Shown here: positions 1 through 64,000 of the stretch, piece by piece | Layout of the letters: the number at the start of each line of letters is the position of its first letter | Numbering within the stretch: the first letter of the stretch is position 1 | Assembly: GCA_039586095.1 (NCBI GenBank) | Contig: JBDHLB010000007.1 | Location: forward strand, 3,941-67,940 | Direction: 5' to 3' | Source: Gemmatimonadota bacterium | GTDB taxonomy: Bacteria > Gemmatimonadota > Gemmatimonadetes > Palauibacterales > Palauibacteraceae | DNA length: 64,000 nucleotides | Position numbers and translations under genes: made by a program | Notes under the pieces: generated by a model | Databases searched by the model: none | Told to the model about the DNA's origin: nothing | What the model saw: the letters and a program-made list of their open reading frames with translations, nothing else

Positions 1-1119
1 TTCGGTCACATCCACGAAGCGACCGAGGTCATCACGTAGCAATCGGAGGGTGTGTTCTCCCTCGCCGCGTGTCGCCGCGACGATCAGGTCTTCATCGCCG
101 TCACCGTCGAAGTCACCGACGGCGACCGCGGTTCCCCGACCGCCGGTCGGAGGCGCGAGCGCTCCGACCGGGACCGTGTCCAACGCCGCGGTCGAAGTGG
201 CATCGGAGTACCGAAGGGTCGAGAGCACGAACTCCTGCTCCTGAATCTGGAGGGAGAATTCGTGGCTGAAGGTGAGGCCCAACAGACCGACGATCTCCTC
301 CGGCGGGCCGCGCAGTTCCTGAGCCGCCGCCTGAAACGGTGTCGTGACCTCGAAGTACGCACCGAATCGAGACAGGCTCGTTCGCGCTCCGGCCAGGTCT
401 CCGCTTCGGCCCCGGTCGATCGCCTCTTCCAGAGACTCCGCTGCCGCCTCTGGAAAACCGGGTGCCTGCTGGCGCAGAGCCTCGAGCTGCTCGATCGCCG
501 GATCCGCCCTGCCGGCCGAGAGAAGACTGCGGGCCAGCTCGAGTCGCACGGCCAGGTTGGCGGGAGCCAGTTCGATGGCCCGTTCGAGGTAGCCCCGCCG
601 TTCAGAGGCGCCCTCCTCGCCGCGATGACGTTCGACATGGGTCGCGAGCGCGTAGAGCGTGCGCAGGTGTTCCGGCTCGGCAGCCAGAGAAGTCTCCAAC
701 GTGACACGAGCCGAATCCGGCTGCCCTTCGAGCTCGAAGACGCGGGCGAGGATGAGCGCCACATCCGGGTCGGTCGGTGCCAGCTCGAGCGCTCGCCGAA
801 CCTCGCGTTCCGCATCTTCCACTCGTCCCGCACGCAAGTGCACAAGCGCCAGGTTCGCGTATCCCGCGGCCTCATCGGGCACAAGGTCGATGAGACGGGT
901 GAACTCCGCCTCGGCTTCCTCGAGCCGATCCTGCTGCAGGAACGTGAGGCCGTTCGTCCGGGCCAGAAGCGCCTCACCGGCCGCGGCGCGGACTCCCTCG
1001 TCCGCCTGTCGCTCCCCACACGCCACGGCTGTCAGCGACAGCACGACCACGGAGACCGGCAGGCGCCACCCGCGTAGACGGGATCGTGTGCGCACCGTGC
1101 AGCGAATCCGACGACCCAT
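1..1119 (-). CDS. N-terminal part of a TPR-repeat plus FG-GAP/ASPIC-UnbV (CRTAC1-like) lipoprotein; gene runs off the window start
   Basis: The minus-strand frame is absent from the ORF track because it has no stop inside the window. A manual translation from the ATG at 1119..1117 gives MGRRIRCTVRTRSRLRGWRLPVSVVVLSLTAVACGE... (signal peptide plus lipobox Cys). TPR-like helical repeats follow, then a VGDFDGDGDEDLIVA FG-GAP motif. The start ATG overlaps the upstream gene's TGA (ATGA). Confidence 0.7.
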   Translation of the reverse strand, partial: MGRRIRCTVRTRSRLRGWRLPVSVVVLSLTAVACGERQADEGVRAAAGEALLARTNGLTFLQQDRLEEAEAEFTRLIDLVPDEAAGYANLALVHLRAGRVEDAEREVRRALELAPTDPDVALILARVFELEGQPDSARVTLETSLAAEPEHLRTLYALATHVERHRGEEGASERRGYLERAIELAPANLAVRLELARSLLSAGRADPAIEQLEALRQQAPGFPEAAAESLEEAIDRGRSGDLAGARTSLSRFGAYFEVTTPFQAAAQELRGPPEEIVGLLGLTFSHEFSLQIQEQEFVLSTLRYSDATSTAALDTVPVGALAPPTGGRGTAVAVGDFDGDGDEDLIVAATRGEGEHTLRLLRDDLGRFVDVTE

Positions 1120-2957
1120 CACTCCTCCTCTTGTCCACCCCTTCCAGAAGTCCCCTCGCCCTCGCGCAGGTCGAGTGTGGTCCCCGAAGGCACCGAGCCA
1201 TACAGCTCCTCGAGACCTGACGTCGGCCATCGCACGCGCACGCTGTCGGCCGAATCCAGGCTGCCGAGTCCGAACAACAGCGGGTTCGATTCCGACTGCG
1301 ACAGGTAGGAGGAGCCGGCGCGGACCATTCGGCGCTGGACGAGATCGCCGGCATAGACGGTCACGACCGCGCCGACGGCCGATCGATTCGGCGGCCGGGC
1401 GACGAGCTTCACCCGTATCCACGCCGCAGTTCGGGACGGCAGATCGTTCCGCAGCAGGCGGGGTCGCCCACCGTTCGCCGTGATGATGACATCCAGATCG
1501 CCGTCGCGATCGTAATCCGCGGTCGCGATGCCGCGGCCTACCATCGGCTCCTGGAACGACTCCCCCACCACGTCGCTCACGTCCTCGAACTGACCCTGAC
1601 CCGTGTTCTGGAAGAGCTGAGGCCTTTGCGCGAAGGTGACGTCTCGCATGACGGCGTTCACCTCCGGTTCAATGTGTCCGTTTCCGGTCACCAAGTCGAC
1701 ATAGCCGTCAGAATTCAGATCGGCGAACGCGAGCCCGAAGGTGAGGGGAAGAAGAGTCGATCGTGTGATGCGCGCGGAGCCGGCGAGGTCCTGGAACACC
1801 TGTTCGCCGATCTGCGTGTAGAGCGATACCGGCTCGTTGGAGAAGTTGCCGATCGCGATCGAGAGACGTCCCTGCCCTGTCACGTCCGCGACGTCCACAC
1901 CCATTCCGGCACGAGCCCGACCGAACTCGTCGAACGCCACCCCCGCCGCGACGGCGACGTCCGTAAAGGCACCCGTTCCGTCGTTGAGATAGAGGAAGTT
2001 CTGATAGGTATCGTTCGCGACCACGATATCGGGCCACCCGTCCTGGTTGAAATCCTCGACGGCGACGCCGAGTGACTTCCCCTCCGGCCGATAGACCCCG
2101 GCCGTGCGCGTCATGTCCTCGAAGTCCCGCCCGTCGCGATTCCGGTACAGCCGGCAGCTTTCTCCATCGTACTGCTGTGGCGTCGCGTACGACTTGTTCG
2201 TGCCGTCCAGAGTAGTGAACAGGTCGGTCTTCGGAGTCCAGCGCACGTAGTTGCATACGAAGAGGTCCAGCCAGCCGTCTCGATCGGTATCCACCCACGC
2301 CGCACCGGTGGACCAGGACGGTGGATCGCCCGGCATCCCGCTGTTGCCATGTGCTCCGGTCCGCATCGTCACGTCGGTGAAGCGTCCGCCGTCATTGCGG
2401 AGCAGGCGGTTCGTACCGACGGCTGTCAGGTAGAGGTCGGGGTCCCCGTCGGCATCGTAATCGGCTGCCGTGACGCCCATCCCATACAGGGGCAGCGCGA
2501 GACCGGCCTCCTCCGTCACATCCTCGAATCGCCCGTTGCCCAGGTTCCGATAGAGGCGCGAGTAAGGGGTCGCCCCGGTTCCCCGTCGTCCCGGCCATGG
2601 CGCGCCGTTGACCAGCAGAAGATCGGGCCAGCCGTCGGTGTCGTAATCGAAGAACGCCGCCCCGCTGCCCATCGTCTCGGGCATCCATTTCTCGCCGAAG
2701 GCACCGGTCTCGTGGACGAACGTGATGCCCGATGCGGTCGTGACGTCCTCGAAGCGCATGGCCGTCTCGACTTCCCTTCCCGGAAGCGTCGCATACGTGG
2801 GCCGCGCGTACGCGGGTTCGGTCGTCGGCGGCTCTGCATCGTCGCAGCCTGTTGCGAAAGCCGGGAGGAGGGAAAGCAGCACCACCGGGACGGAGACGGC
2901 AACCGGCGACGGGAGTGAGCCCCCCGGGCCGAGCGAGCCATGGAGATCGTTATTCAC
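1119..2957 (-). CDS. ASPIC/UnbV-type FG-GAP repeat lipoprotein (CRTAC1 family)
   Basis: 612-aa ORF with a lipoprotein signal (LLPAFATGC). It carries multiple FG-GAP-like DxDxDG motifs (DYDTDGWPDLLL, DYDADGDPDLYL, DTDRDGWLDLFV, DFNQDGWPDIVV, DLNSDGYVDLV, DYDRDGDLDVII) and a C-terminal UnbV/ASPIC-like region. Its start lies 8 bp inside the upstream cytochrome gene. Confidence 0.8.
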   Translation of the reverse strand: MNNDLHGSLGPGGSLPSPVAVSVPVVLLSLLPAFATGCDDAEPPTTEPAYARPTYATLPGREVETAMRFEDVTTASGITFVHETGAFGEKWMPETMGSGAAFFDYDTDGWPDLLLVNGAPWPGRRGTGATPYSRLYRNLGNGRFEDVTEEAGLALPLYGMGVTAADYDADGDPDLYLTAVGTNRLLRNDGGRFTDVTMRTGAHGNSGMPGDPPSWSTGAAWVDTDRDGWLDLFVCNYVRWTPKTDLFTTLDGTNKSYATPQQYDGESCRLYRNRDGRDFEDMTRTAGVYRPEGKSLGVAVEDFNQDGWPDIVVANDTYQNFLYLNDGTGAFTDVAVAAGVAFDEFGRARAGMGVDVADVTGQGRLSIAIGNFSNEPVSLYTQIGEQVFQDLAGSARITRSTLLPLTFGLAFADLNSDGYVDLVTGNGHIEPEVNAVMRDVTFAQRPQLFQNTGQGQFEDVSDVVGESFQEPMVGRGIATADYDRDGDLDVIITANGGRPRLLRNDLPSRTAAWIRVKLVARPPNRSAVGAVVTVYAGDLVQRRMVRAGSSYLSQSESNPLLFGLGSLDSADSVRVRWPTSGLEELYGSVPSGTTLDLREGEGTSGRGGQEEE

Positions 2958-5940
2958 CGGCGACTCTCTCGAGTCGGTGCGTGTGGATCGGCTGCGCCAT
3001 CAGGTTCACGCCGGGGTGTGCTCGACGGTACGCGCCCGCAACGGCCTGGGCCGCCTCGTCGATGCGGTACCGTTCGTACGCGGCCTCCGCGGCAGCGGCT
3101 TCGACCTCCCGTCCGAGGGCCCGGAGGACCAGCATGCGGTGATAGTGCGCGACTCGATCCTCCGGATCTATCCTCAGGACGCGGTCCAGCGAGACCAGGG
3201 CCTCTTCGTACTGCCGGTGCAGGTACAGCGTGCGGCCGAGATTTCGCCACGCCGCCCGATCCTCGGGGAAAACCTCGAGGACTCTCCGGAACGCGAGAAT
3301 CGCGTCCTCGTACCGTCCGTCTTCCTGCAGCACCTGCCCCCACACCCAGGCGGCACGTGGATCGCCGGGCCGGATGCCCTCTGCCTCTTGGAGAAGGTCG
3401 TATGCGGCATTCAGGTTGCCGTCCCGCAGAGCGGTTCGAGCCATGTTGAGCGGGCCGTCGGTCCGGTCCGGATGCGCGGCACGCACTCGGTCGAACGCAC
3501 GCATTGCGAGCCTCGTGTTGCCTTCGAGAAGCAGCGCGATGCCGTAGTCGTTGTAACGAGTCCAGTCCTCGTCCCTAGCCGCGGCCTTCTTCGCACTCCC
3601 GTCGGTCCCCGTTTCGCCGTCTGTCGACGGATCAGCGAGCGCTCCCGAGGCGATGGCGAACGACGCTTCGCCCGTGGCGATCTCGGTAACGGGGAGGTCC
3701 GGCACGTCCGCGAAGCGCCGGAACCCCTCCGGATTGGCTGCATACGCGAACTCGGTGAACGCGCGGTCGAACTTGCGCCACAGCAGGCGCGCGCGAACGG
3801 TCAGGTTTCCTCCCGCCGCGCGCTCCGGCACGACGAACTCGTAGTGCGCCACGTCTGCCGTTCCCGGGCCGATCACGTTCGAGGCCGCCGTCACGTAGAT
3901 GTCCTGCCCGTTGCGACGCTGGATTCGCCGGCCCTCGCGGTCCAGCAGCACGACACCGTACACGTGCGCGAGCGAGTCCAGGCGCCGGTTCGGGGCGATC
4001 GAGCCGCTCTTCGCGAGGATGCGACCGTCGCCTTCAAGCAGCTCTACCTCGAGCCATCCCTGGTTCGAGTCGTTCGTCCCGCCTGGAAACGTGTGGCCGA
4101 CGGCGCGATTGCGAACAACCACATCCACGACGACCCGCTCGCCTGGCTCCAGAGTCCGCCTCTCGCCATCCAATGCCAGAGGGGTCCGGTCGTCGCCGCG
4201 GCGGATCGCGAACACGTCGACGCTGAGGGCTCCGTCACGCAGGAACCTCTCGGTGTCGCGCAACGTGGCCGAGTCGCCGCGCACGTACGGGAGCGCCGTG
4301 TTCGCGGCCAGAAACCGGTGCGATCGCACGAGCCCGTCTTCGGCTGCCAGATCTCCCCGTGGCGCGGGCTCCAGCGGCATGTGGCAGTCCTGGCAGACGC
4401 GGCGCGATTCCGGCAGGTAGAACGTGCGCGCCGCATTCAGCGAGATGCCGCTGTCATGCCAGTTGTCGTACTCGTCTTGCCCGCGCAGCCAGCGGTACTC
4501 GTTCACCGGCTCGGTCAGACGGACCTTGTGGCAGGTCGCACAGAACTCCGGCTCGCTGTGCAGCGGCTTCAGCAGGCGTCTCTTGTGCACCGTGGGCTTC
4601 GCCTTGAGGGCCATGTCGTGAACGAAGGCCCTCCAGCTGCCGGCGGGTGCGTCCGCGAACAAGTACGGATCATCTCCAGTGTCGTCGATGTTGTAGTTCG
4701 CGTTGCCGGTCCTCCCGTGCAGCCGATCGATGGCATGGCAGGCGAGGCAGGTAAGCCCGGCTTGCGCTTCCCGGCTCACACGATCGATCGCCTTGTCGAT
4801 CAGCCCCGTGAACAGGAGCGCCGGGTCGTGACAGCCCGCGCACCACTTGCTCTTGACGGGGCCCGATTCGAGCGGCGCCTCCGGGTTCGCCTTCTGATGG
4901 AGACGGATCCACTCGTTGGGCGGGCTGCCGTCTGCTCGCAGGCTCCGCACGCTCGCCTCGTAGAACGGATTGTTGAACGACGCGAAGCGGTGAGCCGAGG
5001 CCGACCATTGCTCGACGGTGTCGGGGTGGCAGCGCACACAGCCTTCCGCGCCGATCGGGGCTTCGGAGGCGAAGCCCTCAGTCCGGACCTCGTCGATCGG
5101 GCTCGGCGTCGTCTTGCTGCCGTCGCCCGGTGTGAAAACGCGCGCGGGCACCAGACCGCCCGACGTCGTGGTCGCCGGTGACGGGAAGAAGAGGCTCTGT
5201 GGGGGTACGAAGTCGGCGGCGACAAAGGACGAGTCCGAGAACTCTTCTGGCGACCGATCAGCACCGCTCGGACCCGTTCCAAGGGTCGCATCCAGAGCGA
5301 TCTGCGCCTCCGGCCCCTTCCGCGTATCGTTGCCACCGGCGACGTGCGCGGCCACAAGCAATACGCCCGCGCCAGCGACGGCCAGCGCGTAGCGACCGAT
5401 CGAAGACCGGGCCGGGCGTGCCAGACTGACGAGTCGGTGCGCCAGATAGCCAAGCGGGATAAGCGCGGCGCAGGCAACGTGTAGCCACCAGGCCCACCGG
5501 TTCTCCTGGCTGGCCGCTTCCGTCAGAATGAAAAGCCCCGTGACGACGAGGACGACCGCCACGCCGACGAACAGGGATCCCGTGAGGATCGAGCTACCGT
5601 GGCGACGTCGCCAGACCCGCGGCAGGTGGGCCAGCACAAAGACCAGGACCAACGCCGCGGCAAGGAGTCCGATTCCCGTATGCGCCAGAAGAATGGCCTG
5701 AAACACGCTCGGCAGGGAGGTCGATCCGGCTGCCAACAGCGTCCAGCCCAGCCCGTCCGCCAGCCGATTGAGAAGCAGATAGAGCGCGCTGGCAAGCATG
5801 AAGCCTGCCAGCACCACCGTCACGCGCAGCAACATGCGCACGCGCGGCGGCAGCAGTGAAGGAAGATTCGGCCGGCCGCTGGGTCTCTCAGGCATGATAC
5901 CGTCTACCCGAACCGGAGCGGCCTGTGCGCCAGGCCCCAC
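2950..5940 (-). CDS. membrane-anchored pentaheme c-type cytochrome with C-terminal TPR domain
   Basis: 996-aa ORF. The N-terminal ~230 aa has 5-6 hydrophobic helices. Five CxxCH heme-binding motifs are present (CVRCH, CAGCH, CLACH, CATCH, CQDCH). The C-terminal ~250 aa is TPR-like. The true start may be an internal Met (MPERPSG or MLLRVTV). Confidence 0.75.
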   Translation of the reverse strand: MGPGAQAAPVRVDGIMPERPSGRPNLPSLLPPRVRMLLRVTVVLAGFMLASALYLLLNRLADGLGWTLLAAGSTSLPSVFQAILLAHTGIGLLAAALVLVFVLAHLPRVWRRRHGSSILTGSLFVGVAVVLVVTGLFILTEAASQENRWAWWLHVACAALIPLGYLAHRLVSLARPARSSIGRYALAVAGAGVLLVAAHVAGGNDTRKGPEAQIALDATLGTGPSGADRSPEEFSDSSFVAADFVPPQSLFFPSPATTTSGGLVPARVFTPGDGSKTTPSPIDEVRTEGFASEAPIGAEGCVRCHPDTVEQWSASAHRFASFNNPFYEASVRSLRADGSPPNEWIRLHQKANPEAPLESGPVKSKWCAGCHDPALLFTGLIDKAIDRVSREAQAGLTCLACHAIDRLHGRTGNANYNIDDTGDDPYLFADAPAGSWRAFVHDMALKAKPTVHKRRLLKPLHSEPEFCATCHKVRLTEPVNEYRWLRGQDEYDNWHDSGISLNAARTFYLPESRRVCQDCHMPLEPAPRGDLAAEDGLVRSHRFLAANTALPYVRGDSATLRDTERFLRDGALSVDVFAIRRGDDRTPLALDGERRTLEPGERVVVDVVVRNRAVGHTFPGGTNDSNQGWLEVELLEGDGRILAKSGSIAPNRRLDSLAHVYGVVLLDREGRRIQRRNGQDIYVTAASNVIGPGTADVAHYEFVVPERAAGGNLTVRARLLWRKFDRAFTEFAYAANPEGFRRFADVPDLPVTEIATGEASFAIASGALADPSTDGETGTDGSAKKAAARDEDWTRYNDYGIALLLEGNTRLAMRAFDRVRAAHPDRTDGPLNMARTALRDGNLNAAYDLLQEAEGIRPGDPRAAWVWGQVLQEDGRYEDAILAFRRVLEVFPEDRAAWRNLGRTLYLHRQYEEALVSLDRVLRIDPEDRVAHYHRMLVLRALGREVEAAAAEAAYERYRIDEAAQAVAGAYRRAHPGVNLMAQPIHTHRLERVAGE

Positions 5941-5949
5941 ACCACGAGA

Positions 5950-6498
5950 CTACGAGTCCCCTTCCTCGATGTCGGCGGTCCAGCGTACGTCCACCGCCCC
6001 ACGCAGGGACTGCGCGGTCGGACACTTCGAGGCATGCCTTTCGAGCGCTCGCTCCACCACCTCTCGCGAGCCAGCGGGAATGCGAAGTCGATATCGGACG
6101 TGAATCTCCGTCAGGACCGGTAGCCCGTCGCGAACCTCATTGATGCCTTCCACGTCGGTGACGATGTCGGCGGGGTCGAGCCGGATCTCGCGCACCTCCA
6201 GTGCGCCGTTGAGCGTTCCGAGCATTCACCCGCCGGCCGCCGCCACGAGATAGTCCACCGGCAGAGGCAGGTCCTCGGCCTCGATCCGGTAGTGCTCCTT
6301 GATGATTCCGTGCACGCCCATATCGAAGTTCGTTCCGTCGTCCAGCGTGGCCAGCCTGTGCACGCCGGACACCTTCTCCACTCGGGCCCGTGCCGTGTAG
6401 AACGCGTCCGTCACTTCGCCCCCCTCTTCTCGTGGATGCCATCCCGATGCCGACGCCGCTTGGCCGGCTCGCGTGCAGAATATATGGGGTGCGGGCAT
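5950..6498 (-). CDS. OsmC/Ohr-family peroxiredoxin with an in-frame UGA (candidate selenocysteine) at the peroxidatic-Cys position
   Basis: Two adjacent ORFs (6226..6498 and 5950..6225) share one frame and are separated only by a TGA at 6226..6228. The joined protein reads ...PVDYLVAAAGG-U-MLGTLNGALEV...ERHASKCPTAQSLRG. This aligns with E. coli OsmC motif 1 (LIGAAHAACFSMALSL) and motif 2 (KAGCPVSQVLK), placing the UGA exactly at the first catalytic Cys. A hairpin lies 20 nt downstream. Confidence 0.6.
6190..6206 (-). promoter_or_regulatory. candidate bacterial SECIS hairpin downstream of the in-frame UGA
   Basis: The mRNA sequence 5'-GCGCAC-UGGAG-GUGCGC-3' forms a perfect 6-bp stem with a 5-nt loop containing GG. 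It begins 20 nt 3' of the UGA, so the loop sits about 26-30 nt downstream, within the usual bSECIS window. Confidence 0.4.
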
Positions 6499-6584
6499 GA
6501 ACGGGCATGAAAAAGAGGGACGGCGAACCGTCCCTCTTTCAATGCCTTATTGTGAGCCTGGTGGAGCCCAGGCCGCGTCTGGCC

Positions 6585-7757
6585 CTACTCCTCGGCTTCC
6601 TCCAGCTCGCCGCTGCGGCGCTTGCGCAGTCGCGCGCCTGCGTAACCCGCGAGACCCAGCCCGAACAGTGTCGTGCTGATGGGCTCGGGCACCTCGGTCA
6701 TGGGAGGCTCTTCACCCTGTTCGCCCCAGACGGGATCTTCCCACCCGTCGTCGCCACCCTCGTTGCCGTTGTTGCCGTTGTTGCCGCTGTTCCCGGAATT
6801 GCCGCTGTTCCCGGAATTGCCGCTGTTCCCGGAATTGCCGCTGTTCCCGGAGTTGCCGCTGTTCCCGGAGTTGCCGTTGTTGCCGGAGTTGCCGCTGTTC
6901 CCGGAATTGCCGCTGTTCCCGGAGTTGCCGCTGTTCCCGGAGTTGCCGTTGTTGCCGGAGTTGCCGCTGTTCCCGGAGTTGCCGCTGTTCCCGGAATTGC
7001 CGCTGTTCCCGGAGTTTCCGCTGTCGCCACCTTCCTCGTTGCCCCCGGTGGTACCGCCCTCGTTTCCACCCTGCGAGCCGCCCTGATTGCCGCCTGCATC
7101 GCCGCCCTCGCTGCCGCCACCGCTGGTCTCGGTGCCGCCTTCGCTTCCTTCATCCTCTGGGAAGCTCCGCACGACTTCCGGCTCATCCCCGCCGGGGAGG
7201 GCGACGGCCACCGCCGTGGGAACGGCAAGCAGGAACAGCGCAGCCACAGGAGCATCTCGATCGCACTCCTCGTCCCGCTCCGCCCGGTCGGAGCCGCTCG
7301 GGTCGTCCAGACCCGGGCGGTCTTCGTCGCACTGGACAAGGCCGGGATCCAGGGCAACAGCCGCGATGCCGTCCAGCCACTCCTCGGTCACATCGACGCA
7401 CCCGATGCCCGATTCCGGCTGGCATGTCATTCCTGAGGCGCTCAGAAGAACCTGAACATCCGCCGTTGGCCGTGCGGCGCTCGCGGCATCCGTGGACGCC
7501 GTCGGCATCGCCCGATCACGCGAAGCCTCCAGCCCGGTCGCGTTCGGCACGAATATCGACAGCTTCTCGCCGACGACGTCCACCTCGACACTGGCACAAC
7601 TCTCGTTCCAACCGCCCTGACACGCTGACTCAGAGGCGACAGCACTGCCGGCGCCTACGACCAACAACCAGGCAGAGCCGCCGGTGAGGAGCAGCATCCC
7701 GAGCATCGCGAGGCCCAGATAGGCCTGACGTCTCGATCGCGACCAAACCGTACTCAT
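6585..7757 (-). CDS. secreted PEP-CTERM-anchored protein with Gly/Asn/Ser low-complexity repeat
   Basis: N-terminal signal peptide (LAMLGMLLLTGGSAWLLVVGAGSAVA) and a Cys-rich N-terminal domain. A long (GNS)n tract follows. The C-terminus has VPEP, a hydrophobic helix and RKRRS, which is a PEP-CTERM sorting signal. Confidence 0.7.
   Translation of the reverse strand: MSTVWSRSRRQAYLGLAMLGMLLLTGGSAWLLVVGAGSAVASESACQGGWNESCASVEVDVVGEKLSIFVPNATGLEASRDRAMPTASTDAASAARPTADVQVLLSASGMTCQPESGIGCVDVTEEWLDGIAAVALDPGLVQCDEDRPGLDDPSGSDRAERDEECDRDAPVAALFLLAVPTAVAVALPGGDEPEVVRSFPEDEGSEGGTETSGGGSEGGDAGGNQGGSQGGNEGGTTGGNEEGGDSGNSGNSGNSGNSGNSGNSGNSGNNGNSGNSGNSGNSGNSGNSGNSGNNGNSGNSGNSGNSGNSGNSGNSGNSGNSGNSGNNGNNGNEGGDDGWEDPVWGEQGEEPPMTEVPEPISTTLFGLGLAGYAGARLRKRRSGELEEAEE
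6762..7032. repeat. about 15 near-perfect copies of an 18-bp tandem repeat (ggaRttgccgYtgttccc) with a 72-bp higher-order periodicity, encoding (GNSGNS)n
   Basis: Directly visible in the sequence between 6762 and 7032. The units differ only at 1-2 wobble or Asn/Ser positions. Confidence 0.85.
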
Positions 7758-8065
7758 GATGGTCCCTTATCTCGATTCGGTGGACGCTGGCGCTCACCAG
7801 CCCGCTGCCTTGACCTACTCCCGCACTCACTACGACCGTATGCAAGTTTGGGGCACAAAGCTCAAGGTCGTGTAATCCGTTTTGCGGCAACCAAATAGCG
7901 CCTCGGTCGGTGCATCGGGAATGCCGCGATCTGTCGTACTGTCACCACACTGTCTGGGGATCAGACTACAACCCGAGCGGATCGAGCCGAGTGTGGCGAG
8001 GTTGCCGCACCGCGACCAGGCCGCGGCTTGAGACCCTGTTGAAGAGGGCCAGGGATCGTCTATTC

Positions 8066-8509
8066 ATGGCAACCGATTCGACCGACCAGGGGTTCATTCT
8101 GCCGGCCATAGTAGTGGCGCTGACCGTCCTCTACCTGACCGCGGGGGTCGGCTACACGGTGTCCGCACTCGAGGCGCGGATGAGCGAGGCTCAGGCCGCG
8201 AGTGTCCGAGCCTTCTACCTGGCGGACGCCGCCGTGTCTGACGCGCTGGCAACCTTTGGAGACAGCGTCTCGTCGCGCTCGTACGACTTCGGCGAAGGAG
8301 GCGCGTTCGTAGAGGTCTCCACACTCCTCGATGCGCCGGACGGCGTCCGCCTGCTGCGGTTCACGGCTACCGCCCGGGTCGATTTGCGCCGTGGGGGACC
8401 GAGCGTGCGTCGCGTTGAATCGGTGGCGCTCGTGGCGGCAGGCGAAGACTCGACCCCGCCGATGCCCGTAGCAGTGCCGGGTACGTGGCGTGAGAGCATG
8501 GACTGGTGA
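8066..8509 (+). CDS. small membrane-anchored protein, PilX N-terminal-domain-like (hypothetical)
   Basis: ATG at 8066 in the frame of ORF 7910..8509. The N-terminal helix ILPAIVVALTVLYLTAGVGYTVSALEARMSEAQAASVRAFYLADAAV resembles the PilX_N motif (hydrophobic helix, E-x-RM, AF-x-AEAG). The upstream part of the ORF is Arg/Cys-rich junk. Confidence 0.4.
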   Translation: MATDSTDQGFILPAIVVALTVLYLTAGVGYTVSALEARMSEAQAASVRAFYLADAAVSDALATFGDSVSSRSYDFGEGGAFVEVSTLLDAPDGVRLLRFTATARVDLRRGGPSVRRVESVALVAAGEDSTPPMPVAVPGTWRESMDW

Positions 8510-8527
8510 GCGACTCGATCTCCCGGA

Positions 8528-8905
8528 TCAGAACACGCTGACGTGCGAGTGAGCGACGTCGTGCTCGATCACCCATTCGACGAAGTCGCCCGGGTCGACC
8601 AGTACATCCTCCGACAGGTAGTTGCGCGAGGATCCGATCAGTACGGCAAGGAACCGAAGCTCGGGGCTACCACCGAAGGAGCCGGGCGGCAGTGTGAAGG
8701 TCTCGGTCCGGAACGTCGACACCAGGCCGAGTGACAGTCGACGGCCGCCCGAAATCACGTACGCGTGGATCGTGTTCCAGTTGCGGTTGGTGACCTCGAT
8801 CACCGTTTCCGCCCGCGGCGCGTCGACCGACCCTCCGCCAGACGATGCGCAGCCGAACAGGTTCAGCCCTGTCGCCAGGAGGCCGATCCGGATCGATGTG
8901 TTCAT
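8528..8905 (-). CDS. hypothetical lipoprotein
   Basis: 125 aa with a signal peptide and lipobox (GLNLFGCASS). No recognisable domain. Confidence 0.55.
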   Translation of the reverse strand: MNTSIRIGLLATGLNLFGCASSGGGSVDAPRAETVIEVTNRNWNTIHAYVISGGRRLSLGLVSTFRTETFTLPPGSFGGSPELRFLAVLIGSSRNYLSEDVLVDPGDFVEWVIEHDVAHSHVSVF

Positions 8906-8934
8906 GGGTGGGTCACAACCCCTTTCCTGCCGGG

Positions 8935-9789
8935 TCAGGCAGCATCACGCGGCAGCCCATCCTCGAGCCGCTGGAGCACCGCGCCCGGGTTGTCGGCATT
9001 GAGCCAGTGCCCGCCAGCGATCCGGTGCAGGTAGACGGCTTCTGAACGCGTACGCTCGATGCGCGAGCACTCCTCTTCCGTGAGCACATCCGACTCGCTG
9101 GCTTTCACGAAGTGGAGCTCCACGCCTGCGGGAGGGTGCTCAACGACCTCCCAGGCATCTACACGGAAGAAGTCCACTAGCATCGTCTCGACTCCGTCCA
9201 GGTCGAAACGCCAGCGGTAGACCTCACCCCTTCGTACGAGGTTCGTGACCATCCAACGAGCCACGGAAGGCGCGAAGCCCGATGCCACGAGACCCGCTGC
9301 TGCCGTACCGCGGTCTGGGAAGCGATCGTGTTCCCGTACGAAGTCCAGCATGTCGACGGCCGCCCCCGCTGGAGACCGGCTCGCGGGTGTGGAGTCCATG
9401 ACCCACACCTGACGCAAACTGTCGTCGGCCCGTCGTGCGTAGAGCAGCGCCACCTTGCCTCCAAAGGAATGACCGATGAGAGCCTGCGGCCCCGTGTCCA
9501 GGTAACGACCGAGCTTCCGCAGGTCGCCGGCGCACGCCTCGAGGTTATGGGGCGGCCCAAAACCTTGGGAATCGGCGTGCAGTCGCAGATCGACGAGGAC
9601 GGCGCCCCAGTCGGGCCGTCGCTCGACGAGTCGGCGCGCGATGCTCGCCCAGTTCCGACCTGCCCCGTAGATGCCATGCAGAACGAAGATCCACGCCGTG
9701 GGAGTCGCGCCACGTGCCGTGACGGGGCGGTGGCTCAGAATCGGATCAGCCTTATCCTCCGCGTGGCGTTCCCCTTTGTTCACCGACAT
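8935..9789 (-). CDS. alpha/beta-fold hydrolase
   Basis: 284 aa with the nucleophile elbow GHSFGG and C-terminal His/Asp regions typical of the fold. It could be a MenH-type or another esterase. Confidence 0.75.
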   Translation of the reverse strand: MSVNKGERHAEDKADPILSHRPVTARGATPTAWIFVLHGIYGAGRNWASIARRLVERRPDWGAVLVDLRLHADSQGFGPPHNLEACAGDLRKLGRYLDTGPQALIGHSFGGKVALLYARRADDSLRQVWVMDSTPASRSPAGAAVDMLDFVREHDRFPDRGTAAAGLVASGFAPSVARWMVTNLVRRGEVYRWRFDLDGVETMLVDFFRVDAWEVVEHPPAGVELHFVKASESDVLTEEECSRIERTRSEAVYLHRIAGGHWLNADNPGAVLQRLEDGLPRDAA

Positions 9790-9891
9790 GTATTATGGGC
9801 CTCGCGTCGAGCCGTTCGCCAAGACGGTCATAAGGCCGACAACCGTCGCCGTGGACGGGCCGAAGTTAGAGCCTTCACGAGGCCACAGCGA

Positions 9892-10968
9892 ATGAAAGCA
9901 GACCGCGCACCCGCGCGCACAGCGAACGAGAGTCTCGGGATGGCGGGCCGCTGCCCTCCGCGGTTCGAGCCGCGGCCTTACAGGGCGCCCTGGTGGCTCG
10001 GGAACGCACATCTGCAGACGGTAACCGCTCGGCTGCTCCGTGCGGTCGCGTCGGTCGAGTACAGGCGGGAGAGGATCGATACGCCGGACGGAGACTTTAT
10101 TGATCTCGATTTCGCGGTCGAGCCGACCGATGGCCCGTTCGTTCTGGTGCTCCACGGTCTCGAGGGGTGCTCGCGTTCCGGCTATGTGAAGCAGGCTTGC
10201 CGGGCCCTCGCGGCGATGGGCCTCCGGACCGTGGCACTCAATTTTCGGTCACGGAGCGGTGAACCGAACCGCCTTCCCGGCTCCTATCACGCCGGGCGAA
10301 CGGACGACCTTCGGACCGTGCTGCGCCTGTTGAGGAGCCGCTCCCCCGGTTCGGCTATGGGCGCCGTGGGCTTTTCGCTCGGCGGCAACGTGCTCTTGAA
10401 GTACCTCGGCGAGACAAAGGGGCCGGCCGACAGCTATCTGAACGCCGCGGTGGCGGTATCGGTGCCATTCGACTTGTCGCGAGCCGCGGATTGCATGGAG
10501 CGGGGATGGGGCAAACTGTACGGCTGGCGCTTCCTGCGGTTGCTGCGCCGCTCGGCACGGGCCAAGGCGCGGCTCTTCCCGGATGCGTTCGATCTGGGAG
10601 CCATCGCGAGGGCACAAAGCGTAAGAGCGTTCGACGACGCCGTGACGGCACCGCTGCATGGGTTCCGAGATGTCGCGCATTATTACGCCGAGGCCAGCAG
10701 CGGCGGCTATCTGCGCGAAGTCCGTGTGCCCACGTTGCTGCTCCACGCCCGCAATGATCCGCTGATCCCGTTCGACTCGGTTCCGCTTGCGACGATCCGG
10801 GACAACGCGTGTTTGCAGGCCGTGCTGCCGCGAGGCGGGGGACACGTCGGATTCGTGTCCGCCGGTCGGAGCGGTCCGCGGTTTTGGGCGGAGGCGGAAG
10901 CCGGCCGCTTTCTGGCAGGCGCCCTGGGGGCCGATCTCGCGCAGCACCCCGTGCGCAGTCGGGTGTAG
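9892..10968 (+). CDS. alpha/beta hydrolase, YheT/ABHD-type
   Basis: In-frame ATG at 9892 (MKADRAP...). Motifs: HGLEG oxyanion region, GFSLGGN nucleophile elbow and a C-terminal GGGHVGF. The ORF-track start at 9328 would overlap the convergent hydrolase gene, so the downstream start is preferred. Confidence 0.75.
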   Translation: MKADRAPARTANESLGMAGRCPPRFEPRPYRAPWWLGNAHLQTVTARLLRAVASVEYRRERIDTPDGDFIDLDFAVEPTDGPFVLVLHGLEGCSRSGYVKQACRALAAMGLRTVALNFRSRSGEPNRLPGSYHAGRTDDLRTVLRLLRSRSPGSAMGAVGFSLGGNVLLKYLGETKGPADSYLNAAVAVSVPFDLSRAADCMERGWGKLYGWRFLRLLRRSARAKARLFPDAFDLGAIARAQSVRAFDDAVTAPLHGFRDVAHYYAEASSGGYLREVRVPTLLLHARNDPLIPFDSVPLATIRDNACLQAVLPRGGGHVGFVSAGRSGPRFWAEAEAGRFLAGALGADLAQHPVRSRV

Positions 10969-11058
10969 CATGGTCCGATCGAACAGCAGGCCGGCTGGTC
11001 GAACAGTAGACGGGATCGAGGATATCCCGTTTGTAGATAGAAGCACGCGGAGGAGCGG

Positions 11059-11508
11059 ATGACGACGGGCACTCAGGCGCAGGGGCGATACGCCACATTA
11101 CGGTGTCAGTTTTGCCTGACGCTGAACCGAATCGACCTGGATCGGGCGGCGGAGCGGCCCAAGTGCGGTGACTGCGGCCGGCCAATGCTCCTGGATCGAC
11201 CGGTCAAGGTCACCGCCGATGAGTTCGATCGGGTGATCGCCGACTCCGACGTGCCGGTACTGGTGGACTTCTATGCGGATTGGTGCGGCCCGTGCAAGGT
11301 GATGGCTCCGATTCTCGACGAACTCGCGCGCGAGCGGCTGGGCCATCTGCTGGTCGCCAAGCTGGACACGGATGCCAACCCGGATGTCTCCCGGCGCTTC
11401 GGCATCCGGGGAATCCCCACGTTGATCCTCTTCCGCGACGGAGACGAGACCGGACGCGAGGTCGGCGCCGTTCCGAGAAGCAGCATCGAGGCCCTGATCG
11501 AGCGCTAG
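11059..11508 (+). CDS. trxC: thioredoxin with N-terminal zinc-ribbon (Trx2-type)
   Basis: CxxC...CxxC zinc finger (CQFC...CGDC) followed by the WCGPC active site. Confidence 0.85.
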   Translation: MTTGTQAQGRYATLRCQFCLTLNRIDLDRAAERPKCGDCGRPMLLDRPVKVTADEFDRVIADSDVPVLVDFYADWCGPCKVMAPILDELARERLGHLLVAKLDTDANPDVSRRFGIRGIPTLILFRDGDETGREVGAVPRSSIEALIER

Positions 11509-11598
11509 GCGGGGCTCGCGGGCGACGCGGTGTGGCCGCGACCAGCGCGGCGGCCCGCAGCATCGAGCCCTTCCCCCTCACAGCAGCTCCCGATAAAG

Positions 11599-11634
11599 GA
11601 GAACCGGCGGCTGGATATCCAGCCGCCGGTTCTC
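11599..11634. terminator. perfect 16-bp-stem hairpin between convergent trx and susD-like genes (bidirectional terminator candidate)
   Basis: gagaaccggcggctgg-atat-ccagccgccggttctc is a perfect inverted repeat. A second imperfect hairpin lies near 11672..11703. Confidence 0.5.
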
Positions 11635-11704
11635 CCGGACGAAGCGCCATGCGCTCCGCCTGTCTCAACTGACCGTCGGTCCGGTCGTTCCTTCCGACCG
11701 ACCG

Positions 11705-13120
11705 CTACTGGCGCGCTGCGGTCTCGTCGATCGGAATCGGGTAGGCCGCGTTCACGACGTGCGTCGGTATGTCGAGCGGCAGCTCATCGAGCTTGTTGTA
11801 GCGCCGCATGTCGATCCAGCGGTGTCCACCCTCGTACAGCAACGAGTAACGCTTCTCGTACAGAAGCTGGTCCATTGCCTGATCGGCGTCGGTGAGCGTG
11901 ACCGGCGGTAGACCCCCCGCCCGCTGACGAACGACGTTGATGTCCGTCTGGGCCGCCCCCAGGTTGCCGAGCCCGATGTTCGCCTCGGCGCGGAGCAGGA
12001 TCAGTTCCTCGTTCCGGATGATCGGAATCGGCGTCGTGCTGGTCGAGTAGATGTCGAATCCGATGTCACACGTCGGAAACGCCGACTGCGGCGTGCACAG
12101 GACCCCGTTGTACGAGCGCGAAGCGATCTCGCGGGTCTTGGCCACGAAACGATCGTCGGGCGTCCCATCCAGCTTCAACTCCACATCCTCACCGAGCGAC
12201 GGGTGCGCTCGTAGATTCGGATCACCGCCCGGCTGGAAGAGCTCGTTCGTGCGGTCGCCCGATCCGGTGCTGAAGGTGTGGTACACTCCGTTATCTAGGG
12301 ACCCCGCCGCCCTCAGAAAGGATTCGCCCAGAGCGGTGAGCGCGATCGAGTAATCGCCCATGTAGACGGCCACCCGCGCCCGAATCCCCCGATTGAACTG
12401 CCGGAACGTCGCGGGAGTGTCGAACCCGCTGAAGCCGCTCGACAGCCGGAAGGGGAACGCCGTGGCGCCCTGCAGGTGTCCGTTGGCTTCCTCGAGCAAC
12501 TGTACGATGTGATCGAACACCTGCTCCTTGGAGGCGTTCGGCGCGGGCGTGCGCGGGTCCTCCGCGATCGTGATCGGGCACCCGCAGTTGGTGTCCCGCG
12601 TGTTCACGAGCGACAGGAACTCCAGCGCCTGCATCGTCTTGGCGAAGCCGCGCAACGCTTCCTTCTCGCCTGCAGAAACCTCGGCATCGTCCACCTCATC
12701 CGTTCCATCGAGCAGAATGTCCGCCAGCTTGATGTTGGCGTACGGCTCGGCCCAGTAGTTGCCTCCGAAGGCGGGGCTGGAGGCCTGTAGTGATCCGGCC
12801 AGCATCTCGCTCTCGAAGCGCGGGTCGGCCACGTCGTGGTTGTAGGACTCGCGACCCAGAATCCCCAACATCGAAACCAGGTCGTTCGGGCCCAGATGAT
12901 ACTGTCGGTATCCGATGATTAGCCCCTGCGCGGTCGTCGCGAGTCCGGCCCGGTCTGGATTCGACGTCAGCTCCTCGAGATCACCGAAGTTCGAGTTCGG
13001 CGACGTGAGGTTCTGACAGCCTGCCAGCCCGACCAGAACCGCGGCCGCGAACAGCGGCCCAACGATTCTTTTCAACATGATCTCCGCTCCATTCCTTGGA
13101 TTCGTTCGCTCTGTCTTCAT
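11705..13120 (-). CDS. SusD/RagB-family nutrient-binding outer-membrane lipoprotein
   Basis: 471 aa with a lipoprotein signal (VLVGLAGCQNL) and SusD-like TPR-ish helical content. It lies 15 bp downstream of the SusC-like gene in the classic tandem arrangement. Confidence 0.8.
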   Translation of the reverse strand: MKTERTNPRNGAEIMLKRIVGPLFAAAVLVGLAGCQNLTSPNSNFGDLEELTSNPDRAGLATTAQGLIIGYRQYHLGPNDLVSMLGILGRESYNHDVADPRFESEMLAGSLQASSPAFGGNYWAEPYANIKLADILLDGTDEVDDAEVSAGEKEALRGFAKTMQALEFLSLVNTRDTNCGCPITIAEDPRTPAPNASKEQVFDHIVQLLEEANGHLQGATAFPFRLSSGFSGFDTPATFRQFNRGIRARVAVYMGDYSIALTALGESFLRAAGSLDNGVYHTFSTGSGDRTNELFQPGGDPNLRAHPSLGEDVELKLDGTPDDRFVAKTREIASRSYNGVLCTPQSAFPTCDIGFDIYSTSTTPIPIIRNEELILLRAEANIGLGNLGAAQTDINVVRQRAGGLPPVTLTDADQAMDQLLYEKRYSLLYEGGHRWIDMRRYNKLDELPLDIPTHVVNAAYPIPIDETAARQ

Positions 13121-13135
13121 CGTCGTTCCCTTCGA

Positions 13136-16028
13136 TCAGAGGCGGAGATCGAAGCCGAACCAGAAGCTGCGGCTCGGTGGGAACGGAGCCACATCGATCG
13201 AGCGTCCGACCTGCTGCGTTCCGAAGTTGCTCACCTCGGGATCCAGACCACGGTAGTTCGTCACCGTGAACAGGTTGCGGCCGCTCGCTCTGAGCCGGAT
13301 CTGATCGAAGAAGCCGTTGAAGATCCGCGACGTCACGCTCTCGGGAAGCGTGTAGCTGAGCGCGATCTCGCGTGCCTTGAAGAACGAAGCGCGTTGCGTG
13401 TACGGAAGCGCCCACCCGTTCACGAACCCGGCCAGGCGTTCGGCACCGCTGCAGTCCGGGCGGCACGACTCGGTCGAGAAATCCGAGCTGGCGTTGAAGA
13501 AATCGTTCGGATCCCCAAAGTCGGCGCTGTTGACCGCCCCGTCGTACAGCAGCTCGGTCAGGTTCACGACCGACTGTCCCTGCCGCCACTCGAAGAGGGT
13601 GTAGATTTGGAAGTCGCCCAGCTGGAAGTCGTTCGCGAAGTTCATGTTGAAGTCGGGATCGGAATTCCCCGTCGAGACGCGTGACCTCACTCCGATTCAT
13701 GAAGAAGCTGGTGCGCGAGTTCCAGGTGAAGCCGCTTCGGACGATCGGCGTGACGCCCAGCGCGGCCTCGAAACCGTAGTTGCGCAGCTCCCCGCCGTTG
13801 AAGATCACGTCGGCGAAACCGGTCGACGGAGCGACGGTGGCCTCGATGATGAGGTTATCGACGTTCTGCAGGTAACCGGTCAGCTCGAGGCTGGCCCGTC
13901 CGTCGAAAGCGAGGATGTCGACGCCGCCTTCGAACTCGGTCATACGCTCGGGCTCCAGAGCCTCGCCGCCTCCCACCGTGCCCTCGATCTGAAAGCCGCC
14001 GATGCCCTCGATGTTGTTGTCCAGCTCGAGGCTGGTGAACTTCTGGCACCCTTCGCGCGGGTCACAGGTGGGCGGGTTGCCCGTCTGACCGACCGCGGCC
14101 CGCAGCTTCACCTCGTCCACGAAACCGCCCACATCGGGGAAACGGTACGAGGCAGCCCCCTTCGGGAAGACGAACAGCTTGGTCGGATCGCCGTTGGCGG
14201 AGCTTTGGTCGAACCGGACCATCCCCGTAAGGAGAAGCCGGTTGTCCAGCAGCAGGACTTCCTCCTGTACGAAGAATCCGAAGTCCTCGACGTTGGCTCG
14301 ATTCTCTCGAATCTGCACCTCGGTGGCCGCATCAGGCTTGTTCTTGCCGCCGGTCAGATCCCGTCCGACCAAACGCGAGATCGTGAGGCTCACGTCGTCG
14401 TAGTTGAAGCCGAAGGATGTCGTTGCCGTGAGCGCGCTCGACGGCGTCCACCGCCAGATCCCGTTCACGTTCACGTTGAAGTTCAGGTTGTTTGTGTTGC
14501 TGAGCAGCGAGGTACCGGGCCGCCCGTCAAAGCTCTCATAGTGGAGCGCCGGGGGAGAGAAGATCCGGTTTTCCTGCGTGAAGAAGTCGACCCCTCCGGT
14601 CGCCACGATGTTCACGCGGTGCGTGCCGTTGTCGATCAGCCCCACATCCACGTTCCCCGAGGCCAGGAGCCTCCAGACATCCTCATCGTTTTCCAGCAGT
14701 GCGGCGGTCTGCAGCGGGTTGCTCCCGTTCCCCACGAACGGGTTCACGGGGAACGTCCCGTCCGGCTGTTGTCCCAGATCGATGAAGTTCGGCGTGCCCG
14801 GGAACACCATGTACCAGCTGGTCTGGCTATTGTCGTTGTTGGTCAGACCGCGGCTGGCGACGGTGTGTATGACGTTGGTGTTGAGTGAGATCTCGGTCAT
14901 GCCGAGTCGGGTGCGAAGGTTCGCCCGCGCCGCCTGCCGCTCGAAGCCGGTGTTGTCGACGATGCCCTCGTCGTTCTTCCACACGGCGGAGCCGAAGTAC
15001 TGCACGCCCTCGGCCGTTCCGCCGCTCACGCTGCTGGACAGGTCCCACGAGAGGGCGTTGCGTCCTGCCAAGCCCGCTTCGTGATCGAACGTCACGCCGG
15101 GTTGAAAGAAGCTGCGCGCCGTCTCTCCGAAGGTGCCGACGGCCTCCTCGACGTCCCCGAAGGTGCGAAATCCGAGCGTGTTGCGGAGATCGAAGTAGCC
15201 GCCCAGGGCGCTCACGCGTACCTGTGGTGGCCCGACCTGACCGCGCTTCGTGGTGATGATCACCACGCCGTTGCTGGCCTTCACACCGTAGATGGCGGCC
15301 GCCGACGCACCCTTCAAGATCTCGATGCTCTCGATGTCATCCGGGTTGATGTCGGAGATCCGATTCGTGAGCGCGTCCTGCTCCAGCGACGGGTTGGAGC
15401 CGCCCGCGGCATCCGTGATCTCGTTCTGGTTGCTCGGAATCGCGATGTTGCTCACCACGACACCGTCGATCACGTAGAGCGGCTCCGCAGCGGCGTTCAC
15501 CGAGGAGGACCCTCGAATGTTCAGCTGCAGGCCGCCGCCGGGCGCCCCCGTGTTGCTGGCGATCACCGCCCCGGCGACGCGGCCCTGCAGCGCCTTGTCC
15601 AGAGTCTGCTGCGGCACCGCCTCGAGCTCCTCACCCTGGATCGACTCCACCGGGTTCGGAGCGTTGACCCGCCGGGTCTCCGTAGCCCGACCGGTGACGA
15701 CCAGCTCCTCCACCCGCAGGTAGTCGATCTCGAGGTTTACCGTCACCGTGTTCTGGCCCGCGGGAACCGCCACTTCGAGTGACTGATACCCGATCCGCTG
15801 GACCACGAGCATCACGTCGCCCGCGGGCACGTTTTCGAGTGCGAACGTTCCGTTCTGGCTCCCGACCGTTCCGATGGCCATTCCGCGCACTGCGACCTGC
15901 GGGAACTCCACGGGCTCGCCCGACTGAGCGTCGGTCACGGTCCCGCGGATCGTTCGCTCCTGCGCGAACAGCCCTCCGGTGGAGAAGAGCAAGAACAACG
16001 AGATCAGCGCACAAAGCCTGTACCTCAT
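13136..16028 (-). CDS. SusC/RagA-type TonB-linked outer-membrane receptor, with an apparent frameshift near 13661-13670
   Basis: N-terminal signal peptide, a carboxypeptidase-regulatory-like domain (RTIRGTVTDAQSGEPVEFPQV), a TonB plug and a long barrel. The authentic barrel C-terminus (...NYRGLDPEVSNFG...SFWFGFDLRL) is in a different frame (ORF 13136..13690). The 1015-aa ORF 12981..16028 continues as Arg-rich junk after ...FFMNRSEVTRLDGEF. The frame change sits at a homopolymer (cccc at 13667-13670). Confidence 0.7.
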
Positions 16029-16513
16029 GTGAACCTGCCTTGCCGTGGATACACGTCTCCTGGTTGTAAGACGTCCGCCGCATTTAGGCCGACGTCCGCG
16101 ACCAGTCTTTGCTGTTCTTATAGAGAGGCCGGAGAGCGGCCGGAGAATTCATGCAAGAGGTCTGGATCCTGGGGGGCACCCAGGCGCGGCAGCAGCCGTC
16201 ATGAGGCGACCGCGTTACCGCACGAGAAAAGACCGCTTCGCCTCGCGTGCTTCGAGAGGCCATGCGCTTCTTCCCCTTCAAACACACGTGTCTGGCCACC
16301 GCCGCCCGACCGTTCCTGCCGGGTTTCCCCACGGGCCGTGGTTCAGGACGTGAACGAATTTGGGCGAACGGGGGTTCCACTGCAAGCAAATGCGACGTTT
16401 AGGAAGCCCAGCGCGTGCGGATCACGCTGTCACAAAAAGAGTTCGGTGAGGGCAACGTTCAGCGGACGGAGGGTGGGACGGGGAAGATTCGGGGTGAAGA
16501 CGCGAGCGGATCG

Positions 16514-17386
16514 ATGTTGATGCGGGTGCTGATAGAGGCCGGGATCGGGCAAACAGACGACGGCAAGGATCTGATCACGGCCGCCCGAGCCGCCCTGCGA
16601 GGGGGACAGGCTGCGCTCCCGTTCTACGGAGACGCGACGGTCGATGTACGGTCCAAGGGAGCCGGCGGCCCCGTCACGGAGGCCGACCACGCCTCGAACG
16701 AAGCCATCCTGAAGCTTCTCGAACGGGAACGACCGGAGGACCCCGTTCTCAGCGAAGAATCGCCTTCCCCTTCGCCCGCCCGGCCCGCGGACCGGTTGTG
16801 GATCGTGGATCCCCTGGACGGCACGAAGGAGTTCCTGGCCGGGAACGGCGAGTTCAGCGTCATGGTGGGTCTGTCTCGGGATGGCGCTGCGGTCCTGGGC
16901 GCCGTGTTCGAGCCCGATATCGGGCGTCTGTACCTGGGCGCGATCGGCCTCGGCGCGTGGCGGGTCGACCGTCCGCTCGACGCCCCGTCGATCCGACCGC
17001 TCGATGCGGCCCGCACGGCGGTCGATCGCCTGCGCTTCGTCCGCTCCCGCTCACACCCCTCAGAACGACTGCGACGCCTGGAGGCTCAGCTCGGCGACTT
17101 CACACCGGTGGTGTCGGGATCTGTGGGGGTCAAGTGTGCTCTCATCACGAACGGGGAAGCCGATCTGTATGTGCATCCGGTGCCCTACCTGAAGGAGTGG
17201 GATACGTGCGCCCCGGAAGCCGTGGTTCGGGCGGCGGGCGGTCGGGTGACGGACTGTGCGGGCGGGCCGCTCGCGTACGGAAAGCCGCAGCCCGTGCAGC
17301 CAGGCGGGATCTTCGCCGCCACTCACGACGTGTGGTCCCTCGTGGCACCGATTGTGCTGCGAGAAACGCGGGACATGTTCGAGTGA
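16514..17386 (+). CDS. cysQ: 3'(2'),5'-bisphosphate nucleotidase CysQ (inositol monophosphatase family)
   Basis: IMPase-family motifs EESP...WIVDPLDGTKEF and the CysQ-type C-terminus. The start was chosen at MLMRVLIEAG; the ORF extends upstream to 16415. Confidence 0.7.
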   Translation: MLMRVLIEAGIGQTDDGKDLITAARAALRGGQAALPFYGDATVDVRSKGAGGPVTEADHASNEAILKLLERERPEDPVLSEESPSPSPARPADRLWIVDPLDGTKEFLAGNGEFSVMVGLSRDGAAVLGAVFEPDIGRLYLGAIGLGAWRVDRPLDAPSIRPLDAARTAVDRLRFVRSRSHPSERLRRLEAQLGDFTPVVSGSVGVKCALITNGEADLYVHPVPYLKEWDTCAPEAVVRAAGGRVTDCAGGPLAYGKPQPVQPGGIFAATHDVWSLVAPIVLRETRDMFE

Positions 17387-17435
17387 TCCACGTATCTTGC
17401 GGGATCCGATCGCGAGGGTCGGGGAGGCGTAGCGA

Positions 17436-17924
17436 ATGGAGCGAGGTGTGGGTGACCTGAGATCCGACAACGTCGTCTGGCAGACGGATCCAGTCAGTCG
17501 TGAAGAGCGTGAGGAGCGCCGAGGTCATCGCGGTGTCGTTCTGTGGCTCACCGGCCTCTCGGCGAGCGGCAAGAGCACCCTCGCCATGGAAGCGGAGAAG
17601 CGCCTCTTCGAGCAGGGCTACTTCAGCTACGTGCTGGACGGCGACAACGTACGACACGGACTCAACGGCGATCTGGGCTTTTCTCCGGAGGATCGGGTCG
17701 AGAACATCCGGCGCGTGGGAGAGGTGGCCAAGCTGTTCGCGGAGGCCGGCGCGATCGTCCTGACCGCATTCATCTCACCCCCCTACGAGCCACCGAGCGA
17801 CCCTGAACTGATCGTCGAAACGAACGTCCACGACGTGGACGAATGTGTGGGACGCATCATCGGATATCTGAGCGATCACGGGTACGTCCGCGGCGTCGAC
17901 CCGCTGCGTGCGCTCTCGGGCTGA
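17436..17924 (+). CDS. cysC: adenylyl-sulfate (APS) kinase homolog with an internal ~50-aa deletion
   Basis: The N-terminal 115 aa align almost residue-for-residue with E. coli CysC ([19 protein letters not shown]...DGDNVRHGL...[12 protein letters not shown]...VLTAFISP). The segment corresponding to E. coli HRAERQ...FIEVFVDTPL...DPKGLYKKARAGE...FTGID is absent. Confidence 0.7.
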
Positions 17925-17931
17925 GCCTACC

Positions 17932-19173
17932 ATGGGTTCGACGCGGGCTGCGTCCTCGGCCACACGCCCGGTGACGTCCCATCCGACCGACTCGAACAAG
18001 CCCGAGTCGAGCACCGTGCCAGGGCCGATCGCGCCGTACGGGGGCCGGCTCGTGGACCGCACGGTGCGACCCGACAGGCGACGGCAACTCGTCGAGCGGG
18101 CGGGGTCGCTGCCGGAGCTGCGGCTCGATGGCCGAGTTCTTAGTGACCTGTACCTGCTGTCGGTTGGAGCGTTCTCTCCCCTTGTCGGCTTCATGAGCCG
18201 TGAGACGTATGTGTCGGTCGTCGAGGAGATGTCGCTCCCGATGGGACTTCCGTGGACGATTCCTGTCGTGTTGCCTGTGGGGGCGGATGAGGTGACGGGC
18301 TTCGGACCCGGGGACGAAGTGGCCCTGCTCGCTCCGAGCGGAGAGCTGGCCGGCACGCTCGAGGTGAGCGAGGTGTTTGCGCGCGACGTGGAGCGGGAGG
18401 CCGAGCGGGTGTACGGCACGACCGACTCCGCTCATCCGGGCGTGGCCGCGATACAGGCTCAGGGGACGCATTGTCTATCCGGCGCCGTGCACTATGCGTA
18501 CACGAACGACATCAGCGGCTTTCCGGCCGATCATCTCACGCCCGAAGCCACTCGACGACACTTCGAGGAGGCCGGCTGGCGTTCGGTGGTGGCGTTCCAG
18601 ACCCGCAATCCGATCCACCGGGCGCACGAATATTTGCAGAAGTGTGCTCTGGAGATCGTGGAGGGGCTTCTCGTCCACCCGCTCGTGGGGGAAACGAAGT
18701 CGGACGACGTGCCCGCCGAGGTGCGTATGGAGTGCTATCGGGTCCTCCTGGAGCGCTACTTCCCCGGCGATCGCGTCCTGCTGTCGGTTCTGCCGGCCGC
18801 CATGCGCTACGCGGGCCCGCGCGAGGCAGTGTTTCACGCGATCATGCGCCGCAACTATGGCTGCACGCACCTTATCGTGGGCCGGGACCACGCTGGCGTC
18901 GGTGACTTCTACGGCACCTACGACGCCCAGCGAATCTTCGACGAAATCGACGCGGATGCGCTCGGCATCCGCCCGCTCAACTTCGAGCACGCGTTCTATT
19001 GCCGACTCACCCAGCAGATGGCGACCTCCAAGACGTCGCCCGCCGATCCCGACCAGCGGGTCTTTCTCTCGGGCACCAAGCTGCGCGAAATGCTCCGCCG
19101 TGGTGAGCGGCCCCCCGCCGAGTTCACCCGGCCCGAGGTCGCGAACATCCTCCTGCAGGCGTACCGGGATTGA
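17932..19173 (+). CDS. sat: sulfate adenylyltransferase (ATP sulfurylase)
   Basis: Motifs QTRNPIHRAHE and GRDHAGVG and the full ATP-sulfurylase domain. It is contiguous with cysC. Confidence 0.85.
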   Translation: MGSTRAASSATRPVTSHPTDSNKPESSTVPGPIAPYGGRLVDRTVRPDRRRQLVERAGSLPELRLDGRVLSDLYLLSVGAFSPLVGFMSRETYVSVVEEMSLPMGLPWTIPVVLPVGADEVTGFGPGDEVALLAPSGELAGTLEVSEVFARDVEREAERVYGTTDSAHPGVAAIQAQGTHCLSGAVHYAYTNDISGFPADHLTPEATRRHFEEAGWRSVVAFQTRNPIHRAHEYLQKCALEIVEGLLVHPLVGETKSDDVPAEVRMECYRVLLERYFPGDRVLLSVLPAAMRYAGPREAVFHAIMRRNYGCTHLIVGRDHAGVGDFYGTYDAQRIFDEIDADALGIRPLNFEHAFYCRLTQQMATSKTSPADPDQRVFLSGTKLREMLRRGERPPAEFTRPEVANILLQAYRD

Positions 19174-20369
19174 CCCGAAGGTCCTGCCGGCGCTTCGCCC
19201 CGGTCGGCCCGGCCGGGCGATGGACGTGGCTGGCCGCGTTCGTGGTGGCCGGGGCGGCAGGTTGCTCGGGAGACTCTGCAGTCTTCGAACCCATCCCCAC
19301 GGGTCAAGGTGGCCTGATCGGGCTGGAAACGGTGGCCACGGGGCTCGAGCGGCCGCTTCTGCTGACGGCTCCGCCCGGGGACGATCGCCTGTTCATCGCG
19401 GAGCAGCCCGGCCAGATTCGAATCGTGAAGGACGGCTCGCTGCTACCCGCGCCGTATCTGGACATCCGGGCCCAGGTGCGGAGTTCGAGCAACGAGCAGG
19501 GCTTGCTGGGTTTCGCCTTCCACCCCGACTACGCCTCGAACGGCTTTCTCTATGTCAGCTACACGTTTGGTAACGGCGACAGCCGGGTCGAGAGGTACAC
19601 GGTCTCGCCCGACCCGGATCGGGCGGATCCTGCATCCGCGCTCACCATCCTGGAAACGGACCAGCCGGCCGCCAATCACAACGGCGGGCTCGTGACGTTC
19701 GGCCCTGACGGCATGCTGTACGTGGGCCTCGGAGACGGAGGCGGAGCCGGCGACCCGTTCGGCAACGGACAGGACCCGAACACGTGGCTGGGAGCGATCC
19801 TCCGCATCGACGTCGATGGCGGAGATCCCTACGTCGTGCCCGCCGACAACCCCTTTGTCGGGCAGACCGGTGCCCGGCCGGAGATCTGGGCCTACGGACT
19901 CAGAAACCCGTGGCGGTTCGCGTTCGATCGAGAAAGCGCCACGCTGTTCGTCGCCGACGTGGGTCAGTCCAGCCTCGAAGAGATCAACGCGGCCCCGGCG
20001 TCCGCTGGCGGACTCAACTACGGCTGGAATGTCATGGAGGGGTCGCAGTGCTTCGGCAGCGACCCGTGCGATCGAGCCGGCCTCACGCTTCCCGTCTTCG
20101 AGTACGACCACTCACAGGGCTGTTCCGTCACCGGCGGCTTTGTGTATAGAGGAGGGGCAATCGCCGATCTTCAAGGCCTCTATCTCTATTCGGACTTCTG
20201 CAGCGGCTTCCTGCGCAGTTTCCGGCTCGAGGGAGGCGAGGCCGTCGAGCCACGTTCGTGGCCGGTCGGGGACCTCGGCAGCGTCCTGTCGTTTGGCGAG
20301 GACGCGGCCGGCGAGCTGTACGTGTTGACCGGCGACGGCCGAGTGCGTCGTCTGGCGCGGGCTCCCTGA
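19170..20369 (+). CDS. PQQ-dependent sugar dehydrogenase (soluble glucose/sorbosone dehydrogenase family), lipoprotein
   Basis: Lipobox AGAAGCSG plus GSDH-family motifs (HNGG, GLRNPWRF, PxxxY...GWN). The start overlaps the sat stop (ATGA). Confidence 0.8.
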   Translation: MTRRSCRRFAPVGPAGRWTWLAAFVVAGAAGCSGDSAVFEPIPTGQGGLIGLETVATGLERPLLLTAPPGDDRLFIAEQPGQIRIVKDGSLLPAPYLDIRAQVRSSSNEQGLLGFAFHPDYASNGFLYVSYTFGNGDSRVERYTVSPDPDRADPASALTILETDQPAANHNGGLVTFGPDGMLYVGLGDGGGAGDPFGNGQDPNTWLGAILRIDVDGGDPYVVPADNPFVGQTGARPEIWAYGLRNPWRFAFDRESATLFVADVGQSSLEEINAAPASAGGLNYGWNVMEGSQCFGSDPCDRAGLTLPVFEYDHSQGCSVTGGFVYRGGAIADLQGLYLYSDFCSGFLRSFRLEGGEAVEPRSWPVGDLGSVLSFGEDAAGELYVLTGDGRVRRLARAP

Positions 20370-20463
20370 CGGCGTGCGGGCACGCTCCGCAACCAGCGCG
20401 CTCCGGCAACCAGGCGGACTCCGGTGACCTTGCGAGCCGCCAGGCCCGCACTGCCCGGAAACG

Positions 20464-21177
20464 CTACAGAGTAAACGACACGCCGAACTTCAGCAGAATC
20501 AGATCCGCGTCGCTCTCGAAGAACGTGATGTGGACGTTGCCGAACTCGTCTTCCACGATGCTTCCCTCTCGCAGGTACCGAGTGGTGTCGTGGTGCCGAT
20601 ACTGGGCATCGAAGAGCAGACGAATCGGCCGCCGGCCTCGTGTCAGCGCCACCCCGAGCCCGCCCCCGAATCCGTACGCCAGGCTCGTGTCATCGAAGTT
20701 CGTGCTGCGGGCCAGGGTCGGATAGAAGGGGTCCCCTCCGTCCAGCGACGACTCGGTGAAGAAGTACCCGAGGCCCACGAAGCCGTTGACGTAGGGCTCG
20801 ATGGGGCCGGCAGGCAGGGTGACCTGCGGGCCGATACTGAACATCGCGATGTTGTTGTGCGTTCGGACATCAAACCCGACGCGAGGCGATGGAAACCCGG
20901 GCACGAACACACGCTCTGAGCCGTAGGTGATGAACGCGGCGTCCATTCGCAGCCCGAGGACGCCGGGGTACGGTCGGTACACCACGTGACCGCTCGCGCC
21001 GTACCCTTCACCGACCACCTGACCGAAATCGCCCTGCGGCACGCTGATGGCGAAGCCCGCACCGAGCGCCCAATCCTGCGCCGAGGCGGATCGGGTCAGC
21101 GCCAGGGCGAGAATCACCAGGCCGAGTGCCCGCCTCAGAACGCGGGCGCGGCTCGAATCGTCTCGTCGATCGATCAT
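20464..21177 (-). CDS. outer-membrane beta-barrel protein (hypothetical)
   Basis: Signal peptide (LVILALALTRSASAQ). Alternating hydrophobic beta-strand patterning. Aromatic-rich C-terminus (...LLKFGVSFTL). Confidence 0.5.
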   Translation of the reverse strand: MIDRRDDSSRARVLRRALGLVILALALTRSASAQDWALGAGFAISVPQGDFGQVVGEGYGASGHVVYRPYPGVLGLRMDAAFITYGSERVFVPGFPSPRVGFDVRTHNNIAMFSIGPQVTLPAGPIEPYVNGFVGLGYFFTESSLDGGDPFYPTLARSTNFDDTSLAYGFGGGLGVALTRGRRPIRLLFDAQYRHHDTTRYLREGSIVEDEFGNVHITFFESDADLILLKFGVSFTL

Positions 21178-21259
21178 GGTTGGCCTCCCGATGAACGGCC
21201 GCTGCCAGTCTCATCAGGTAGACGAACTCGACGATGGCGACGTCACTCGTGCAACCGGC

Positions 21260-22045
21260 TCACACGTGTATCGATCCCTCGAGGTAGAGAACGCATTCGC
21301 CGGCGATTTCGACCCGGTCGCTCTTGTCGACACAAAACAACTCCCCACCGCGTGTCGAGATCTGGCGGGCGTGCAGCCTGTCCTTGCCGAGGCGTCGCGA
21401 CCAGTACGGGACCAGGGTGCAGTGGGCGGACCCGGTCACCGGATCCTCCGGGACTCCCAGGGCGGGGGCGAAGAAGCGCGACACGAAGTCGACCTCGTCG
21501 CCCGGTGCCGTGACGATCGTACCGGGCAGATCCAGCTCCGCGAGGCGTGCATAGTCGGGTCGCAGCCCCCGCACGTCTTCCTCCGATTCCAACACGACCA
21601 GGTAGTCGCGATCCGCTGCCCACGCCTCGGTGAGCTCCGTGCCGAGCGCCGCTCGCAGTGCCGCCGAAGGGGCCATGGCGGTCGCCGGGACCGCCGGAAA
21701 ATCCATCCGCAGCCGCGCTCCGTCGCGCACCACCGTGAGGGGTCCACTCCGGGTGTGGAAGACGATCGAATCCGACTCGTGATCCAGTCGCTCGAACAAC
21801 ACCCAGGCAGTCGCCAGCGTCGCGTGACCACACAGCTCGACCTCGGCCACGGGTGTGAACCACCGCAGCTCGAAGTCATCTTCCCGGGGGAGGAAAAACG
21901 CGGTCTCGGAGAGATTGTTCTCGGACGCAATGGCCTGCAGCCGTTCGTCCGACAGCCAGTCCTGCACGGGGCAGACCGCCGCCGGGTTACCCCCGAACCG
22001 CTGCGCGGTGAACGCATCCACCTGATACAAAGGGAGAGTCGTCAT
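21260..22045 (-). CDS. PhzF-family isomerase (phenazine biosynthesis-like protein)
   Basis: 261 aa starting MTTLPLYQVDAFT...GNPAAV...ETAF, the canonical PhzF/YddE N-terminus, followed by a duplicated DapF-like fold. Confidence 0.8.
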   Translation of the reverse strand: MTTLPLYQVDAFTAQRFGGNPAAVCPVQDWLSDERLQAIASENNLSETAFFLPREDDFELRWFTPVAEVELCGHATLATAWVLFERLDHESDSIVFHTRSGPLTVVRDGARLRMDFPAVPATAMAPSAALRAALGTELTEAWAADRDYLVVLESEEDVRGLRPDYARLAELDLPGTIVTAPGDEVDFVSRFFAPALGVPEDPVTGSAHCTLVPYWSRRLGKDRLHARQISTRGGELFCVDKSDRVEIAGECVLYLEGSIHV

Positions 22046-22208
22046 GCGTGCAGTCTAGTCTGTGTCCTCGGCGTCCGGAACCGCATGCGACTTGCGTGAC
22101 GGCCGCCGCATCCGAGACCATTTCCTGGAGACCGAGCGCTCTCTCGCATCGCACGCTGTGGAGAGGCGATCGCCCCTACCGATGACCAAGCGAGGATATG
22201 GGATGGGC

Positions 22209-23123
22209 ATGCCCGTGGTGTTTCACGAGGGCTACGAGGTAGACATCGGGCCTCACGTCTTTCCGACGGCCAAGTACGGTCTGATCCGCAAACGGCTGTT
22301 GGAGGAAGGCGTGATCCGGGAGGGCGATCTCCACCGATCGGAAGCGGCAAGCGACGCGGCGATTCTGCTTGTCCACACGGAGCGCTGGATGGGCAAGCTC
22401 CAGAGCGGTGACCTGACCCCACAGGAGCAACTCCTGCTCGAAGTTCCGTACTCGACCGGTCTGAGAGACGCGGCATGGCTGTGCGCGGGGGGATCGATTC
22501 TTACGGGGCAACTCGCGCTCGAGCATGGCGTCGCCGTTCACCTCGGAGGTGGGTTTCACCATGCGTTTCCGGACCACGGCGAGGGTTTCTGTCCGCTCAA
22601 CGATGTCGCGGTGGCCGTGCGCGAGCTCGAGCGACAGGGCGTGATCGAACGACCCGTCGTGATCGACTGCGACGTACATCACGGCAACGGCACGGCGGCG
22701 ATCTTCGTCGACGACGCGCAGGTGTACACGTTCTCGATGCACCAGCTTCGCAATTACCCGATGCACAAGCCGCCCGGCGACACGGACGTGGGCCTGGCCG
22801 ACTGCACAGGTGACCAGGAGTATCTGAGGCTTTTGCGGCGGCACCTGCCCTCGATCGTGGACTCCCATCGCCCCGATCTGGCCTTCTACCTCGCCGGCGC
22901 AGACCCCTACCGGGAGGATCAGCTGGGTGGTCTGGCGCTGTCGCTCGACGGCCTTCGGCAGCGCGACGAGCTCGTTCTGGAAACGCTGGGCGAAGCCAGC
23001 GTGCCCGTCGGCGTGTGCCTCGCCGGCGGGTATGCGCAGCATACCGCTGACACCGTCGCCATCCACTGCGCTACGGTCGCGGCAGCGCGCGAGGCATGGG
23101 AGCGCTACGGGCGCGACGGGTAG
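22209..23123 (+). CDS. histone deacetylase-family (AcuC/HDAC-like) amidohydrolase
   Basis: MPVVFHEGY start in the frame of ORF 22062..23123. HDAC motifs are present: GGGFHHA...GFC..ND and DxDVHHGNG. The upstream ORF portion looks non-coding. Confidence 0.75.
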   Translation: MPVVFHEGYEVDIGPHVFPTAKYGLIRKRLLEEGVIREGDLHRSEAASDAAILLVHTERWMGKLQSGDLTPQEQLLLEVPYSTGLRDAAWLCAGGSILTGQLALEHGVAVHLGGGFHHAFPDHGEGFCPLNDVAVAVRELERQGVIERPVVIDCDVHHGNGTAAIFVDDAQVYTFSMHQLRNYPMHKPPGDTDVGLADCTGDQEYLRLLRRHLPSIVDSHRPDLAFYLAGADPYREDQLGGLALSLDGLRQRDELVLETLGEASVPVGVCLAGGYAQHTADTVAIHCATVAAAREAWERYGRDG

Positions 23124-23157
23124 ACACCAGGCGCGCGCTGTGCAGCAATCGGTCTCG

Positions 23158-23925
23158 TCAGGCCAGTCGTGGCGCGGGCCGCAGCCAGATCCACCAGGTA
23201 CGATCCGAGGCGGCGTCCCAGGCCGCCCGGAGCGCCTCCTCGCTCTCGAACGGGCCCTTGAACTCCCGGTAGGCGATCCGCACCTCCACCGGCCCCCGAA
23301 ACGGGAACGGATCGACATGCAACACATCGTCCTCGACCCACGTCAGATGCAGTCGCTCCCCGGACGGCGTCCTGGAATGACGGGCCGACTCGACCCAGAC
23401 GGGCTGCTCGGCAGTGCTCGCCGACGGCGGAGTCAAACACAGGAAGATGGACAGGTTGTCGAACAGCTTCAGGAACTTGAGATCCCACGCGATCCGGTCG
23501 TCGTCATCCGCACCGAGCTCGAGGATCTCGCGCAGGTCGCTTCGCCGCTCCGCCTCCAGCTCGAGCAGCGATTCGAGTCCTTCGGCATCGGGAAACGAGG
23601 TGTAGTGCAAGCTGGCGAGAAGCGCGGCATACGGATGAAGATGGCTGACATCGTCGAGGCCGCGGCGATACGCCGAGATCTTCTCGTCGAGGGGATATGC
23701 GTGGAAAGGCAACGCGTGGCCCGTGTCGGAGTCGAGCATCGGGATCTCGTCCAGCTCGCGCCACGCCACGTCATGCAGGGCCGTTGCGAGAACGAGCTCG
23801 AAGGCGAGCGGAGACGGGTCCCGGCCGATCCCCGTCCACGCGGCCGCCAGCTGTCCCGCAAGTAACGCATGATCGTGCTGACGGAAGAGCCTGGTGCCGC
23901 CGTCGCGACGGTACTGAACAAGCAT
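23158..23925 (-). CDS. hypothetical protein (DUF3891-like)
   Basis: About 255 aa from MLVQYRRDGG; resemblance to DUF3891 is from memory only. Confidence 0.45.
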   Translation of the reverse strand: MLVQYRRDGGTRLFRQHDHALLAGQLAAAWTGIGRDPSPLAFELVLATALHDVAWRELDEIPMLDSDTGHALPFHAYPLDEKISAYRRGLDDVSHLHPYAALLASLHYTSFPDAEGLESLLELEAERRSDLREILELGADDDDRIAWDLKFLKLFDNLSIFLCLTPPSASTAEQPVWVESARHSRTPSGERLHLTWVEDDVLHVDPFPFRGPVEVRIAYREFKGPFESEEALRAAWDAASDRTWWIWLRPAPRLA

Positions 23926-24094
23926 TCCTCCTCCTGGACGAGCCCCGCGACGACGCAATCGGGCGGCCTGCCCGGCCTCGGGGCGAAGTGCCGGGATTAC
24001 CGTTCGCGCCGGCCTTTCATAATATACAGCGCGACGCGACGTTGCAGGTTCCGTCGCGCGCGCCCCGACTCACCAGCCAGGGAGGAGCTCAGAC

Positions 24095-24655
24095 ATGTGG
24101 ATCGCGCTGCTGGTCATCGTCGTGCTCATCTTCATCGTCATCGGGATGTACAACAGCCTCGTCAAGCTGAGGGTCCGCAGTAACAACGCATGGGCCGATA
24201 TCGACGTGCAGTTGAAGCGCCGCTATGACCTGATCCCGAATCTGGTGGAAACGGTCAAGGGGTACGCGGGACACGAGCGGGAGACCCTCGAGGCGGTGGT
24301 CGAGGCGCGCAATCGGGCGATCAGTGCAGAGGGACCGGCCGCGCAGGCTCAAGCGGAGAACGTGCTGAGCGGGGCGCTCCGTCAGCTCTTCGCTCTGGCG
24401 GAAGCGTATCCACAGCTGCGCGCCGTGGAGAGCTTCACCCAGCTGCAGGCCTCTCTCGAAGAGATCGAGGGGGCCATTCAGAACGCACGACGCTACTACA
24501 ACGCTGTCGTGCGCGACTACAACACGAAGACGCAGGTGTTTCCGACGAATCTGCTGGCCAACGCGTTCGGCTTTACGGGGCGCGAGTTCTTCGTCCTCGA
24601 GGACGACGCACAGCGGGAAGCGCCCGAGGTGCGGTTCGACACGAGCGATGCGTAG
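24095..24655 (+). CDS. lemA: LemA-family membrane protein
   Basis: N-terminal TM helix, then YNSLVKLRVRSNNAWADIDVQLKRRYDLIPNLVETVK, which is the LemA signature. RBS GGAGG lies 9 nt upstream. Confidence 0.8.
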   Translation: MWIALLVIVVLIFIVIGMYNSLVKLRVRSNNAWADIDVQLKRRYDLIPNLVETVKGYAGHERETLEAVVEARNRAISAEGPAAQAQAENVLSGALRQLFALAEAYPQLRAVESFTQLQASLEEIEGAIQNARRYYNAVVRDYNTKTQVFPTNLLANAFGFTGREFFVLEDDAQREAPEVRFDTSDA

Positions 24656-26453
24656 AGGCCGGACCGGCGCAGTCCGCCTCGCCGTCCGTGCCCGGGTCGC
24701 GGTCGCCCTGGCCGCGGCGGGCGTCGGTCTTCTTCCCGCAGCGGTAGCCGGCCCGGCCTTCCCGCAGGCGCGCTCGTGGGTGATCGAGCGATTCGACGCC
24801 GAGATCACGGTGTTGAAGAGCGGCGACGTCGTGGTCACCGAGAGGATTCGCCCCCGCTTCACAGGATCCTGGAACGGGATCTACCGCGACATTCCCATCG
24901 ACTACCGCACGCCGAGCGGCTTCGGATACAAACTCAAGCTTTCCGTCGAGGAGGTCACGGACGGGCAGGGGAACTCGCTGCGGCGCGAGTTGAGCCGTGA
25001 GAGACAGTACCGTCGGATCAAGGTGTGGATTCCGGACGCGCGCGACGCCACTCGAACCGTCGTCATCCGTTACAGGGTGGAAAACGCGCTGCGGTTCTTC
25101 GAGTCGGACGGCGAGCGCGAAGGCATCGTCGAGGCCTACGACGAGCTGTACTGGAACGTGACGGGAGACGAGTGGCCGGTTCCGATCGAGGCGGTCACGG
25201 CGACCGTGGTGTTGCCAGCGGAAGCGACCGGCATGCGAGCGAACGCGTTCACGGGGGCCTATGGCTCACGGGAGCAGGCGGCGGACGTGAGCCGGACCGG
25301 GTCGCGCATCAACGTCGCGGCCCAGCGACAGCTGGGCTACCGGGAGGGACTCACGATCGCTGTCGCCTGGAATCCGGGCGTGATCCGCAGGCCGACGGCC
25401 GTCGATCGAGGCGTCTCTTTCTTCGCGGCGAACTGGCCTCTGCTGCTTCCGTTCCTCGCGCTTATAGGCATGTATCGGCTCTGGTCCTCGCGAGGTCGGG
25501 ATCCGGAGCTCCGCTCGATCTCGCCTCTGTATGAGCCTCCCGATGGCCTCCGACCCGCCGAGATCGGTGTCGTGGCCGATGATTCCGCGGACATGCGGGA
25601 CGTGACGGCTACCATCGTGGATCTGGCCGTGCGGGGGTACCTGGTGATCGAGGAGACGGAAGAGGAGAAGCTGTTCGGACTCCTGTCGAGCCGCGAGTAC
25701 GCTTTCCATCTGAAGCGGCCGCGCGCGGAATGGGATGACCTGGAGCATTTCGAGCGCAAGTTGCTGCGTGCGCTGTTCGGCGGTCGGGGGGACACGGTAC
25801 GCCTTTCCGAGCTCCAGAACGAGTTCTACAAGGACCTGCCCGGAATCAAGGACTCGCTGATGGACCGCCTCCTCAAGCTGAAGGTGTACCGCCAGCGACC
25901 CGACCACGTGAAGGGCCGCTGGATCGCGGCCGGCATCGCGACCGGAGTCATCGTGGCGGGATTCGGCACGATCATCGCCGAGCGTCTCGGGCTCGCCCCG
26001 CTGGCCCTGGTGGTCGGCGGCGTGGCCAGCGGACTGGTCGTACTCGGGTTCGGTCTCATCATGCCGGCTCGTTCGATCCAGGGCGCGCGATTGCTCGAGA
26101 AGGTGCGCGGGTTCGAGGAGTTCCTGAACCGGGTCGAGTCGGACCGCTTCAAACGGATGATCACGGGTCCGGAGATGTTCGAGAAGTTCCTGCCGTTCGC
26201 CATGGCGCTGGGCGTGGAGGCGCGCTGGGCGCGCGCCTTCGAAGGCATCTACCGCGAGCCGCCCGAATGGTACCGCGGACGACACTACGGCACCTTTCAT
26301 CCGCACGTGTTCGTGTCCGACCTCGGCAGAATGTCCACCCAGGCGGCGACGGCGATGGCGTCGGCTCCCCGCAGCTCGGGTGGTTCGGGTTTCAGCGGAG
26401 GCGGCGGGTTCTCCGGGGGCGGGTTCGGCGGCGGCGGCGGCGGCGCGTTCTGA
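24648..26453 (+). CDS. DUF2207-domain membrane protein (LemA partner)
   Basis: Signal peptide, an extracytoplasmic domain, two TM helices, a cytoplasmic domain, and a C-terminal Gly-rich tail (SGGSGFSGGGGFSGGGFGGGGGGAF). It overlaps the lemA stop by 8 bp. Confidence 0.7.
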   Translation: MRRGRTGAVRLAVRARVAVALAAAGVGLLPAAVAGPAFPQARSWVIERFDAEITVLKSGDVVVTERIRPRFTGSWNGIYRDIPIDYRTPSGFGYKLKLSVEEVTDGQGNSLRRELSRERQYRRIKVWIPDARDATRTVVIRYRVENALRFFESDGEREGIVEAYDELYWNVTGDEWPVPIEAVTATVVLPAEATGMRANAFTGAYGSREQAADVSRTGSRINVAAQRQLGYREGLTIAVAWNPGVIRRPTAVDRGVSFFAANWPLLLPFLALIGMYRLWSSRGRDPELRSISPLYEPPDGLRPAEIGVVADDSADMRDVTATIVDLAVRGYLVIEETEEEKLFGLLSSREYAFHLKRPRAEWDDLEHFERKLLRALFGGRGDTVRLSELQNEFYKDLPGIKDSLMDRLLKLKVYRQRPDHVKGRWIAAGIATGVIVAGFGTIIAERLGLAPLALVVGGVASGLVVLGFGLIMPARSIQGARLLEKVRGFEEFLNRVESDRFKRMITGPEMFEKFLPFAMALGVEARWARAFEGIYREPPEWYRGRHYGTFHPHVFVSDLGRMSTQAATAMASAPRSSGGSGFSGGGGFSGGGFGGGGGGAF

Positions 26454-26475
26454 GTGTGTTCTGAGCGAGAGGTTT

Positions 26476-26946
26476 GAGGTGTCTCTGCGTGTAGGTGATC
26501 CCGCTCCCGGTTTCTCGCTTCCGCACCGGCCGGGCGAGACGATCGACGTCGGTGAGCTCTTCGGGCGTGAGAAGGTGGTCCTGTTGTTCTTCCCGCTCGC
26601 GTTCAGCTCGGTGTGCACTACCGAGATGTGCACGATCCGCGATGGTTGGGAGGTGTGGGAGGGAGCCGACGCTCGGATCTTCGGCATTTCGGTCGACAGC
26701 CCGTTCGTGACCGCCCGATTCCGAGCCGAGGAAGATCTTCCGTTCCCGATCCTGTCGGATTTCAACAAAGAGGTTGTCCGTGCGTACGGGGTCCTGAACG
26801 AAGATTCTTTCGGTCTGAAAGGCGTCGCCTATCGAGCGGCATTCGTGATCGACGCGAGCGGTCGAATCTCGTACGTCTGGATGTCCGAGGACGCCGACGT
26901 GGAGCCAGATTACGTCCGGCTGCTGCAGGCCGTCTCTACCGCCTGA
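26476..26946 (+). CDS. peroxiredoxin (AhpC/TSA, Bcp-like)
   Basis: GTG start preceded by a gagagg RBS. Active-site region FFPLAFSSVCTTE. Confidence 0.8.
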   Translation, partial: EVSLRVGDPAPGFSLPHRPGETIDVGELFGREKVVLLFFPLAFSSVCTTEMCTIRDGWEVWEGADARIFGISVDSPFVTARFRAEEDLPFPILSDFNKEVVRAYGVLNEDSFGLKGVAYRAAFVIDASGRISYVWMSEDADVEPDYVRLLQAVSTA

Positions 26947-27015
26947 TCCAAGCGCTCCGCGGCTCGCGGGGCAGAACGCCATAACCTGTCCGCATTCAGC
27001 AAGCTCGAAGGGCGT

Positions 27016-27040
27016 GGCCCCCGTCGGAGCTCGGGGGGCC
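27016..27040 (+). terminator. GC-rich hairpin downstream of the peroxiredoxin gene (terminator-like, no U-tract)
   Basis: ggccccc-gtcggagctc-gggggcc forms a 7-bp stem. Confidence 0.3.
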
Positions 27041-27159
27041 GCGCGGGCCCTTCCGACGAAGCCCGGGACGGCCTCCCGCCCCGCCCACACCGCTCATGGG
27101 GTGGCCCGGAATCGTCGCCTGTGTCCCGGTTCCACATCGCGCGCGGCCCATACGAGCAC

Positions 27160-27222
27160 ATCATACATCGCGTTTCTGTATAATAGTATACGAGTGGTTA
27201 TATAATCTGTATTGTGAAGCCA
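27160..27222 (+). promoter_or_regulatory. AT-rich island with two TATAAT hexamers (promoter or operator candidate) upstream of the GAF-GGDEF gene
   Basis: ...tctgtataatagtatacgagtggttatataatctgtattgtg... is roughly 30% GC within a ~70% GC genome. It has two consensus -10 hexamers about 22 bp apart and embedded palindromes (GTATAC, TTATATAA). Confidence 0.35.
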
Positions 27223-27413
27223 TGTCGGTCGGTCCACCCTCTCATGGCACGCGGGTCCGAGTGTCTCCCCGGCCTCCCCTTCCCGCTCGCTCTCGACCCG
27301 CATGCAGGTTGTTTCACGGTCGTACGCCGCAGCCGTCTGCATCCTGGCAAGCCGCTTGATTCAGCTGTTCCATTTGACACGCGTGATGTCGCCTCGCGAG
27401 CAGGACGTAGCCC

Positions 27414-28997
27414 ATGCCGGACCCGAAGACACTGACAGCCTTATACGATTCGATCCGCCGGATCGGACTTTCCGATACGCTCGACGACGTGCTGGAGACG
27501 GTTCTCGAGCAGGCGCGGCGTCTTATCGGGTTCGACCACGCCGCGATCATGTTGTACGACGAAATCAATGGGTCCCTGAGCGTCCAGAAAGTGCTGGGGT
27601 ATGGAGAACGGGCGCCCGAGATCCTGGGTCTGAAACTGGAGCGCGGCCAGGGGCTGAGCGGATGGGCCGCAGAGAAGCGCGCCCCGGCCCGCTCGAACGA
27701 CGTGAGCCGCGATCCGCGCTATGTCCCGGGCCTCGAGGCGGCCCGCTCGAACCTGGCCGTGCCGCTGCTCGTGACCAGTCAGGTCGCCGGCGTGCTCAAC
27801 ATCGAATCCGATCGAACCGACGCGTTTACCGAGGAGCACGAGGAGCTCCTCACGATCCTCGGGTCGCAGGCGGCCCTGGCCATATCGGCCGCACTTGCTC
27901 GGCGCCGACTGCGCCGGAAGTTCGAGCAGCTGAACGGTCTGTTTCGAATCAGTCAACTGGCCTCCCAGGCCAACAGTCTGGACGCGACCCTTGAAGCGAT
28001 TCTGGAACTCACCGAAGAGCTGATTTCCGAAGGTCACATCGCGCTTCTGCTTCTCGACGACAAGAAGCGATCGCTGGCGGTGCGGGCGTCCCGCGGGTAC
28101 GAGGAAGCGTTCACGGTCAACCCCATCCCGCTCGGCGAGGGAGTGACGGGACGCTGTGCAGAGTCGGGAAACGTACTCCTCGTGCAGGACGTCTTTCTGA
28201 ATGAGGACTACATCGAAGGAGTAAGAGGTGCCCGCAGTGAGCTTGCCCTGCCGCTGAAGGTCGAAGGTCGGGTGATCGGCGTGCTGAACGCTGAGTCCAC
28301 CCGACCGCACGCGTACTCCGGCGACCATGTGCGGGCACTGAGCGTGATCGCCCAGCAGGCCGCAGTCGTGATTCGGGCGGCACAGGTCAACGAGGAAGCC
28401 CGGCGCCTCGCCGTGACCGATTCCCTCACGGACCTTCACAACCGTCGGTACTTCCTGAACAAACTGGAGACGCACCTGAAGCGTGCCATACGGTACGGCG
28501 AACGGCTGGCGCTGATGCTGGTCGACTGCGATCGCCTGAAGGCGGTCAATGACGTGCGAGGTCATCCGATGGGTGACAGGGCTCTGCGGGCGATTGCCGA
28601 CCTGCTGCGCCGTGCCGTGCGGGAGACCGACGAGGTCGCTCGTATCGGTGGAGACGAATTCGCCTGTCTCCTCCTGCACGCGGGACGTGAGCAGGCGTCA
28701 GCCGTGGCCGAGCGGGTGCGCCGCTACGTTCAGGGTCTGCAGCTGATCAGCGACGAAGGGGAACCGATCACCCTCACAGTCTCGGTCGGCATTGCCCTCG
28801 TTCCTGACAACGGAATGGAGGCGAACGCATTGCTCAAAGAGGTCGATCGAGCCCTCTACCAGGCGAAAGAGGCGGGTCGAGACGCCGTCGCCTTCGTGAT
28901 GGGAAGTGGGGATGAAGGACCCTCTACAGCCGATCTTCGGGCCGAAGACTGGCCCTTCTCGAACGTGGGTAAGCCGTGGAAAGACACGGCTGGCTGA
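27414..28997 (+). CDS. GAF-GAF-GGDEF diguanylate cyclase
   Basis: Two GAF-like regions, then the GGDEF domain (RYFLN...GGDEFA). The product motif is RYGERLALMLVDCDRLKAVNDVRGH. Confidence 0.85.
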   Translation: MPDPKTLTALYDSIRRIGLSDTLDDVLETVLEQARRLIGFDHAAIMLYDEINGSLSVQKVLGYGERAPEILGLKLERGQGLSGWAAEKRAPARSNDVSRDPRYVPGLEAARSNLAVPLLVTSQVAGVLNIESDRTDAFTEEHEELLTILGSQAALAISAALARRRLRRKFEQLNGLFRISQLASQANSLDATLEAILELTEELISEGHIALLLLDDKKRSLAVRASRGYEEAFTVNPIPLGEGVTGRCAESGNVLLVQDVFLNEDYIEGVRGARSELALPLKVEGRVIGVLNAESTRPHAYSGDHVRALSVIAQQAAVVIRAAQVNEEARRLAVTDSLTDLHNRRYFLNKLETHLKRAIRYGERLALMLVDCDRLKAVNDVRGHPMGDRALRAIADLLRRAVRETDEVARIGGDEFACLLLHAGREQASAVAERVRRYVQGLQLISDEGEPITLTVSVGIALVPDNGMEANALLKEVDRALYQAKEAGRDAVAFVMGSGDEGPSTADLRAEDWPFSNVGKPWKDTAG

Positions 28998-29105
28998 GAC
29001 CCCGGTTGCTCGGATACGCGTAACCACCTGACGAAGAGCACACCCTCCGCGCGCTCGCTACATTCAGCCTCCGTTGCGCCGCACACTCAAACGAGAGGCT
29101 GAACG

Positions 29106-29438
29106 ATGTCACGCTTGTTGTCCATGCAATGTGTGCCCTGCCAGGGTGGAGTCCCCCCTTTGCGAGGCGAAGAGCTGGTGCGTCTGGGGGAGGAGTTGGG
29201 GAACGGGTGGAAGGTGATCGACGAGCATCACCTCGAGAAGGAGTTCGAGTTTCCGGATTTTCGCGAGGCGCTCGCCTTTACGAACCAGGTCGGCGAGCTG
29301 GCCGAGGAGCAGGGCCACCACCCCGACATCTATCTGGCGTGGGGTCGGGTTCGCGTCACCGTCTGGACGCACAAGATCGACGGCCTGACAGAAAGCGATT
29401 TCGTGCTGGCCGCCAAGGCGCAGCAACTGTTCGGCTGA
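29106..29438 (+). CDS. pterin-4a-carbinolamine dehydratase (PCD/DCoH)
   Basis: 110 aa with the PCD signature (E.W....L.KEF.F.DF..A..F...V...AE...HHPD....W..V.V.L.TH). Confidence 0.85.
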   Translation: MSRLLSMQCVPCQGGVPPLRGEELVRLGEELGNGWKVIDEHHLEKEFEFPDFREALAFTNQVGELAEEQGHHPDIYLAWGRVRVTVWTHKIDGLTESDFVLAAKAQQLFG

Positions 29439-29478
29439 GTCGCGGGCTCACGAGGGAAATCGGGACTGCTCACCCGCC

Positions 29479-30588
29479 GTGGTGACGAACGACTCGACAG
29501 CCGGAGTCGGAACGGATCGAGCGCTCGACGTCACGTTCGTCGATTCGTGGCATACGGATGTCGCCGTCGGGAGCGGTTCGGCCGCCGGGATCCGTGGGCT
29601 GGCAGATGGGATGCGCGCGCTCGGCCACCGCGTCCAGGTTCTCCGCCCGCAGGGAACCAGAGGCCCGCTCATCCAGCGGCGACTGCGATTCAATGCCGCG
29701 CTGAGAGATCGACTTCGCCGCCTGAGACACGACCTGGTCGTCGGATTCGACATCGACGGCTTCCTGTTGCCGAAGGCACGGGACCACCCGTTCGTCGTGT
29801 CTCTCAAGGGGGTCCTGGCCGATGAGGCGCGTTTCGAGCGAGGGCTGCAGCGCTTCCAGCTTTCCGCGCTGGCCCGGCTCGAGCAGCGCAATGCCCGGCG
29901 GGCGGACCGGGTGTTCGTGACCAGCGAGTACAGCTCACGGGCGGCCATCTCTGCGTACGGCCTAGACACGGCGCGAGTGCGGGTCGTCCCCGAAGGGATC
30001 GACACGGAGTTCTGGCGTCCGGGCGACGCGGCACCGACCGGTCACCCGGTGGTCGTCAGCGTGGCCCGTCAGTACCCGAGAAAGAACACGCGGACGCTTG
30101 TGGAGGCGATCCCGATCGTGCTCGAAAGCGTCCCGAATCTGGAGTGTCGTATCGTCGGCGGCGGACCGGAGCTCCCGACGCTTCGCCGGCGGGTGCGTCG
30201 ACTGCAGATCGAAAACCACGTCCGGCTGCTTGGCGCCCTTCCCCGTGCGGAGGATGTACGCGAGGAGTACCGCCGTGCCTCCGTCTTCTGTCTTCCAAGC
30301 CTGCAAGAGGGCTTCGGCATCGCCTTTCTGGAGGCGATGGCAACCGGACTCCCGATCGTCGCTGCCGACTCGGGAGCCGTGCCCGAGGTCGCGCCGCATG
30401 GTGAGTTCGGGCTGCTGGTCGACGGTCGTTCCGCGCCGGCGGTCGCCGTGGCTCTGGTACGCTTGCTCGAAGACGAGTCCCAGCGCAGGCGTCTGGCGCG
30501 CGCCGGGCGGGAGCGAGCCAGACGTTACGCCTGGCCTCTTGTCGCGCGGGCCTTCCTGAATGCTGCGCTCGAGCGCCACGAAGCCTGA
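29479..30588 (+). CDS. glycosyltransferase family 4
   Basis: GT4 C-terminal motifs: VFCLPSLQEGFGIAFLEAMATGLPIVA and EFGLLV. Confidence 0.8.
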   Translation: MVTNDSTAGVGTDRALDVTFVDSWHTDVAVGSGSAAGIRGLADGMRALGHRVQVLRPQGTRGPLIQRRLRFNAALRDRLRRLRHDLVVGFDIDGFLLPKARDHPFVVSLKGVLADEARFERGLQRFQLSALARLEQRNARRADRVFVTSEYSSRAAISAYGLDTARVRVVPEGIDTEFWRPGDAAPTGHPVVVSVARQYPRKNTRTLVEAIPIVLESVPNLECRIVGGGPELPTLRRRVRRLQIENHVRLLGALPRAEDVREEYRRASVFCLPSLQEGFGIAFLEAMATGLPIVAADSGAVPEVAPHGEFGLLVDGRSAPAVAVALVRLLEDESQRRRLARAGRERARRYAWPLVARAFLNAALERHEA

Positions 30589-30665
30589 TACTTCGTGGGA
30601 CGGCACTTGTCGAATCGTCTGGCAGGGCCCAACGTGATCGGCCCGCACCCGCTGTACGCACGGAG

Positions 30666-32604
<1,939 letters not shown>

Positions 32605-32612
<8 letters not shown>

Positions 32613-33876
32613 CGGGATTCCGGGGACCTCCGGCAGCGGGGCTGTGACCGGCCGGCCGATCGAGGCGGAGGCACCGGAGAGCCGGCTGCTGGGGCGTCAG
32701 CGTGGGGAGCGGCCAGGGCCCATGCTACTGTGCGTGGCCGGCCTGCACGGAAACGAGCCCGCGGGCGTCCATGCACTTCAGCGAGTGATTTCCGCGCTCG
32801 AGGCACGTCCGGTCCCACTTGTCGGAGACCTCGTGGCGCTGGCTGGCAATCTGACGGCGCTGACGGCCGGTCGTCGATTCCTCGACGAAGATCTCAACCG
32901 GATCTGGCAGCCGGAGCGTGTCCGCGCGCTGCGTGGTTCCGAGTCCCCGCAGGCGGGGGGAGGAACACTCGCAGAGAAGGCGCCGTCTGCGGAGGGACCT
33001 TCGGGGGCTGCCGCTGGCGTCGAGGCGCGCGAGCAGGCCGAGCTCCTGCACGCCGTGGACGAAGCTCTGGCATCGGCGAGAGGGCCCGTGTATGTGCTCG
33101 ATCTGCACACGACGTCCGCGGAGAGTCCCCCGTTCGTCACCCTCGGCGACACGCTCACCAACCGGGCGCTGGCCCGCCAGTTTACGATTCCGATCATCCT
33201 GGGTCTGGAAGAGCAGTTGGACGGTGCTCTGCTGTCCTACCTGGACCGGCGTGGCCTGGTAGGCCTCGGCGTCGAGGGCGGGAGCCACACGTGCTCGCAG
33301 TCGGTGGACGCGCTGGAAGCCGTGCTGTGGATCGCGCTGGTGGTTCACGGCCATGTGCAGCCGAGCGACGTGCCCGGATTGGATGCGTACTACGAACTCC
33401 TCCGGGGCGCGACCCGGCACCTCCCGCCCGTCATGGAGGTGCGGTACCGCCACGAGGTCAGGCCGAACGACGATTTCGCGATGGACGCCGGATTCGAGAA
33501 CTTCCAGCCCGTGCAAGAGGGAGCCGTTGTGGCGCGAGATCGAACCGGTCCGGTCCTCGCTCCCGAGAGCGGGCGGATGTTTCTGCCGTTGTATCAGGAG
33601 CTGGGTGACGACGGCTACTTCATCGTGCGCAGAGTGCGCACGATCTGGTTACAGATCTCCGCCGTGTTGCGTCGTCTGGGTCTGGCCGGTATTGCCCCGC
33701 TGCTTCCCGGCGTCGATCGACTGCCCACGCGTGACGACGCGCTCGTACTGCGCCCCTGGGCGGCTCGTGACTCCGTCATCGGTGTCCTGCACCTCCTGGG
33801 ATATCGGAAGCGTGTGCGGGATCACGTCGTGTACATGATCCGCCGGAAGGACAAATCGGGTGGGTACGCCGGCTAG
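32605..33876 (+). CDS. succinylglutamate desuccinylase/aspartoacylase (AstE/AspA) family zinc hydrolase
   Basis: HGNEPAG zinc-binding motif about 47 aa from the start, then an HTTS-type second zinc site (LDLHTTSAE). It overlaps the upstream gene by 8 bp. Confidence 0.75.
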
Positions 33877-35045
33877 CGTGTAGCCGGGGCGAGCACGGTC
33901 GCCTCAAGCACCTCGGCGAGCGCTTCCACGTCGGACACATCGTTGTAGACGTGGGCCGACACGCGAAGCGCGTCGCCCCGCAGCGAGGCGAACACCCCGG
34001 CCTCCGTCAGCTGCTCCTGGAGCGACTCGAGCGCCAGTCCCTCGGGCAGCCGTACGCCGAGCATGTGCTCGCCCCTCCACCCATCGGCTTCGACGGAGAG
34101 ACCGAGCGCATCCATCCGCGTCATGAAGCCCTCCAGCAGCGAGCGGCAGTAGGCCTGGACGCGAACCGGCTGCCATTCGAGCACCATCTCGAGCGCGGAG
34201 ACCATCATCGGAACGAGTGTGAAGTTGCTGCGCTCGCCGACGTCGTACCGCAGCGCTCCAGGTTGGTACGAGTCGTTGTACTGGACAAGCCCCTGGAAGT
34301 CCTCGCTTCCGCGTCGGGCGATCCACGTCTCCTCGAGGGGCGCGCCGTCGTCGAACCTCTCGGAGAAGTATCCCAAGGCTACCGAGTAGGGCCCGAATAG
34401 CCATTTGTAGCCCGCACAGATCAGGGCATCGGGACGAACCTCCTCGACGTCCAAAGGCAGAGCACCCACAGACTGAGAACCGTCGATGATGAGGGCGGCA
34501 CCGTGGGATCGCGCTTCTTCGCCGATGCGGCGCAAGTCGAACAGAGATCCGTCCGTCCAGTGCACGTTGGGAAGCGCGACGATCGCCGTGTCTGCGTCGA
34601 TCGCCTCCAGAACGCGGGCGTTCCACTCTTCAGCGCAGGGCGGCCCGTCTTTCGGACGGGCCACGGTCCGCAGGTCGAGACCCCGGTGTCGGCTGAGGGT
34701 CCTCCATGCGTACACGTTGCTGGGAAACTGCTCCTCGACGATCACGACGTTCTGCCCCGTCTTCGGGGCGAGGTTGCGAGCCACGACCGCGATGCCGTAG
34801 GAGACGGCGGGGAGAATCGCCACGCGTTGTGGATCGCGTGCTCCGACGAGCGTCGCGAACAATTCGCGCAACCGATCACAGTCCCGGAAGAAGTCGACCG
34901 GTAACACGCGGGAAGGGTCGCGCCGCCGTTGTATCGCCGCCACGCCCGCTTCCTCCACGCGGTGCGCGAGGGGCGCCATGTATGCACAGTTCAGGTAGTG
35001 GACGTCGGAGGGAAGCGAGAATCGGTCCTTCTGGCATGTTAGCAT
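33873..35045 (-). CDS. aminotransferase class V-fold PLP-dependent enzyme
   Basis: 390 aa from MLTCQKDRFS (ATG 35045..35043, RBS GGAGGG). The long ORF 33873..35888 has an Arg-rich non-coding N-terminal extension. The PLP-lysine region is AGYKWLFGP. Confidence 0.7.
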   Translation of the reverse strand: MLTCQKDRFSLPSDVHYLNCAYMAPLAHRVEEAGVAAIQRRRDPSRVLPVDFFRDCDRLRELFATLVGARDPQRVAILPAVSYGIAVVARNLAPKTGQNVVIVEEQFPSNVYAWRTLSRHRGLDLRTVARPKDGPPCAEEWNARVLEAIDADTAIVALPNVHWTDGSLFDLRRIGEEARSHGAALIIDGSQSVGALPLDVEEVRPDALICAGYKWLFGPYSVALGYFSERFDDGAPLEETWIARRGSEDFQGLVQYNDSYQPGALRYDVGERSNFTLVPMMVSALEMVLEWQPVRVQAYCRSLLEGFMTRMDALGLSVEADGWRGEHMLGVRLPEGLALESLQEQLTEAGVFASLRGDALRVSAHVYNDVSDVEALAEVLEATVLAPATR

Positions 35046-36373
35046 GTTCCCTCCAACGGATCTCCGCTGTCTTTCGGATCGCGCACGAGTCGTCGCAACG
35101 CGTCTCGGTCGGGCTTGCCGCTCGACGTTCTGGGCAACGATGTAACCAGGCGCCAACGGCGAGGTCGTTTCGGGCTGCTGAGCTCGTCCCGGCAGAACCG
35201 GGCCAGTTCCGTCTCGGTCGGTCGTGCGCCTTCGCGCAGGAGAACGACGGCCGTCACGATCTCCCCCCACACGGGATCGGGCATTCCGAGGACGACAGCC
35301 TCCGCGATCCCGGGGTGAGTGCTCAGGACCCGCTCGACCTCCTGAGGGTGTACGTTTGTGCCCCCCGTAACAATGCGGCTTCCGAGCCGACCCGTCACCC
35401 ACAGATCGCCCGACTCGTCCAGGCGCCCCAGATCGCCGGTGCGCAGCCAGGAATCCAGCCACGGGCTGACGCCGGTCTTCTCGTTCAGGTAACCCTGCAT
35501 GACCGTCGGACCGCGGATCAGTACCTCGCCCTCGTCGGTCAGGCGGAGGCGCGTTCCCGTGAGCGGACGACCGACGGTGCCCGGCCTTTTCCTCACCCGC
35601 TCGGGCGGAGCCGTGGCCACCTGCGAGCACGCCTCGGTCAGCCCGTACGTCAGCGCAACGGGCACGCCGGCTGCCAGGGCTCGATCGAGAAGCGCCGTCG
35701 GACAGGCTGCGCCTCCGACCAGGACGCACCGCAGCTCCGCCGGCCACGGGTCCTGCCATGCCTCCAGCGCCATGTGCAACATGGCAGGGACGAGCGACAG
35801 ATGCGAAACCTGCTCCATCTGCAGGCAACGCACGAGTCGCGCGGCGTCGAAATCGTCCCCGGAAAGCACCAGACACGCTCCCGTCCACACGGTGCGGAAG
35901 ATGATGCCCAATCCACCGACGTGCGACAGGGGCAGAGAGGCCAGCCAGCGGTCATGCCGTGTGAGGCTCAGTCGCTCGGACACCGCCCGGGCGCTGGCCA
36001 GATGATTGGACAGGGAGAGTCGCACGCCGCGTGGAGCGCCGGCCGAGCCCGACGTCCACACGACGGTGTGCGTGTCCGTCAGATCGAGATCCGGCCGCTG
36101 TCTCGCCGCTCGACCGACCCACGCAGCCTTGGATTCGTCGCCGAGGATGGCCACCGGTGCCACGGCCGATGTGAAGCGCTGCCACTCCCCGTCGCCCCAC
36201 GTGGGATCTGCGGGCGCGAGCACCCCACCGACGCGGCTCACGGCGAACAGGAGGGCCAGGGAGTCGGCGTCCCGACGCAGGACGGCGGCCACCGTCTCGC
36301 CGGGCCGAACTCCAGACTCGCGCAGGGAGGCCGCCATCCGGTCGGTCGCGCGGTCCCACTCGGCGAACGTCCA
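35039..36373 (-). CDS. menE: o-succinylbenzoate--CoA ligase (AMP-binding enzyme)
   Basis: AMP-binding motifs (TSGSAGAPRGV, YGLTE) and the MenE-type C-terminus. The GTG start at 36373 was chosen just after the menA stop. The 719-aa ORF's upstream part is the antisense of menA. Confidence 0.65.
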   Translation of the reverse strand, partial: WTFAEWDRATDRMAASLRESGVRPGETVAAVLRRDADSLALLFAVSRVGGVLAPADPTWGDGEWQRFTSAVAPVAILGDESKAAWVGRAARQRPDLDLTDTHTVVWTSGSAGAPRGVRLSLSNHLASARAVSERLSLTRHDRWLASLPLSHVGGLGIIFRTVWTGACLVLSGDDFDAARLVRCLQMEQVSHLSLVPAMLHMALEAWQDPWPAELRCVLVGGAACPTALLDRALAAGVPVALTYGLTEACSQVATAPPERVRKRPGTVGRPLTGTRLRLTDEGEVLIRGPTVMQGYLNEKTGVSPWLDSWLRTGDLGRLDESGDLWVTGRLGSRIVTGGTNVHPQEVERVLSTHPGIAEAVVLGMPDPVWGEIVTAVVLLREGARPTETELARFCRDELSSPKRPRRWRLVTSLPRTSSGKPDRDALRRLVRDPKDSGDPLEGTC

Positions 36374-36456
36374 TCCACCGCCGGCCCACTCCACAGCGGC
36401 GCGAGGCGCGCTCTTCCGTGCGCGCTCGCGAAGCGGGTCCGTGCGCTCGTTCCGGC

Positions 36457-37353
36457 TCAGACGATCAACCCGATGGTGAACAGAAGCCCGTAGGTGCCGG
36501 CGAGCCGAGAGGTGCTCGCGAGCGCCGCGTTCAGCTCGACCGGATCGCGGTGATTCCACATGGCGCGCAATGGCGACACCGCCAGTGGAAGCGCGGCCAG
36601 GCTGACCAGCACGGAGCTCGGCCACACCCCCAGCGCGGATCCGACCAGGGGGGCGGCGAAGCCGATCGCGAGCAGGAACGAGTACTCGATTCGAGTGCCC
36701 AGGGGACCGAGAAGTACGGCCAGCGTGCGCTTCCCCACCCGGGCGTCTGTGTCGCGGTCTCGCAGGTTGTTCACCACGAGGATCGCCGTCACGAGGGCCC
36801 CCGCGGCACCGCCGGCCAGCCACAGGTCCGGCCGCAGCTCGAGCGCCTGCACGTAGTAGGTGCCGAGCACGGCCACGAAGCCGAAGAACGCGAACACGAA
36901 CGCATCCCCCAGTCCGTGATACCCGAACGGCCAGGGTCCGCCTGTGTACGCGAGACCTGCGAGAATGGAAGCCAGACCGACCAACAGTATCGGCAATCCC
37001 CCCACCCACACGAGGTAGGCACCGAGTGCGACAGCCGCGCCAAACACTAGGCCAATCGCCGTGCGCAGCTCGCGCGTGGAGACGAGACCGGCCTGGGCGA
37101 CGCGAGTGAATCCCTTTCTGTCGGCTGTGTCGGCACCGCGAACGAAATCTGAATAGTCGTTGGCCAGGTTGGTGCCAATCTGGATGAGCAGCGCGCACAC
37201 GAGCGCCGCCAGGAACGGAGCCGGCGAGAAGGCTCCCGCCTGCTGGGCGAGGCCCCCTCCCATGAGAACGGGAGCGGCGGCCGCATACAGGGTCTTGGGA
37301 CGGGCCGCCGCCGCCCAGATTTCAATCCCTGTCGGTCGCGTCTGTCCGCTCAA
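36457..37353 (-). CDS. menA: 1,4-dihydroxy-2-naphthoate octaprenyltransferase
   Basis: UbiA-family TM protein with [11 protein letters not shown] and [15 protein letters not shown] motifs, matching E. coli MenA LRPKTL and NLANDYGDAVKGSD. The TTG start at 37353..37351 overlaps the menB TGA. Confidence 0.7.
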
Positions 37354-38186
37354 GGGAGCCAGGGATACTTCCGAAAATCGGGCAAGCGCTTCTCCAGGAA
37401 CGCGTTGCGGCCCTCCTGCCCTTCTTCCGTCATGTAGAAGAGCATCGTCGCATTGCCGGCCAGCTCCTGGAGCCCGGCCTGCCCATCGCAATCGGCGTTG
37501 AAGGCGGCCTTCAGACATCGGATGGCGAGCGGGCTGCGCTCCAGGATCTCGCGCGCCCACAGGATGCCCTCCGCTTCCAGCTCCTCCACCGGGACGACGG
37601 CGTTCACGAGACCCATCCGCTCGGCCTGATCCGCGTCGTACTGACGGCACAAGTACCAGATCTCGCGCGCCTTCTTCTGTCCCACGATGCGAGCCAGATA
37701 CGAGGAGCCAAACCCGCCGTCGAAGCTGCCGACCTTCGGTCCCGTCTGCCCGAACACCGCGTTGTCGGCCGCAATCGTCAGATCACAGATTACGTGCAGC
37801 ACATGGCCGCCGCCGATCGCGTATCCCGCGACCAGCGCGATCACGGGCTTGGGCATCGATCGAATCAGTTTCTGAAGCTCGAGGACGTTGAGTCTGGGCA
37901 CGCCCTGTCGATCGACGTAGCCGGCCTCGCCTCGTACCCGCTGATCGCCGCCGCTACAAAAGGCCCATTTGCCGTCCTCCGCCGGCCCGTTGCCCGTGAA
38001 CAGCACGACACCGATCTCGGGGTCCTCGCGGGAGTCGGTGAACGCCTCGAGGAGCTCGAATAGGGTCTCCGGCCGGAACGCGTTGCGCACCTCCGGTCGA
38101 TTGAAGGCGATCCGCGCGATCCCTTCGGCCTTGTGGTACGTAATGTCTTTGTAGGGCTTTACCTCGTTCCACGTCACATCGCTCAT
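37350..38186 (-). CDS. menB: 1,4-dihydroxy-2-naphthoyl-CoA synthase
   Basis: 278 aa enoyl-CoA hydratase fold with MenB-specific motifs ([21 protein letters not shown]...GGDQ...[12 protein letters not shown]). Confidence 0.9.
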
Positions 38187-38222
38187 TGATGCTCCTCGAT
38201 CGATTGTTTCAGGAAGTGAAAG

Positions 38223-39998
38223 TCACTCGCCGAGCCCGGCACGCACGGCGTCGCACATCCGTTCGACCACCTGCTCACGCCGTCGTCGATTCTCCTCGCG
38301 ATCCGATACCACTTCGACCACGTGCGGACCACCGATCTCGAAACTCCGCTCCAGGGCGGCGTAGGCGTCGGCCGCGCTGGTCTCGCGTCGATACGGAAGG
38401 CCGTAGAGCGCCGCCGCGTGCGAGAAATCGAGTCCGTGAGGCTGCACCACATAAGGCAGAAGTACCTCCTCATACTCTCGGATCGGCAGGGTGTGGAAGA
38501 TGCCGCCGCCATCGTTGTTGATGACCAGGAACACGATGTCGGATCCCAGCTTCGACGCCGCGAGAAGACCGTTCATGTCGTGATAGAAGGCGAGGTCCCC
38601 GAGCGCAGCCAGAGTCGGGCCCGTCGCCACGGCGCTCGCGCCCAGCGCCGCGCTCACGTTGCCGTCTATCCCACTCGCTCCCCGGAGTCCGATGACGTGG
38701 AGCGATTCGTCTGTGGGGACAGCGAAGGCGTCCACGTCCCGGACCGGAAGGCTGTTGCCGAGATACAACGTCGCCTCCGGCGGCAGCGCGCGCACGGCCT
38801 CCGCCAACACCGCGCCCTCGAAGCCCTCGCCGTCCAGCTCTGCCGACAGCGCAACGGCGGCCAGCGAGCCGGCGCGTCGCCAGTCGCCGACCCAATCCGG
38901 ATCCGCGCTGCGCGTTACATGATCCGCGACGGCGGCGGCCCATGCGTCGGGGTCCGCCCGCACATAGATGTCCGCCACCGCCAGATGGTCCTTCCAGCGT
39001 CCCCCCGCGTCGACCACGATCTGGCGCTCGCACGTCCGGAGGAGTCTCGACAATGACGCGGAAGTGGGCGCGGCGCCAAGCCGAATCACGAGATCCGGGG
39101 ACAGACGGGCCCGAACCTCAGGATCGGCGAGGAACGCGTCATAGGCCGCGACGGCCTTTTCCCTGGCCCCCTTCTCGAAGCGGGCGCCGGAGAGCGGATC
39201 GGCAAGCAGCGGATAGCCCGTGGCCGTCGCGATCTTCAGCGCAGCAGGCCCGGCCGTGGCCGGTGTGGGCGAAGGACCGGCGACGACGAGGCCGCGCCGC
39301 GCCGCGCCGATTCGCGTCCCCACCCACTCCAGATCTTCCCGGGCAAGCTGGTAAGTCCCGGAGCGCACGCTGGCAAAGGGCGCGGCTCCGGCACGTCCTC
39401 GCGCCGCCATAGGCGCCGAACGTGCGAAGTCATCCGGCACGTCGCCCGATACGGAGGTGGGCTCCAGGGGTTTCTCGAACTGAAAGTTGACGTGCACGGG
39501 ACCGGGCAACGGGTCCGTGGTGCCGCTGACGACCCGGGCCGCCAGAGCGCGCACGTAGCGCAGCACGTCCTCGCGAACGCTCGGCAGCGGCACGTCGTAG
39601 AAGGCGCGCGGATAGACGCCGTAGAGCCGGCTCTGATCGATCGTCTGGTTCGCGTCCTGACCGCGAAGATGAGCCGGCCGATCGGCCGTCAGCACGATCA
39701 ACGGGGATTCGCCCTGGCTCGCCTCGACGACGGCCGGGAAAAGGTTGGCCGCCGCCGTGCCCGAGGTCGTGACGACGGCTGCGGGAGCGCCAGCAGCCCG
39801 GCCCACGCCCAGTGCGAAAAAGCCGGCGGACCGCTCGTCCACGAACGCGTGCACGCGAATCCGAGCCTCTGCCGCCAACGCGAAGGTGAGCGGCGCCGAG
39901 CGCGAGCCGGCGGCCACGCAGACATGCCGCACTCCCTGCCGAGCCAGCTCGTCGACAAACGCCGTGGCCCACAGGACGTTGCGGTTCGCTTCGCTCAC
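38223..39998 (-). CDS. menD: 2-succinyl-5-enolpyruvyl-6-hydroxy-3-cyclohexene-1-carboxylate synthase (TPP-dependent)
   Basis: N-terminus ...WATAFVDELARQGVRHVCVAAGSRSAPL matches MenD [28 protein letters not shown], plus a TPP-binding GDLAFYHDMNGL. The GTG start at 39998 has a GGGGAGG RBS and overlaps the menF TGA (GTGA). Confidence 0.8.
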   Translation of the reverse strand: MSEANRNVLWATAFVDELARQGVRHVCVAAGSRSAPLTFALAAEARIRVHAFVDERSAGFFALGVGRAAGAPAAVVTTSGTAAANLFPAVVEASQGESPLIVLTADRPAHLRGQDANQTIDQSRLYGVYPRAFYDVPLPSVREDVLRYVRALAARVVSGTTDPLPGPVHVNFQFEKPLEPTSVSGDVPDDFARSAPMAARGRAGAAPFASVRSGTYQLAREDLEWVGTRIGAARRGLVVAGPSPTPATAGPAALKIATATGYPLLADPLSGARFEKGAREKAVAAYDAFLADPEVRARLSPDLVIRLGAAPTSASLSRLLRTCERQIVVDAGGRWKDHLAVADIYVRADPDAWAAAVADHVTRSADPDWVGDWRRAGSLAAVALSAELDGEGFEGAVLAEAVRALPPEATLYLGNSLPVRDVDAFAVPTDESLHVIGLRGASGIDGNVSAALGASAVATGPTLAALGDLAFYHDMNGLLAASKLGSDIVFLVINNDGGGIFHTLPIREYEEVLLPYVVQPHGLDFSHAAALYGLPYRRETSAADAYAALERSFEIGGPHVVEVVSDREENRRRREQVVERMCDAVRAGLGE

Positions 39999-41413
39999 CC
40001 GACCTCCCCGAGGCCGAGCACGCGACCGACCGTACGGAGTTTCAGATTCGTCTCCTCCCACTCTGCGTCCGCCCCGGACGCCTCCACGATGCCGGCTCCG
40101 GCGAACAGGCGCACAGCTGGCCCGGAGAACAGTGCACACCGCAGTCCGGGCACGAAATCCCCGTTGCCTGCGCCGTCGAACCAACCGACGGCCCCCGCGT
40201 ACCAGCCACGCGACTCGGGCTCCTCGGCCGCCAGCACTCGAACGGCCGTTTCACGCGGCCGGCCGCAGACAGCGGCCGTCGGATGAAGAACCGACAACAG
40301 ATCGAGAATGTGCGTTCCCCGTGGGACCTCTGCCGCCAGATCTGTCCGCAGGTGCTGAATCTCGGCCAGGCGATGCAGCCGAGGCGCCGCATCCACGTCG
40401 AGCCGCGTGGTCAAAGGACCGAGTCGATCCCGAAGCTCGCGCACGCAGATCGAATGCTCCAGGCCGTCCTTCGGGCTCTCCCGAAGCGCCTGCCCCAGAC
40501 GTTCGTCCGTGTCAGGGTCTTCTCCGCGCCGCGTAGACCCCGCCACCGCCATGGTGCGGAAATCGTGGCCGCGAAGCGAGCCCAGCACCTCCGGCGATGC
40601 GCCGACGAACGCGGCCTTCCGACCGAACTGGAACGCGAACACGTTGGCGGCCGGGTCTGCACGACAGATGTTCTCCACCGCGCCGAGCGGATCTGCGGGC
40701 GGCTGCAGACGGAGCTCGACGGCGCGCGAAAGCACCACCTTCTGCACATCTCCGATCCGAATTCTCTCACGGACGCGCTCGACGCTGTCCCGCCAATCCG
40801 CCCGGGTCACGCTCTCGCGGACCACGCGTTCAGAGCGCCGGAGCTCACCGTCCCGCGGTCCGTGTCGTACCGCCCCTGCCAGGCGACGGCGGAGCCTGTG
40901 GAGGTCCTCCAGCACCTCGTCCCGCTCGGACTCCGGATCGGCGGATTCTCCCAAGGGACGCCAGGCCCGCAGCCGCGTTGGCCCCTCTCCCCCCGCCAGC
41001 TCGTACGCTGGAAGGAAGAAGCGCGCCGCCGGAAATTCGGCCCAGGGACCGCCGCCTTCCCTTCGATCCCTCTCGCTCCAGCGACTATCGAACGCGAGTC
41101 CGCCGTAGAACCGGGGAGCGACGGCCGGCGAACTCTCCGCCGGCGAGGGCTCGCCCCCACCTGTGGATGGCGTCCCCAGGAGATCCATCGCCGCCTCGCG
41201 CACTACAGTGCACACATCGTCGCCACCCAGCTCGCGAGAGTCGATCTGCGCCAGAGCGCCGCGGCTCGCCTCCCAACGGGACCCTATTCTCCAGTATGCA
41301 CGGGGCTCACCAGCGCCCGTGGCACGCGAGCTGTCGCCGAGGAACGAAAAGGGATCGACGTCCGGGGCCTCGCATTCCGTGAGCAGCCAGCGCATCGATG
41401 ACCGCTGCTTCAT
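39995..41413 (-). CDS. menF: isochorismate synthase
   Basis: Chorismate-binding-enzyme C-terminal motifs (GASPE.L, AGAGIV..S.P..E..E...K). The ATG at 41413 (MKQRSSMRW) overlaps the upstream TBDR stop. Confidence 0.75.
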   Translation of the reverse strand: MKQRSSMRWLLTECEAPDVDPFSFLGDSSRATGAGEPRAYWRIGSRWEASRGALAQIDSRELGGDDVCTVVREAAMDLLGTPSTGGGEPSPAESSPAVAPRFYGGLAFDSRWSERDRREGGGPWAEFPAARFFLPAYELAGGEGPTRLRAWRPLGESADPESERDEVLEDLHRLRRRLAGAVRHGPRDGELRRSERVVRESVTRADWRDSVERVRERIRIGDVQKVVLSRAVELRLQPPADPLGAVENICRADPAANVFAFQFGRKAAFVGASPEVLGSLRGHDFRTMAVAGSTRRGEDPDTDERLGQALRESPKDGLEHSICVRELRDRLGPLTTRLDVDAAPRLHRLAEIQHLRTDLAAEVPRGTHILDLLSVLHPTAAVCGRPRETAVRVLAAEEPESRGWYAGAVGWFDGAGNGDFVPGLRCALFSGPAVRLFAGAGIVEASGADAEWEETNLKLRTVGRVLGLGEVG

Positions 41414-43545
41414 CGCACGCGGACCTGCAGGCGCAGAGTCCGACCGGGCTGCGGGAGCCCGCACTGATCGAACACGGCGGCGTCGGTCAAGTTGTCGAGC
41501 GCGAGCGAGGTTTGGAGCGTGGACAGGGCACCGCCAAGACGCCACTCGCGCCCGAGCATCAGATCGAGACGACCGCTCGCGTCCAGCCGCTGATCGGCCT
41601 CCAGTTCGGGATTCACACAGTACTGCGGCCCCACGTATCCGAGCGCGGCGCTCCCCCAGACGCCGAGTGCCAGGGGGCCCGATAGCTCCAGGTTTCCGAA
41701 CACCTCCGGCTGGTACTCCGGCTCGCGCTCAGTCTGTGGAGCCAGCTCATCACGCAGAGCCACGCCCTGCAGCGTGAGGTCGCCGCCGAGGTGCGACGCG
41801 CCGAGCCGAAGCGACGCCAGCAGTTCGACACCCGTCGCGGTAACCCGATTTCGGTTCTCGCGCCGAAACATCCCGTCGCCGACACTCGACCGAACGATGG
41901 CGTCCGACCACCGCTGGTGGAACAGCACGACCTGGCCGTCCACGCCTTCGAGCTCGCCTGTCACCCCCAGCTCCCCCGCGACCAACACCTCGGGGTCGAG
42001 GTTCGGGTTCGGGATGAACCGTCCCAGCGCGCCCGAGTAGAGCTCTCGTAGAGATGGGAAGCGGACCCTGCGACTGACGCCGGCGTGGAGCCGGGTCGTA
42101 CCGCCCGCGACCAGGGCCGACGCTCCCACACGCGCGCCCCAGTCCACCAACGGATCGCTAGCTTCACGGCCGCCAGTCTCCGGCGTGCTCGCCCGGTCCA
42201 GGCTGAGGCCGGCCGTCAACGTGAGGTCGGAGAAGGGGCCTGTGTCCTCGCTCTGGCGGCCCAAGGGCTGCTCCGCTTCGGCGGCGAGGCTCCACAGCTG
42301 CTGACGGAACCTCGACTCTCCCCCGGGATCCAGCGTCTCGACGTGTCGAGTGTCGGCCCACGTGAAGGCCGCCCGTACGGTGCCGTCCGCCAGTGTGTGA
42401 TCTCCAACCAACCGAGCGGTGATCGTGCGGTCGTCCGACAGCTCCTCCTGCGCGACCGTCTGGTACGCCAGCGTCTCGTACTCCTCGATTCGTGAATTCC
42501 CCCAGTCGACGCCGAAGCTCGCCTCGAGATCTCCCTCGCCCAGTGGAGTCGCGCCCCACCCGGTCCCGCCGGAAAGCCCCGTCACCACGCGTGACGTCTC
42601 GGGAATGCGCCAGAGTCGTGGGTTCTCGATGTGGAGCTCGGGGGGCACGCCCTTGTCGGCCGTGAAGCCGAACGATGACAGGGCAATCCACGGACCGCCC
42701 TCGGAAGATCCGTAGCGCGCCGCCAGGAATCCGTTGAAGTGCTGTCGGTCGCTGTTCAGGCGGAGGTCGTGGTCGGGCACCGGCTGATCCACTCCCGACG
42801 CCAGTGCCACACCATCGCGCGTCCGAAAGGCGAGGCCACCCCGGACCGTGAGGTCGTTCGCCCCCGTGGCGATTCTCTTCCCCGCTTCCGCCGCCACGGC
42901 GGCGGCGCCCGTGCCGTCGATCCCGAGCTGCGTTCTCAGGGGCGGCGGGGCCGGCACGCCGGAGGTGCCGCGTACGATGTCGATCTCCACCACGCCACCC
43001 AGGACGTTGGGACCGTGCAGCACCGACGACAGACCCCGATACATCTGGATCTCCCGGGCCGCACCGACGGGGATCAACGACAGGTCGGTGCGCGCGTCCC
43101 AGCCAAGAGTCAGCGGAATGCCGTCCACCAGCACCGCCACCTGCCGCGACTCGGTGCCGCGCAAGGTGAGCTGCGCCTCGCCGCGCGAATTCTCGCGCAC
43201 CTGGAAGAAGGGCATCCGGCGCAGCGCCTCGTCCAGAATCGGGGCGGCGAACACCCGTGGAGCATCCAGGTTCAGACGGACTGCGGTCGCACCCGCTTGC
43301 GTGGCAAGCGGTCTCGTGGTTCGCACTCGAAGCGCTTCGAGCTCGTATACCGTGGTATCCTCGGCGAGTGTATCCGGCGCAGCACGGCTCGTGTCGACAG
43401 GCACGGGGCGCGGAATGAACTGAGCATGCACGGACGCGGTGGTCGTGAGCCCCATGCCCGCCACCATGGCGGCCAGGACAACGCCCGCTCGCGGGGTCAG
43501 CCTGTTGCTCCCTCGCGGCGTATCGCCCCGCTCCCTGTGCGTCAT
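41410..43545 (-). CDS. TonB-dependent outer-membrane receptor
   Basis: Signal peptide from MTHRERG...LAAMVAGMGLTTTASVHAQ, a plug domain and a long beta-barrel. The ORF-track start at 43842 gives an Arg-rich extension that is probably not translated. Confidence 0.8.
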   Translation of the reverse strand: MTHRERGDTPRGSNRLTPRAGVVLAAMVAGMGLTTTASVHAQFIPRPVPVDTSRAAPDTLAEDTTVYELEALRVRTTRPLATQAGATAVRLNLDAPRVFAAPILDEALRRMPFFQVRENSRGEAQLTLRGTESRQVAVLVDGIPLTLGWDARTDLSLIPVGAAREIQMYRGLSSVLHGPNVLGGVVEIDIVRGTSGVPAPPPLRTQLGIDGTGAAAVAAEAGKRIATGANDLTVRGGLAFRTRDGVALASGVDQPVPDHDLRLNSDRQHFNGFLAARYGSSEGGPWIALSSFGFTADKGVPPELHIENPRLWRIPETSRVVTGLSGGTGWGATPLGEGDLEASFGVDWGNSRIEEYETLAYQTVAQEELSDDRTITARLVGDHTLADGTVRAAFTWADTRHVETLDPGGESRFRQQLWSLAAEAEQPLGRQSEDTGPFSDLTLTAGLSLDRASTPETGGREASDPLVDWGARVGASALVAGGTTRLHAGVSRRVRFPSLRELYSGALGRFIPNPNLDPEVLVAGELGVTGELEGVDGQVVLFHQRWSDAIVRSSVGDGMFRRENRNRVTATGVELLASLRLGASHLGGDLTLQGVALRDELAPQTEREPEYQPEVFGNLELSGPLALGVWGSAALGYVGPQYCVNPELEADQRLDASGRLDLMLGREWRLGGALSTLQTSLALDNLTDAAVFDQCGLPQPGRTLRLQVRVR

Positions 43546-45146
43546 GTGCGGCTTCGTCGGCGGTACCACAGGCCGAGGAGGAGAAGCGCGGACGTCACCG
43601 CAGAGGAAGTCCCGACGATGTCGCCGAATCGAACGAACACCGTTTGACCGTCGGTGGTGAGTACGTCCGTCGCGAAGGCGGCCGGCACGAAGAGCGGCGT
43701 GCGCGAGCGCACTCTGCCGAGGGGATCCACGACGCCCGAGATTCCCGTGTTCGCCGAGCGGACGGCACCGCTGCGGGTCTCGATCGCACGCATGACAAGG
43801 TGAGCCGGGTGCTGCCACAGCGCGCTGGTGCGGCTCCACCACGGCTCACGACCGAACCACCCGTCGTTCGTCACGTTCACCAGCAATTCCGCTCCATTTC
43901 TCCGGTAGTGACGTCCCAGTTCCGCGAAGATGGACTCGTAACAGATCATGACGCCGAATCCGCGTCCGGGCGTGCCGAGCGGAGACGCTGACCGCCCCCG
44001 GGCGAAGCCACCGAGATATTCTAAACCACCGAACCAGCGAGGGTTCAGAAACGGAACGCGCTCCACGCCCGGAACCAGGTACCGCTTGTCGTAGCGGCCT
44101 ACCGGTTCGCCGTTCTCTCCGACGAGAAAGACCGAGTTGAGGTAATCGTACTCCCCCGCGCCGCGGTCCTCGACCCCCAGCGCGCCGTAGAGCACCTCGG
44201 CCCCCGAGCGGCGCGCCAGCGATGCAACCCAGGCCTCGAGGTCGGGTCGACCCGGGTCTCCTCGTGACGTGATGGGCTCCACGTGCCAGGGCAGGACGGT
44301 CTCAGGCAGTACGAGCAGGTCGAGCGGGACCGAGTCGGAGACCACGCGGAGGAGAAGCGAATCGGTCGCCCGCTGCGCCGCTCTGATGGCTGCCGGCCGA
44401 TCCAGTTTGACCTCCTCCGGGATGTTCGGTTGGATGACAGCCACGCGCGCGGCAGTCCGCATCGGAAGGCTCGTCCAGCGAACCAGGGAGTACCCGATCG
44501 GAAGCGTGACGACGCACAGCATGGCGATCAGGCGTCGCGGCGTGAGCGCCGCGCGACCGCCGGCCCGCCGCCCCGTCACCACGGCCGCCGCCACGAGCGC
44601 GTTCACCGTGGCGAGCCAGAAGGTCAGCCCGCGAGAACCCACGAGATCGGCGCCTCCGACCAGCCACGGAAAGCCCGTGAGGGTATCTCCGAGCTGCATC
44701 CACGGAAACGCGATGTCGGGCAGATGGGCCCTCAGCCATTCGTAGCCCGTCCACAGGAATGGAAACACGACCCACAGCGGCCAGCCCAGCTCGTCTCGGG
44801 TCGTTCGAGCCGCTCCCGCGACCAGGGCGAGCAGGGAGGCGAGGAGCAGAACGATCGCCAGGAAGAAGAGCACGGAGAGCGGCGTGAGGTGGATGAGCGA
44901 CAGGGCCAACCAGTAGTAGATCAGCGAGTAGCCAACCACACCCAACAGGAAGCCGCCGCGGCGCGCTTCGCTGCGGCCCACCTCGCCGGACGGCCGCTCC
45001 TCCAGCCATATCAGGAACGGCACCAGAGCGGCGAAGGAAGGCACAAGGAGGTGGAACGGCGGACACGCCAGCGCAAGCAGGACGCCGCTGACGAACGGCC
45101 AGACGGTCCCCGGAGGAAGAATGTGAGGCCGGAGCATATGGGCCAT
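43542..45146 (-). CDS. lnt: apolipoprotein N-acyltransferase
   Basis: N-terminal multi-TM region and a C-terminal CN-hydrolase domain (VMICYESIF). The start was chosen at MAHMLRP. Confidence 0.8.
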   Translation of the reverse strand: MAHMLRPHILPPGTVWPFVSGVLLALACPPFHLLVPSFAALVPFLIWLEERPSGEVGRSEARRGGFLLGVVGYSLIYYWLALSLIHLTPLSVLFFLAIVLLLASLLALVAGAARTTRDELGWPLWVVFPFLWTGYEWLRAHLPDIAFPWMQLGDTLTGFPWLVGGADLVGSRGLTFWLATVNALVAAAVVTGRRAGGRAALTPRRLIAMLCVVTLPIGYSLVRWTSLPMRTAARVAVIQPNIPEEVKLDRPAAIRAAQRATDSLLLRVVSDSVPLDLLVLPETVLPWHVEPITSRGDPGRPDLEAWVASLARRSGAEVLYGALGVEDRGAGEYDYLNSVFLVGENGEPVGRYDKRYLVPGVERVPFLNPRWFGGLEYLGGFARGRSASPLGTPGRGFGVMICYESIFAELGRHYRRNGAELLVNVTNDGWFGREPWWSRTSALWQHPAHLVMRAIETRSGAVRSANTGISGVVDPLGRVRSRTPLFVPAAFATDVLTTDGQTVFVRFGDIVGTSSAVTSALLLLGLWYRRRSRT

Positions 45147-45206
45147 CACGGGTTGCGCCACCCGTGACGGCCCGCGGCTCGTCACGGGCAGACGCCCCAC
45201 GAGACA

Positions 45207-45935
45207 TCAGGGTTGGACGATGTAGCCCAGTCCGATTGTCAACGCGACGTTTCGCACATCCGCGACGAGCGCGCCTCGCACGTCGCCGTACAGGGTGAGT
45301 GCGTTCAGGGAGAATTCGAGGCCCGCCACACCCGACACCCCAGCGGTCAGGAGGTCCAGCCCGTCTTCGACGAACGTATCGTCGATCGCGTCACCCGACC
45401 CGCTCAGAAAGTACAGCTCGGTGCCTATGCCCAGGTACGGTCGCACGAGCCCGCTCACCGTGGGCATCCAGTGCAGATCCGCACCGAACAGCAGGGCGCT
45501 TCGGTCAATCTGGCCCAGGTCCAGACCCGCCTCGGGGATCTCACCGCCCTGCTCGATCACGAGCTCCCCGACTCGATCCTCGAAGCGACGCACCTCAGCC
45601 GTCTTGAGCCGAGAGTCCCAGTAGGCGGCGCGGGCCTGCAACCGGACGTGTGGCCCGAGGAATCCGAAATCGACCCTCGCACCGAAGCCGATCGTCTCCT
45701 CGACGTTGTGGGGAAAGACAAGAAACACCTCGCCCGTCACGCCCCGGAGCCACAGGTTGGCGTAGTCGTACTCTTCGAGGTTCTGACCCCGCGCCGGGGA
45801 TGCGGCGAGCGCCGCGAGAATCATCGCGCAGGTCAACGAGTAGACCGCACGCCTGGGCAGCAGACCGGCACCTCCGCCCCGGATTCCTCTTCTTCCCTCG
45901 GAGCGCACACGCGCGCTCCCGCCACTCTTCCTCAT
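45207..45935 (-). CDS. hypothetical outer-membrane protein
   Basis: Signal-like AMILAALAASPARGQ, then beta-strand-patterned sequence. The start is ambiguous. Confidence 0.4.
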   Translation of the reverse strand: MRKSGGSARVRSEGRRGIRGGGAGLLPRRAVYSLTCAMILAALAASPARGQNLEEYDYANLWLRGVTGEVFLVFPHNVEETIGFGARVDFGFLGPHVRLQARAAYWDSRLKTAEVRRFEDRVGELVIEQGGEIPEAGLDLGQIDRSALLFGADLHWMPTVSGLVRPYLGIGTELYFLSGSGDAIDDTFVEDGLDLLTAGVSGVAGLEFSLNALTLYGDVRGALVADVRNVALTIGLGYIVQP

Positions 45936-46028
45936 TCCCATCCTCCCTTGCGAATCCACACACCCTTCCGGGCCGATCGGGGCCATACTACGCCACAGCC
46001 GTCGGTCCGACCAGCGATCGTCGATCCG

Positions 46029-47501
46029 TCAGCGACCGCGCACCGTGTCGAGACCCAGTCCCGTGACGGGCAAACGCCGATCCCCCGCACGCTGCACATC
46101 CGAACGTTCGATCGATCGGATCCGTGGCTCCGGGGGGGCGTCACGCACCATGCTCTCCACACGGGCCGACAGATCGTAGTCGGAGCCCTCCAGCACCAAT
46201 ACGTCGACGAGCTGCCCGCGTCGGAGCGGCTCCGGAGCGACGAGATTCGTCACGCCGTCGACGTCGTCCGCCTGGGATCGAATCCGCCCGATGGCCTGGA
46301 AGGCCATCGGCCCTGTCGCGTCCGGAAAGCGGTCCCTATCGCCCGGTACGTCGTCTGACCGGGGCGCGTCGACGATCGCCTCGCGACGCTTCCCGATCTC
46401 CCGCGCCATCTTCTCCGCGGAAATCGCGCGCTGAACCTCGAGAAGCTCCTCGAGCCGCTCTCTGGCCAGGTCGGCCGGGACGAACAGATCCTCGAACTCC
46501 GCCGCCCGCGTTCCGGGCTGAGGCGAGAAGGCGAACGCCCCCAACCGATCGAAGCGCACTTCCTCCATGAAGTCCAGCAGGTCGCGAAACTCGTCGTCGG
46601 TCTCGCCGGGGAATCCGACCATGACGGTCGTTCTCAAGGTGAGACCGGGGATCGACTCACGCAGCCAGCTGATCTTGTCACGCAGCGCGCTTTGCCTTTC
46701 CGGCCTGCGCATGCGCACGAGCACCGGATCCGCGGCGTGCTGAATCGGCATGTCCAGGTACGGCACCACCCGCGGCTCGACGGCCATCAGCTCGACCAGC
46801 GGGTCTCGCACGCCGGCTGAGTAAATGTACAGCAGACGCAACCACGGAATGGACGTCTCGTCGAGCAGCGTACGCAGCAGCCCCGAGATGTCCGAACCGT
46901 CGCGCAGGTCGCGCCCGAAATGCGCGAGGTCCTGGGCCACCAGGTTCAGCTCGACCGTCCCCTGTTCCTCCAGCTCCTGCGCTTCCGCCACGAGACCACT
47001 GGCCGCAAAAGAACGATGCTTGCCCCGCCACAACGGAATCGCGCAGAAGGCACAGCCGTGATCGCAGCCCTCGCTGACCTTCAAATAGCTCACGTGGCGT
47101 GAACCGAGCGGCAGACGCGTTCCGGGGTGGGCCGCCAGCGGATCATCCAGCAGCCCACGGTCCTGCAGCTCCGGTACGAGACGGTCCACGTCGGTCAGCC
47201 CGAGCAGCAGATCGACCTCGGGCAACGCTTCCTCCATCTCGCTCCGGTACTGCTCGACCATGCACCCGACCGCTACGACAGCCTGACATTGGCCGTGCTG
47301 CTTCCAGTGCGCCGCCTCGAGAATCGTTTCGATCGATTCCTCTTTGGCCGCGTCGATGAACCCACACGTGTTGACCAGGATGACGTCGGCCTGGTGGAGC
47401 GCGGTCGTACGTCGGGCGCCGTGGCCGACAAGCGTGGCGAGCATGCGCTCCGAGTCGACCGTGTTCTTGTCGCAACCGAGGCTGACGAGGCCGAGCTTCA
47501 T
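46029..47501 (-). CDS. rimO: ribosomal protein S12 methylthiotransferase (radical SAM MTTase)
   Basis: N-terminal MTTase CxxxC..C cluster (LGCDKN...NTCGF), the radical-SAM CDHGCAFCAIP motif, and a TRAM domain. Confidence 0.85.
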   Translation of the reverse strand: MKLGLVSLGCDKNTVDSERMLATLVGHGARRTTALHQADVILVNTCGFIDAAKEESIETILEAAHWKQHGQCQAVVAVGCMVEQYRSEMEEALPEVDLLLGLTDVDRLVPELQDRGLLDDPLAAHPGTRLPLGSRHVSYLKVSEGCDHGCAFCAIPLWRGKHRSFAASGLVAEAQELEEQGTVELNLVAQDLAHFGRDLRDGSDISGLLRTLLDETSIPWLRLLYIYSAGVRDPLVELMAVEPRVVPYLDMPIQHAADPVLVRMRRPERQSALRDKISWLRESIPGLTLRTTVMVGFPGETDDEFRDLLDFMEEVRFDRLGAFAFSPQPGTRAAEFEDLFVPADLARERLEELLEVQRAISAEKMAREIGKRREAIVDAPRSDDVPGDRDRFPDATGPMAFQAIGRIRSQADDVDGVTNLVAPEPLRRGQLVDVLVLEGSDYDLSARVESMVRDAPPEPRIRSIERSDVQRAGDRRLPVTGLGLDTVRGR

Positions 47502-48484
47502 CCTTCAAACACGTCGGCGTCCGCCGGCGGAACGAACCGAAAGAGCGAATCGGGCAGATCGGCCCCGGGCTCCAGCGAGGTCAGGGTCACCGTGCGAACC
47601 GTCTCGTTCTCTTCGGTGATCTCGAACTTGCGCACGAGGTGGTCCTGTTCGGCGATCGATACGCGCACGAGTCGGTACTGAGAGCGGGTGGTGGGACGCA
47701 GACTCACGATACGCGTCGTAACGCCGTCTACCGTCTCGGACCCCACGTACTGCCCCGCATAGTTGATGCGCGCCTCCTCGAGAATCCGGGCCAATACGTC
47801 GGCCGTTCCGGAGCCGGTGCCCGAAGCGCCGAGACGGGATCGAATCACCTGTCGCGGGTTCGTGCTCGGGTAGAAGAGCCACAGATGGATCCCGTCCGCC
47901 ACGATCTCGTCATCCGGCGGATCGTCGAAGTCCATCTTGAAGCGAGCCCGCCCCTTCTGGTACCACTTTCCGTGGCCTTCCCGGCGCCGTTCGAGGAGAG
48001 GGACGTCGATCACCTGGTGGAAGCGGGCACGAAGGGACGGCAGACCGGAGTAGGCCGCGTCCGCATCGCTCAGCAGACCGTCCACGTCGACGTCCTGACC
48101 GGTGTCCGATGGGGCGTTGTCCCCGCTGGTGTCAGCAGCCTCGGGCGGCCGGGGTTCGGCGAGCGGGTCGGAGTCACCGGGCGTCCCTTCGCCCGCTGAG
48201 ACTGCGCCCACGGCGCCCTCGTCCACCGTGACTTCGCCCGCTGCCCCGTCTTCGCTGGACGACCGGCTCTCGTCCGTGGGGCTCTCGTCCGTGGGTGCTG
48301 GAATCGCCGGCCCCGAGTCTACGGCTGACGCGGTGTCGGCCACCCCGGGCGACGGCCGTTCGTAGGCCGAGACGTCCGGTTCGCGAGCCTCCCGGCAACC
48401 CACGGCCCCCGAGAGACCGATCACGACGAGGACCACCCGGCGCTCGGCTGCGCGGCTCAGAAAACTGACAACCTGTGATGCCAT
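47498..48484 (-). CDS. LolA-like outer-membrane lipoprotein carrier/sorting protein with acidic disordered N-region
   Basis: Lipobox LSGAVGC. An approximately 130-aa acidic, Ser/Asp-rich linker. A C-terminal LolA-like domain (...GIHLWLFYPSTN...VSLRPTT...). Confidence 0.5.
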   Translation of the reverse strand: MASQVVSFLSRAAERRVVLVVIGLSGAVGCREAREPDVSAYERPSPGVADTASAVDSGPAIPAPTDESPTDESRSSSEDGAAGEVTVDEGAVGAVSAGEGTPGDSDPLAEPRPPEAADTSGDNAPSDTGQDVDVDGLLSDADAAYSGLPSLRARFHQVIDVPLLERRREGHGKWYQKGRARFKMDFDDPPDDEIVADGIHLWLFYPSTNPRQVIRSRLGASGTGSGTADVLARILEEARINYAGQYVGSETVDGVTTRIVSLRPTTRSQYRLVRVSIAEQDHLVRKFEITEENETVRTVTLTSLEPGADLPDSLFRFVPPADADVFEG

Positions 48485-48541
48485 GGCGCGACAGTACCCG
48501 GCGTGCGGAACGGCCGTTCCTGACGGCCGTTCGACCGACAT

Positions 48542-50794
48542 CTACTCGTCCGCCAGGAAGCCGTCCAGATCCTGCAGACGCAGCAGTACGTCGCGTGGTT
48601 TCGAGCCGTCGGCCGGACCGACGATGCCTGCGTCGTGCAGCTGGTCAATGATCCGGGCCGCGCGACCGTAGCCGATCTTGAGCCGGCGCTGAAGCAGGCT
48701 TGTGGAGCCCGCCTCGTTCGTGATCACGATCTCGGCCGCCTGTCGAAACAGCTCGTCACGATCGGCCAGCACGTCTTCCGCCACGTCGACGCGAGTCTCC
48801 TCCTCCTCGAGCTCGCGGACGACCTCGAGTATGTCTCGCTCCTCGCCGGCTTCCGCTTCCCGAGCGACGGCTCTCTCCCGGTACCAGTCCAGAAGGCGCT
48901 CCGTCTCGTCGCTCGACACGAAGGCACCCTGGATGCGCACGGGGTCCGCCTCGCCGGGCGGCAGGAAGAGCATATCTCCGTTGCCGAGCAGGCTCTCCGC
49001 GCCGTTCTGATCCAGAATCGTTCGACTGTCCGTCTTAGACGCGACCCGAAACGCGATGCGGCTGGGAAAATTCGCCTTGATGAGGCCTGTGATGACGTTC
49101 ACGGAGGGCCTTTGCGTCGCGACGACGAGATGGATCCCCACGGCACGAGCCTTCTGCGCCAGCATCGCGAGCGGCGTTTCGACCTCGGCCTGAACCGTCA
49201 TGATGAGGTCGGCCAGCTCATCGATCAGCAGGACGACGTAGGGAAGCTGACCCTCCTCGTAGAGTCTGACGTCCAGCTCCTCCCCGGCGGGCGACAGACG
49301 TGGCCGCGCGGCGACCATCTCACGCCCCTCTCGCACACGACGGTTGAACTCCCCCACGTTGCGGCACGCATTGGCCGAGAGCAGGCCGAAGCGACGTCGC
49401 ATCTCGTACACCGCCCACTTGAAGACGGAGGCGGCATCCTCGTTGTCCGTCACCACGGGGTGGCGCAGATGGGGAAGATCGTTGTACACGCTCAGCTCGA
49501 CCATCTTGGGGTCGATCATCAGCATGCGGAGCTCGCTCGGGGAGTACCGGAACACGAGGCTGGTGATGACCGAATTGATGCAAACGGACTTCCCTGTCCC
49601 CGTCGCACCGGCGATCAGCAGGTGCGGCATTCGTGTGAGGTCGGCGCAGCGAGGCCGCCCGGACAGATCCCGTCCCAGGGCGAGCGGGAGCGTAGCTCGC
49701 GAGCGCCGGAAGGCGGCGGACTCCAGCACGTCGCGCAGTGAAACGATCTCCGGTTCCGGATTCGGAACCTCCACGCCCACGGCGCCCTTCCCGGGAATCG
49801 GCGCCACGATCCGCACCGAGGGCGCCCGCAGCGCGAGGGCAAGGTCATCGGCTCGCGCGGCGATCTGCCCCACCTTCACACCGGCCGCCGGCACCACCTC
49901 GAACTGGGTGACGACGGGGCCGGTCGTCCATCCCCCGATCCGACCGTCGATTCGAAACGTGGCGAGCTTGTCGACCAGGATGTCGCCCAGCGACTTCAGT
50001 TCCTGCTTCTCCAGGCCAGCGGACCGTCGGACCGGCTCATCAAGAAGATAGATGGGTGTCAGCTCCGTCTCCGACAGGTCACCGGGATCGAACAGGGCAG
50101 GCCCCGAGGGGGCCACTGGTTCGGCTTCCGCCCGGGCGACGTCCTCCTCCGGTAACAGCTCGTCGGCACCCGCGTCCGCGTCATCCGAGCCGAGATCCGC
50201 ATCCTCCCAGGGAGTGGAAGCGAGCGGGTCGGCGGACCCACGGAACGCGTCGGTCGCCGTCCGCCACAACCACACCGACCCCCGCGCGACCCCCCGCACG
50301 CCCTGCTGCGCCCAGCTGCCTGCGGATCGCAGGGCGGCCGGGGTCGATATCCCGAGCGTGCCGACCATCAGCACGACGGCAAGACCGATCAGCACGAGAG
50401 CCGTCCCGAACCGACCGAACACCGTGACCAGCACCGCGCCGGCAATGCCACCCCACCAGCCGACCGACTCCACCGTGTCCTCCCCCGTCGCGAGCAGCCA
50501 ATGCGCGATCGGAACGAGGATCAGGAGTCCGAGGGCCAGGCTCGTCGCGCGCCAGGCGGTCTCCCGGCTGATGGCGTGTACCAGGTGGACCCCCCAGCCG
50601 AAGGCCGGCACGGCCACCAGCACCGCGGCGAGGCCGAACGCGGCTGACCCGCCACGCTGAAGAGCGGCACCCGCGGGACCGATGAGATTGGTTGGAGGCT
50701 CGATCAGAAGCGGGCTGATGACCGACAGGACCAGGAGCAGGCCGAGGAACACCAGCCCGATTCCAAGCGCTTCCTGACGCTGACGTTCTCCCAT
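48542..50794 (-). CDS. ftsK: DNA translocase FtsK/SpoIIIE
   Basis: N-terminal TM helices, a linker, the Walker A motif GATGTGKS, the FtsK motor domain, and a C-terminal winged-helix gamma domain. Confidence 0.85.
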   Translation of the reverse strand: MGERQRQEALGIGLVFLGLLLVLSVISPLLIEPPTNLIGPAGAALQRGGSAAFGLAAVLVAVPAFGWGVHLVHAISRETAWRATSLALGLLILVPIAHWLLATGEDTVESVGWWGGIAGAVLVTVFGRFGTALVLIGLAVVLMVGTLGISTPAALRSAGSWAQQGVRGVARGSVWLWRTATDAFRGSADPLASTPWEDADLGSDDADAGADELLPEEDVARAEAEPVAPSGPALFDPGDLSETELTPIYLLDEPVRRSAGLEKQELKSLGDILVDKLATFRIDGRIGGWTTGPVVTQFEVVPAAGVKVGQIAARADDLALALRAPSVRIVAPIPGKGAVGVEVPNPEPEIVSLRDVLESAAFRRSRATLPLALGRDLSGRPRCADLTRMPHLLIAGATGTGKSVCINSVITSLVFRYSPSELRMLMIDPKMVELSVYNDLPHLRHPVVTDNEDAASVFKWAVYEMRRRFGLLSANACRNVGEFNRRVREGREMVAARPRLSPAGEELDVRLYEEGQLPYVVLLIDELADLIMTVQAEVETPLAMLAQKARAVGIHLVVATQRPSVNVITGLIKANFPSRIAFRVASKTDSRTILDQNGAESLLGNGDMLFLPPGEADPVRIQGAFVSSDETERLLDWYRERAVAREAEAGEERDILEVVRELEEEETRVDVAEDVLADRDELFRQAAEIVITNEAGSTSLLQRRLKIGYGRAARIIDQLHDAGIVGPADGSKPRDVLLRLQDLDGFLADE

Positions 50795-50826
50795 TCCCTC
50801 AAGCCTCCGCCCTTCAAGCCCCCGCG

Positions 50827-52170
50827 TCAGGCGTGACCGGCCTGGAAACGCTCCACAAAGCGAGTGTCTACCCGACCCGCCTCGAAATCGGGGTGGCTCA
50901 GCAGCGTCCGCAAGAACGGGATCGTGGTGTGCACACCCTCGATGATGAACTCCTCAAGCGCGTGGTAGCTGCGGATTCGAGCTTCTTCCCGGGTGTTCCC
51001 GTGGACGATGAGCTTCGCCAGGAGCGAGTCGTAGTACGGGGGGACCAGGTAGCCGGCGTACACGTGCGTATCGACCCGCACGCCCGGTCCACCGGGCGCG
51101 TGAAACGTCGTGATCTGGCCCGGCGAGGGTCGAAAATCGTGCTCCGGGTCTTCCGCGTTGATGCGGCACTCGATCGCGTGCCCTCGGAGGGCGAGGGACT
51201 CGGGGATGTCCAGCGCCTCTCCCGCGGCCACCCTGATCTGCCACTTGACCAGGTCCGTCGCCGTGACCAGCTCCGTCACGGGGTGCTCGACCTGAATCCT
51301 CGTGTTCATCTCCATGAAATAGAAACGGCCTTCGTCCAGGAGGAACTCGACCGTGCCCGCCCCCTCGTAGCCGATGGCACGGGCCCCTTTGACCGCCGCC
51401 TCCCCCATGGCCGTGCGTAACTCGTCGGACACGGCGGGACTCGGCGCCTCCTCGACCAGCTTCTGGTGTCGCCGCTGCAGCGAGCAGTCCCGTTCGCCCA
51501 GGTGGAGCACGCGACCGTGTTGGTCGCCGAGAATCTGGATCTCTACGTGTCGCGGTCGCTCCAGGAACTTCTCCAGATAGACCGTGTCGTCGTGGAACGC
51601 GGCCTCGGCTTCCTTACGCGCCATCGGGAACGCGCGCTGAAACTCCTCTTCGTTGAATGCGACCCGCATCCCCTTGCCGCCACCGCCCGCCGTGGCCTTG
51701 ATGATGACCGGGAATCCCAGCCGCTTCGCCTCCTCGAGCGCGGCTTTCGAGTCGTCGAGCGGGCCGCCCGACCCGGGGACCACTGGAACACCCGCGTCCT
51801 GCATGGTGCGGCGCGCCTCCGCCTTATCCCCCATTCGCCGGATTTGCTCAGCGGTGGGTCCGATGAAAGTGATGCCCGTGCGGGCGCAGATTTCCGAGAA
51901 CTCGGCGTTCTCGGCCAAGAAGCCGTACCCGGGGTGGATCGCCTCGGCACCCGTGACCTCGGCCGCGGCGATGATCTGGGGCACGTTCAGGTAGCTGTCG
52001 CGGCTTGGTCCGGGCCCCACGCAAACGTCTTCGTCGGAGAAGCGCACGTGGAGCGAGTCACGATCCGGCTCCGAGTAGACGGCAACCGTCGGGATGCCCA
52101 GTTCACGGCAGGCGCGGATGATTCGGAGCGCGATCTCTCCGCGATTCGCGATGAGGATCTTGCGGAACAA
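50827..52170 (-). CDS. accC: acetyl-CoA carboxylase biotin carboxylase subunit
   Basis: 447 aa of the ATP-grasp biotin carboxylase; the full-length sequence is unmistakable. Confidence 0.9.
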
Positions 52171-52176
52171 TGTCGC

Positions 52177-52695
52177 TCAGCCGGTGCCGTCGCGCTCGAT
52201 CCGGAAGAGAATCTCCCCGTACTCGACCGGTTCGGCGTTTTGTACTGCGATTTCGCGCACGACCCCGGCCACGTCGGACTCGAGCTCGTTCATAAGCTTC
52301 ATGGCCTCGAGAATGCACAGCGTCTGCCCCTCGACGATCCGGTCACCGACCTCCACGTACGGCGGGGCATCGGGCGCCGGTGACCGGTAGAAGGTGCCGA
52401 CCATCGGTGAGGTGATCTCGGCGACCGATTCGTCCGTCAACCCGGAAAGCTCGACCTCTTCCGTGGCAGCCGCGCTCTCACCCGTCGATCGGCTCGCGGC
52501 TTCACCGCTCCCCGCTGCAGGGGGCGGTGCGTTCGCTGGAGCCACGGCCGAAGACCCGCCGGCCGTGCCGACCACCTGGACGGCGGGTGACTTGGAGATT
52601 CGAACCCGCGTACCAAAACGCGACACCTCGAGCGTATCGATGTCCGACTCTTCGACGACGCGCATAAGGCGCCGGATCCACTCCATCCGCTTCAT
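52177..52695 (-). CDS. accB: biotin carboxyl carrier protein
   Basis: Ala/Pro-rich linker and a C-terminal biotinyl domain with the EAMKLMNE motif. Confidence 0.85.
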
Positions 52696-53258
52696 GAAGA
52701 GACCCTCGTGATGTACTTGTCTACCGTGCGGTCCACGCGGATCACGTCCCCGATCTCTATGAACAGGGGGACCTGCACGACGGCTCCCGTGACCAGTCTG
52801 GCCGGTTTGGTCCCACCCTGCGCCGTGTCGCCGCGCACGCCCGGCTCCGTCTCGACGATCTCGAGCTCCACGTGCTGGGGGAGCTCGATAGCGAGCACCT
52901 TGCCGTCCCGTGTCAGGCCCTCACATACCATGTTCTCTTCCAGATACTGTAGCTGATCCTCGCCGATCGCCTCGGGCGACAGCGGGATCATCTCGTACGT
53001 CTCCATCTCCATGAAGTAGTAGAGCCCGCCGTCCTGATAGCTGTACTGAATCGGTCGACGCTCGAGCCGAACCTCCGTGACCCGCTCGCCGGCACGAAAC
53101 GTTTTGTCCAGTACGGCACCCGTAAGGACGTTCTTGAGCTTTGTCCGGACGAACGCTCCGCCCTTCCCCGGCTTCACGTGCTGAAAATAGGTGATCGTGA
53201 AGAGCGTTGCGTCCAGCTCGATCACCATCCCGTTGCGAAAATCAGATGTGTCGGCCAT
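52692..53258 (-). CDS. efp: elongation factor P
   Basis: 188 aa with the canonical EF-P N-terminus ([15 protein letters not shown]...[15 protein letters not shown]). Confidence 0.9.
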
Positions 53259-53274
53259 GCGTCGAAAGACTCTG

Positions 53275-54381
53275 TTATAGCTCGATCAGGTCGCGGCTCA
53301 GGTGGGTGAGCAGCCGCGGACCCTGCGCGTCCACCACCACATCATCCTCGATCCGCACCCCGCCCTGAGCCGGAAGATACACGCCCGGCTCGATCGTGAC
53401 CACGTGGCCCGCCTCCAGCACATCGTCGGAGCGGCGCGCAAGCCGTGGCGCCTCATGCACTTCGAGCCCGATTCCGTGCCCCGTGCTGTGTCCGAACCGA
53501 TCGCCGAGCTCACGCGCCGCCAACACTTGGCGCGTCACTTCATCGACCTGGCTCGCTGGACGCCCCGGCTCGAGCACCTCGAGCGCGGCCGCCTGCGCCT
53601 CCAACACCGCCTCGTGGATCTCCACCTGCCAGGGGCGGGCCCGACCCAGGACGAACGTGCGAGTGATATCGGACACGTATCCCTCGACCGAGGCTCCGAA
53701 ATCGAGCAGTAGCAGATCCTTCTCTCGAATTTGCCTCTCTCCAGGCGCGGCGTGGGGCAAAGAGCTTCTCGGGCCGCTCGCTACGATCGGCTCGAAGGGC
53801 AACGGGCCGGATCCTTCGCGCCGCAACCGATACTGCAGCTCGGCGTCGAGCTCCCGTTCCGTCATCCCCTCCTCGATCGTGCCGAGCGTGGCCTGCAGCG
53901 CGCGTTCGGCCAACGCCCCGGCCGTCTCGAGCAGGCTCACCTCGTGCGCACCCTTCACGGCTCTGAGCTGCGCGACGAAGTCGGCCGTCTCCTCCCAGTG
54001 CGCTCGCGCCGCCTTCTCTCGCAGTTCGCGACTCGACCGTACGGTCAGCTCATCGCCCTCGAACCCGAGGTCCAGGTCGGCTCCCCGCTGATTCAGTCGG
54101 GCGGCCAGTTCATCGAACAGCCCGTCACGGGCAAGCCACAAGGTGGCAGCTGGAGGCAGTTCCGCGGCTGCCTGTTCTTCGTAGCGAAAGTCCGTGATCA
54201 GGTACGCGGCATCATCGGCGAGGACGAGGAGGAGACCGCTCGATCCCGAGAATCCGCACAGATACCGCACGTTGGCCGGCCGACCCACGAGCAGGCCATC
54301 CAGGCCGATGTCGCGAAACTTGAGGCGTAAGCGGTCCAGTCGTGACGTATAGAGCGTCGCTGCGGCGGTCCCGGTCTCCAC
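53275..54381 (-). CDS. pepP: Xaa-Pro aminopeptidase (M24B)
   Basis: Creatinase N-terminal-like region plus M24 metal ligands (D...D...HGIGL.VHE...E..V.TIEPG). The neighbour is efp. Confidence 0.8.
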   Translation of the reverse strand: METGTAAATLYTSRLDRLRLKFRDIGLDGLLVGRPANVRYLCGFSGSSGLLLVLADDAAYLITDFRYEEQAAAELPPAATLWLARDGLFDELAARLNQRGADLDLGFEGDELTVRSSRELREKAARAHWEETADFVAQLRAVKGAHEVSLLETAGALAERALQATLGTIEEGMTERELDAELQYRLRREGSGPLPFEPIVASGPRSSLPHAAPGERQIREKDLLLLDFGASVEGYVSDITRTFVLGRARPWQVEIHEAVLEAQAAALEVLEPGRPASQVDEVTRQVLAARELGDRFGHSTGHGIGLEVHEAPRLARRSDDVLEAGHVVTIEPGVYLPAQGGVRIEDDVVVDAQGPRLLTHLSRDLIEL

Positions 54382-54383
54382 CG

Positions 54384-54818
54384 CTAGCCCTCCAGGTGCT
54401 CGATCAGGGCGTCGAGCGCCAACAGGTAGCTGTTCTCCTTGAACCCGGCGATCACTCCGACCGCCAGATCCGCCAGCAGGGATGTATGACGGAACGGCTC
54501 CCGGCTGTACACGTTGGAGAGATGGAGCTCGACGAACGGTCGTCCGGCGGAGCCGAGCGCCTCACGGAGAGCCCGGCCGGTATGCGTCAAACGACCTGCG
54601 TTGACCAGCCAGCCATCGACGGAAGACGCCCGACTCGCGATCCAATCCACCAGCGCCGGTTCGTCATCGGCCTGGAAGAAATCGAGCCGGACATCGCGGG
54701 ACCGGGCACGCTCGGCGAGCATAGCCTCGATCTCGGGCAGCGTCTTTCGTCCGTAATGGGTCGGGTCGCGCTGCCCGAGGAGGTTGAGCTTCGGGCCGTT
54801 CACCACCCCGATCCGCAA
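54384..54818 (-). CDS. aroQ: type II 3-dehydroquinate dehydratase
   Basis: 144 aa starting [23 protein letters not shown], the AroQ signature. Confidence 0.85.
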   Translation of the reverse strand: [144 protein letters not shown]

Positions 54819-54822
54819 GCTG

Positions 54823-56055
54823 TCACACTCCCCGAATGGCTCTTAGCCAACGCTCGAACCGGGATCCTCCGCTCCCCTCAGACGGGTCTCCGGCAGGGCG
54901 TCCTTCGAGCAGGTCGTCGAGGTATCGACGGATCGAGGGTCCCGTGGGCGCCTCCTCGTGCGCCGTACGCGCCGCATGAGCCGCTGGGCTCGCGGATTCT
55001 CGCGCCTCTTCCGGCACCGCTTTGGGAGTCTTGGCCTGCGGAGCCGAAGTCGAGGATCGGCGGGCCACCCGGGCTCGTGCAGCCTTCAACTTCTCGGCCA
55101 GCTCGAGGTCGTCGGGCCGGCGGGCCACGAGGCGCTCGTAGATCCGGACCGCTTCGTCGATCAGACCCTGCTGCAGATAGAGATCCGCCAGCGTCGGGGT
55201 GACGAGCTCGTCGGTGGGTCTCTCCGACCTCATCTCGCGGTCCTTTTCTCCCTTCTCGCCTTCGACAACGTCATCGGTTTCGTCCCCCGGAGCGGTCTCG
55301 GAGGCTGCACCTCCGGTCTCCCGAGCGACCGCTTCCAGCTCGTCGACCGCTTCTTCGCGCATCTCCCCACCCGATTCTCCCACGACCGCCTCCGCTGGTT
55401 CGGGCATCGCTCCGCCCGCTGATTCACTCGTGGGCCCCTCGCCCGTCCGTGGAACCGGGGCCTGTTGTGGCGCGGTCTCGGCTCCCGCCGCGGGTTTCCT
55501 TGCAGGCGCGGCTTCGCCTGCCGGCGTGGATTCCGCTTCCGGCGCCAGCGGCTCGACCCGCCGAGTTTCGGCGTGCGCCACTGCGTCTCGCGAGGGGGAT
55601 GGGGACTCCGCCGAGGTGGGGAGACGGTCCAGCAGGGCTCTGACCGGCTCCTCCGCGAAAGGTTCCGCTTCCAGAAGCCGGGCGTACCAGTCGCGAGCCA
55701 CCTCGAAGTCACCCGCCTCTCCCGCCAGGTCGCCGAGCGCGCGCAGGGCCACCTGGTTGGACACATCGATCTCGAGGACGGCTTCGAAGGCGCTCACGGC
55801 ATCCGCTCTCCGGCCCAGATCGCGCAGCACTCGAGCCCGCACCAGACGCGCGTTGAGGTAGTCGGGATGACGGTGCAGACCTCGATCGACGACTTCGAGC
55901 GCTCGGCTGAGGAGCCCGGCCTTGCGGTATGCGTCGGCAAGGCGTGCGAAAACGAGACCGGCGGGATCGCCAGCGACCCGTCGCTCGAGAGACCGGATAT
56001 CGTCTGTAAATGTCGCGTTCAGAGACATACTCATGAAGGGAAGCAGTCCGGACAC
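54823..56055 (-). CDS. TPR-repeat protein with acidic Pro/Ala-rich linker
   Basis: N-terminal TPR units, an approximately 120-aa low-complexity PEA-rich region, then C-terminal helical repeats. Confidence 0.6.
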   Translation of the reverse strand: MSGLLPFMSMSLNATFTDDIRSLERRVAGDPAGLVFARLADAYRKAGLLSRALEVVDRGLHRHPDYLNARLVRARVLRDLGRRADAVSAFEAVLEIDVSNQVALRALGDLAGEAGDFEVARDWYARLLEAEPFAEEPVRALLDRLPTSAESPSPSRDAVAHAETRRVEPLAPEAESTPAGEAAPARKPAAGAETAPQQAPVPRTGEGPTSESAGGAMPEPAEAVVGESGGEMREEAVDELEAVARETGGAASETAPGDETDDVVEGEKGEKDREMRSERPTDELVTPTLADLYLQQGLIDEAVRIYERLVARRPDDLELAEKLKAARARVARRSSTSAPQAKTPKAVPEEARESASPAAHAARTAHEEAPTGPSIRRYLDDLLEGRPAGDPSEGSGGSRFERWLRAIRGV

Positions 56056-56261
56056 TTCCGGGTATACGACAACTCGAACATGAAAAACTTACGGACCGGC
56101 TTTTTCAGATGCGAATCCGATGAGTCGCTCGTTTGCGAGGTCCAGGGCGGCGCGGATACGTTTCGGGCCTTCGACAGGGGAACTCCGCGGCCGGCCTCCG
56201 GCCGCTTGGCTTTTGTGCAAGGCCTGCGCAATCAGACAGACGGGGAGGTAAGGATCCCAAG

Positions 56262-58094
56262 ATGGTAATGCGGTCGATGCGCGACAGCGCGAAGTGGGTG
56301 ATGCTGGTGCTGTCCATCGCGTTCGTGGGCTGGCTGGTGCTCGACTGGGTCACAAGTCGAGGCGGAGCCGGCGTCGCGGAGGCGAACCCGGTGGTCGCGA
56401 CGGTCCGCGGGCGGGACGTGCGTTACTCGCAGTGGAACCTGTACCTCCAGAATCAGCTCGCGCTCGCCAGGCAACAGCGTCCGTCCGGTCTCACGGACGA
56501 AGAGGTGCGACTTGTCAGGGAGGGGGCGTGGAACGAGATGATCTCCGGCATCCTGCTCGAACAGGAGATCGACCGCCTGGGAATCCGCATATCCGACCGC
56601 GAGATCCGCGACGCGTTTCGCAACCAGCCGCCGCCGGAGTTCCAGACACACCCGGCCTTTCAGACCGATGGACAGTTCGACATCGAGAAGTACCGGCAGT
56701 ACTTCGTCGGGCCGGCCGTCGACGAGACGCTCCTGCTGCAGCTGGAGGGATATTATAGAGAGACGCTGCCGCGCGAGCGGCTGATCAACATGGTCGCAGA
56801 CGGCGTCGTCGTATCGGACGCGGAATTGTGGCAGTCGTTCCGGGATAGCCGTGAGACCGTCACGGTGCGGCTGCTCAGCATCGATCCGGCCGTCGAGGTC
56901 GCGGACACCGCGGTCCAGGTCACGGACGCGGAGATTCGTGCCGACTACCGTGAGCGTCAGGACGACTTCGCGAAACCGGCCACGGCCACTGTAAACCTGG
57001 TCAGCCTCCCCTTCCTGCCTTCGGCCGCCGATTCGGCTGCCGCGCGCCAGCGAGCGGACTCGCTCTACCAGGTCATCTCCTCGGGCGAGGCAACCTTTGA
57101 GGATGTGGCCCGTGCCGCGTCTGCCGATTCGGCCACGCGCGAGAACGGCGGAAACCTCGGCCCGCGCGTGCGCGGGCAGCTCGACCCGGCGATCGAGGAC
57201 CTGGCCTTCTCGACCCGTGTGGGACGCGTGGCCGAGCCCGTGCTCACACCATTTGGTCATCAACTCATCCGTGTGGATTCACGGTCGAGCGATACCGTCA
57301 GTTTGCACCGCATTCTCGTTCCCGTAGACGTCTCGCCCGTGACGGAAGACGTCGTGTTCGATGCGATGGACGAGCTGGAGGGCGTCGCACTCATGGCCGA
57401 TCTGGTGACGGCCGCGGACTCGCTCGGGATCGAAGTGAGGCGGGACGTCGTGCTCACCGAGGGGTCCGGGTTTGTTCCGGGGGCCGGAGCTCTCGGGGTG
57501 GCGGTCGAATGGGCCCTGGACCCGGAGACCATCCCGGGGGACTTGAGCCAGTTCTTCCAGACGCCCACGGCCTATCACGTCCTGGAGCTCCTGGATCGCG
57601 CACCGGCCGGCGTGTATTCGCTGGAGGAGGTGGAAAGTGACATCGAGCGACGGCTGCTCGCAGAGAAGCGGAAGGAGCGAGCCCGCGAGCTTGTCGGCGG
57701 GGTCGTGGAGGCGCTCGAGGCCGGCGCCACCTTTGAAGAATTCGCCGAGCGTCCCGGCTGGGTCATGCGGGACAGCGTGACCTTCAGCCGGCTGGAGTTC
57801 GTGCCCGGTCTCGGTCAGGGCACGGAAGCGATCGGCGTAGCGTTCGGTCTGGAGGCCGGCGAACTCAGCGGCGTCGTCGACGCAGGCGATTTTCTCGCTA
57901 TATTACAGGTTGTTGACAAGACGACGGTTACGAGAGATGAGTTCGAGCAGATTAGAGAGAGCCTGCGCCAGCAGATGACCTTCCAGCGACGCCAGATTTA
58001 CGTGCAGCAGTGGCTCGACGCACTGCGAGAGAACGCGGACGTGATCGACTTCAGGGACCAACTGGCGGCTGCCGCTGCGGCTGCCGGCGTCTAG
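56262..58094 (+). CDS. periplasmic chaperone/peptidyl-prolyl isomerase of the PpiD/SurA family
   Basis: ATG at 56262 with a GGGGAGG RBS, an N-terminal TM helix, a SurA-N-like chaperone domain, and a central parvulin-like region. Confidence 0.7.
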   Translation: MVMRSMRDSAKWVMLVLSIAFVGWLVLDWVTSRGGAGVAEANPVVATVRGRDVRYSQWNLYLQNQLALARQQRPSGLTDEEVRLVREGAWNEMISGILLEQEIDRLGIRISDREIRDAFRNQPPPEFQTHPAFQTDGQFDIEKYRQYFVGPAVDETLLLQLEGYYRETLPRERLINMVADGVVVSDAELWQSFRDSRETVTVRLLSIDPAVEVADTAVQVTDAEIRADYRERQDDFAKPATATVNLVSLPFLPSAADSAAARQRADSLYQVISSGEATFEDVARAASADSATRENGGNLGPRVRGQLDPAIEDLAFSTRVGRVAEPVLTPFGHQLIRVDSRSSDTVSLHRILVPVDVSPVTEDVVFDAMDELEGVALMADLVTAADSLGIEVRRDVVLTEGSGFVPGAGALGVAVEWALDPETIPGDLSQFFQTPTAYHVLELLDRAPAGVYSLEEVESDIERRLLAEKRKERARELVGGVVEALEAGATFEEFAERPGWVMRDSVTFSRLEFVPGLGQGTEAIGVAFGLEAGELSGVVDAGDFLAILQVVDKTTVTRDEFEQIRESLRQQMTFQRRQIYVQQWLDALRENADVIDFRDQLAAAAAAAGV

Positions 58095-58133
58095 CGCCGC
58101 GCGCTGTCGCCGGCCCGCCAGCGACCGCCGCCC

Positions 58134-58364
58134 TCAGGCGGGAGGTGAGCCGGTCGAGCCAGAGGTAGACGAGGACTGCGTCTCATCGTTGGTCGGACCG
58201 CCAATCTCCCCCTTCACCTCGCCCTCCACCTCTCGGATGGAGTCTTTGAACTCTCGGATCCCCTTCCCCAGGGATCCGCCGATCTCGGGTAGACGCTTCG
58301 CGCCGAAGAGGAGCAATACGACCATGAAGATGGCCAGCAGCTCCCAGATTCCCAATCCAAACAT
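58134..58364 (-). CDS. tatA: twin-arginine translocase subunit TatA/E
   Basis: 76 aa with GIWELLAIFMVVLLLFGAKRLPEIGGSLGKGIREFK, the TatA signature. Confidence 0.8.
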   Translation of the reverse strand: MFGLGIWELLAIFMVVLLLFGAKRLPEIGGSLGKGIREFKDSIREVEGEVKGEIGGPTNDETQSSSTSGSTGSPPA

Positions 58365-58417
58365 TCTCTCCTCCGATTGACCCTCGTTGCGCGCCGACCG
58401 CCAGCGCCGCTGTCGCG

Positions 58418-58702
58418 CTATAGCAGCGAGCGCGCGAACCAGGCGACCAGAAGGATACCGACTGCGCTCAGGAAATTCACGCGGAGAATCAGCGGGCCGA
58501 GCGTCAAGGCGATCACCTGCAGGTCGACCGTGAGGGGGCCGAGCGAGGCCGATACAGTGGTAATGAAGAACTGTCTAGCAGCGCTGGGGGGTAGCACGCG
58601 GGCGACGAGCTCCGTTACCAGAGCCCCCAGGATGAACCCGCCGGCAATGATGCCCACGATTCGGCGAGCCGATTTCTCTCGTCTGAGTCCCAGGTCTGAC
58701 AC
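58418..58702 (-). CDS. small membrane protein (DUF4321-like)
   Basis: 94 aa with two hydrophobic segments. Confidence 0.5.
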   Translation of the reverse strand: MSDLGLRREKSARRIVGIIAGGFILGALVTELVARVLPPSAARQFFITTVSASLGPLTVDLQVIALTLGPLILRVNFLSAVGILLVAWFARSLL

Positions 58703-59721
58703 TATCGTTCCCTGTTGACCACGTAGTCCACCGCCATACCCAGGGCGTCCCGCGCCGCCCCGTCCGGGAGCGCATCGAGCTGTGTGCGCGCGCGCCCCGC
58801 CATGCGTTCGGCTTCGTCGCGGGCCACGGCGAGGCCGTCGAAGGTCTCGACCGCCTCGATCACCGCCTCCACAAGATCGCTGGTCGGCTCGGGATCCGCG
58901 AACAGCTCCTCCACCCGAGCCCGCTCCGCGGCCCCCATCCGAGGCAATGCAGCTATGAGGGGCAGTGTGACCTTGTGCTCCCGCAGATCCAGGCCGCTCG
59001 GCTTCCCGGTGACCGAGGCGGACGCGGTATAGTCTAGCAGGTCATCGGCAATCTGAAAGGCCATGCCGAGGTGGTACCCGTAGGCCTTCATTTCGGCGCG
59101 GAAGCGCGGGTCGCCCGACATCGCCCCCAGTTCGCAGGCCGTAGACATGAGCGACGCCGTCTTGGCCTCGCACAGGAGTCGATAGTCCTCCGAAGAGAAT
59201 CCCAAGGCATCGTGCGACACCAGCTGCCGCATTTCACCGATCGTCATACGATTCGCGGTATTCGCCAGCATGGCGATCGCCTCGAGGTCGCCGAGCGCCG
59301 TGATCTCGATCACCGCGCGCGAGTAGAGGTAGTCGCCCATGATCACCGCGACCTGATGCGTCCACCGAGCGTTGACGGTCGGCATTCCACGGCGCTGCAC
59401 GGAATGATCCACCGAGTCGTCGTGGACGAGCGTGGCGACATGCAGCAGCTCTACGATGGCTCCCAGTTTGACGCCGTCGGCGGAAGCACGCCCACCGAGC
59501 TCGCTGGCCAGCAGCAGAAGCGTCGGCCGGAAGAGCTTTCCGTGTCCCGAGAACAGGTACTTGTTGACCTCTTCGATGGCCTCGAAGTCCGCAGGGATCA
59601 GTGCGGTCAGCTCTGCCGCCACCTGCTCCAGGCGAGTCTGGATGGGCGCTCTGATTGCGGACAGCGCGGATGATGTGGTTTCAAGCATCTCTCGAGCCGG
59701 GTCGTCGGTCGGCGGCCACAC
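58702..59721 (-). CDS. ispB: polyprenyl diphosphate synthase (octaprenyl/heptaprenyl-PP synthase type)
   Basis: FARM region LVHDDSVDHSVQRRG and the second aspartate-rich motif FQIADDLLD. Consistent with the menaquinone side-chain pathway. Confidence 0.8.
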   Translation of the reverse strand: MWPPTDDPAREMLETTSSALSAIRAPIQTRLEQVAAELTALIPADFEAIEEVNKYLFSGHGKLFRPTLLLLASELGGRASADGVKLGAIVELLHVATLVHDDSVDHSVQRRGMPTVNARWTHQVAVIMGDYLYSRAVIEITALGDLEAIAMLANTANRMTIGEMRQLVSHDALGFSSEDYRLLCEAKTASLMSTACELGAMSGDPRFRAEMKAYGYHLGMAFQIADDLLDYTASASVTGKPSGLDLREHKVTLPLIAALPRMGAAERARVEELFADPEPTSDLVEAVIEAVETFDGLAVARDEAERMAGRARTQLDALPDGAARDALGMAVDYVVNRER

Positions 59722-59827
59722 CTCCGTGGCTGCGCGGCGCGGAACGGCGCGAAAATGTAGGAGACGAAGGAGAGGAAGGCGAGTCGGACCAGCGTGGCCC
59801 GGTGAAGCGGCAACGGGCGCCGGGGTC

Positions 59828-62800
59828 TCAGGCCAGCCTGGCGCAGGTGTTGATTCGGTCCTTCACGTCCTTGTAATCAATGTCGACGCTGAACACGCGC
59901 TCGTAGCAATCGAGGGCGAGCTGGAACTCGTTCACCGTCTCGTACGCGACGCCCAGCTGATACAGCACGCCCAGCATCTCCCGGTCGGAGCGGCCGGCTT
60001 CCTCCAACGCGCGTGAGAGGATGCGTGTCGCCACACGCGCCTGACCCTTCTCGACGAACGCTTCGCCCAGGAGCTCGTAGGCGGTCGGAGGCGCCTCGGG
60101 CTCGCGGATTGCCGCCTGAAGCTCGCGGATCGCGTCATCGAGGAGACCCATCGACTTGAGGTTCGCACCCAACTCCGTGCGGGAACGCGTGTCGGCCTCC
60201 ACGTTCGTCTCCGCGAGCTCGGCCCGGAACTCCGAGACCAGTTTCTCGAAGTCGAGCGTCGCCTCAGTACCCCCCGCAACTCCGTCGTAGGGGCGGACTT
60301 CCGGCTCCACCCCTATGGGTGCGGTGGCGGTGTGTTGCGGTGGCGGCGGCGGGCGGGTCGCCGCGATTCCCGCGCTGATCGATGGGCTGAATCTCGAGTC
60401 AATCATGGCGTCCTTCCGAGCCTCTGCCGATATGGCAGCGGTCTCGCTCGAACCGACCTCCTCGATGGCTGCAAGCGCCGGACCGTTTTCGGGCTCGAGT
60501 TGCAGCACCTGCCCGTACGCCCACCGAGCCGTCTCGATGTCGGCAACGGATTCGGCGTTGGCCGCCACGGTGAGGTATCCGTCCACGGCCTCGGTTTTCC
60601 GTCCCAACTGGCCGGCGATTCGAGCCCGCTGCTTCAGGAGTCCCAGATCGTCCGGCTGGGCCGCGAGCTGCCGATCGAGTATCAGTATCGCTTTTTCGTG
60701 CTCTCCTCGACGGTCAAGCTCGTCGAACGCCGCCGGCAGCGCTCTGAGCGGCGCGGTCTGCACGAACTTGAGGAAGGGATCTTCCACCGGATCGATGGAG
60801 GCTTGAGCCGGCACAGGCCGCGGGGGTGCCTCGGCGGCCTGTGCCGGTTCGGGTGCTGGCTCGATCGCTGGCTCGATCGGACGGGCGGGCTCGCTGTCCT
60901 CCTCGACGGCTGCTTCGATCGCTTCGAGTTCGTCCTCGGGTGCGGGCTCCAGAGAAGCCTCGCTGGCTTCCGGCTCGAGCGGTAGTTCGGGCTCGACCGG
61001 ACCCTCGATCGCTTCGCACTCGGGCAAAGACTCTTCGACGGGACGCTCCGGTGCCAGCTCGGCGGCCTTCTCTTCCGGTTCCCGTCCGAGCTCGGATGCC
61101 AACTCGACGGTCGGTTCGAGCGCTGCAGGCTCAGGCTCGAGCTCGGGTCCGACATCCGGAGGCGCCTCGGCCATCGCCGCCGCCGGCTCCCCATCCGGAT
61201 CCGGCTCCGCCACCGGCTCCACATCGCGAGCGGCTTCCGCTGCAGCAGCAACCGCTCGAGTTTCCAGCTCGGTGCGGCAGTCCACGAAATGACTCCAGGC
61301 GTCTGCCAGCGCCGCGGGACTGGCGAGAGCGAGCCCGAACGCCTCCATGGCCTGTTCCAGCTCACCCTGCCCTCTGAATCGAATCCCGATCTCGAGTTGC
61401 TCTTCGAAGGGGTCGCAATCCGCCTCGGCTCCGTCGATGAGGGGGCCGTGCAGTTGGAGGGGCCGTGGCAGTTCAGCGAGTGGCTCGGCGACCTCGGTAA
61501 AGCGGGCGAGATCTCCGTGCCCAACGGCCTCGGACTCTTCGGTGGATGACTCTCCTTCTTCGACCTGTAGCGAAGTGGAAGGCGTGACAGGTGCGTGGTG
61601 AATGGAATCACGCTCGCAGGGATCGAGGTCCACCCGGCGACCTGCCTCTGGCCGTGCCAACCCTGCGAGTCCGAGGCTCTCAGCGGACACGACGTCGGGC
61701 AGAACGGACTCCTCGGACAGTTCCAGCGCAGGCGGAGTCAAGACGAAGTGCAGGGGTACGGTCGTGACCGACGAGTCGGATCCCGTCGCGGCGACTTCCA
61801 TGGCGCCGGAGCCATGCCGCAGGGCCGTGAGCAACTCCCCCAGGCTGGGCCCGCCATTGGTCGGCCGTTCCTCGCGTTCAAGCTCAACCTCGAAAGGCAG
61901 TTCGAACGGCACCGGCCCGTCCAGCTTCGTGACACTCTCCGATCGGAACAGATCGGACGGCACCGAAGGAGCGAGTTGATCGATAGCCGAGATGGGCTCG
62001 GGAACCTCGCCCTCGAACCGGCACATCGACGGACCGTTCGGAGATTCGTGGACCGCCCCCTCGACACGCTCCAGCTCCGGCGCGACCTCTATGGTGTGGG
62101 AGCCTGAGGTAAGAGCTGTGGGCGTTTCGATCCGCCAGGAGCTCGGTTCGACTTCGTCAGGCATGAGCAACGGAACAGCCGAGAAGGCAAACGTCGCAGG
62201 CGACCCCTCGGTCGGCGCTCTACTGTCGGCCCAATGCGGCCGACGCGCTGCAGGTCCGACTCCCGGCTCTTGAGCGACGCCCTCGACCGGGAACAAAGAC
62301 CAGCTGGCGGGCGTCAGAGGGGCCTCCGTGCTCTCGGGACGGGCAGGCGCGTGCACGATAGCCCGCGTCAGATAGTGCCAGACAGGTGGCTCGAGCGTCT
62401 CAGGCTCGGGCGCTCGTAGTGGCTCCTCTCTGCCGATCGCGTCGAAAACCGGAGGTTCCAGATCCCTCTGGACCGGGAACGGGGGAGGCAGAGTGATGCG
62501 TTCTCGTTCAGGGAGTGAATCCACGACCTCGGCCGGCATATCGGCTTCGACCACGGCCGGTGAGATCGGATCGCTCCCAACCTCAGATGTCCCGAACCCG
62601 TCGCCAAGGTCCTGAACGGGGGCACGGTCGAGGTCGTCCGCCAGATCGGCGAGTACGGGCTCGAGCGTGGAAACCAGGGGCTCGCTCTCCGGCAATGGCG
62701 GGTCGCTTTCCGGGGCCGGTGGCTCAGATTCGACTGCCGGCTCGGCGTCGAGGCTGACGGACGATGTATCCGACCCGTCGTCCTCCGACGTCGTGAGCGA

Positions 62801-63544
62801 GTCATCGTCGAGCTCGGCAACCAGTTCATCCAGCGCGCCGGTCACGACGGTCGCTGCCGGAGGATCGGAGAGTTCCGCGGCGATATCGTCGATCGAATCA
62901 GGCCCCACGTCTGCCGGTGCCCAACTCTTGAGCGCGGCGACAGCCGCATCGACGGCTTGCACGTCGCCTTGGCCGAGCTCTGCATGTCCGCGTAGCGACT
63001 TCAGCCGCCCCTCGGCCTCTTCCCCTCCCGTCTCGACGATCCATTCCAGTAAGGCCTTCAGGGCGGGCGCATCTCCCGTCGCCCTCACGGAGTCCTCGAG
63101 CGCCTCGATCGCTTCGGACTCGTGCCCCAACTTCTCCATCTCGACCAGGAAGCGCTGATAATGCAGCCGGGCGTCTGCATCCAGCTCGGTCGCCGCATGG
63201 AGGCGTGCCAGGTGTAGATAGATGCCCACTCGCGTGGGGAGGATGCGGAGGACTTTGTTGCATAGCGCGATCGCGCTGGTGTGAAGGTCTTGCTCGGTGT
63301 AATGCTCGTAGAAGGAGACCGCCTTCTCACGCTTCCCGAGCTTCAGATGGATATCCCCGATGCGGTTGTAGAGACTGACGTCGATCGCCGGCGAGTCCTC
63401 CGCATCGCCGACAGCGATGGCCTCGTTATAGAGCTCGAGGGCTTTCGTCCAATGCTCTCGGTGCTCCTCCCGTCGCGCCCGGTTCTTCAGGCGAGTCACG
63501 GGATCCGCAGACCCTCGACGACCGACTCCACGCCTCGCCTTCAT
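59828..63544 (-). CDS. very large TPR protein with an approximately 700-aa acidic Pro/Glu-rich disordered core
   Basis: N-terminal TPR (HWTKALELYNEAIAVGD...KLGKREKAVSFYEHY). A long low-complexity PE/EP/AE region. C-terminal TPR (...LGVLYQLGVAYETVNEFQLALDCYERVF). The ORF-track N-terminus (to 63727) is Arg-rich and doubtful. Confidence 0.6.
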   Translation of the reverse strand: MKARRGVGRRGSADPVTRLKNRARREEHREHWTKALELYNEAIAVGDAEDSPAIDVSLYNRIGDIHLKLGKREKAVSFYEHYTEQDLHTSAIALCNKVLRILPTRVGIYLHLARLHAATELDADARLHYQRFLVEMEKLGHESEAIEALEDSVRATGDAPALKALLEWIVETGGEEAEGRLKSLRGHAELGQGDVQAVDAAVAALKSWAPADVGPDSIDDIAAELSDPPAATVVTGALDELVAELDDDSLTTSEDDGSDTSSVSLDAEPAVESEPPAPESDPPLPESEPLVSTLEPVLADLADDLDRAPVQDLGDGFGTSEVGSDPISPAVVEADMPAEVVDSLPERERITLPPPFPVQRDLEPPVFDAIGREEPLRAPEPETLEPPVWHYLTRAIVHAPARPESTEAPLTPASWSLFPVEGVAQEPGVGPAARRPHWADSRAPTEGSPATFAFSAVPLLMPDEVEPSSWRIETPTALTSGSHTIEVAPELERVEGAVHESPNGPSMCRFEGEVPEPISAIDQLAPSVPSDLFRSESVTKLDGPVPFELPFEVELEREERPTNGGPSLGELLTALRHGSGAMEVAATGSDSSVTTVPLHFVLTPPALELSEESVLPDVVSAESLGLAGLARPEAGRRVDLDPCERDSIHHAPVTPSTSLQVEEGESSTEESEAVGHGDLARFTEVAEPLAELPRPLQLHGPLIDGAEADCDPFEEQLEIGIRFRGQGELEQAMEAFGLALASPAALADAWSHFVDCRTELETRAVAAAAEAARDVEPVAEPDPDGEPAAAMAEAPPDVGPELEPEPAALEPTVELASELGREPEEKAAELAPERPVEESLPECEAIEGPVEPELPLEPEASEASLEPAPEDELEAIEAAVEEDSEPARPIEPAIEPAPEPAQAAEAPPRPVPAQASIDPVEDPFLKFVQTAPLRALPAAFDELDRRGEHEKAILILDRQLAAQPDDLGLLKQRARIAGQLGRKTEAVDGYLTVAANAESVADIETARWAYGQVLQLEPENGPALAAIEEVGSSETAAISAEARKDAMIDSRFSPSISAGIAATRPPPPPQHTATAPIGVEPEVRPYDGVAGGTEATLDFEKLVSEFRAELAETNVEADTRSRTELGANLKSMGLLDDAIRELQAAIREPEAPPTAYELLGEAFVEKGQARVATRILSRALEEAGRSDREMLGVLYQLGVAYETVNEFQLALDCYERVFSVDIDYKDVKDRINTCARLA

Positions 63545-64000
63545 TCGCCGGCTCCCCGGCTGCGTGCGGCCTGCACGCCCACACCCGTCTTTGCTCCTCG
63601 CGCGCCGGGGCTCGCGGCGCCGCTGCGAGCCATCTCCACACCCAGGGGATCGGCACCCGGATCGATCGCGATGATCCGATCGCGGATCGCGGACGCGTCC
63701 GTCGTGCCTTCCACCCGTTCGTGCCACAGTTCGAGGAGCTCGTCCACCGCTTTCTCGTGATGACCCGAGTCCACGTACGCCTCGATGAGGAAGTCGCGCG
63801 TCTCGTCGTCCGGGATCAACTCGTATAGCTCTTCGAGCGCCCCGAGCGCCTCATCGGCGTGGCCATCGTTCTGCAACGCCCGTGCGTACTCGGCGTAGGA
63901 CTGTCGGGCCTCTGCCGGGAGACCCGATCGGGCTAGAAGACGACCGGTTCGGCGGTGCGCGTGTACCTGATCGGGCGCGTTGCGCAAGATCTTCTTGCAC
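63541..64000 (-). CDS. TPR-like ORF continuing past the window end; possibly the N-terminal part of the large TPR gene, separated by a frameshift
   Basis: ...AEARQSYAEYARALQNDGHADEALGALEELYELIPDDETRDFLIEAYVDSGHHEKAVDELLELWHE... is helical-repeat-like. The frame stays open upstream beyond base 64000 (the reported M at 63987 is a TTG). Confidence 0.35.
   Translation of the reverse strand, partial: CKKILRNAPDQVHAHRRTGRLLARSGLPAEARQSYAEYARALQNDGHADEALGALEELYELIPDDETRDFLIEAYVDSGHHEKAVDELLELWHERVEGTTDASAIRDRIIAIDPGADPLGVEMARSGAASPGARGAKTGVGVQAARSRGAGE

Follow-up and report, generated by a model that had tools for sequence, protein, structure and literature searches.

A membrane pentahaem cytochrome paired with a CRTAC1-like lipoprotein as a candidate redox module of several bacterial phyla

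The window, a 64,000-nucleotide stretch of Gemmatimonadota DNA, carries at its left end a cluster of four minus-strand genes that includes a conserved pair encoding a membrane-anchored pentahaem cytochrome and a CRTAC1-like propeller lipoprotein. Our preferred explanation, to which we tentatively assign a probability of about 0.45, is that two genes form the conserved unit, a membrane redox module, to which a third is added in the Gemmatimonadota, Calditrichota and KSB1. A preliminary description of the cluster had identified its four genes, their strand and their domain content, all of which we confirmed, and its proposal of an uncharacterized extracytoplasmic redox module is supported by our results. 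The genes, and the terminator that precedes them, are the following:

6504..6546, minus strand: intrinsic terminator of the upstream gene, a 13-bp GC-rich stem followed by UUUUU
5950..6414, minus strand: gene for an OsmC-like selenoprotein, 154 aa, GTG start, with U63 and C131 (Pfam OsmC, E=3.8e-14)
2950..5895, minus strand: cytochrome gene, 981 aa from ATG 5895, encoding a transmembrane anchor, a pentahaem domain, an Ig-like sandwich and a TPR tail
1119..2957, minus strand: CRTAC1-like lipoprotein (ASPIC) gene, 612 aa, with signal peptide, lipobox Cys38, FG-GAP propeller and UnbV_ASPIC domain
1..1122, minus strand: 5' part of the third gene, TPR-FG-GAP, starting at 1122 or 1119, with lipobox, TPR and then FG-GAP, exiting the left end of the window

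Gene order was inspected in the best 80 of 288 matches, 51 of which belong to the Gemmatimonadota, and loci with enough downstream sequence were taken as informative. An ASPIC gene lies directly downstream of the cytochrome gene, on the same strand, in 65 of the 67 informative loci, spanning at least eight phyla (Gemmatimonadota, Calditrichota, KSB1, Marinimicrobia, Bacteroidota, Rhodothermota, Planctomycetota and Latescibacterota). Because this order recurs so widely, the arrangement is not due to chance, and the gene-order conservation put forward earlier as a check on the cluster holds for the cytochrome and the ASPIC gene of about 600 aa. For the third gene it holds only in part, since the TPR-FG-GAP gene is present in 36 of 40 informative loci from the Gemmatimonadota, Calditrichota and KSB1 and in none of 18 elsewhere. 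The genes flanking the pair are wholly different between phyla and, after removal of shadow ORFs, no other family recurred in more than 6 of 81 loci. An FG-GAP/UnbV_ASPIC gene also begins 2 nt downstream of the cytochrome gene of a distant superfamily member (P0163, 38% identity), and L009 and L017 each have a paralogous pair of cytochrome-like (~705 aa) and ASPIC-like genes; in L018, the contig stops after the paralogous cytochrome-like gene. An ASPIC neighbor is lacking in two distant superfamily members, and the cytochrome can therefore work without one. Two apparent fusions were rejected as artefacts. We found no description of a cytochrome and propeller lipoprotein pairing in the searchable literature.

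The four genes had been described as tightly packed, with an 8-bp overlap, a 9-nt gap and an ATGA overlap, of which only the first stands. The 8-bp overlap joins the cytochrome and ASPIC genes (GTGAATAA) and involves a GTG start at 2957 that is also kept in the orthologous locus L007. The 9-nt gap between the OsmC and cytochrome genes depended on the longest ORF, opening with GTG at 5940. We place the cytochrome start at ATG 5895: at the later Met the L007 ortholog has Thr, and the conserved N-terminal motif LPSLL is encoded downstream of this codon. The resulting gap is 54 nt, as it is in L007. The junction between the ASPIC and TPR-FG-GAP genes actually reads GGAGTGATGG, which allows two starts for the latter gene: a GTG that overlaps by 4 bp (GTGA), the arrangement found in L007, or an ATG that has one base in common with the TGA stop (TGATG). 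The strong terminator upstream of the OsmC gene (fold energy -30 kcal/mol, z = -6.0, with 0 of 200 shuffles equally stable) marks the 5' boundary of the transcription unit, and none was found between the OsmC and cytochrome genes at the window locus; OsmC is therefore probably co-transcribed with the cytochrome module in this genome, probably as the first gene of the transcript.

The AF2 model of the cytochrome (pLDDT 81.5, pTM 0.82) comprises five transmembrane helices, a haem domain, a sandwich and a TPR region, which we delimited as follows:

5335..5832, minus strand: five-helix membrane domain, residues 22-187, from the AF2 helices
4231..5103, minus strand: periplasmic pentahaem c domain, residues 265-555, with CXXCH at 286, 352, 383, 452 and 501
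3652..4227, minus strand: Ig-like beta-sandwich, residues 557-748, from AF2 strands with pLDDT about 90
2995..3567, minus strand: periplasmic TPR domain, residues 777-967 (Pfam TPR_19, TPR_16 and TPR_2)

The membrane domain yielded no Pfam or PDB sequence match and no known cytochrome b family. Its Arg-rich loops (RVWRRRH and RLVSLARPAR) agree with the positive-inside rule, and it bears four His residues, H72 and H139 near the periplasmic face and H90 and H153 near the cytoplasmic face. These four residues are invariant in 59 orthologs (54-83% identity) and present in 82, 83, 68 and 67 of 84 superfamily members (27-49% identity), a pattern that, combined with the topology, makes H72/H139 and H90/H153 candidate ligands of two b-type haems. 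The five CXXCH motifs (C286, C352, C383, C452 and C501) are likewise invariant in the 59 orthologs at 54-83% identity and, together with the transmembrane His, mostly persist in another 83 superfamily representatives (27-49% identity). The best Foldseek match of the model, and the only strong one, is the penta-haem cytochrome c552 5ZE8 (E=3e-10, 501 columns), which is also the sole haem protein matched by sequence (phmmer). Within the Ig-like sandwich, the loop GHTFPGGTxDxN..W (residues 600-614) is invariant, and the PHAMPTG segment of c552 aligns there. The TPR domain, modeled as helical repeats with pLDDT above 90, may be the surface on which one or more lipoprotein partners dock.

Both FG-GAP proteins of the cluster carry lipoprotein signals. 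The ASPIC protein consists of six FG-GAP_3 stretches and UnbV_ASPIC by Pfam, matches human CRTAC1 in the PDB (9etn, E=8e-18) and contains 84 residues invariant among 72 orthologs, nearly all of which have the lipobox. It has no recognizable redox cofactor site and no conserved Cys besides the lipid-anchor Cys38. The FG-GAP Ca-binding propeller and C-terminal UnbV_ASPIC domain are shared with human CRTAC1, but the ASPIC protein is a bacterial lipoprotein genetically coupled to a cytochrome, and Pfam detected no EGF-like domain in it. The third gene, full-length in L007, encodes 1209 aa and also includes UnbV_ASPIC.

The scheme that we infer for b-haem binding, quinone coupling, contact between the two proteins, electron direction and substrate is as follows. 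Two b-type haems, one above the other across the membrane, would be bound by the two His pairs of the five-helix anchor. Along these and the five c-type haems, electrons would travel between the quinone pool and the periplasm, to be used in, or collected from, a reaction involving the propeller lipoprotein. The latter would dock on the TPR/Ig part of the cytochrome, and the overlapping stop and start codons could couple translation and keep the subunits in step. An independent precedent is provided by hydrazine-synthase homolog clusters of non-anammox bacteria (PMC12758564), in which a CRTAC1-family FG-GAP gene lies amid periplasmic c-haem redox genes; those clusters differ in their unrelated haem partners (HZS alpha and beta-gamma homologs) and in their link to an ABC transporter and, unlike the window module, have no membrane anchor or TPR described.

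In outline, the cytochrome resembles the inner-membrane quinol-oxidizing multihaem cytochromes CbcL, ImcH, CymA and NrfH. CbcL combines in one polypeptide a His-bearing membrane domain with two putative b haems and a periplasmic multihaem c domain, and connects the quinone pool with periplasmic acceptors (PMC6295460). Its nine c haems are N-terminal and its six-helix HydC/FdnI-like domain C-terminal, whereas the window cytochrome has the reverse order, five haems in a different fold, a membrane domain outside known b families, and additional Ig and TPR domains. Five CXXCH haems followed by an Ig-like beta-sandwich, together with the loop motif N-x-x-(G/P)-H-x-x-P-x-G, are common to the cytochrome and the PHC fold family, which includes Thermochromatium tepidum cytochrome c552 (5ZE8), Geobacter ExtKL (MccSep), the cable-bacteria PHCs and PtdA (PMC11976967; bioRxiv 10.1101/2025.11.18.688581; bioRxiv 10.1101/2023.11.21.568154). 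Known PHC members carry a signal peptide and are soluble in the periplasm, whereas here the fold is inserted between the His-bearing five-helix anchor and the TPR domain, the gene has a CRTAC1-like partner, and the protein lacks the catalytic Sec and Cys of MccSep.

This kinship raises the alternative, which we consider unlikely but deserving of serious weight, that the cytochrome alone is a complete enzyme, a membrane-bound quinol:X oxidoreductase with its active site at haem 2 under the Ig loop. The lipoprotein would then be an accessory without catalytic function, serving to bind, present or shield the substrate or to anchor the complex at the outer membrane. The polysulfide reductase MccSep, the one characterized member of the haem/Ig fold family, is itself the catalyst, acting at haem 2 through an Ig-domain loop, which favors an active site in the cytochrome rather than in the propeller, and the invariant GHTFPGGTxDxN..W loop resembles its Sec-bearing loop in an alignment made by eye from the published peptide, with Thr607 at the Sec position. 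Of the 84 superfamily members, 75 retain T607, 83 retain H601 and all 84 retain D609. The only universal non-CXXCH His are H302, H437, H526 and H601, with H644 present in 66 of 84, so that one of the five haems may be without a fixed distal ligand. The distant cytochromes without any ASPIC gene also fit a self-sufficient enzyme. However, the cytochrome has neither catalytic residue of MccSep, since Thr replaces Sec325 and no conserved non-CXXCH Cys corresponds to Cys239, and the near-obligate pairing and 84 invariant ASPIC residues exceed what would be expected of a passive accessory.

It is rather improbable that the propeller lipoproteins are structural or adhesive, organizing or stabilizing the cytochrome at the envelope or holding the cell to an extracellular partner, insoluble or polymeric, with which it exchanges electrons. 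Animal FG-GAP/CRTAC1 proteins, as in the 9etn match, are Ca-binding, non-enzymatic matrix or adhesion proteins, several large ASPIC paralogs surround the cytochrome gene in the Gemmatimonadota and KSB1, and a structuring role in cytochrome complexes has been suggested for NHL-repeat propeller proteins, which are reported with outer-membrane cytochromes (bioRxiv 10.1101/2022.05.06.490989). Yet the pair has no conserved porin or outer-membrane cytochrome gene beside it, ordinary marine heterotrophs, Lutimonas for example, are among the carriers, and the bacterial-invariant H428, M352 and E375 are not kept in human CRTAC1, which suggests a function beyond the shared scaffold.

The OsmC-like gene contains two further features:

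6226..6228, minus strand: in-frame TGA read as selenocysteine (U63), which takes the place of the peroxidatic Cys of OsmC/Ohr proteins
6190..6206, minus strand: SECIS-like hairpin GCGCAC-UGGAG-GUGCGC, beginning 22 nt after the U of UGA

The in-frame TGA is kept in 20 of 20 distinct orthologs, C131 is the resolving Cys, and both before and after the TGA most substitutions relative to L007 affect the third position of a codon. The 6-bp stem of the hairpin retains pairing in 100% of cells of the ortholog comparison, with one compensatory change (A-U to G-C, in L030) and two G-C to G-U changes, and synonymous sites show no variation within the hairpin but do vary immediately upstream of it. The conserved TGA and hairpin identify OsmC as a genuine selenoprotein, as had been guessed. 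An OsmC fold in which Sec takes the place of the first redox Cys, with a SECIS hairpin shortly after it, is shared with the OsmC-like selenoproteins (COG1765; NCBIfam NF041052) reported in the Sargasso Sea selenoproteome (PMC1088965). Since the window protein, with its local motif U-M-L-G-T, reaches only 30.8 bits against NF041052, below the cut-off of 95, it belongs to a separate Gemmatimonadota lineage of Sec-OsmC. Direct reading of its sequence revealed no signal peptide, lipobox or N-terminal hydrophobic segment, and it is therefore a cytoplasmic protein, of the thiol/selenol peroxidase type.

The earlier proposal of a four-gene operon in which the cytochrome feeds a periplasmic or surface peroxide-detoxifying complex including Sec-OsmC is very improbable and largely refuted by the distribution of OsmC: in the window and about four other Gemmatimonadota genomes the gene does precede the cytochrome gene by 46-75 nt on one strand, without an intervening terminator, and in 19 of 51 Gemmatimonadota loci it is found no more than 10 kb upstream, but it is directly upstream in only about five, lies 1.5-9 kb away in the others, was found in 0 of 29 non-Gemmatimonadota loci, and encodes a protein across the membrane from the haem domain, of a kind normally reduced by cytoplasmic thiol systems. 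Sec-OsmC is thus not part of the module, but a lineage-specific neighbor, co-located only in some Gemmatimonadota. The cytochrome-propeller pair itself, present in at least eight phyla, points to an undescribed respiratory-type redox module.

Pfam searches confirmed every domain that the preliminary description had named in the four minus-strand genes, which are preceded by a strong intrinsic terminator.

6504-6546, minus strand: intrinsic terminator of the preceding gene (fold energy -30 kcal/mol, z = -6.0)
5950-6414, minus strand: OsmC-like gene (Pfam OsmC)
2950-5895, minus strand: cytochrome gene, 981 aa, start ATG at 5895
1119-2957, minus strand: FG-GAP/UnbV_ASPIC gene, 612 aa (Pfam)
1-1122, minus strand: TPR-FG-GAP gene (Pfam), first 373-374 codons, continuing beyond the window edge

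Among the junctions originally proposed for these genes, the 8-bp overlap between the cytochrome and ASPIC genes (GTGAATAA) was recovered, but the 9-nt gap and the ATGA overlap were not. The longest cytochrome ORF starts at GTG 5940, 9 nt past the OsmC stop. In the relative L007, however, the orthologue (83% identical) starts at the ATG equivalent to window position 5895 and has Thr in place of a later Met, and in the window this ATG lies upstream of the sequence for the conserved N-terminal motif LPSLL; together these support ATG 5895 and thus a gap of 54 nt, as in L007. The junction between the ASPIC gene and the third gene of the cluster (GGAGTGATGG) is either a 4-bp GTGA overlap, as in L007, or a 1-base TGATG overlap. 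The spacer between the OsmC and cytochrome genes is unstructured, and terminator-like matches inside the cytochrome ORF are at chance level (1 found, 2.9 expected). The sequence features of a single operon are hence present: the genes share a strand, their junctions are short or overlapping, no terminator interrupts them and one lies upstream. A scan for sigma-70 promoters, the consensus of which may not apply to this phylum, found none.

The terminator stands directly after a gene (6585-7757, minus strand) encoding a 390-aa secreted protein with approximately 30-35 tandem Gly-Asn-Ser triplets, plus some GNN/GNE variants, weak matches to collagen-like adhesins and a C-terminus resembling a PEP-CTERM anchor (VPEP..., hydrophobic helix, RKRR). 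Elsewhere in the window, a pair of SusD-like and SusC-like (CarboxypepD_reg plus Plug) genes (11705-16028, minus strand) recurs at the equivalent place in L007, and a gene for a GSDH-type (glucose/sorbosone dehydrogenase) beta-propeller shares its first 4 bp with an ATP sulfurylase gene (17908-20366, plus strand).

One genome per species was scanned with two exact peptides as patterns, which identified at least 288 genomes with a relative of the cytochrome. The best 80 of the 288 loci, mostly from Gemmatimonadota, were fetched with 10-kb flanks, and their ORFs were searched with the four window proteins; taxa are named as in the MAG records. Among loci with at least 1.9 kb of downstream sequence, an orthologue of the ~600-aa ASPIC protein (>560 bits) is the next gene on the same strand in 65 of 67: Gemmatimonadota (41/42), Bacteroidota (9/9, cultured Lutimonas among them), Planctomycetota (5/5), Latescibacterota (4/4), KSB1 (2/2), Calditrichota, Marinimicrobia and Rhodothermota (1/1 each) and loci labelled 'Deferribacteres' (1/2). 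The third gene, encoding a TPR-FG-GAP-ASPIC protein, is present in 36 of 40 loci in Gemmatimonadota, Calditrichota and KSB1, whereas it is found in none of 18 elsewhere. Conservation of gene order, which had been put forward as the test of the cluster, thus extends across phyla for the cytochrome-ASPIC pair, is confined to three phyla for the third gene and does not hold for OsmC. Shadow ORFs within the cytochrome and ASPIC genes swamped the first clustering of neighbours; with these masked, no other neighbour family occurs in more than 6 of 81 loci, and none across phyla. Together with the annotated flanks of the pair, which differ wholly between phyla, this indicates that the gene pair is a stand-alone unit. 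The pairing reaches a distant superfamily member (P0163, 38% identity), where an FG-GAP/UnbV_ASPIC gene starts 2 nt later; two other distant members have different neighbours. Two metagenome proteins that appeared to be cytochrome-ASPIC fusions (P0133 and P0211), and so might have spoken for an interaction, were rejected as artefacts, one being a frameshifted read-through with out-of-frame, Arg-rich junk and the other an internal deletion or chimera.

The loci also revealed several local variations. In two Gemmatimonadota loci, L009 (12394-15823) and L017 (17138-21584), the three-gene cluster is closely followed by a second, paralogous pair: a cytochrome-like gene of ~705-724 aa, scoring 163-183 bits against the window cytochrome, and, 14 nt later, an ASPIC-like gene; L018 (15160-17274) carries the cytochrome-like gene on a contig that ends before any partner position. 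Double FG-GAP/UnbV_ASPIC paralogues (~1230-1270 aa) lie directly upstream of the cytochrome gene in seven loci from Gemmatimonadota and KSB1 (L030, L045, L080, L047, L048, L051 and L002), giving up to four ASPIC-family genes around one cytochrome gene. In an 8.1-Mb ENA genome (L006, 6724-7986), the cytochrome gene starts 14 nt after the end of ribBA (DHBP synthase/GTP cyclohydrolase II), which could reflect chance or hint at a flavin link. In Lutimonas saemankumensis alone (L059, 5879-9467), the pair is closely preceded by genes for a P-type cation ATPase and a Na/Ca exchanger and, a little farther off, by one for NDH-2; the propeller is of the Ca-binding FG-GAP fold. Three loci labelled Gemmatimonadetes or Gemmatimonadota (L074, L076 and L081) have several flanking families in common with the Latescibacterota loci L085-L087, which suggests mislabelled bins or a transferred region.

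An AF2 model of the cytochrome, haem-free and built on an alignment of 59 orthologues (54-83% identity), scored a pLDDT of 81.5 and a pTM of 0.82. Numbered from ATG 5895, it comprises five TM helices followed by three periplasmic parts: a haem domain (265-555), a beta-sandwich (557-748) and a TPR solenoid (777-967). The membrane domain carries four His residues that are invariant in orthologues: helix 2 contributes H72 and H90, kept in 82 and 68 of 84 superfamily members, and helix 4 contributes H139 and H153, kept in 83 and 67. An Arg-rich loop follows each of these helices, which puts H90 and H153 close to the cytoplasmic side and H72 and H139 close to the periplasmic side. Cytochrome b of bc1 complexes likewise has a pair of His on each of two helices, and the similarity suggests that the anchor may hold two b-type haems stacked across the membrane. 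Pfam searches at E up to 10, and on every member, assigned the membrane domain significantly to no known family; PF01292, which appears for one of 13 members (E=0.098), is noise, and a 13-sequence profile of the domain had no match among PDB sequences. CbcL-type proteins likewise fuse conserved transmembrane His to a multihaem c domain, but the membrane domain of CbcL is a HydC/FdnI-like (Ni_hydr_CYTB) dihaem b domain, for which the window cytochrome has no significant match.

With the TPR arm removed, the model gave a single strong Foldseek match, to Thermochromatium tepidum cytochrome c552 (5ZE8, E=3e-10, 501 aligned columns). The same entry is retrieved by phmmer, in a low-scoring alignment where CXXCH motifs 1, 2, 3 and 5 align and the fourth is out of register, and where RNRAVGHTFPGG is aligned with c552 'RNLQ-PHAMPTG' ('GHTFPGG' against 'PHAMPTG'). 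Two hallmarks of the c552/PHC fold are present, namely five CXXCH motifs in a compact helical domain (at 286, 352, 383, 452 and 501, invariant in the 59 orthologues and the 84 superfamily members) and an Ig-like sandwich with an H-x-x-P-x-G loop, its strands modelled with high pLDDT at residues 537-728 of the AF2 numbering (557-748 from ATG 5895). Known members of this fold family are soluble periplasmic proteins with a cleavable signal peptide, whereas the window cytochrome has five TM helices before the fold and ~190 residues of TPR after it.

The c552 fold family also includes Geobacter ExtKL (PMC11976967; bioRxiv 10.1101/2023.11.21.568154), which a 2025 preprint identifies as MccSep, a polysulfide reductase with Cys239 as ligand of haem 2 and a catalytic Sec325 on an Ig-domain loop (bioRxiv 10.1101/2025.11.18.688581). 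Alignment by eye with the published Sec peptide of MccSep (..TNHAGHSIPDGUPTPNR) places Thr607 at the position of Sec325: the MccSep loop reads D-G-U-P and that of the window cytochrome P-G-G-T, with Thr in 75 of 84 superfamily members. Furthermore, C239 is the distal ligand of haem 2 in MccSep, but the window cytochrome has no invariant Cys outside its CXXCH motifs, the one other Cys that it has, C142, being in the membrane domain. On both counts, an MccSep-type enzyme identity was rejected.

The Ig-domain loop is nonetheless invariant in orthologues, and at 27-49% identity the 84 superfamily members keep H601 (83), T607 (75), D609 (84) and W614 (82). Outside the CXXCH motifs only four His are universal (H302, H437, H526 and H601), with H644 present in 66 of 84; for five haems, this suggests that one may lack a fixed distal ligand. 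In the main alternative, which we regard as rather unlikely, the cytochrome itself would be the catalyst, acting at haem 2 beneath the invariant loop, and the lipoprotein would have an accessory role.

The partner matches FG-GAP_3 in six stretches (E=1.2e-42) and UnbV_ASPIC (E=2e-14) in Pfam, and its orthologues are lipoproteins almost without exception, sharing 84 invariant residues in 72 sequences; an hmmsearch for these residues in paralogues split the repeat proteins into fragments. Among solved structures its sole relative is human CRTAC1 (9etn, E=8e-18), in which several residues invariant in the bacterial orthologues (H428, M352 and E375) are missing. Animal CRTAC1 also has a C-terminal EGF-like domain, whereas the window protein has no EGF Pfam match and ends ~20 residues past UnbV_ASPIC. 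In non-anammox bacteria, a published cluster places a CRTAC1-family gene between hydrazine-synthase homologues (PMC12758564), an independent case of the family among c-haem redox genes. A structural or adhesive role for the propellers is a further alternative, which we consider improbable.

The suggestion that the OsmC protein might be a selenoenzyme was borne out: its gene is a selenoprotein gene. An in-frame TGA (6226-6228) lies at the position of the first redox Cys of OsmC/Ohr, giving U63, with C131 as the second redox residue. The same TGA is found in all 19 further distinct orthologues from the cytochrome loci (20/20 in total), and the window gene and that of L007 share 92% DNA identity, with substitutions both before and after the TGA falling mainly at third codon positions. 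A SECIS-like hairpin (GCGCAC-UGGAR-GUGCGC) has a 6-bp stem that begins 22 nt after the U of the UGA. This stem is paired in 100% of alignment cells, with one compensatory A-U to G-C and two G-U changes, and synonymous sites are frozen inside the hairpin and variable just upstream; the element varies so little that covariation is weak (42 of 500 shuffles reach the observed score). OsmC-like selenoproteins are already known (PMC1088965; NCBIfam NF041052), and a score of 30.8 bits to NF041052, below the cut-off of 95, points to a separate lineage. In every locus inspected (L007-L080) the gene appears as two abutting ORFs; in L007, the only locus with gene calls, it is called as two genes of 62 and 91 aa, with the OsmC Pfam hit recorded for the downstream part only. 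The 64-kb window, a part of the genome, contains no tRNA of any kind, and a Pfam scan of ten large ORFs sampled from it found neither Sec machinery nor cytochrome-maturation genes.

An OsmC gene lies upstream of the cytochrome in 19 of 51 Gemmatimonadota loci, directly adjacent in about five and 1.5-9 kb off in the others, and none was found near the cytochrome in the loci of other phyla inspected. The gene is therefore outside the conserved module, its co-location being limited to Gemmatimonadota. Since the protein has no signal peptide, is cytoplasmic and is not conserved with the module, the cytochrome-fed peroxide complex including OsmC that the preliminary description had envisaged is very unlikely.

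The likeliest mechanism, to which we assign a probability of roughly 0.45, is that a quinone-linked anchor and its c haems serve a reaction involving a propeller lipoprotein held by the TPR and Ig domains. The observations behind it are the fusion of a His-bearing anchor, five c haems and a TPR arm, the lipoproteins encoded downstream, the overlapping genes and the pairing across phyla. Like CbcL (PMC6295460), the anchor would bind two b haems and exchange electrons with the quinone pool, the c haems would pass electrons to or from the reaction, and the TPR/Ig surface of the cytochrome would hold the lipoprotein involved in it. A broader reading is less likely: bacterial CRTAC1-like propeller lipoproteins may be substrate-binding or catalytic subunits of an unrecognised class of quinone-linked periplasmic oxidoreductases, with a membrane subunit composed of a new dihaem-b-type anchor, a pentahaem module of the c552/MccSep fold and a TPR docking arm.

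Searches with the haem/Ig core revealed a large family, with 2174 cluster representatives at E<1e-3 and 525 at E<1e-30 among 1.84 billion. Most of the full-length-looking proteins among 150 listed representatives have 4-5 TM segments, 4-5 CXXCH motifs and a ~200-aa tail. The informative database names seen cover the TPR part only ('tetratricopeptide repeat protein' and, once, 'Flp pilus assembly protein TadD'), the others being 'hypothetical protein', and an exact-sequence look-up of P0001, a database protein 100% identical to that of the window, returned no record. Annotation by the TPR alone makes the cytochrome invisible to surveys of respiratory and extracellular-electron-transfer genes.

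Each part of the system is of a known kind, and its fused architecture, unmatched membrane domain and near-obligate pairing are undescribed in the searchable literature, in which we found no description of a cytochrome-CRTAC1-like pairing. Several environmentally important phyla are rich in CRTAC1/ASPIC-UnbV proteins, to which that literature assigns no bacterial function. The near-obligate pairing in at least eight phyla, with a cytochrome relative in at least 288 species genomes, provides a testable context for both families, and is also present in cultured Lutimonas strains. The newly characterised c552/MccSep fold is extended to a membrane-anchored form, together with a candidate new membrane haem-b anchor, and the known OsmC-like selenoproteins gain, with the Sec-OsmC, a lineage in Gemmatimonadota. 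If the propeller lipoproteins are indeed oxidoreductase subunits, the many ASPIC paralogues of Gemmatimonadota, KSB1, Planctomycetota and Acidobacteriota would be alternative partners of such cytochromes, and the pairing would offer the first functional clue to the ancestry of animal CRTAC1.

Follow-up and report, generated by a model that had tools for sequence, protein, structure and literature searches.

The window, that is, the whole 64,000-nucleotide stretch of Gemmatimonadota DNA analysed here, begins with three consecutive minus-strand genes whose ends overlap (Table 1). The gene of interest is a single open reading frame of 996 aa with a GTG start. Public annotation P0001 places the start at M36; a conserved LPSLL motif lies upstream of this residue, and M16 is probably the true start. 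The initial annotation had placed membrane helices, hemes and TPR repeats in one gene, and this is confirmed by the intact frame. Since the listed homologue clusters (n=120; 86–99% query coverage, 53–100% identity) align collinearly over the full length, with a coverage of 94–99% for more than 100 clusters, the frame represents one gene and not two, which rules out a split gene or a missed start.

Table 1. Positions of the three genes and of the domains, motifs and residues of the 996-aa protein within the window.
Feature	Residues	Position	Strand	Remark
Third gene		1..1119	-	Cut by the window edge; lipoprotein with TPR, then FG-GAP repeats; its ATG overlaps the partner TGA by 1 nt
Partner gene	612 aa	1119..2957	-	CRTAC1-like lipoprotein, FG-GAP repeats and UnbV_ASPIC domain; overlaps the stop of the 996-aa gene by 8 nt
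Whole gene, putative membrane b/c-type cytochrome with TPR domain	996 aa	2950..5940	-	Probable true start ATG at 5895 (M16)
Five-helix membrane domain	32-202	5335..5847	-	Proposed to bind two b-type hemes
Invariant transmembrane His	H87	5680-5682	-	From alignments
Invariant transmembrane His	H105	5626-5628	-	From alignments
Invariant transmembrane His	H154	5479-5481	-	From alignments
Invariant transmembrane His	H168	5437-5439	-	From alignments
Near-invariant His of the membrane domain	H199	5344-5346	-	
Periplasmic linker	203-290	5071..5334	-	Conserved motif FVPPxSxFFPSxATTTSGG
Pentaheme c domain	291-545	4306..5070	-	
CVRCH	301	5026-5040	-	
CAGCH	367	4828-4842	-	
CLACH	398	4735-4749	-	
CATCH	467	4528-4542	-	
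CQDCH	516	4381-4395	-	
Beta-sandwich (Ig-like) domain	546-765	3646..4305	-	Invariant motif GHTFPGGTNDSN; AlphaFold2 strands
His of the sandwich domain	H616	4093-4095	-	
Variable low-confidence linker	766-787	3580..3645	-	AlphaFold2
Periplasmic TPR domain	788-985	2986..3579	-	About 12 helices; proposed partner dock

The membrane part comprises five transmembrane helices (residues 32–64, 78–110, 115–140, 145–172 and 178–201) without a cleavable signal; of the five to six helices first suggested, five are retained and a sixth is not. Averaged over 32 sequences, the cytoplasmic segments carry 4.8, 4.2 and 3.1 lysine plus arginine residues compared to 0.3 and 0.8 in the periplasmic loops. Because this distribution fits the positive-inside rule, the sequences assign the protein an N-in/C-out topology with the CxxCH region in the periplasm and not in the cytoplasm.

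Ten of the eleven cysteines belong to the five CxxCH motifs, which span 220 aa and thus agree with the cluster of about 230 aa described at the outset. From composition only 0.0035 such motifs would be expected by chance, and all five are conserved without exception in 32 close and 15 distant relatives. H317, H452, H541, H616 and M521 are likewise invariant in the family and represent five candidate distal ligands for the five hemes, H616 being located in the adjoining sandwich. Modelled without hemes, the heme domain reached a pLDDT of only 35–57 (AlphaFold2). The sandwich of about 220 aa between hemes and TPR domain shows strands over residues 572–763 with a pLDDT mostly of 74–93, except for the motif loop.

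A PDB profile search with heme module and sandwich revealed three collinear matches to PDB 5ZE8 (E 0.0016). They comprise heme 1 (IGAExCxxCHxDIVxQW), heme 5 (CQxCHMP) and the sandwich (GHxxPxG), where the GHTFPGG motif aligns with PHAMPTG of 5ZE8. The ExtKL model was matched by all 13 tested members with a best E of 1.9e-8, while the query itself scored 21–23 bits against NCBIfam NF040886 (ExtKL), below the threshold of 250. In the literature, cytochrome c552 is grouped with ExtKL and Gsu2801 of Geobacter as pentaheme cytochromes in which an Ig-like domain comes after the hemes (PMC11976967). As judged from these matches, heme module and sandwich are distant relatives of the low-potential cytochrome c552 of Thermochromatium tepidum (PDB 5ZE8) and of ExtKL. 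The heme module is therefore not without precedent, and the likeness, five CxxCH motifs in one domain and then an Ig-like sandwich, includes the second domain as well. In contrast to the target with its five-helix domain and TPR domain, the members of the c552/ExtKL family are described as signal-peptide proteins lacking both. This kinship, the sandwich and the four transmembrane histidines discussed below had been overlooked in the initial annotation.

In the membrane domain H87, H105, H154, H168 and R169 are invariant in relatives down to 30% identity, and they are the sole polar membrane residues conserved to this extent. The structure model of this domain is confident (pLDDT 90). According to AlphaFold2, H87 on helix 2 and H154 on helix 4 are each nine residues away from the periplasmic end, and H105 on helix 2 and H168 on helix 4 are four to five residues away from the cytoplasmic end; the two histidines are 18 residues apart on helix 2 and 14 on helix 4. 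Two histidines per helix at matched depths are the pattern of helices B and D in cytochrome b. The domain had been regarded as a polytopic membrane anchor; given four invariant transmembrane histidines within it, this supposed anchor is probably a redox module in its own right. It may bind two b-type hemes and communicate with quinone, the argument for both being the invariant histidines at matched depths.

The domain belongs to no described family. A Pfam search with the query membrane domain matched no family, PDB profile searches with narrow and broad alignments gave nothing credible, and hhalign comparisons of the membrane profile with HyaC and CybB of E. coli and with a CybB alignment were negative, the probabilities being at most 2%. 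For the PF01292 profile, the homologue search seeded with CybB yielded only enterobacterial sequences of 74–99% identity. PF01292 itself, the HydC/FdnI/b561 type of membrane domain known from bc-type quinone oxidoreductases such as CbcL, was not matched by the query, and two of 15 diverse members gave sub-threshold hits (best E 4.2e-6). The best Foldseek matches of the membrane model are rich in heme-b proteins (STEAP2/4, cytochrome b6, NOX5, HyaC, b561), all of them non-significant with E-values of at least 0.1. With cytochrome b/b6 the target shares the N-in orientation and two histidines each on helix 2 (B) and helix 4 (D) near opposite faces, but the spacing there is 13–14 residues. No Pfam match to cytochrome b/b6 was obtained, and Foldseek gave E 0.8–2.4 and TM 0.28–0.45 (rmsd 13 Å for the match with E 0.8 and TM 0.37). 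Both the missing sequence or fold match to any proven heme-b family and the wide helix-2 spacing count against heme b binding.

These negative searches would also suit a membrane domain that acts as an anchor or as an assembly or oligomerisation module without cofactor, the tethered pentaheme domain being fed by periplasmic carriers and the conserved histidines serving structure, proton handling or metal binding. Soluble c552 and ExtKL indeed work without a membrane domain. However, a single helix would be enough for anchoring, and pairing of the only invariant polar residues at matched depths on alternate helices is not what a plain anchor calls for. Moreover, a search of the membrane-domain profile against 1.84 billion representative proteins found 231 proteins, and every match of at least 900 aa with the whole membrane domain contains exactly five CxxCH motifs. 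We therefore rate a cofactor-free membrane domain as unlikely.

A precedent for a redox-active membrane domain fused to c hemes is CbcL (GSU0274) of Geobacter, a quinone oxidoreductase of fused diheme-b and multiheme-c parts (PMC9129911). Both proteins combine a polytopic membrane domain, expected to hold two b hemes, and a periplasmic multiheme c domain in one polypeptide, and by analogy the target probably works like CbcL. CbcL differs in its six helices of the HydC/FdnI type, its nine c hemes and the lack of a TPR domain, whereas the target has five helices, of which helices 2 and 4 hold both His pairs. The NapC/NirT/NrfH/CymA proteins are also membrane multiheme c cytochromes that link the quinone pool to partners in the periplasm, but they have one transmembrane helix and four hemes compared to five and five here. 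The earlier exclusion of NapC/NrfH is supported by the NrfH model TIGR03153, which scores only 22–25 bits (cut-off 134), and PF03264 is absent in the query. Similar in logic only is MsrQ–MsrP, where a heme-b membrane protein hands electrons from quinol to a dedicated periplasmic partner encoded by the adjacent gene. MsrQ is a six-helix protein without c hemes or a TPR domain, and its partner is a molybdoenzyme; STEAP and NOX proteins, which share its fold, rank among the best Foldseek matches of the target.

At the C-terminus, Pfam TPR models were matched above cut-off (TPR_19 with 51 bits, TPR_16 with 48 bits), and AlphaFold2 predicts 12 helices over residues 783–982 with a pLDDT of about 90. 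The initial assignment of TPR repeats thus holds, but their extent is about 200 aa instead of 250. A Foldseek search of the full-length model against the PDB listed, among its best 50 matches, TPR proteins throughout and so informs on this domain and not on the others.

Directly downstream and on the same strand, an orthologue of the partner gene (486–1000 bits) was found in 68 of 70 evaluable species loci, a count for which two overlapping cases were re-scored by hand. The paired loci come from Gemmatimonadota, Latescibacterota, KSB1, Calditrichota, Marinimicrobia, Bacteroidota, Rhodothermota and Planctomycetota. Its product is a CRTAC1-like, calcium-binding beta-propeller lipoprotein; it contains neither a heme motif nor a cysteine cluster and is not obviously redox-active. 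H82, H428, M92 and M352 of the partner are invariant and represent candidate residues for a redox metal site. Lipoprotein signals occur on both the partner and the third protein, which for this reason should share the compartment of the TPR domain. When the neighbours in 81 loci were clustered, no gene recurred besides the partner and, in part of the loci, the third gene. Full-length equivalents of the latter in loci L001 and L002 (1069–1215 aa) combine TPR, FG-GAP_3 and UnbV_ASPIC. These same-operon TPR–FG-GAP–ASPIC fusions provide Rosetta-stone support for a link between the TPR domain and the partner, and we infer that the TPR domain docks the downstream propeller lipoprotein. The notion of a membrane electron-entry module that recruits partners via its TPR domain, as put forward initially, thereby becomes more concrete: the core idea stands, and the gene pairing with the CRTAC1-like lipoprotein supplies a candidate partner; the direction implied by “entry” would be one of two conceivable ones.

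Taken as a whole, we hold it to be moderately probable that the target is an inner-membrane electron-transfer protein, a b-b-c5 wire that docks the downstream lipoprotein through its TPR domain. The membrane domain would hold two b hemes, one near each face, ligated by the pairs H87/H154 and H105/H168. The periplasmic pentaheme domain would continue this chain to a total of seven hemes, and the Ig-like sandwich would supply the conserved H616. Along this chain, electrons could then move in one direction or the other, with the quinone pool or the cytoplasmic side at one end and the periplasm at the other. The TPR domain would hold the calcium-binding FG-GAP/ASPIC propeller encoded by the next gene at the end of the wire, which would make both proteins one functional unit.

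A bc-type fusion resembling CbcL next to a lipoprotein gene could also be an entry point for extracellular electron transfer like CbcL and ImcH, with the propeller as an adaptor, in the outer membrane or on the surface, to insoluble acceptors. ExtKL and archaeal cytochrome nanowires are among the relatives of its heme module (PMC11976967). The MtrC/MtrF domain II/IV model PF22113 is matched over residues 362–524 with 32.8 bits (cut-off 30), a likeness on the domain level only, and the decaheme model TIGR03507 weakly matches five of 13 relatives. MtrC/OmcA, however, are outer-membrane lipoproteins of ten hemes and four domains that act with an MtrAB-type porin, while the target has five hemes and a polytopic N-terminus, and in the 81 loci neither a porin nor a further multiheme gene was conserved. 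A partner without heme motif and hosts such as aerobic marine Flavobacteriaceae or sponge symbionts point away from insoluble acceptors as well, so that we consider this role distinctly improbable.

TPR repeats beside a Trp-rich membrane loop further bring to mind a cytochrome c biogenesis or chaperone factor, in which the TPR domain would bind apocytochromes like CcmI/CycH/NrfG and the loop and histidines would handle heme like CcsA/CcmF. A WAWW-H motif does occur where helix 4 reaches the periplasm, and TPR_CcmH_CycH is matched with 33.1 bits. This match falls short of the 42-bit cut-off and stands among many generic TPR matches, the protein itself is a fully conserved pentaheme cytochrome, and no ccm, ccs or nrf genes recur nearby in the 81 loci. 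We regard a biogenesis function as highly improbable. The comparison of the loop with the WWD motif of CcsA/CcmF was discarded, as the Asp is missing and distant members retain no more of the motif than [YW]-x-x-H.

The protein is widespread yet unstudied. The family comprises at least 441 species in about eight phyla, the members being annotated merely as “TPR protein”, and literature searches for the architecture or the gene pairing found nothing. The architecture, initially termed unusual, is hence unusual only in being undescribed and not in being rare. Carriers include abundant marine and sediment groups; aerobic heterotrophs such as the cultured Lutimonas vermicola IMCC1616 among them hint at no substrate, which counts against the electron-transfer unit proposed here.

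Fused b/c-type membrane cytochromes are branch points at which respiratory chains lead to periplasmic or extracellular chemistry, and to our knowledge few types have been described. If the b-heme prediction is true, the target would represent a new type of membrane cytochrome b with a new mode of redox-partner recruitment by a built-in TPR dock. We know of no bacterial function for the very large CRTAC1-like family, and the near-obligate pairing offers a testable handle on it. Only tentatively, as a possibility with more doubt than confidence attached, we propose that the two-gene unit is an unrecognised, widespread periplasmic redox system in which a novel diheme-b domain feeds a pentaheme wire that drives, or is driven by, catalysis at the propeller. 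In that case the very large bacterial FG-GAP/ASPIC/UnbV (CRTAC1) family would gain its first biochemical function, and the membrane domain would define a new fold family of membrane cytochromes b. Members of this family also adjoin heme proteins in hydrazine-synthase-like operons (PMC12758564). The other recurrent clusters obtained from the neighbour analysis lie across the three conserved genes, on one strand or the other, a common finding where the GC content is high.

A single 996-aa protein with membrane helices, five CxxCH motifs and TPR repeats had been proposed in the initial annotation, and ORF, motif and Pfam analysis confirmed this with small corrections. The motifs (CVRCH 301, CAGCH 367, CLACH 398, CATCH 467 and CQDCH 516, counted from the GTG) hold 10 of the 11 cysteines, and only 0.0035 such motifs would be expected by chance from the composition. 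The membrane anchor stands with five helices (aa 32-64, 78-110, 115-140, 145-172 and 178-201; hydropathy and two AlphaFold2 models agree) instead of the "5-6" given before. Several Pfam TPR models score above cut-off at the C-terminus, where the repeats cover about 200 aa and not the proposed 250. The MtrC/MtrF pentaheme domain PF22113 matches with 32.8 bits at a cut-off of 30. A conserved LPSLL motif upstream of the publicly annotated M36 suggests translation from M16 (ATG at 5895) rather than from M36 or the GTG.

Coordinates of the cytochrome gene, of other features in the window and of a related locus
Feature	Position	Strand	Remarks
Third gene (TPR, FG-GAP)	starts at 1119, continues past window edge	-	overlaps partner stop codon by 1 nt
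Partner (CRTAC1-like lipoprotein)	1119..2957	-	612 aa; six FG-GAP_3 repeats and UnbV_ASPIC domain; overlaps cytochrome gene by 8 nt
Cytochrome gene	2950..5940	-	uninterrupted, 996 codons
OsmC-like gene	5950-6498	-	directly upstream of cytochrome gene, ends 9 nt before its GTG; in-frame TGA at 6226-6228
(S/N)GN-repeat protein	6585-7757	-	390 aa
Putative thioredoxin	11059-11508	+	
Putative SusD-like lipoprotein and 1015-aa ORF	11705-16028	-	
FG-GAP/UnbV_ASPIC array, locus L002 (KSB1, another genome)	18-7675 and 13058-19057		

Of 8000 candidates scored in a search of 5.8 billion proteins, 838 were hits. The top 120 have lengths of 876-1099 aa and align over 86-99% of the query with 53-100% identity, which shows one gene and not two split by a missed start; where named, they are called only "tetratricopeptide repeat protein", "TadD" or "hypothetical". 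Relatives were confirmed at at least 441 sites in a scan with one genome per GTDB species. The best 80 of these loci belong to Gemmatimonadota (including the sponge symbionts Ca. Palauibacter), Latescibacterota, KSB1, Calditrichota, Marinimicrobia, Bacteroidota (including the cultured Lutimonas vermicola), Rhodothermaceae and Planctomycetota. Among the matches listed, the nearest species-level relative is a Gemmatimonadota MAG with 82% identity, which makes this phylum the most likely origin of the window. A second, deeply diverged clade at about 30% identity (proteins P0216, P0192, P0199, P0238, P0265 and P0266) keeps the four-part layout of a membrane domain with four histidines, five CxxCH, a sandwich with IGHHFSQGTTDSN and C-terminal helical repeats. 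This makes the fusion an ancient one and not a recent, lineage-specific event. The architecture is neither rare nor mechanistically shocking, but widespread, without annotation and open to direct testing.

In 32 aligned sequences lysine and arginine are concentrated in the N-terminal segment (mean 4.8), loop 2-3 (4.2) and loop 4-5 (3.1), with 0.3 in loop 1-2 and 0.8 in loop 3-4. Together with the five helices this distribution places the N-terminus in the cytoplasm and everything beyond aa 202 in the periplasm, the site of c-type heme attachment. A cytoplasmic CxxCH region, named earlier as the finding that would speak against the proposal, is not what these charges indicate.

Only 76 positions are invariant across 15 full-length representatives reaching down to 30% identity, and the only polar ones in the membrane domain are H87, H105, H154, H168 and R169, with H199 nearly invariant. 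On helices 2 and 4 of the first-stage AlphaFold2 model, H87 and H154 are set back nine residues from the periplasmic end, and H105 and H168 four to five residues from the cytoplasmic end. The cytochrome b/b6 core has its ligands arranged in this way, as two histidine pairs on alternate helices, at both membrane faces and with the N-terminus inside. From this pattern we infer heme b binding and take the membrane domain to be a probable diheme cytochrome b; the alternative of a cofactor-free anchor is weakened by the invariant, depth-matched pairs. Modelled alone, the domain was predicted with confidence (pLDDT 90.2, pTM 0.84). When this model was compared with the PDB by Foldseek, heme-b membrane proteins featured prominently among the top matches (STEAP2, STEAP4, cytochrome b6, NOX5, hydrogenase-1 cytochrome b, NOX2 and b561), but no match was significant (best E 0.11, TM about 0.46). 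No Pfam or NCBIfam family matched the query domain, PDB profile searches found nothing and hhalign comparison with HyaC and CybB of E. coli was negative; sub-threshold PF01292 or DUF4405 matches occurred in two of 15 diverse members. Among 1.84 billion representative proteins its profile matched only 231, and every match of at least 900 aa with the whole domain has exactly five CxxCH, which makes the domain specific to this architecture.

A profile built on aa 240-790 picked out the low-potential pentaheme cytochrome c552 of Thermochromatium tepidum (PDB 5ZE8) at an overall E of 0.0016; three collinear segments align, namely heme 1, heme 5 (CQxCHMP) and a sandwich motif (GHTFPGG, in 5ZE8 PHAMPTG). 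The ExtKL model of NCBIfam matched all 13 relatives tested, with scores far short of its cut-off (best E 1.9e-8). A 2025 study groups c552, ExtKL and Gsu2801 in a pentaheme family with a subsequent Ig-like domain, related to archaeal cytochrome nanowires, and gives no clear assigned function for c552 (PMC11976967). The module of hemes plus sandwich belongs, as a distant member, to this known superfamily. AlphaFold2 predicts the beta-sandwich at aa 572-763 (pLDDT mostly 74-93). Family-wide invariant non-proximal residues are H317, H452, H541, H616 and M521; since these five candidate ligands equal the five distal positions, they suggest mostly or wholly six-coordinate hemes of the electron-transfer type, with H616 reaching in from the sandwich, although the heme domain itself is poorly modelled (pLDDT 35-57).

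The partner is related to human CRTAC1 (PDB 9ETN, E 8e-18). By script, orthologues follow the cytochrome gene in 66 of 70 evaluable non-redundant loci, or in 68 with two loci (L032 and L081) missed solely due to gene overlap. They are strong matches on the same strand (tblastn, 486-1000 bits, 48-84% identity), and their starts fall no more than about 1 kb downstream, the median projected gap being 1 nt. Clustering of the ORFs flanking 81 loci revealed no other widely conserved neighbour except the third gene (21-24 loci). In the window this encodes a lipoprotein with TPR followed by FG-GAP repeats; full-length versions elsewhere have 1069-1215 aa with TPR, FG-GAP_3 and UnbV_ASPIC. Since such fusions join TPR to CRTAC1-like propellers and both downstream lipoproteins face the periplasm, it is plausible that the TPR domain of the cytochrome serves as a dock for the propeller. 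The partner contains DxDxDG calcium loops, and the residues invariant across 70 orthologues (H82, K90, M92, E94, R349, M352, H428 and R475) might form a metal or substrate site. Its sequence has neither heme motif nor cysteine cluster. CRTAC1-family genes are also reported between heme-protein genes in hydrazine-synthase-like operons (PMC12758564). At locus L002 the cassette lies within an array of at least four further FG-GAP/UnbV_ASPIC genes (1215-1233 aa, some TPR-fused), which suggests that the partner family has expanded around the gene for the cytochrome.

In the proposed mechanism, two stacked b hemes followed by five c hemes would carry electrons between the periplasm and the quinone pool (or the cytoplasmic face), with the TPR domain holding the propeller lipoprotein at the chain end. 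A conduit for extracellular electron transfer is a rival reading, against which stand a heme-free partner, the lack of a conserved porin or further cytochromes nearby and the aerobes among the hosts. A role as cytochrome biogenesis chaperone is likewise opposed by a CcmH/CycH TPR model below cut-off, a missing WWD motif and the absence of ccm genes nearby. The proposed arrangement resembles MsrQ-MsrP in its logic, since there a heme-b membrane protein works for one particular periplasmic partner. By function, the closest analogue is CbcL of Geobacter, a quinone oxidoreductase in which diheme-b and nine-heme-c parts are fused (PMC9129911). Fusion of b and c cytochromes is an already known design; new are the membrane domain outside any described family, the built-in periplasmic TPR domain and the near-obligate pairing with a CRTAC1-like lipoprotein. 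In the searchable literature no paper on this architecture or pairing was found. The pair gives an opening for studying what bacterial CRTAC1/ASPIC proteins do.

The TGA of the upstream OsmC-like gene (…LVAAAGG-TGA-MLGTLNGAL…) is very probably a selenocysteine codon and not the mark of a pseudogene, because the read-through match to the NCBIfam OsmC-related (seleno)protein model spans it (E 3.7e-7, below cut-off), 13 further Gemmatimonadota loci have it in the same place, and a conserved hairpin follows 22 nt downstream (GGCGCAC-UGG-AGUGCGC) with pairing-preserving base changes in one locus (L023). Three of these loci also have the gene immediately upstream of the one for the cytochrome. Further upstream, a protein carrying an extended stretch of (S/N)GN tripeptide repeats (…SGNSGNSGNSGN…) ends in a PEP-CTERM-like sorting signal, VPEPISTTLFGLGLAGYAGARLRKRR; its repeat also yields long spurious ORFs on the opposite strand. 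Judged by eye alone, the window additionally contains a putative thioredoxin, which has a WCGPC motif and an N-terminal zinc-ribbon (CxxC…CxxC), as well as a putative SusD-like lipoprotein whose adjoining 1015-aa ORF may encode its TonB-dependent receptor.

Follow-up and report, generated by a model that had tools for sequence, protein, structure and literature searches.

OsmC-like selenoproteins of the COG1765/YhfA type have already been reported from marine metagenomes (Zhang, Fomenko, and Gladyshev 2005; PMC1088965), as the sequence-only reading of the present locus had also noted. The Sargasso Sea study recovered 3 sequences with selenocysteine (Sec); of Cys homologs, its data set contained 10 and public databases a further 17 (PMC1088965). 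The redox motif of the described proteins is UxxT (PMC1088965, PMC9312934, and PMC13188914), and reviews list the family under PF02566 (PMC13188914). Here, we report that positions 6414..5950 on the minus strand of the window (the whole 64-kb stretch of DNA that was analyzed) very probably constitute one intact gene for a 154-residue predicted thiol peroxidase of the OsmC/Ohr fold, in which Sec takes the place of the peroxidatic Cys.

Relation to described OsmC-fold proteins and selenoproteins

The window protein shares several features with the proteins gathered by the curated model NF041052 ("OsmC-related [seleno]protein"): both belong to PF02566, both carry Sec in place of a redox Cys in the region of the first catalytic Cys, close to where the catalytic helix begins, both have a bacterial SECIS-type hairpin with a G in the apical loop, and both have Cys homologs. 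Moreover, NF041052 is the best NCBIfam match for 16 of the 17 family members, as would be expected if these were plain members of the family described from the Sargasso Sea in 2005. Nevertheless, we consider such membership unlikely. With 30.8 bits, the window protein falls far short of the curated cutoff of 95, which none of the 17 members reaches (best E value, 2e-09); it reads U-M-L-G-T, with the Thr at +4 (U-x-x-x-T), and not the published UxxT; the structures of OsmC, Ohr, and YhfA-type proteins are all equally remote from it (12 to 23% identity); and these genes are not recognized as selenoproteins by the NCBI pipeline. Scores this far below the NF041052 cutoff indicate that the clade forms a separate branch. 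It also differs from the marine OsmC-like selenoproteins in that Sec prevails here (in 73 of 74 species) but is a minority in the Sargasso set, and in that its members come from Gemmatimonadota, Eisenbacteria, and Acidobacteriota metagenome-assembled genomes (MAGs). On present sequence comparisons, the gene appears to be a genuine selenoprotein gene of an already known kind, placed in a separate branch.

With OsmC (Escherichia coli, 1QWI/1NYE; Thermus thermophilus, 1UKK) and Ohr (Pseudomonas aeruginosa, 1N2F; Chromobacterium violaceum, 6EB4), the protein shares its fold (TM score, 0.68 to 0.80), the column of the peroxidatic residue, and a resolving Cys in a C-P motif, and its chemistry presumably follows that of the OsmC/Ohr peroxidatic/resolving pair. 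It differs from them in having Sec for Cys, in an identity of merely 12 to 23%, and in Asp54, which lies one position off Glu50 of Ohr. Neither specific model accommodates it: TIGR03562 (OsmC) gives 18.3 bits against a cutoff of 85.8, and TIGR03561 (Ohr) matches weakly, below its cutoff, in 2 of the 17 members. The Sec residue of Sec-peroxiredoxin (TxxU) and of glutathione peroxidase (UxxT) is likewise peroxidatic, and Cys orthologs likewise exist, but these enzymes have the thioredoxin fold, whereas the present one has the OsmC/Ohr alpha-beta fold. As for the RNA element, the SECIS of E. coli fdhF and the bSECISearch consensus likewise comprise a stem-loop that lies within the coding sequence soon after the UGA and has a small G-containing loop; however, there is no sequence similarity to the fdhF element, and the conserved part here is a short, perfect stem of 6 to 7 bp that lacks fdhF's bulged U.

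The gene, its UGA codon, and the predicted active site

The gene appears in the window as two same-frame ORFs on the minus strand (6226..6498 and 5950..6225), which are split solely by a TGA at 6228..6226. The conceptual read-through protein matches the Pfam OsmC domain PF02566 over residues 49 to 145 (53.3 bits against a cutoff of 27.5), so that the domain spans the UGA. Of the 44 loci in which the start motif could be located, 42 have a start codon (ATG, GTG, or TTG) at the matching position, and in 21 of those an in-frame stop lies just 5' of it. The common start in the window is the GTG at 6414..6412, 28 codons further in than the ATG at 6498 that had been proposed before, and therefore the product is estimated at 154 aa and about 17 kDa rather than 183 aa and 19 kDa. 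The octamer GAGGGGGG close upstream (Table 1) is the likely ribosome-binding site of the gene.

TABLE 1 Features of the predicted selenoprotein gene and its surroundings, in window positions
Feature	Position	Strand	Basis or remarks
Complete predicted selenoprotein CDS, OsmC/Ohr fold	5950..6414	-	154 codons plus stop; GTG start at 6414..6412, TAG stop at 5952..5950
In-frame UGA, predicted Sec codon, residue 63, peroxidatic position	6226..6228	-	Column is TGA in 73/74 genomes
Cys131 codon TGT, predicted resolving cysteine	6022..6024	-	Invariant K/R-C-P-T motif; aligns with second Cys of OsmC/Ohr
Likely ribosome-binding site GAGGGGGG	6419..6426	-	4 nt 5' of GTG start; read off the sequence
Predicted SECIS upper stem-loop, GCGCAC-UGGAG-GUGCGC	6190..6206	-	98.6% of cells paired; compensatory changes; RNAalifold
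Possible extended SECIS, 3-bp lower helix below a 4-nt asymmetric internal loop	6187..6213	-	Single-sequence minimum free energy (MFE) fold
Terminator-like hairpin, end of upstream PEP-CTERM gene	6504..6546	-	MFE, -30 kcal/mol; z = -7.0; 0/200 shuffles as stable
Downstream neighbor with five CxxCH heme motifs, MtrC/MtrF-like domain, and TPR repeats	2950..5940	-	Pfam

We compared the UGA column across 74 orthologous loci, which were fetched by a C-terminal peptide pattern that cannot favor TGA. The codon for residue 63 is TGA in 73 of the 74 species-representative genomes, which belong to Gemmatimonadota, Eisenbacteria, and a few Acidobacteriota, and TGC in the remaining one. Among 18 full-length metagenomic homologs, 16 have Cys at this column, and a 17th (P0003) has Trp in its protein record and TGA in its DNA; in the DNA of seven Cys forms the codon is TGC or TGT. 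One 906-nt contig has GGA (Gly). Thus, when relatives were inspected for Cys at this column, as had been suggested, either TGA or Cys was found in them, this contig apart. The TGA-form orthologs contain no frameshifts or further stops while their proteins diverge to about 40 to 50% identity. Compared in a single frame with 73 orthologs, the window protein shows a mean identity of 58% in its N-terminal half and 67% in its C-terminal half. Both halves of the gene are under purifying selection.

In alignment, U63 falls on the peroxidatic Cys of T. thermophilus OsmC (1UKK; AAHAG-C-FSMAL) and P. aeruginosa Ohr (1N2F; GYSA-C-FIGAM), while Cys131 aligns with the second Cys of the same two proteins (GCPVS and VCPYS, respectively). 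Both Cys131 and Pro132 are invariant in alignments A1 and A2, and Arg9, Arg20, and Asp54 are invariant across the family alignment; Asp54 aligns one position after the catalytic Glu50 of Ohr, whose column is filled by Val53. An AlphaFold2 (AF2) model, built on the natural Cys form P0002 (62% identical to the window protein), displays the OsmC/Ohr fold with a pLDDT of 95.8, and Foldseek relates it to 2ONF, 6EB4, 1QWI, 1UKK, and 1ML8 at TM scores of 0.65 to 0.86, the closest structure being the uncharacterized Ta0195 (2ONF). The sequence-only reading had proposed an OsmC/Ohr-fold protein obtained by reading through a single TGA between two same-frame ORFs, with the UGA at the peroxidatic Cys and the resolving-Cys motif intact, and all of these elements stand. 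Peroxidase activity, substrate, and reductant of the selenoprotein are those that we infer from this homology.

A covarying hairpin after the UGA

The same reading had pointed to a perfect hairpin with a GG-containing loop 20 nt after the UGA, and we located it precisely there (Table 1). Its stem comprises 6 bp, or 7 if a U:G pair closes the loop to GGA, and the loop lies about 25 to 26 nt after the UGA. A UGA-to-loop distance of about 25 nt is within the consensus range for bacterial SECIS elements. The folding energy of the hairpin is unremarkable (z = -0.12 against dinucleotide shuffles), and since energy is uninformative in a sequence of 66% GC, we relied on comparative analysis.

In the ortholog alignment, the fraction of stem cells that are paired (Table 1) compares with 6 to 64% for slid partner columns, and none of 500 shuffles reaches the observed value; RNAalifold independently predicts the same stem. 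Double-sided compensatory changes occupy 31 cells in three of the six stem pairs and comprise exchanges between GC and CG, CG to UA, and AU to GC, and the compensated classes are spread over several separate branches of the family tree. The apical loop is UGGAG or UGGAA, with G31 invariant and G30 kept in at least 90% of the sequences. Thus, the hairpin that had been proposed from a single sequence covaries and is conserved, and its apical loop is rich in G; in three orthologs, the hairpin is shifted or unclear.

Some of the covariation is visible at the level of amino acids and could be partly protein-driven, because residues +8 and +11 are i/i+3 neighbors on the protein helix. The evidence from synonymous sites argues against this. 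One compensation is purely synonymous on one side, with Arg CGC changing to CGG exactly where Gly GGC changes to Ala GCC, and the Ala codon in the stem is GCA opposite GUG and GCG opposite GCG. Codon usage at the stem and loop is likewise strongly skewed relative to the rest of the same genes: GCA for Ala is used in 76% of cases against 10% elsewhere, CTG in 97% against 39%, GTG in 98% against 43%, GGC in 91% against 43%, and CGC in 85% against 36%. This constraint on synonymous codons is relaxed in the Cys forms.

The single-sequence fold further suggests an extended element, in which a lower helix pairs 6213..6211 with 6189..6187. Support for it is weak: across the family only 82% of its cells are paired, and one of its pairs shows a CG-to-GC swap in 10 cells and is unpaired in 25; the conclusion stands without it. 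Rfam searches at gathering thresholds returned no SECIS or other match, and at an E value of up to 10 the region gave only chance-level matches. The combined comparative signal of the TGA and the hairpin is far beyond chance.

Decoding of the UGA

If translation stopped at the UGA and reinitiated at the adjacent AUG, the locus would yield two polypeptides of 62 and 91 aa, which is to say a split OsmC fold without its first catalytic residue. An AUG does directly follow the UGA (UGA-AUG) in most orthologs, and gene callers take it as a start. However, CTG (Leu) replaces this ATG in six Sec forms, namely, five reference-genome loci and the metagenomic L083 (those named are L013, L015, L027, L058, and L083), which makes separate peptides unlikely. 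Moreover, the Cys forms conserve the Met just as well (CMLGTL), and hence its role is structural and not that of a start signal. There is also no Shine-Dalgarno-like requirement at the UGA-AUG, the covarying hairpin and the synonymous-site constraint would be left without a role, and the split would delete exactly the catalytic residue. We accordingly regard the production of two peptides, which had been raised at the outset as a reading that would undo the selenoprotein, as very improbable.

Equally improbable in our estimate is the insertion of a standard amino acid (Trp, Cys, or Gly) at the UGA by a variant code or near-cognate read-through. The Trp in the protein record of P0003 and the Gly (GGA) of the short contig speak in its favor, but the former comes from the source's own translation of a TGA and is at odds with the standard code. 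TGA terminates 23 of the 34 long ORFs in the window and is the main ordinary stop codon of the source genome. Further, the column is that of the peroxidatic Cys in homologs, a classic Sec/Cys pair, the codon is soon followed by a conserved SECIS-like element, and selA adjoins the gene in two contigs (see below). Finally, a pseudogene inactivated by a nonsense change, or an erroneous TGA call for TGC/TGT in sequencing or assembly, would be compatible with one window alone, with the two ORFs of public annotation, and with the existence of point variants such as GGA, but it is effectively refuted, since the same-column TGA is common to 73 independently assembled species without frameshifts or other stops, with both halves under purifying selection, and with the same sequence present in a second assembly of one organism (L078 and L079).

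In the preferred reading, a ribosome arriving at UGA 63 would meet SelB carrying Sec-tRNA(Sec), bound to the hairpin 20 to 36 nt downstream through its G-rich loop (UGGAG), and Sec would be inserted in place of termination; the SelB step follows the established bacterial mechanism. By homology with OsmC/Ohr, the U63 selenolate at the N terminus of the long catalytic helix would attack a hydroperoxide to give a selenenic acid, which would form a selenenylsulfide with Cys131 and then be rereduced by a thiol donor, e.g., a lipoylated protein or thioredoxin.

None of selA, selB, selD, or a tRNA-Sec was found within the window or on the other loci searched, except for selA in L064. ARAGORN detected no tRNA within the window itself; the 15 tRNAs that it detected in 1.19 Mb of loci did not include a tRNA-Sec, and TBLASTN searches of the window with approximate sequences of E. 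coli SelA, SelB, and SelD gave no match. Apparent "SelB" matches in related loci were rejected as IF2 because they are located where L080 has infB downstream of rimP and nusA. The single SelA match, in L064, was confirmed as a true selA with TIGR00474 (534 bits) and stops 2 nt short of the orthologous gene, and an 82-kb JGI contig shows the same order, selA followed by OsmC ORFs of 63 and 92 aa; thus, selA lies 1 to 2 nt upstream of the ortholog in two Eisenbacteria-type contigs. This adjacency, which would place the gene in one operon with selA in some genomes, hints that the OsmC selenoprotein may be the main reason why some cells keep the Sec machinery. Among the best 120 matches of a SelA homolog search, few of which carry names, none was labeled Gemmatimonadota; the named top homologs are from Eisenbacteria, Limnocylindria, and Sulfotelmatobacter. 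A search of the window for further TGA codons that join two same-frame stretches of high GC3 returned five junctions, all in frames that look noncoding; this crude filter missed the OsmC gene itself, and its result is therefore no evidence that the window is without other selenoproteins.

Gene neighborhood, distribution, and significance

A strong terminator-like hairpin (Table 1) ends the upstream PEP-CTERM gene, from which it follows that the selenoprotein gene would start its own transcription unit. A consensus terminator scan of 5600..6700 found none and overlooked this same clear hairpin. The downstream neighbor encodes a multiheme cytochrome (Pfam MtrC-MtrF_II-IV, 32.8 bits, plus TPR families), and the gap to it is 9 to 114 nt, depending on the start chosen. 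The suggestion that the selenoprotein gene heads an operon with this cytochrome gene holds for the window's own clade, i.e., eight related loci, but not family-wide: in other clades, rimP-nusA or a convergent GHL15 gene lies downstream instead. We hence rejected the cytochrome operon as a functional link for the whole family, while a clade-specific cotranscription of the two genes is possible.

The clade occurs across Gemmatimonadota and Candidatus Eisenbacteria and in a few Acidobacteriota, with Sec as the norm and Cys as an exception. Every public record that was checked annotates the gene as broken halves: the calls in JGI and the NCBI nr database (e.g., MDP2481131.1 and HKK27330.1) cover only the C-terminal ~90 residues, and those of JGI add a stub of 62 to 63 aa for the N-terminal part. 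Hundreds of public calls would thus be wrong, in the form of truncated "OsmC family proteins" of 89 to 97 aa and orphan ORFs of 62 to 63 aa. As the curated OsmC-type selenoprotein model misses the clade, a dedicated hidden Markov model with a Sec column would mend the annotation of Gemmatimonadota and Eisenbacteria MAGs. Our literature search found no paper on selenoproteins in Gemmatimonadota or Eisenbacteria, and the present data argue strongly, if indirectly, for widespread Sec decoding in Gemmatimonadota.

With moderate confidence, we go further and propose that the clade is an undescribed lineage of OsmC-fold selenoproteins, in which Sec would be ancestral and dominant (in 73 of the 74 species), Cys would have arisen secondarily at least twice, and the protein would be a signature selenoprotein of Gemmatimonadota and Eisenbacteria. 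If this is true, the placement of a SECIS inside the catalytic helix would have forced coordinated amino acid changes, with residue +8 (Ala/Val/Gly) changing in step with residue +11 (Val/Ala), and residue +7 (Gly/Ala) in step with a synonymous switch of the Arg codon at +12. The finding leaves the concepts of Sec biology unchanged. It does offer a clear case of an RNA element inside a coding region that limits both codon choice and protein sequence, and, because the Cys forms are nested among the Sec forms, the clade provides a compact natural experiment in which Sec and Cys can be compared within a two-residue peroxidase.

Gene structure and conservation of the in-frame UGA

The sequence-only reading had two minus-strand ORFs in the same frame, parted only by a TGA, that together encode a selenocysteine (Sec)-containing OsmC peroxidase. 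The arrangement holds in that the TGA is their sole break and the read-through product matches the Pfam OsmC domain (PF02566; 53.3 bits, gathering score 27.5) over residues 49 to 145, with the TGA (residue 63, U63) inside the domain. The start proposed at ATG 6498 and the 19-kDa product had to be revised. The N termini of homologs share a conserved M-[ST]-[DE]-x-x-Y motif, which corresponds in the window to a GTG preceded by GAGGGGGG. Among the 44 loci that could be placed by a search for this start motif, 42 have one of the start codons ATG, GTG, or TTG here, and in 21 loci an in-frame stop lies no more than 28 codons upstream of it. Therefore, ATG 6498 is 28 codons too early, and the selenoprotein has 154 residues.

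Coordinates of the features discussed (window numbering unless a locus is named)
Feature	Coordinates	Strand	Remarks
First ORF of the split gene	6498..6226	-	ends at the TGA
Second ORF of the split gene	6225..5950	-	
OsmC-fold selenoprotein gene	6414..5950	-	start GTG 6414..6412; TGA 6228..6226; stop TAG 5952..5950
SECIS hairpin	6206..6190	-	
Intergenic hairpin	6504..6546	-	between PEP-CTERM and selenoprotein genes
PEP-CTERM gene	6585-7757	-	390 aa
Multiheme cytochrome ORF	5940..2950	-	996 aa
Cytochrome and FG-GAP/ASPIC-UnbV gene pair	1119-5940	-	
Sulfate activation genes	16403-19173	+	
selA, Candidatus Eisenbacteria	L064:1738-3620		
DNA of homolog P0003	L083:283-768		
DNA of homolog P0001	L082:366-833		
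Sec form, longer stem	L024:10090-10149		
Sec form, shifted stem	L071:143-202		
Sec form, no clear hairpin	L031:10190-10249		

A scan of 185,579 species-representative genomes recovered 77 loci, 74 of which span the site; the codon is TGA at the identical column in 73 of these and TGC in one. Since the second peptide pattern of the scan had Cys at the site and was unable to match TGA genes, the loci were retrieved via a C-terminal K-C-P pattern, and thus the count is not biased toward TGA. Mean identity to the window is 58% in the N-terminal half and 67% in the C-terminal half, always in a single frame. The gene is found mainly in Gemmatimonadota (including Longimicrobiales, Gemmatimonadales, and Palauibacterales), with further occurrences in Candidatus Eisenbacteria, a few Acidobacteriota, and one "Multivoradales." The recurrence of TGA at one column, together with the in-frame conservation of both halves, rules out a sequencing error or a pseudogene; a code in which TGA is a sense codon is likewise excluded, because TGA is the ordinary stop of 23 of the 34 long ORFs in the window.

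Searching 5.8 billion proteins gave 989 matches. About 100 of the 120 best of these, mostly from Gemmatimonadota MAGs, are proteins of ~90 aa spanning only the C-terminal 57 to 59% of the query, and all 10 truncated calls in our alignment begin at the Met directly 3' of the UGA column; the NCBI nr and JGI entries are truncated proteins of 89 to 97 aa only. The search also recovered ~20 full-length homologs (152 to 161 aa; 53 to 67% identity), and Cys occupies the UGA column (GG-C-MLGTL) in 16 of 18 full-length proteins, which bears out the Cys looked for in relatives. The metagenomic homolog P0003 (JGI Ga0643532_0110110) has "Trp" at this column, but its DNA reads TGA and the public translation disagrees with the standard code; its source apparently used a TGA = Trp code, making it another mis-annotation of the same selenoprotein. 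P0001, represented by one short contig only (906 nt; Logan SRR34348099), genuinely has GGA (Gly) and despite this keeps an intact SECIS hairpin (GCGUGC-UGGAG-GCACGC); the Gly codon may mark a recent allele, inactivating or variant, or stem from a read error.

Covariation in the hairpin downstream of the UGA

The mRNA 3' of the UGA reads AUGCUCGGAACGCUCAACG-GCGCAC-UGGAG-GUGCGC, confirming the hairpin that had been proposed as SECIS-like. A hairpin in a single sequence proves nothing by itself; the folding energy of this one is at the level of shuffled sequences (z = -0.12, at 66% GC), and no Rfam model matches it. A stretch of 54 nt, from the UGA onward, aligned across 74 Sec forms with no gaps. 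Its six stem pairs (columns 23 to 28 with 34 to 39) show standard pairing in 98.6% of cells; sliding the partner column by 1 to 3 positions gives 6 to 64%, and none of 500 shuffles reached the observed pairing or covariation score. Double-sided changes, 31 cells in total, occur in three of the six pairs (23:39, GC to CG; 26:36, CG to UA or GU; 27:35, AU to GC). Unguided RNAalifold analysis recovered the same stem plus a U:G pair closing a GGA loop, and the loop, with one invariant and one near-invariant G, starts 26 nt 3' of the UGA. Pairing in a 3-bp lower helix reaches only 82%, and this helix carries no weight in the argument.

Because the element sits in a coding region, the codon-level evidence weighs most. 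Replacement of Val (GUG) by Ala (GCG) at the 11th codon after the UGA (+11) is accompanied by a change of the +8 Ala codon from GCA to GCG; where +8 is Val (GUG), +11 is GCA; and replacement of Gly (GGC) by Ala (GCC) at +7 is accompanied by a synonymous change of the +12 Arg codon from CGC to CGG. These compensated classes are scattered over several separate branches of the family tree and thus represent more than one inherited event. Codon usage at the hairpin sites was also compared with that in the rest of the same genes.

Codon usage at hairpin sites and elsewhere in the same genes
Position	Residue	Codon	At site	Elsewhere
+7	Gly	GGC	91%	43%
+8	Ala	GCA	76%	10%
+9	Leu	CTG	97%	39%
+11	Val	GTG	98%	43%
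+12	Arg	CGC	85%	36%

The constraints are relaxed in seven Cys forms (Leu is CTC in four, and Ala is GCG, not GCA), and in one group of Cys forms the 27:35 pair is a C·C mismatch. Three Sec-form orthologs depart from the consensus: L024 has a longer stem around a larger loop, L071 has its stem 3 nt further upstream (GCCGCC-AGUCU-GGCGGC), and L031 has no clear hairpin where expected. With TGA conserved across loci, Cys in homologs, and a covarying hairpin, the selenocysteine OsmC reading is supported, its start, size, and operon claims being corrected, and the UGA very probably encodes Sec.

Gene neighborhoods and Sec machinery

The very stable intergenic hairpin upstream (-30 kcal/mol; z = -7.0; 13-bp GC-rich inner stem) is probably the intrinsic terminator of the PEP-CTERM gene; a consensus terminator scan did not flag it, the likely cause being that the T-run falls inside the stem. 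With the upstream gene thus closed, the selenoprotein gene would open its own transcription unit. The PEP-CTERM protein has a long (G-N-S)n/(G-N-N)n repeat with a weak collagen-repeat match and a C-terminal sorting motif, and the strand opposite its gene has long spurious ORFs built of the same repeat.

Of the operon with a multiheme cytochrome suggested earlier, the cytochrome is real (five CxxCH motifs, an MtrC/MtrF-like domain, and TPR repeats; 9 to 114 nt separate its start from the selenoprotein stop, according to which start codon is taken), but the link is confined to the window's clade (eight related loci, with the cytochrome ~4.5 kb distant in two). The selenoprotein gene is followed by rimP-nusA in eight other loci and by a convergent gene of the GHL15 type in eleven, most of them from Eisenbacteria. 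The clade-limited association is therefore local synteny, not family-wide functional coupling. The cytochrome is followed by a 626-aa FG-GAP/ASPIC-UnbV repeat protein, and the conservation of this pair beside the OsmC-Sec gene is likewise limited to the clade of the window.

The 64-kb window has no tRNA and no match to selA, selB, or selD probes, an absence that says little, the genome being several megabases. A true selA (TIGR00474; 534 bits, cutoff 267.9) ends 2 nt 5' of the OsmC-Sec gene in the Candidatus Eisenbacteria locus L064. An 82-kb JGI contig (3300047160) encodes a SelA 84% identical to that of L064, followed by a 63-aa ORF and a 92-aa OsmC ORF; these two ORFs are the same selenoprotein gene called in two pieces. 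On both of these independent Eisenbacteria-type contigs, with a gap of 1 to 2 nt, the selenoprotein gene apparently forms one operon with the Sec synthase gene. The L088 contig, with a more distant SelA, shows no such linkage, and a SelA search gave no Gemmatimonadota-labelled match among the top 120, although few matches carry names. Elsewhere in the window, an inositol-monophosphatase-family gene (possibly CysQ-like) precedes an ATP sulfurylase gene (PUA_2 and ATP-sulfurylase domains); selenate is a conceivable further substrate of such sulfate activation enzymes.

Evolution, predicted chemistry, and family placement

Within the Sec forms, Cys forms are nested as two or more small clusters (L080, L084-L087, L068, L081, and L085 group with the Sec loci L037/L045/L048 and L054/L060), each having the synteny of its Sec neighbors, rimP-nusA(-infB) or GHL15, and some retain a hairpin relic. 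This suggests a Sec ancestor with at least two independent secondary Sec-to-Cys switches within orthologous loci, a reading that stays suggestive because the tree rests on ~150 residues.

Searches of PDB sequences with phmmer aligned U63 with the first, peroxidatic Cys, and C131 with the second, resolving Cys, of Thermus thermophilus OsmC (1UKK) and Pseudomonas aeruginosa Ohr (1N2F). An AlphaFold model of P0002, a natural Cys form (62% identical; pLDDT 95.8), matched OsmC, Ohr, and YhfA-type structures with TM scores of 0.65 to 0.86 at 12 to 23% identity, the best match being the uncharacterised Ta0195 (2ONF). R9, R20, H35, D54, C131, and P132 are invariant; D54 is one position off the catalytic Glu of Ohr, and the full active-site triad is therefore only putative. 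By homology, Sec63 would attack the hydroperoxide, a selenenylsulfide would form between Sec63 and Cys131, and a thiol donor would reduce it. Hydroperoxide reductase is a likely function, held with lower confidence because we infer it entirely.

A 2005 study of the Sargasso Sea described OsmC-like selenoproteins (3 sequences; COG1765; motif UxxT; PMC1088965), which are included in 2022 and 2026 reviews (PMC9312934 and PMC13188914), and NCBIfam holds NF041052, "OsmC-related (seleno)protein." The present gene works alike, yet falls outside that family by the features tested: its motif is U-M-L-G-T, and NF041052, the best NCBIfam match of the window protein, scores 30.8 bits where the cutoff is 95, a value reached by none of the 17 members scanned. 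We therefore file it as a separate branch of the already known OsmC-like selenoprotein kind. Among the papers searched, none ties Gemmatimonadota to selenoproteins. The selenoprotein is well supported yet conceptually expected; its value is that it corrects a widespread mis-annotation and documents Sec use in Gemmatimonadota and Eisenbacteria.
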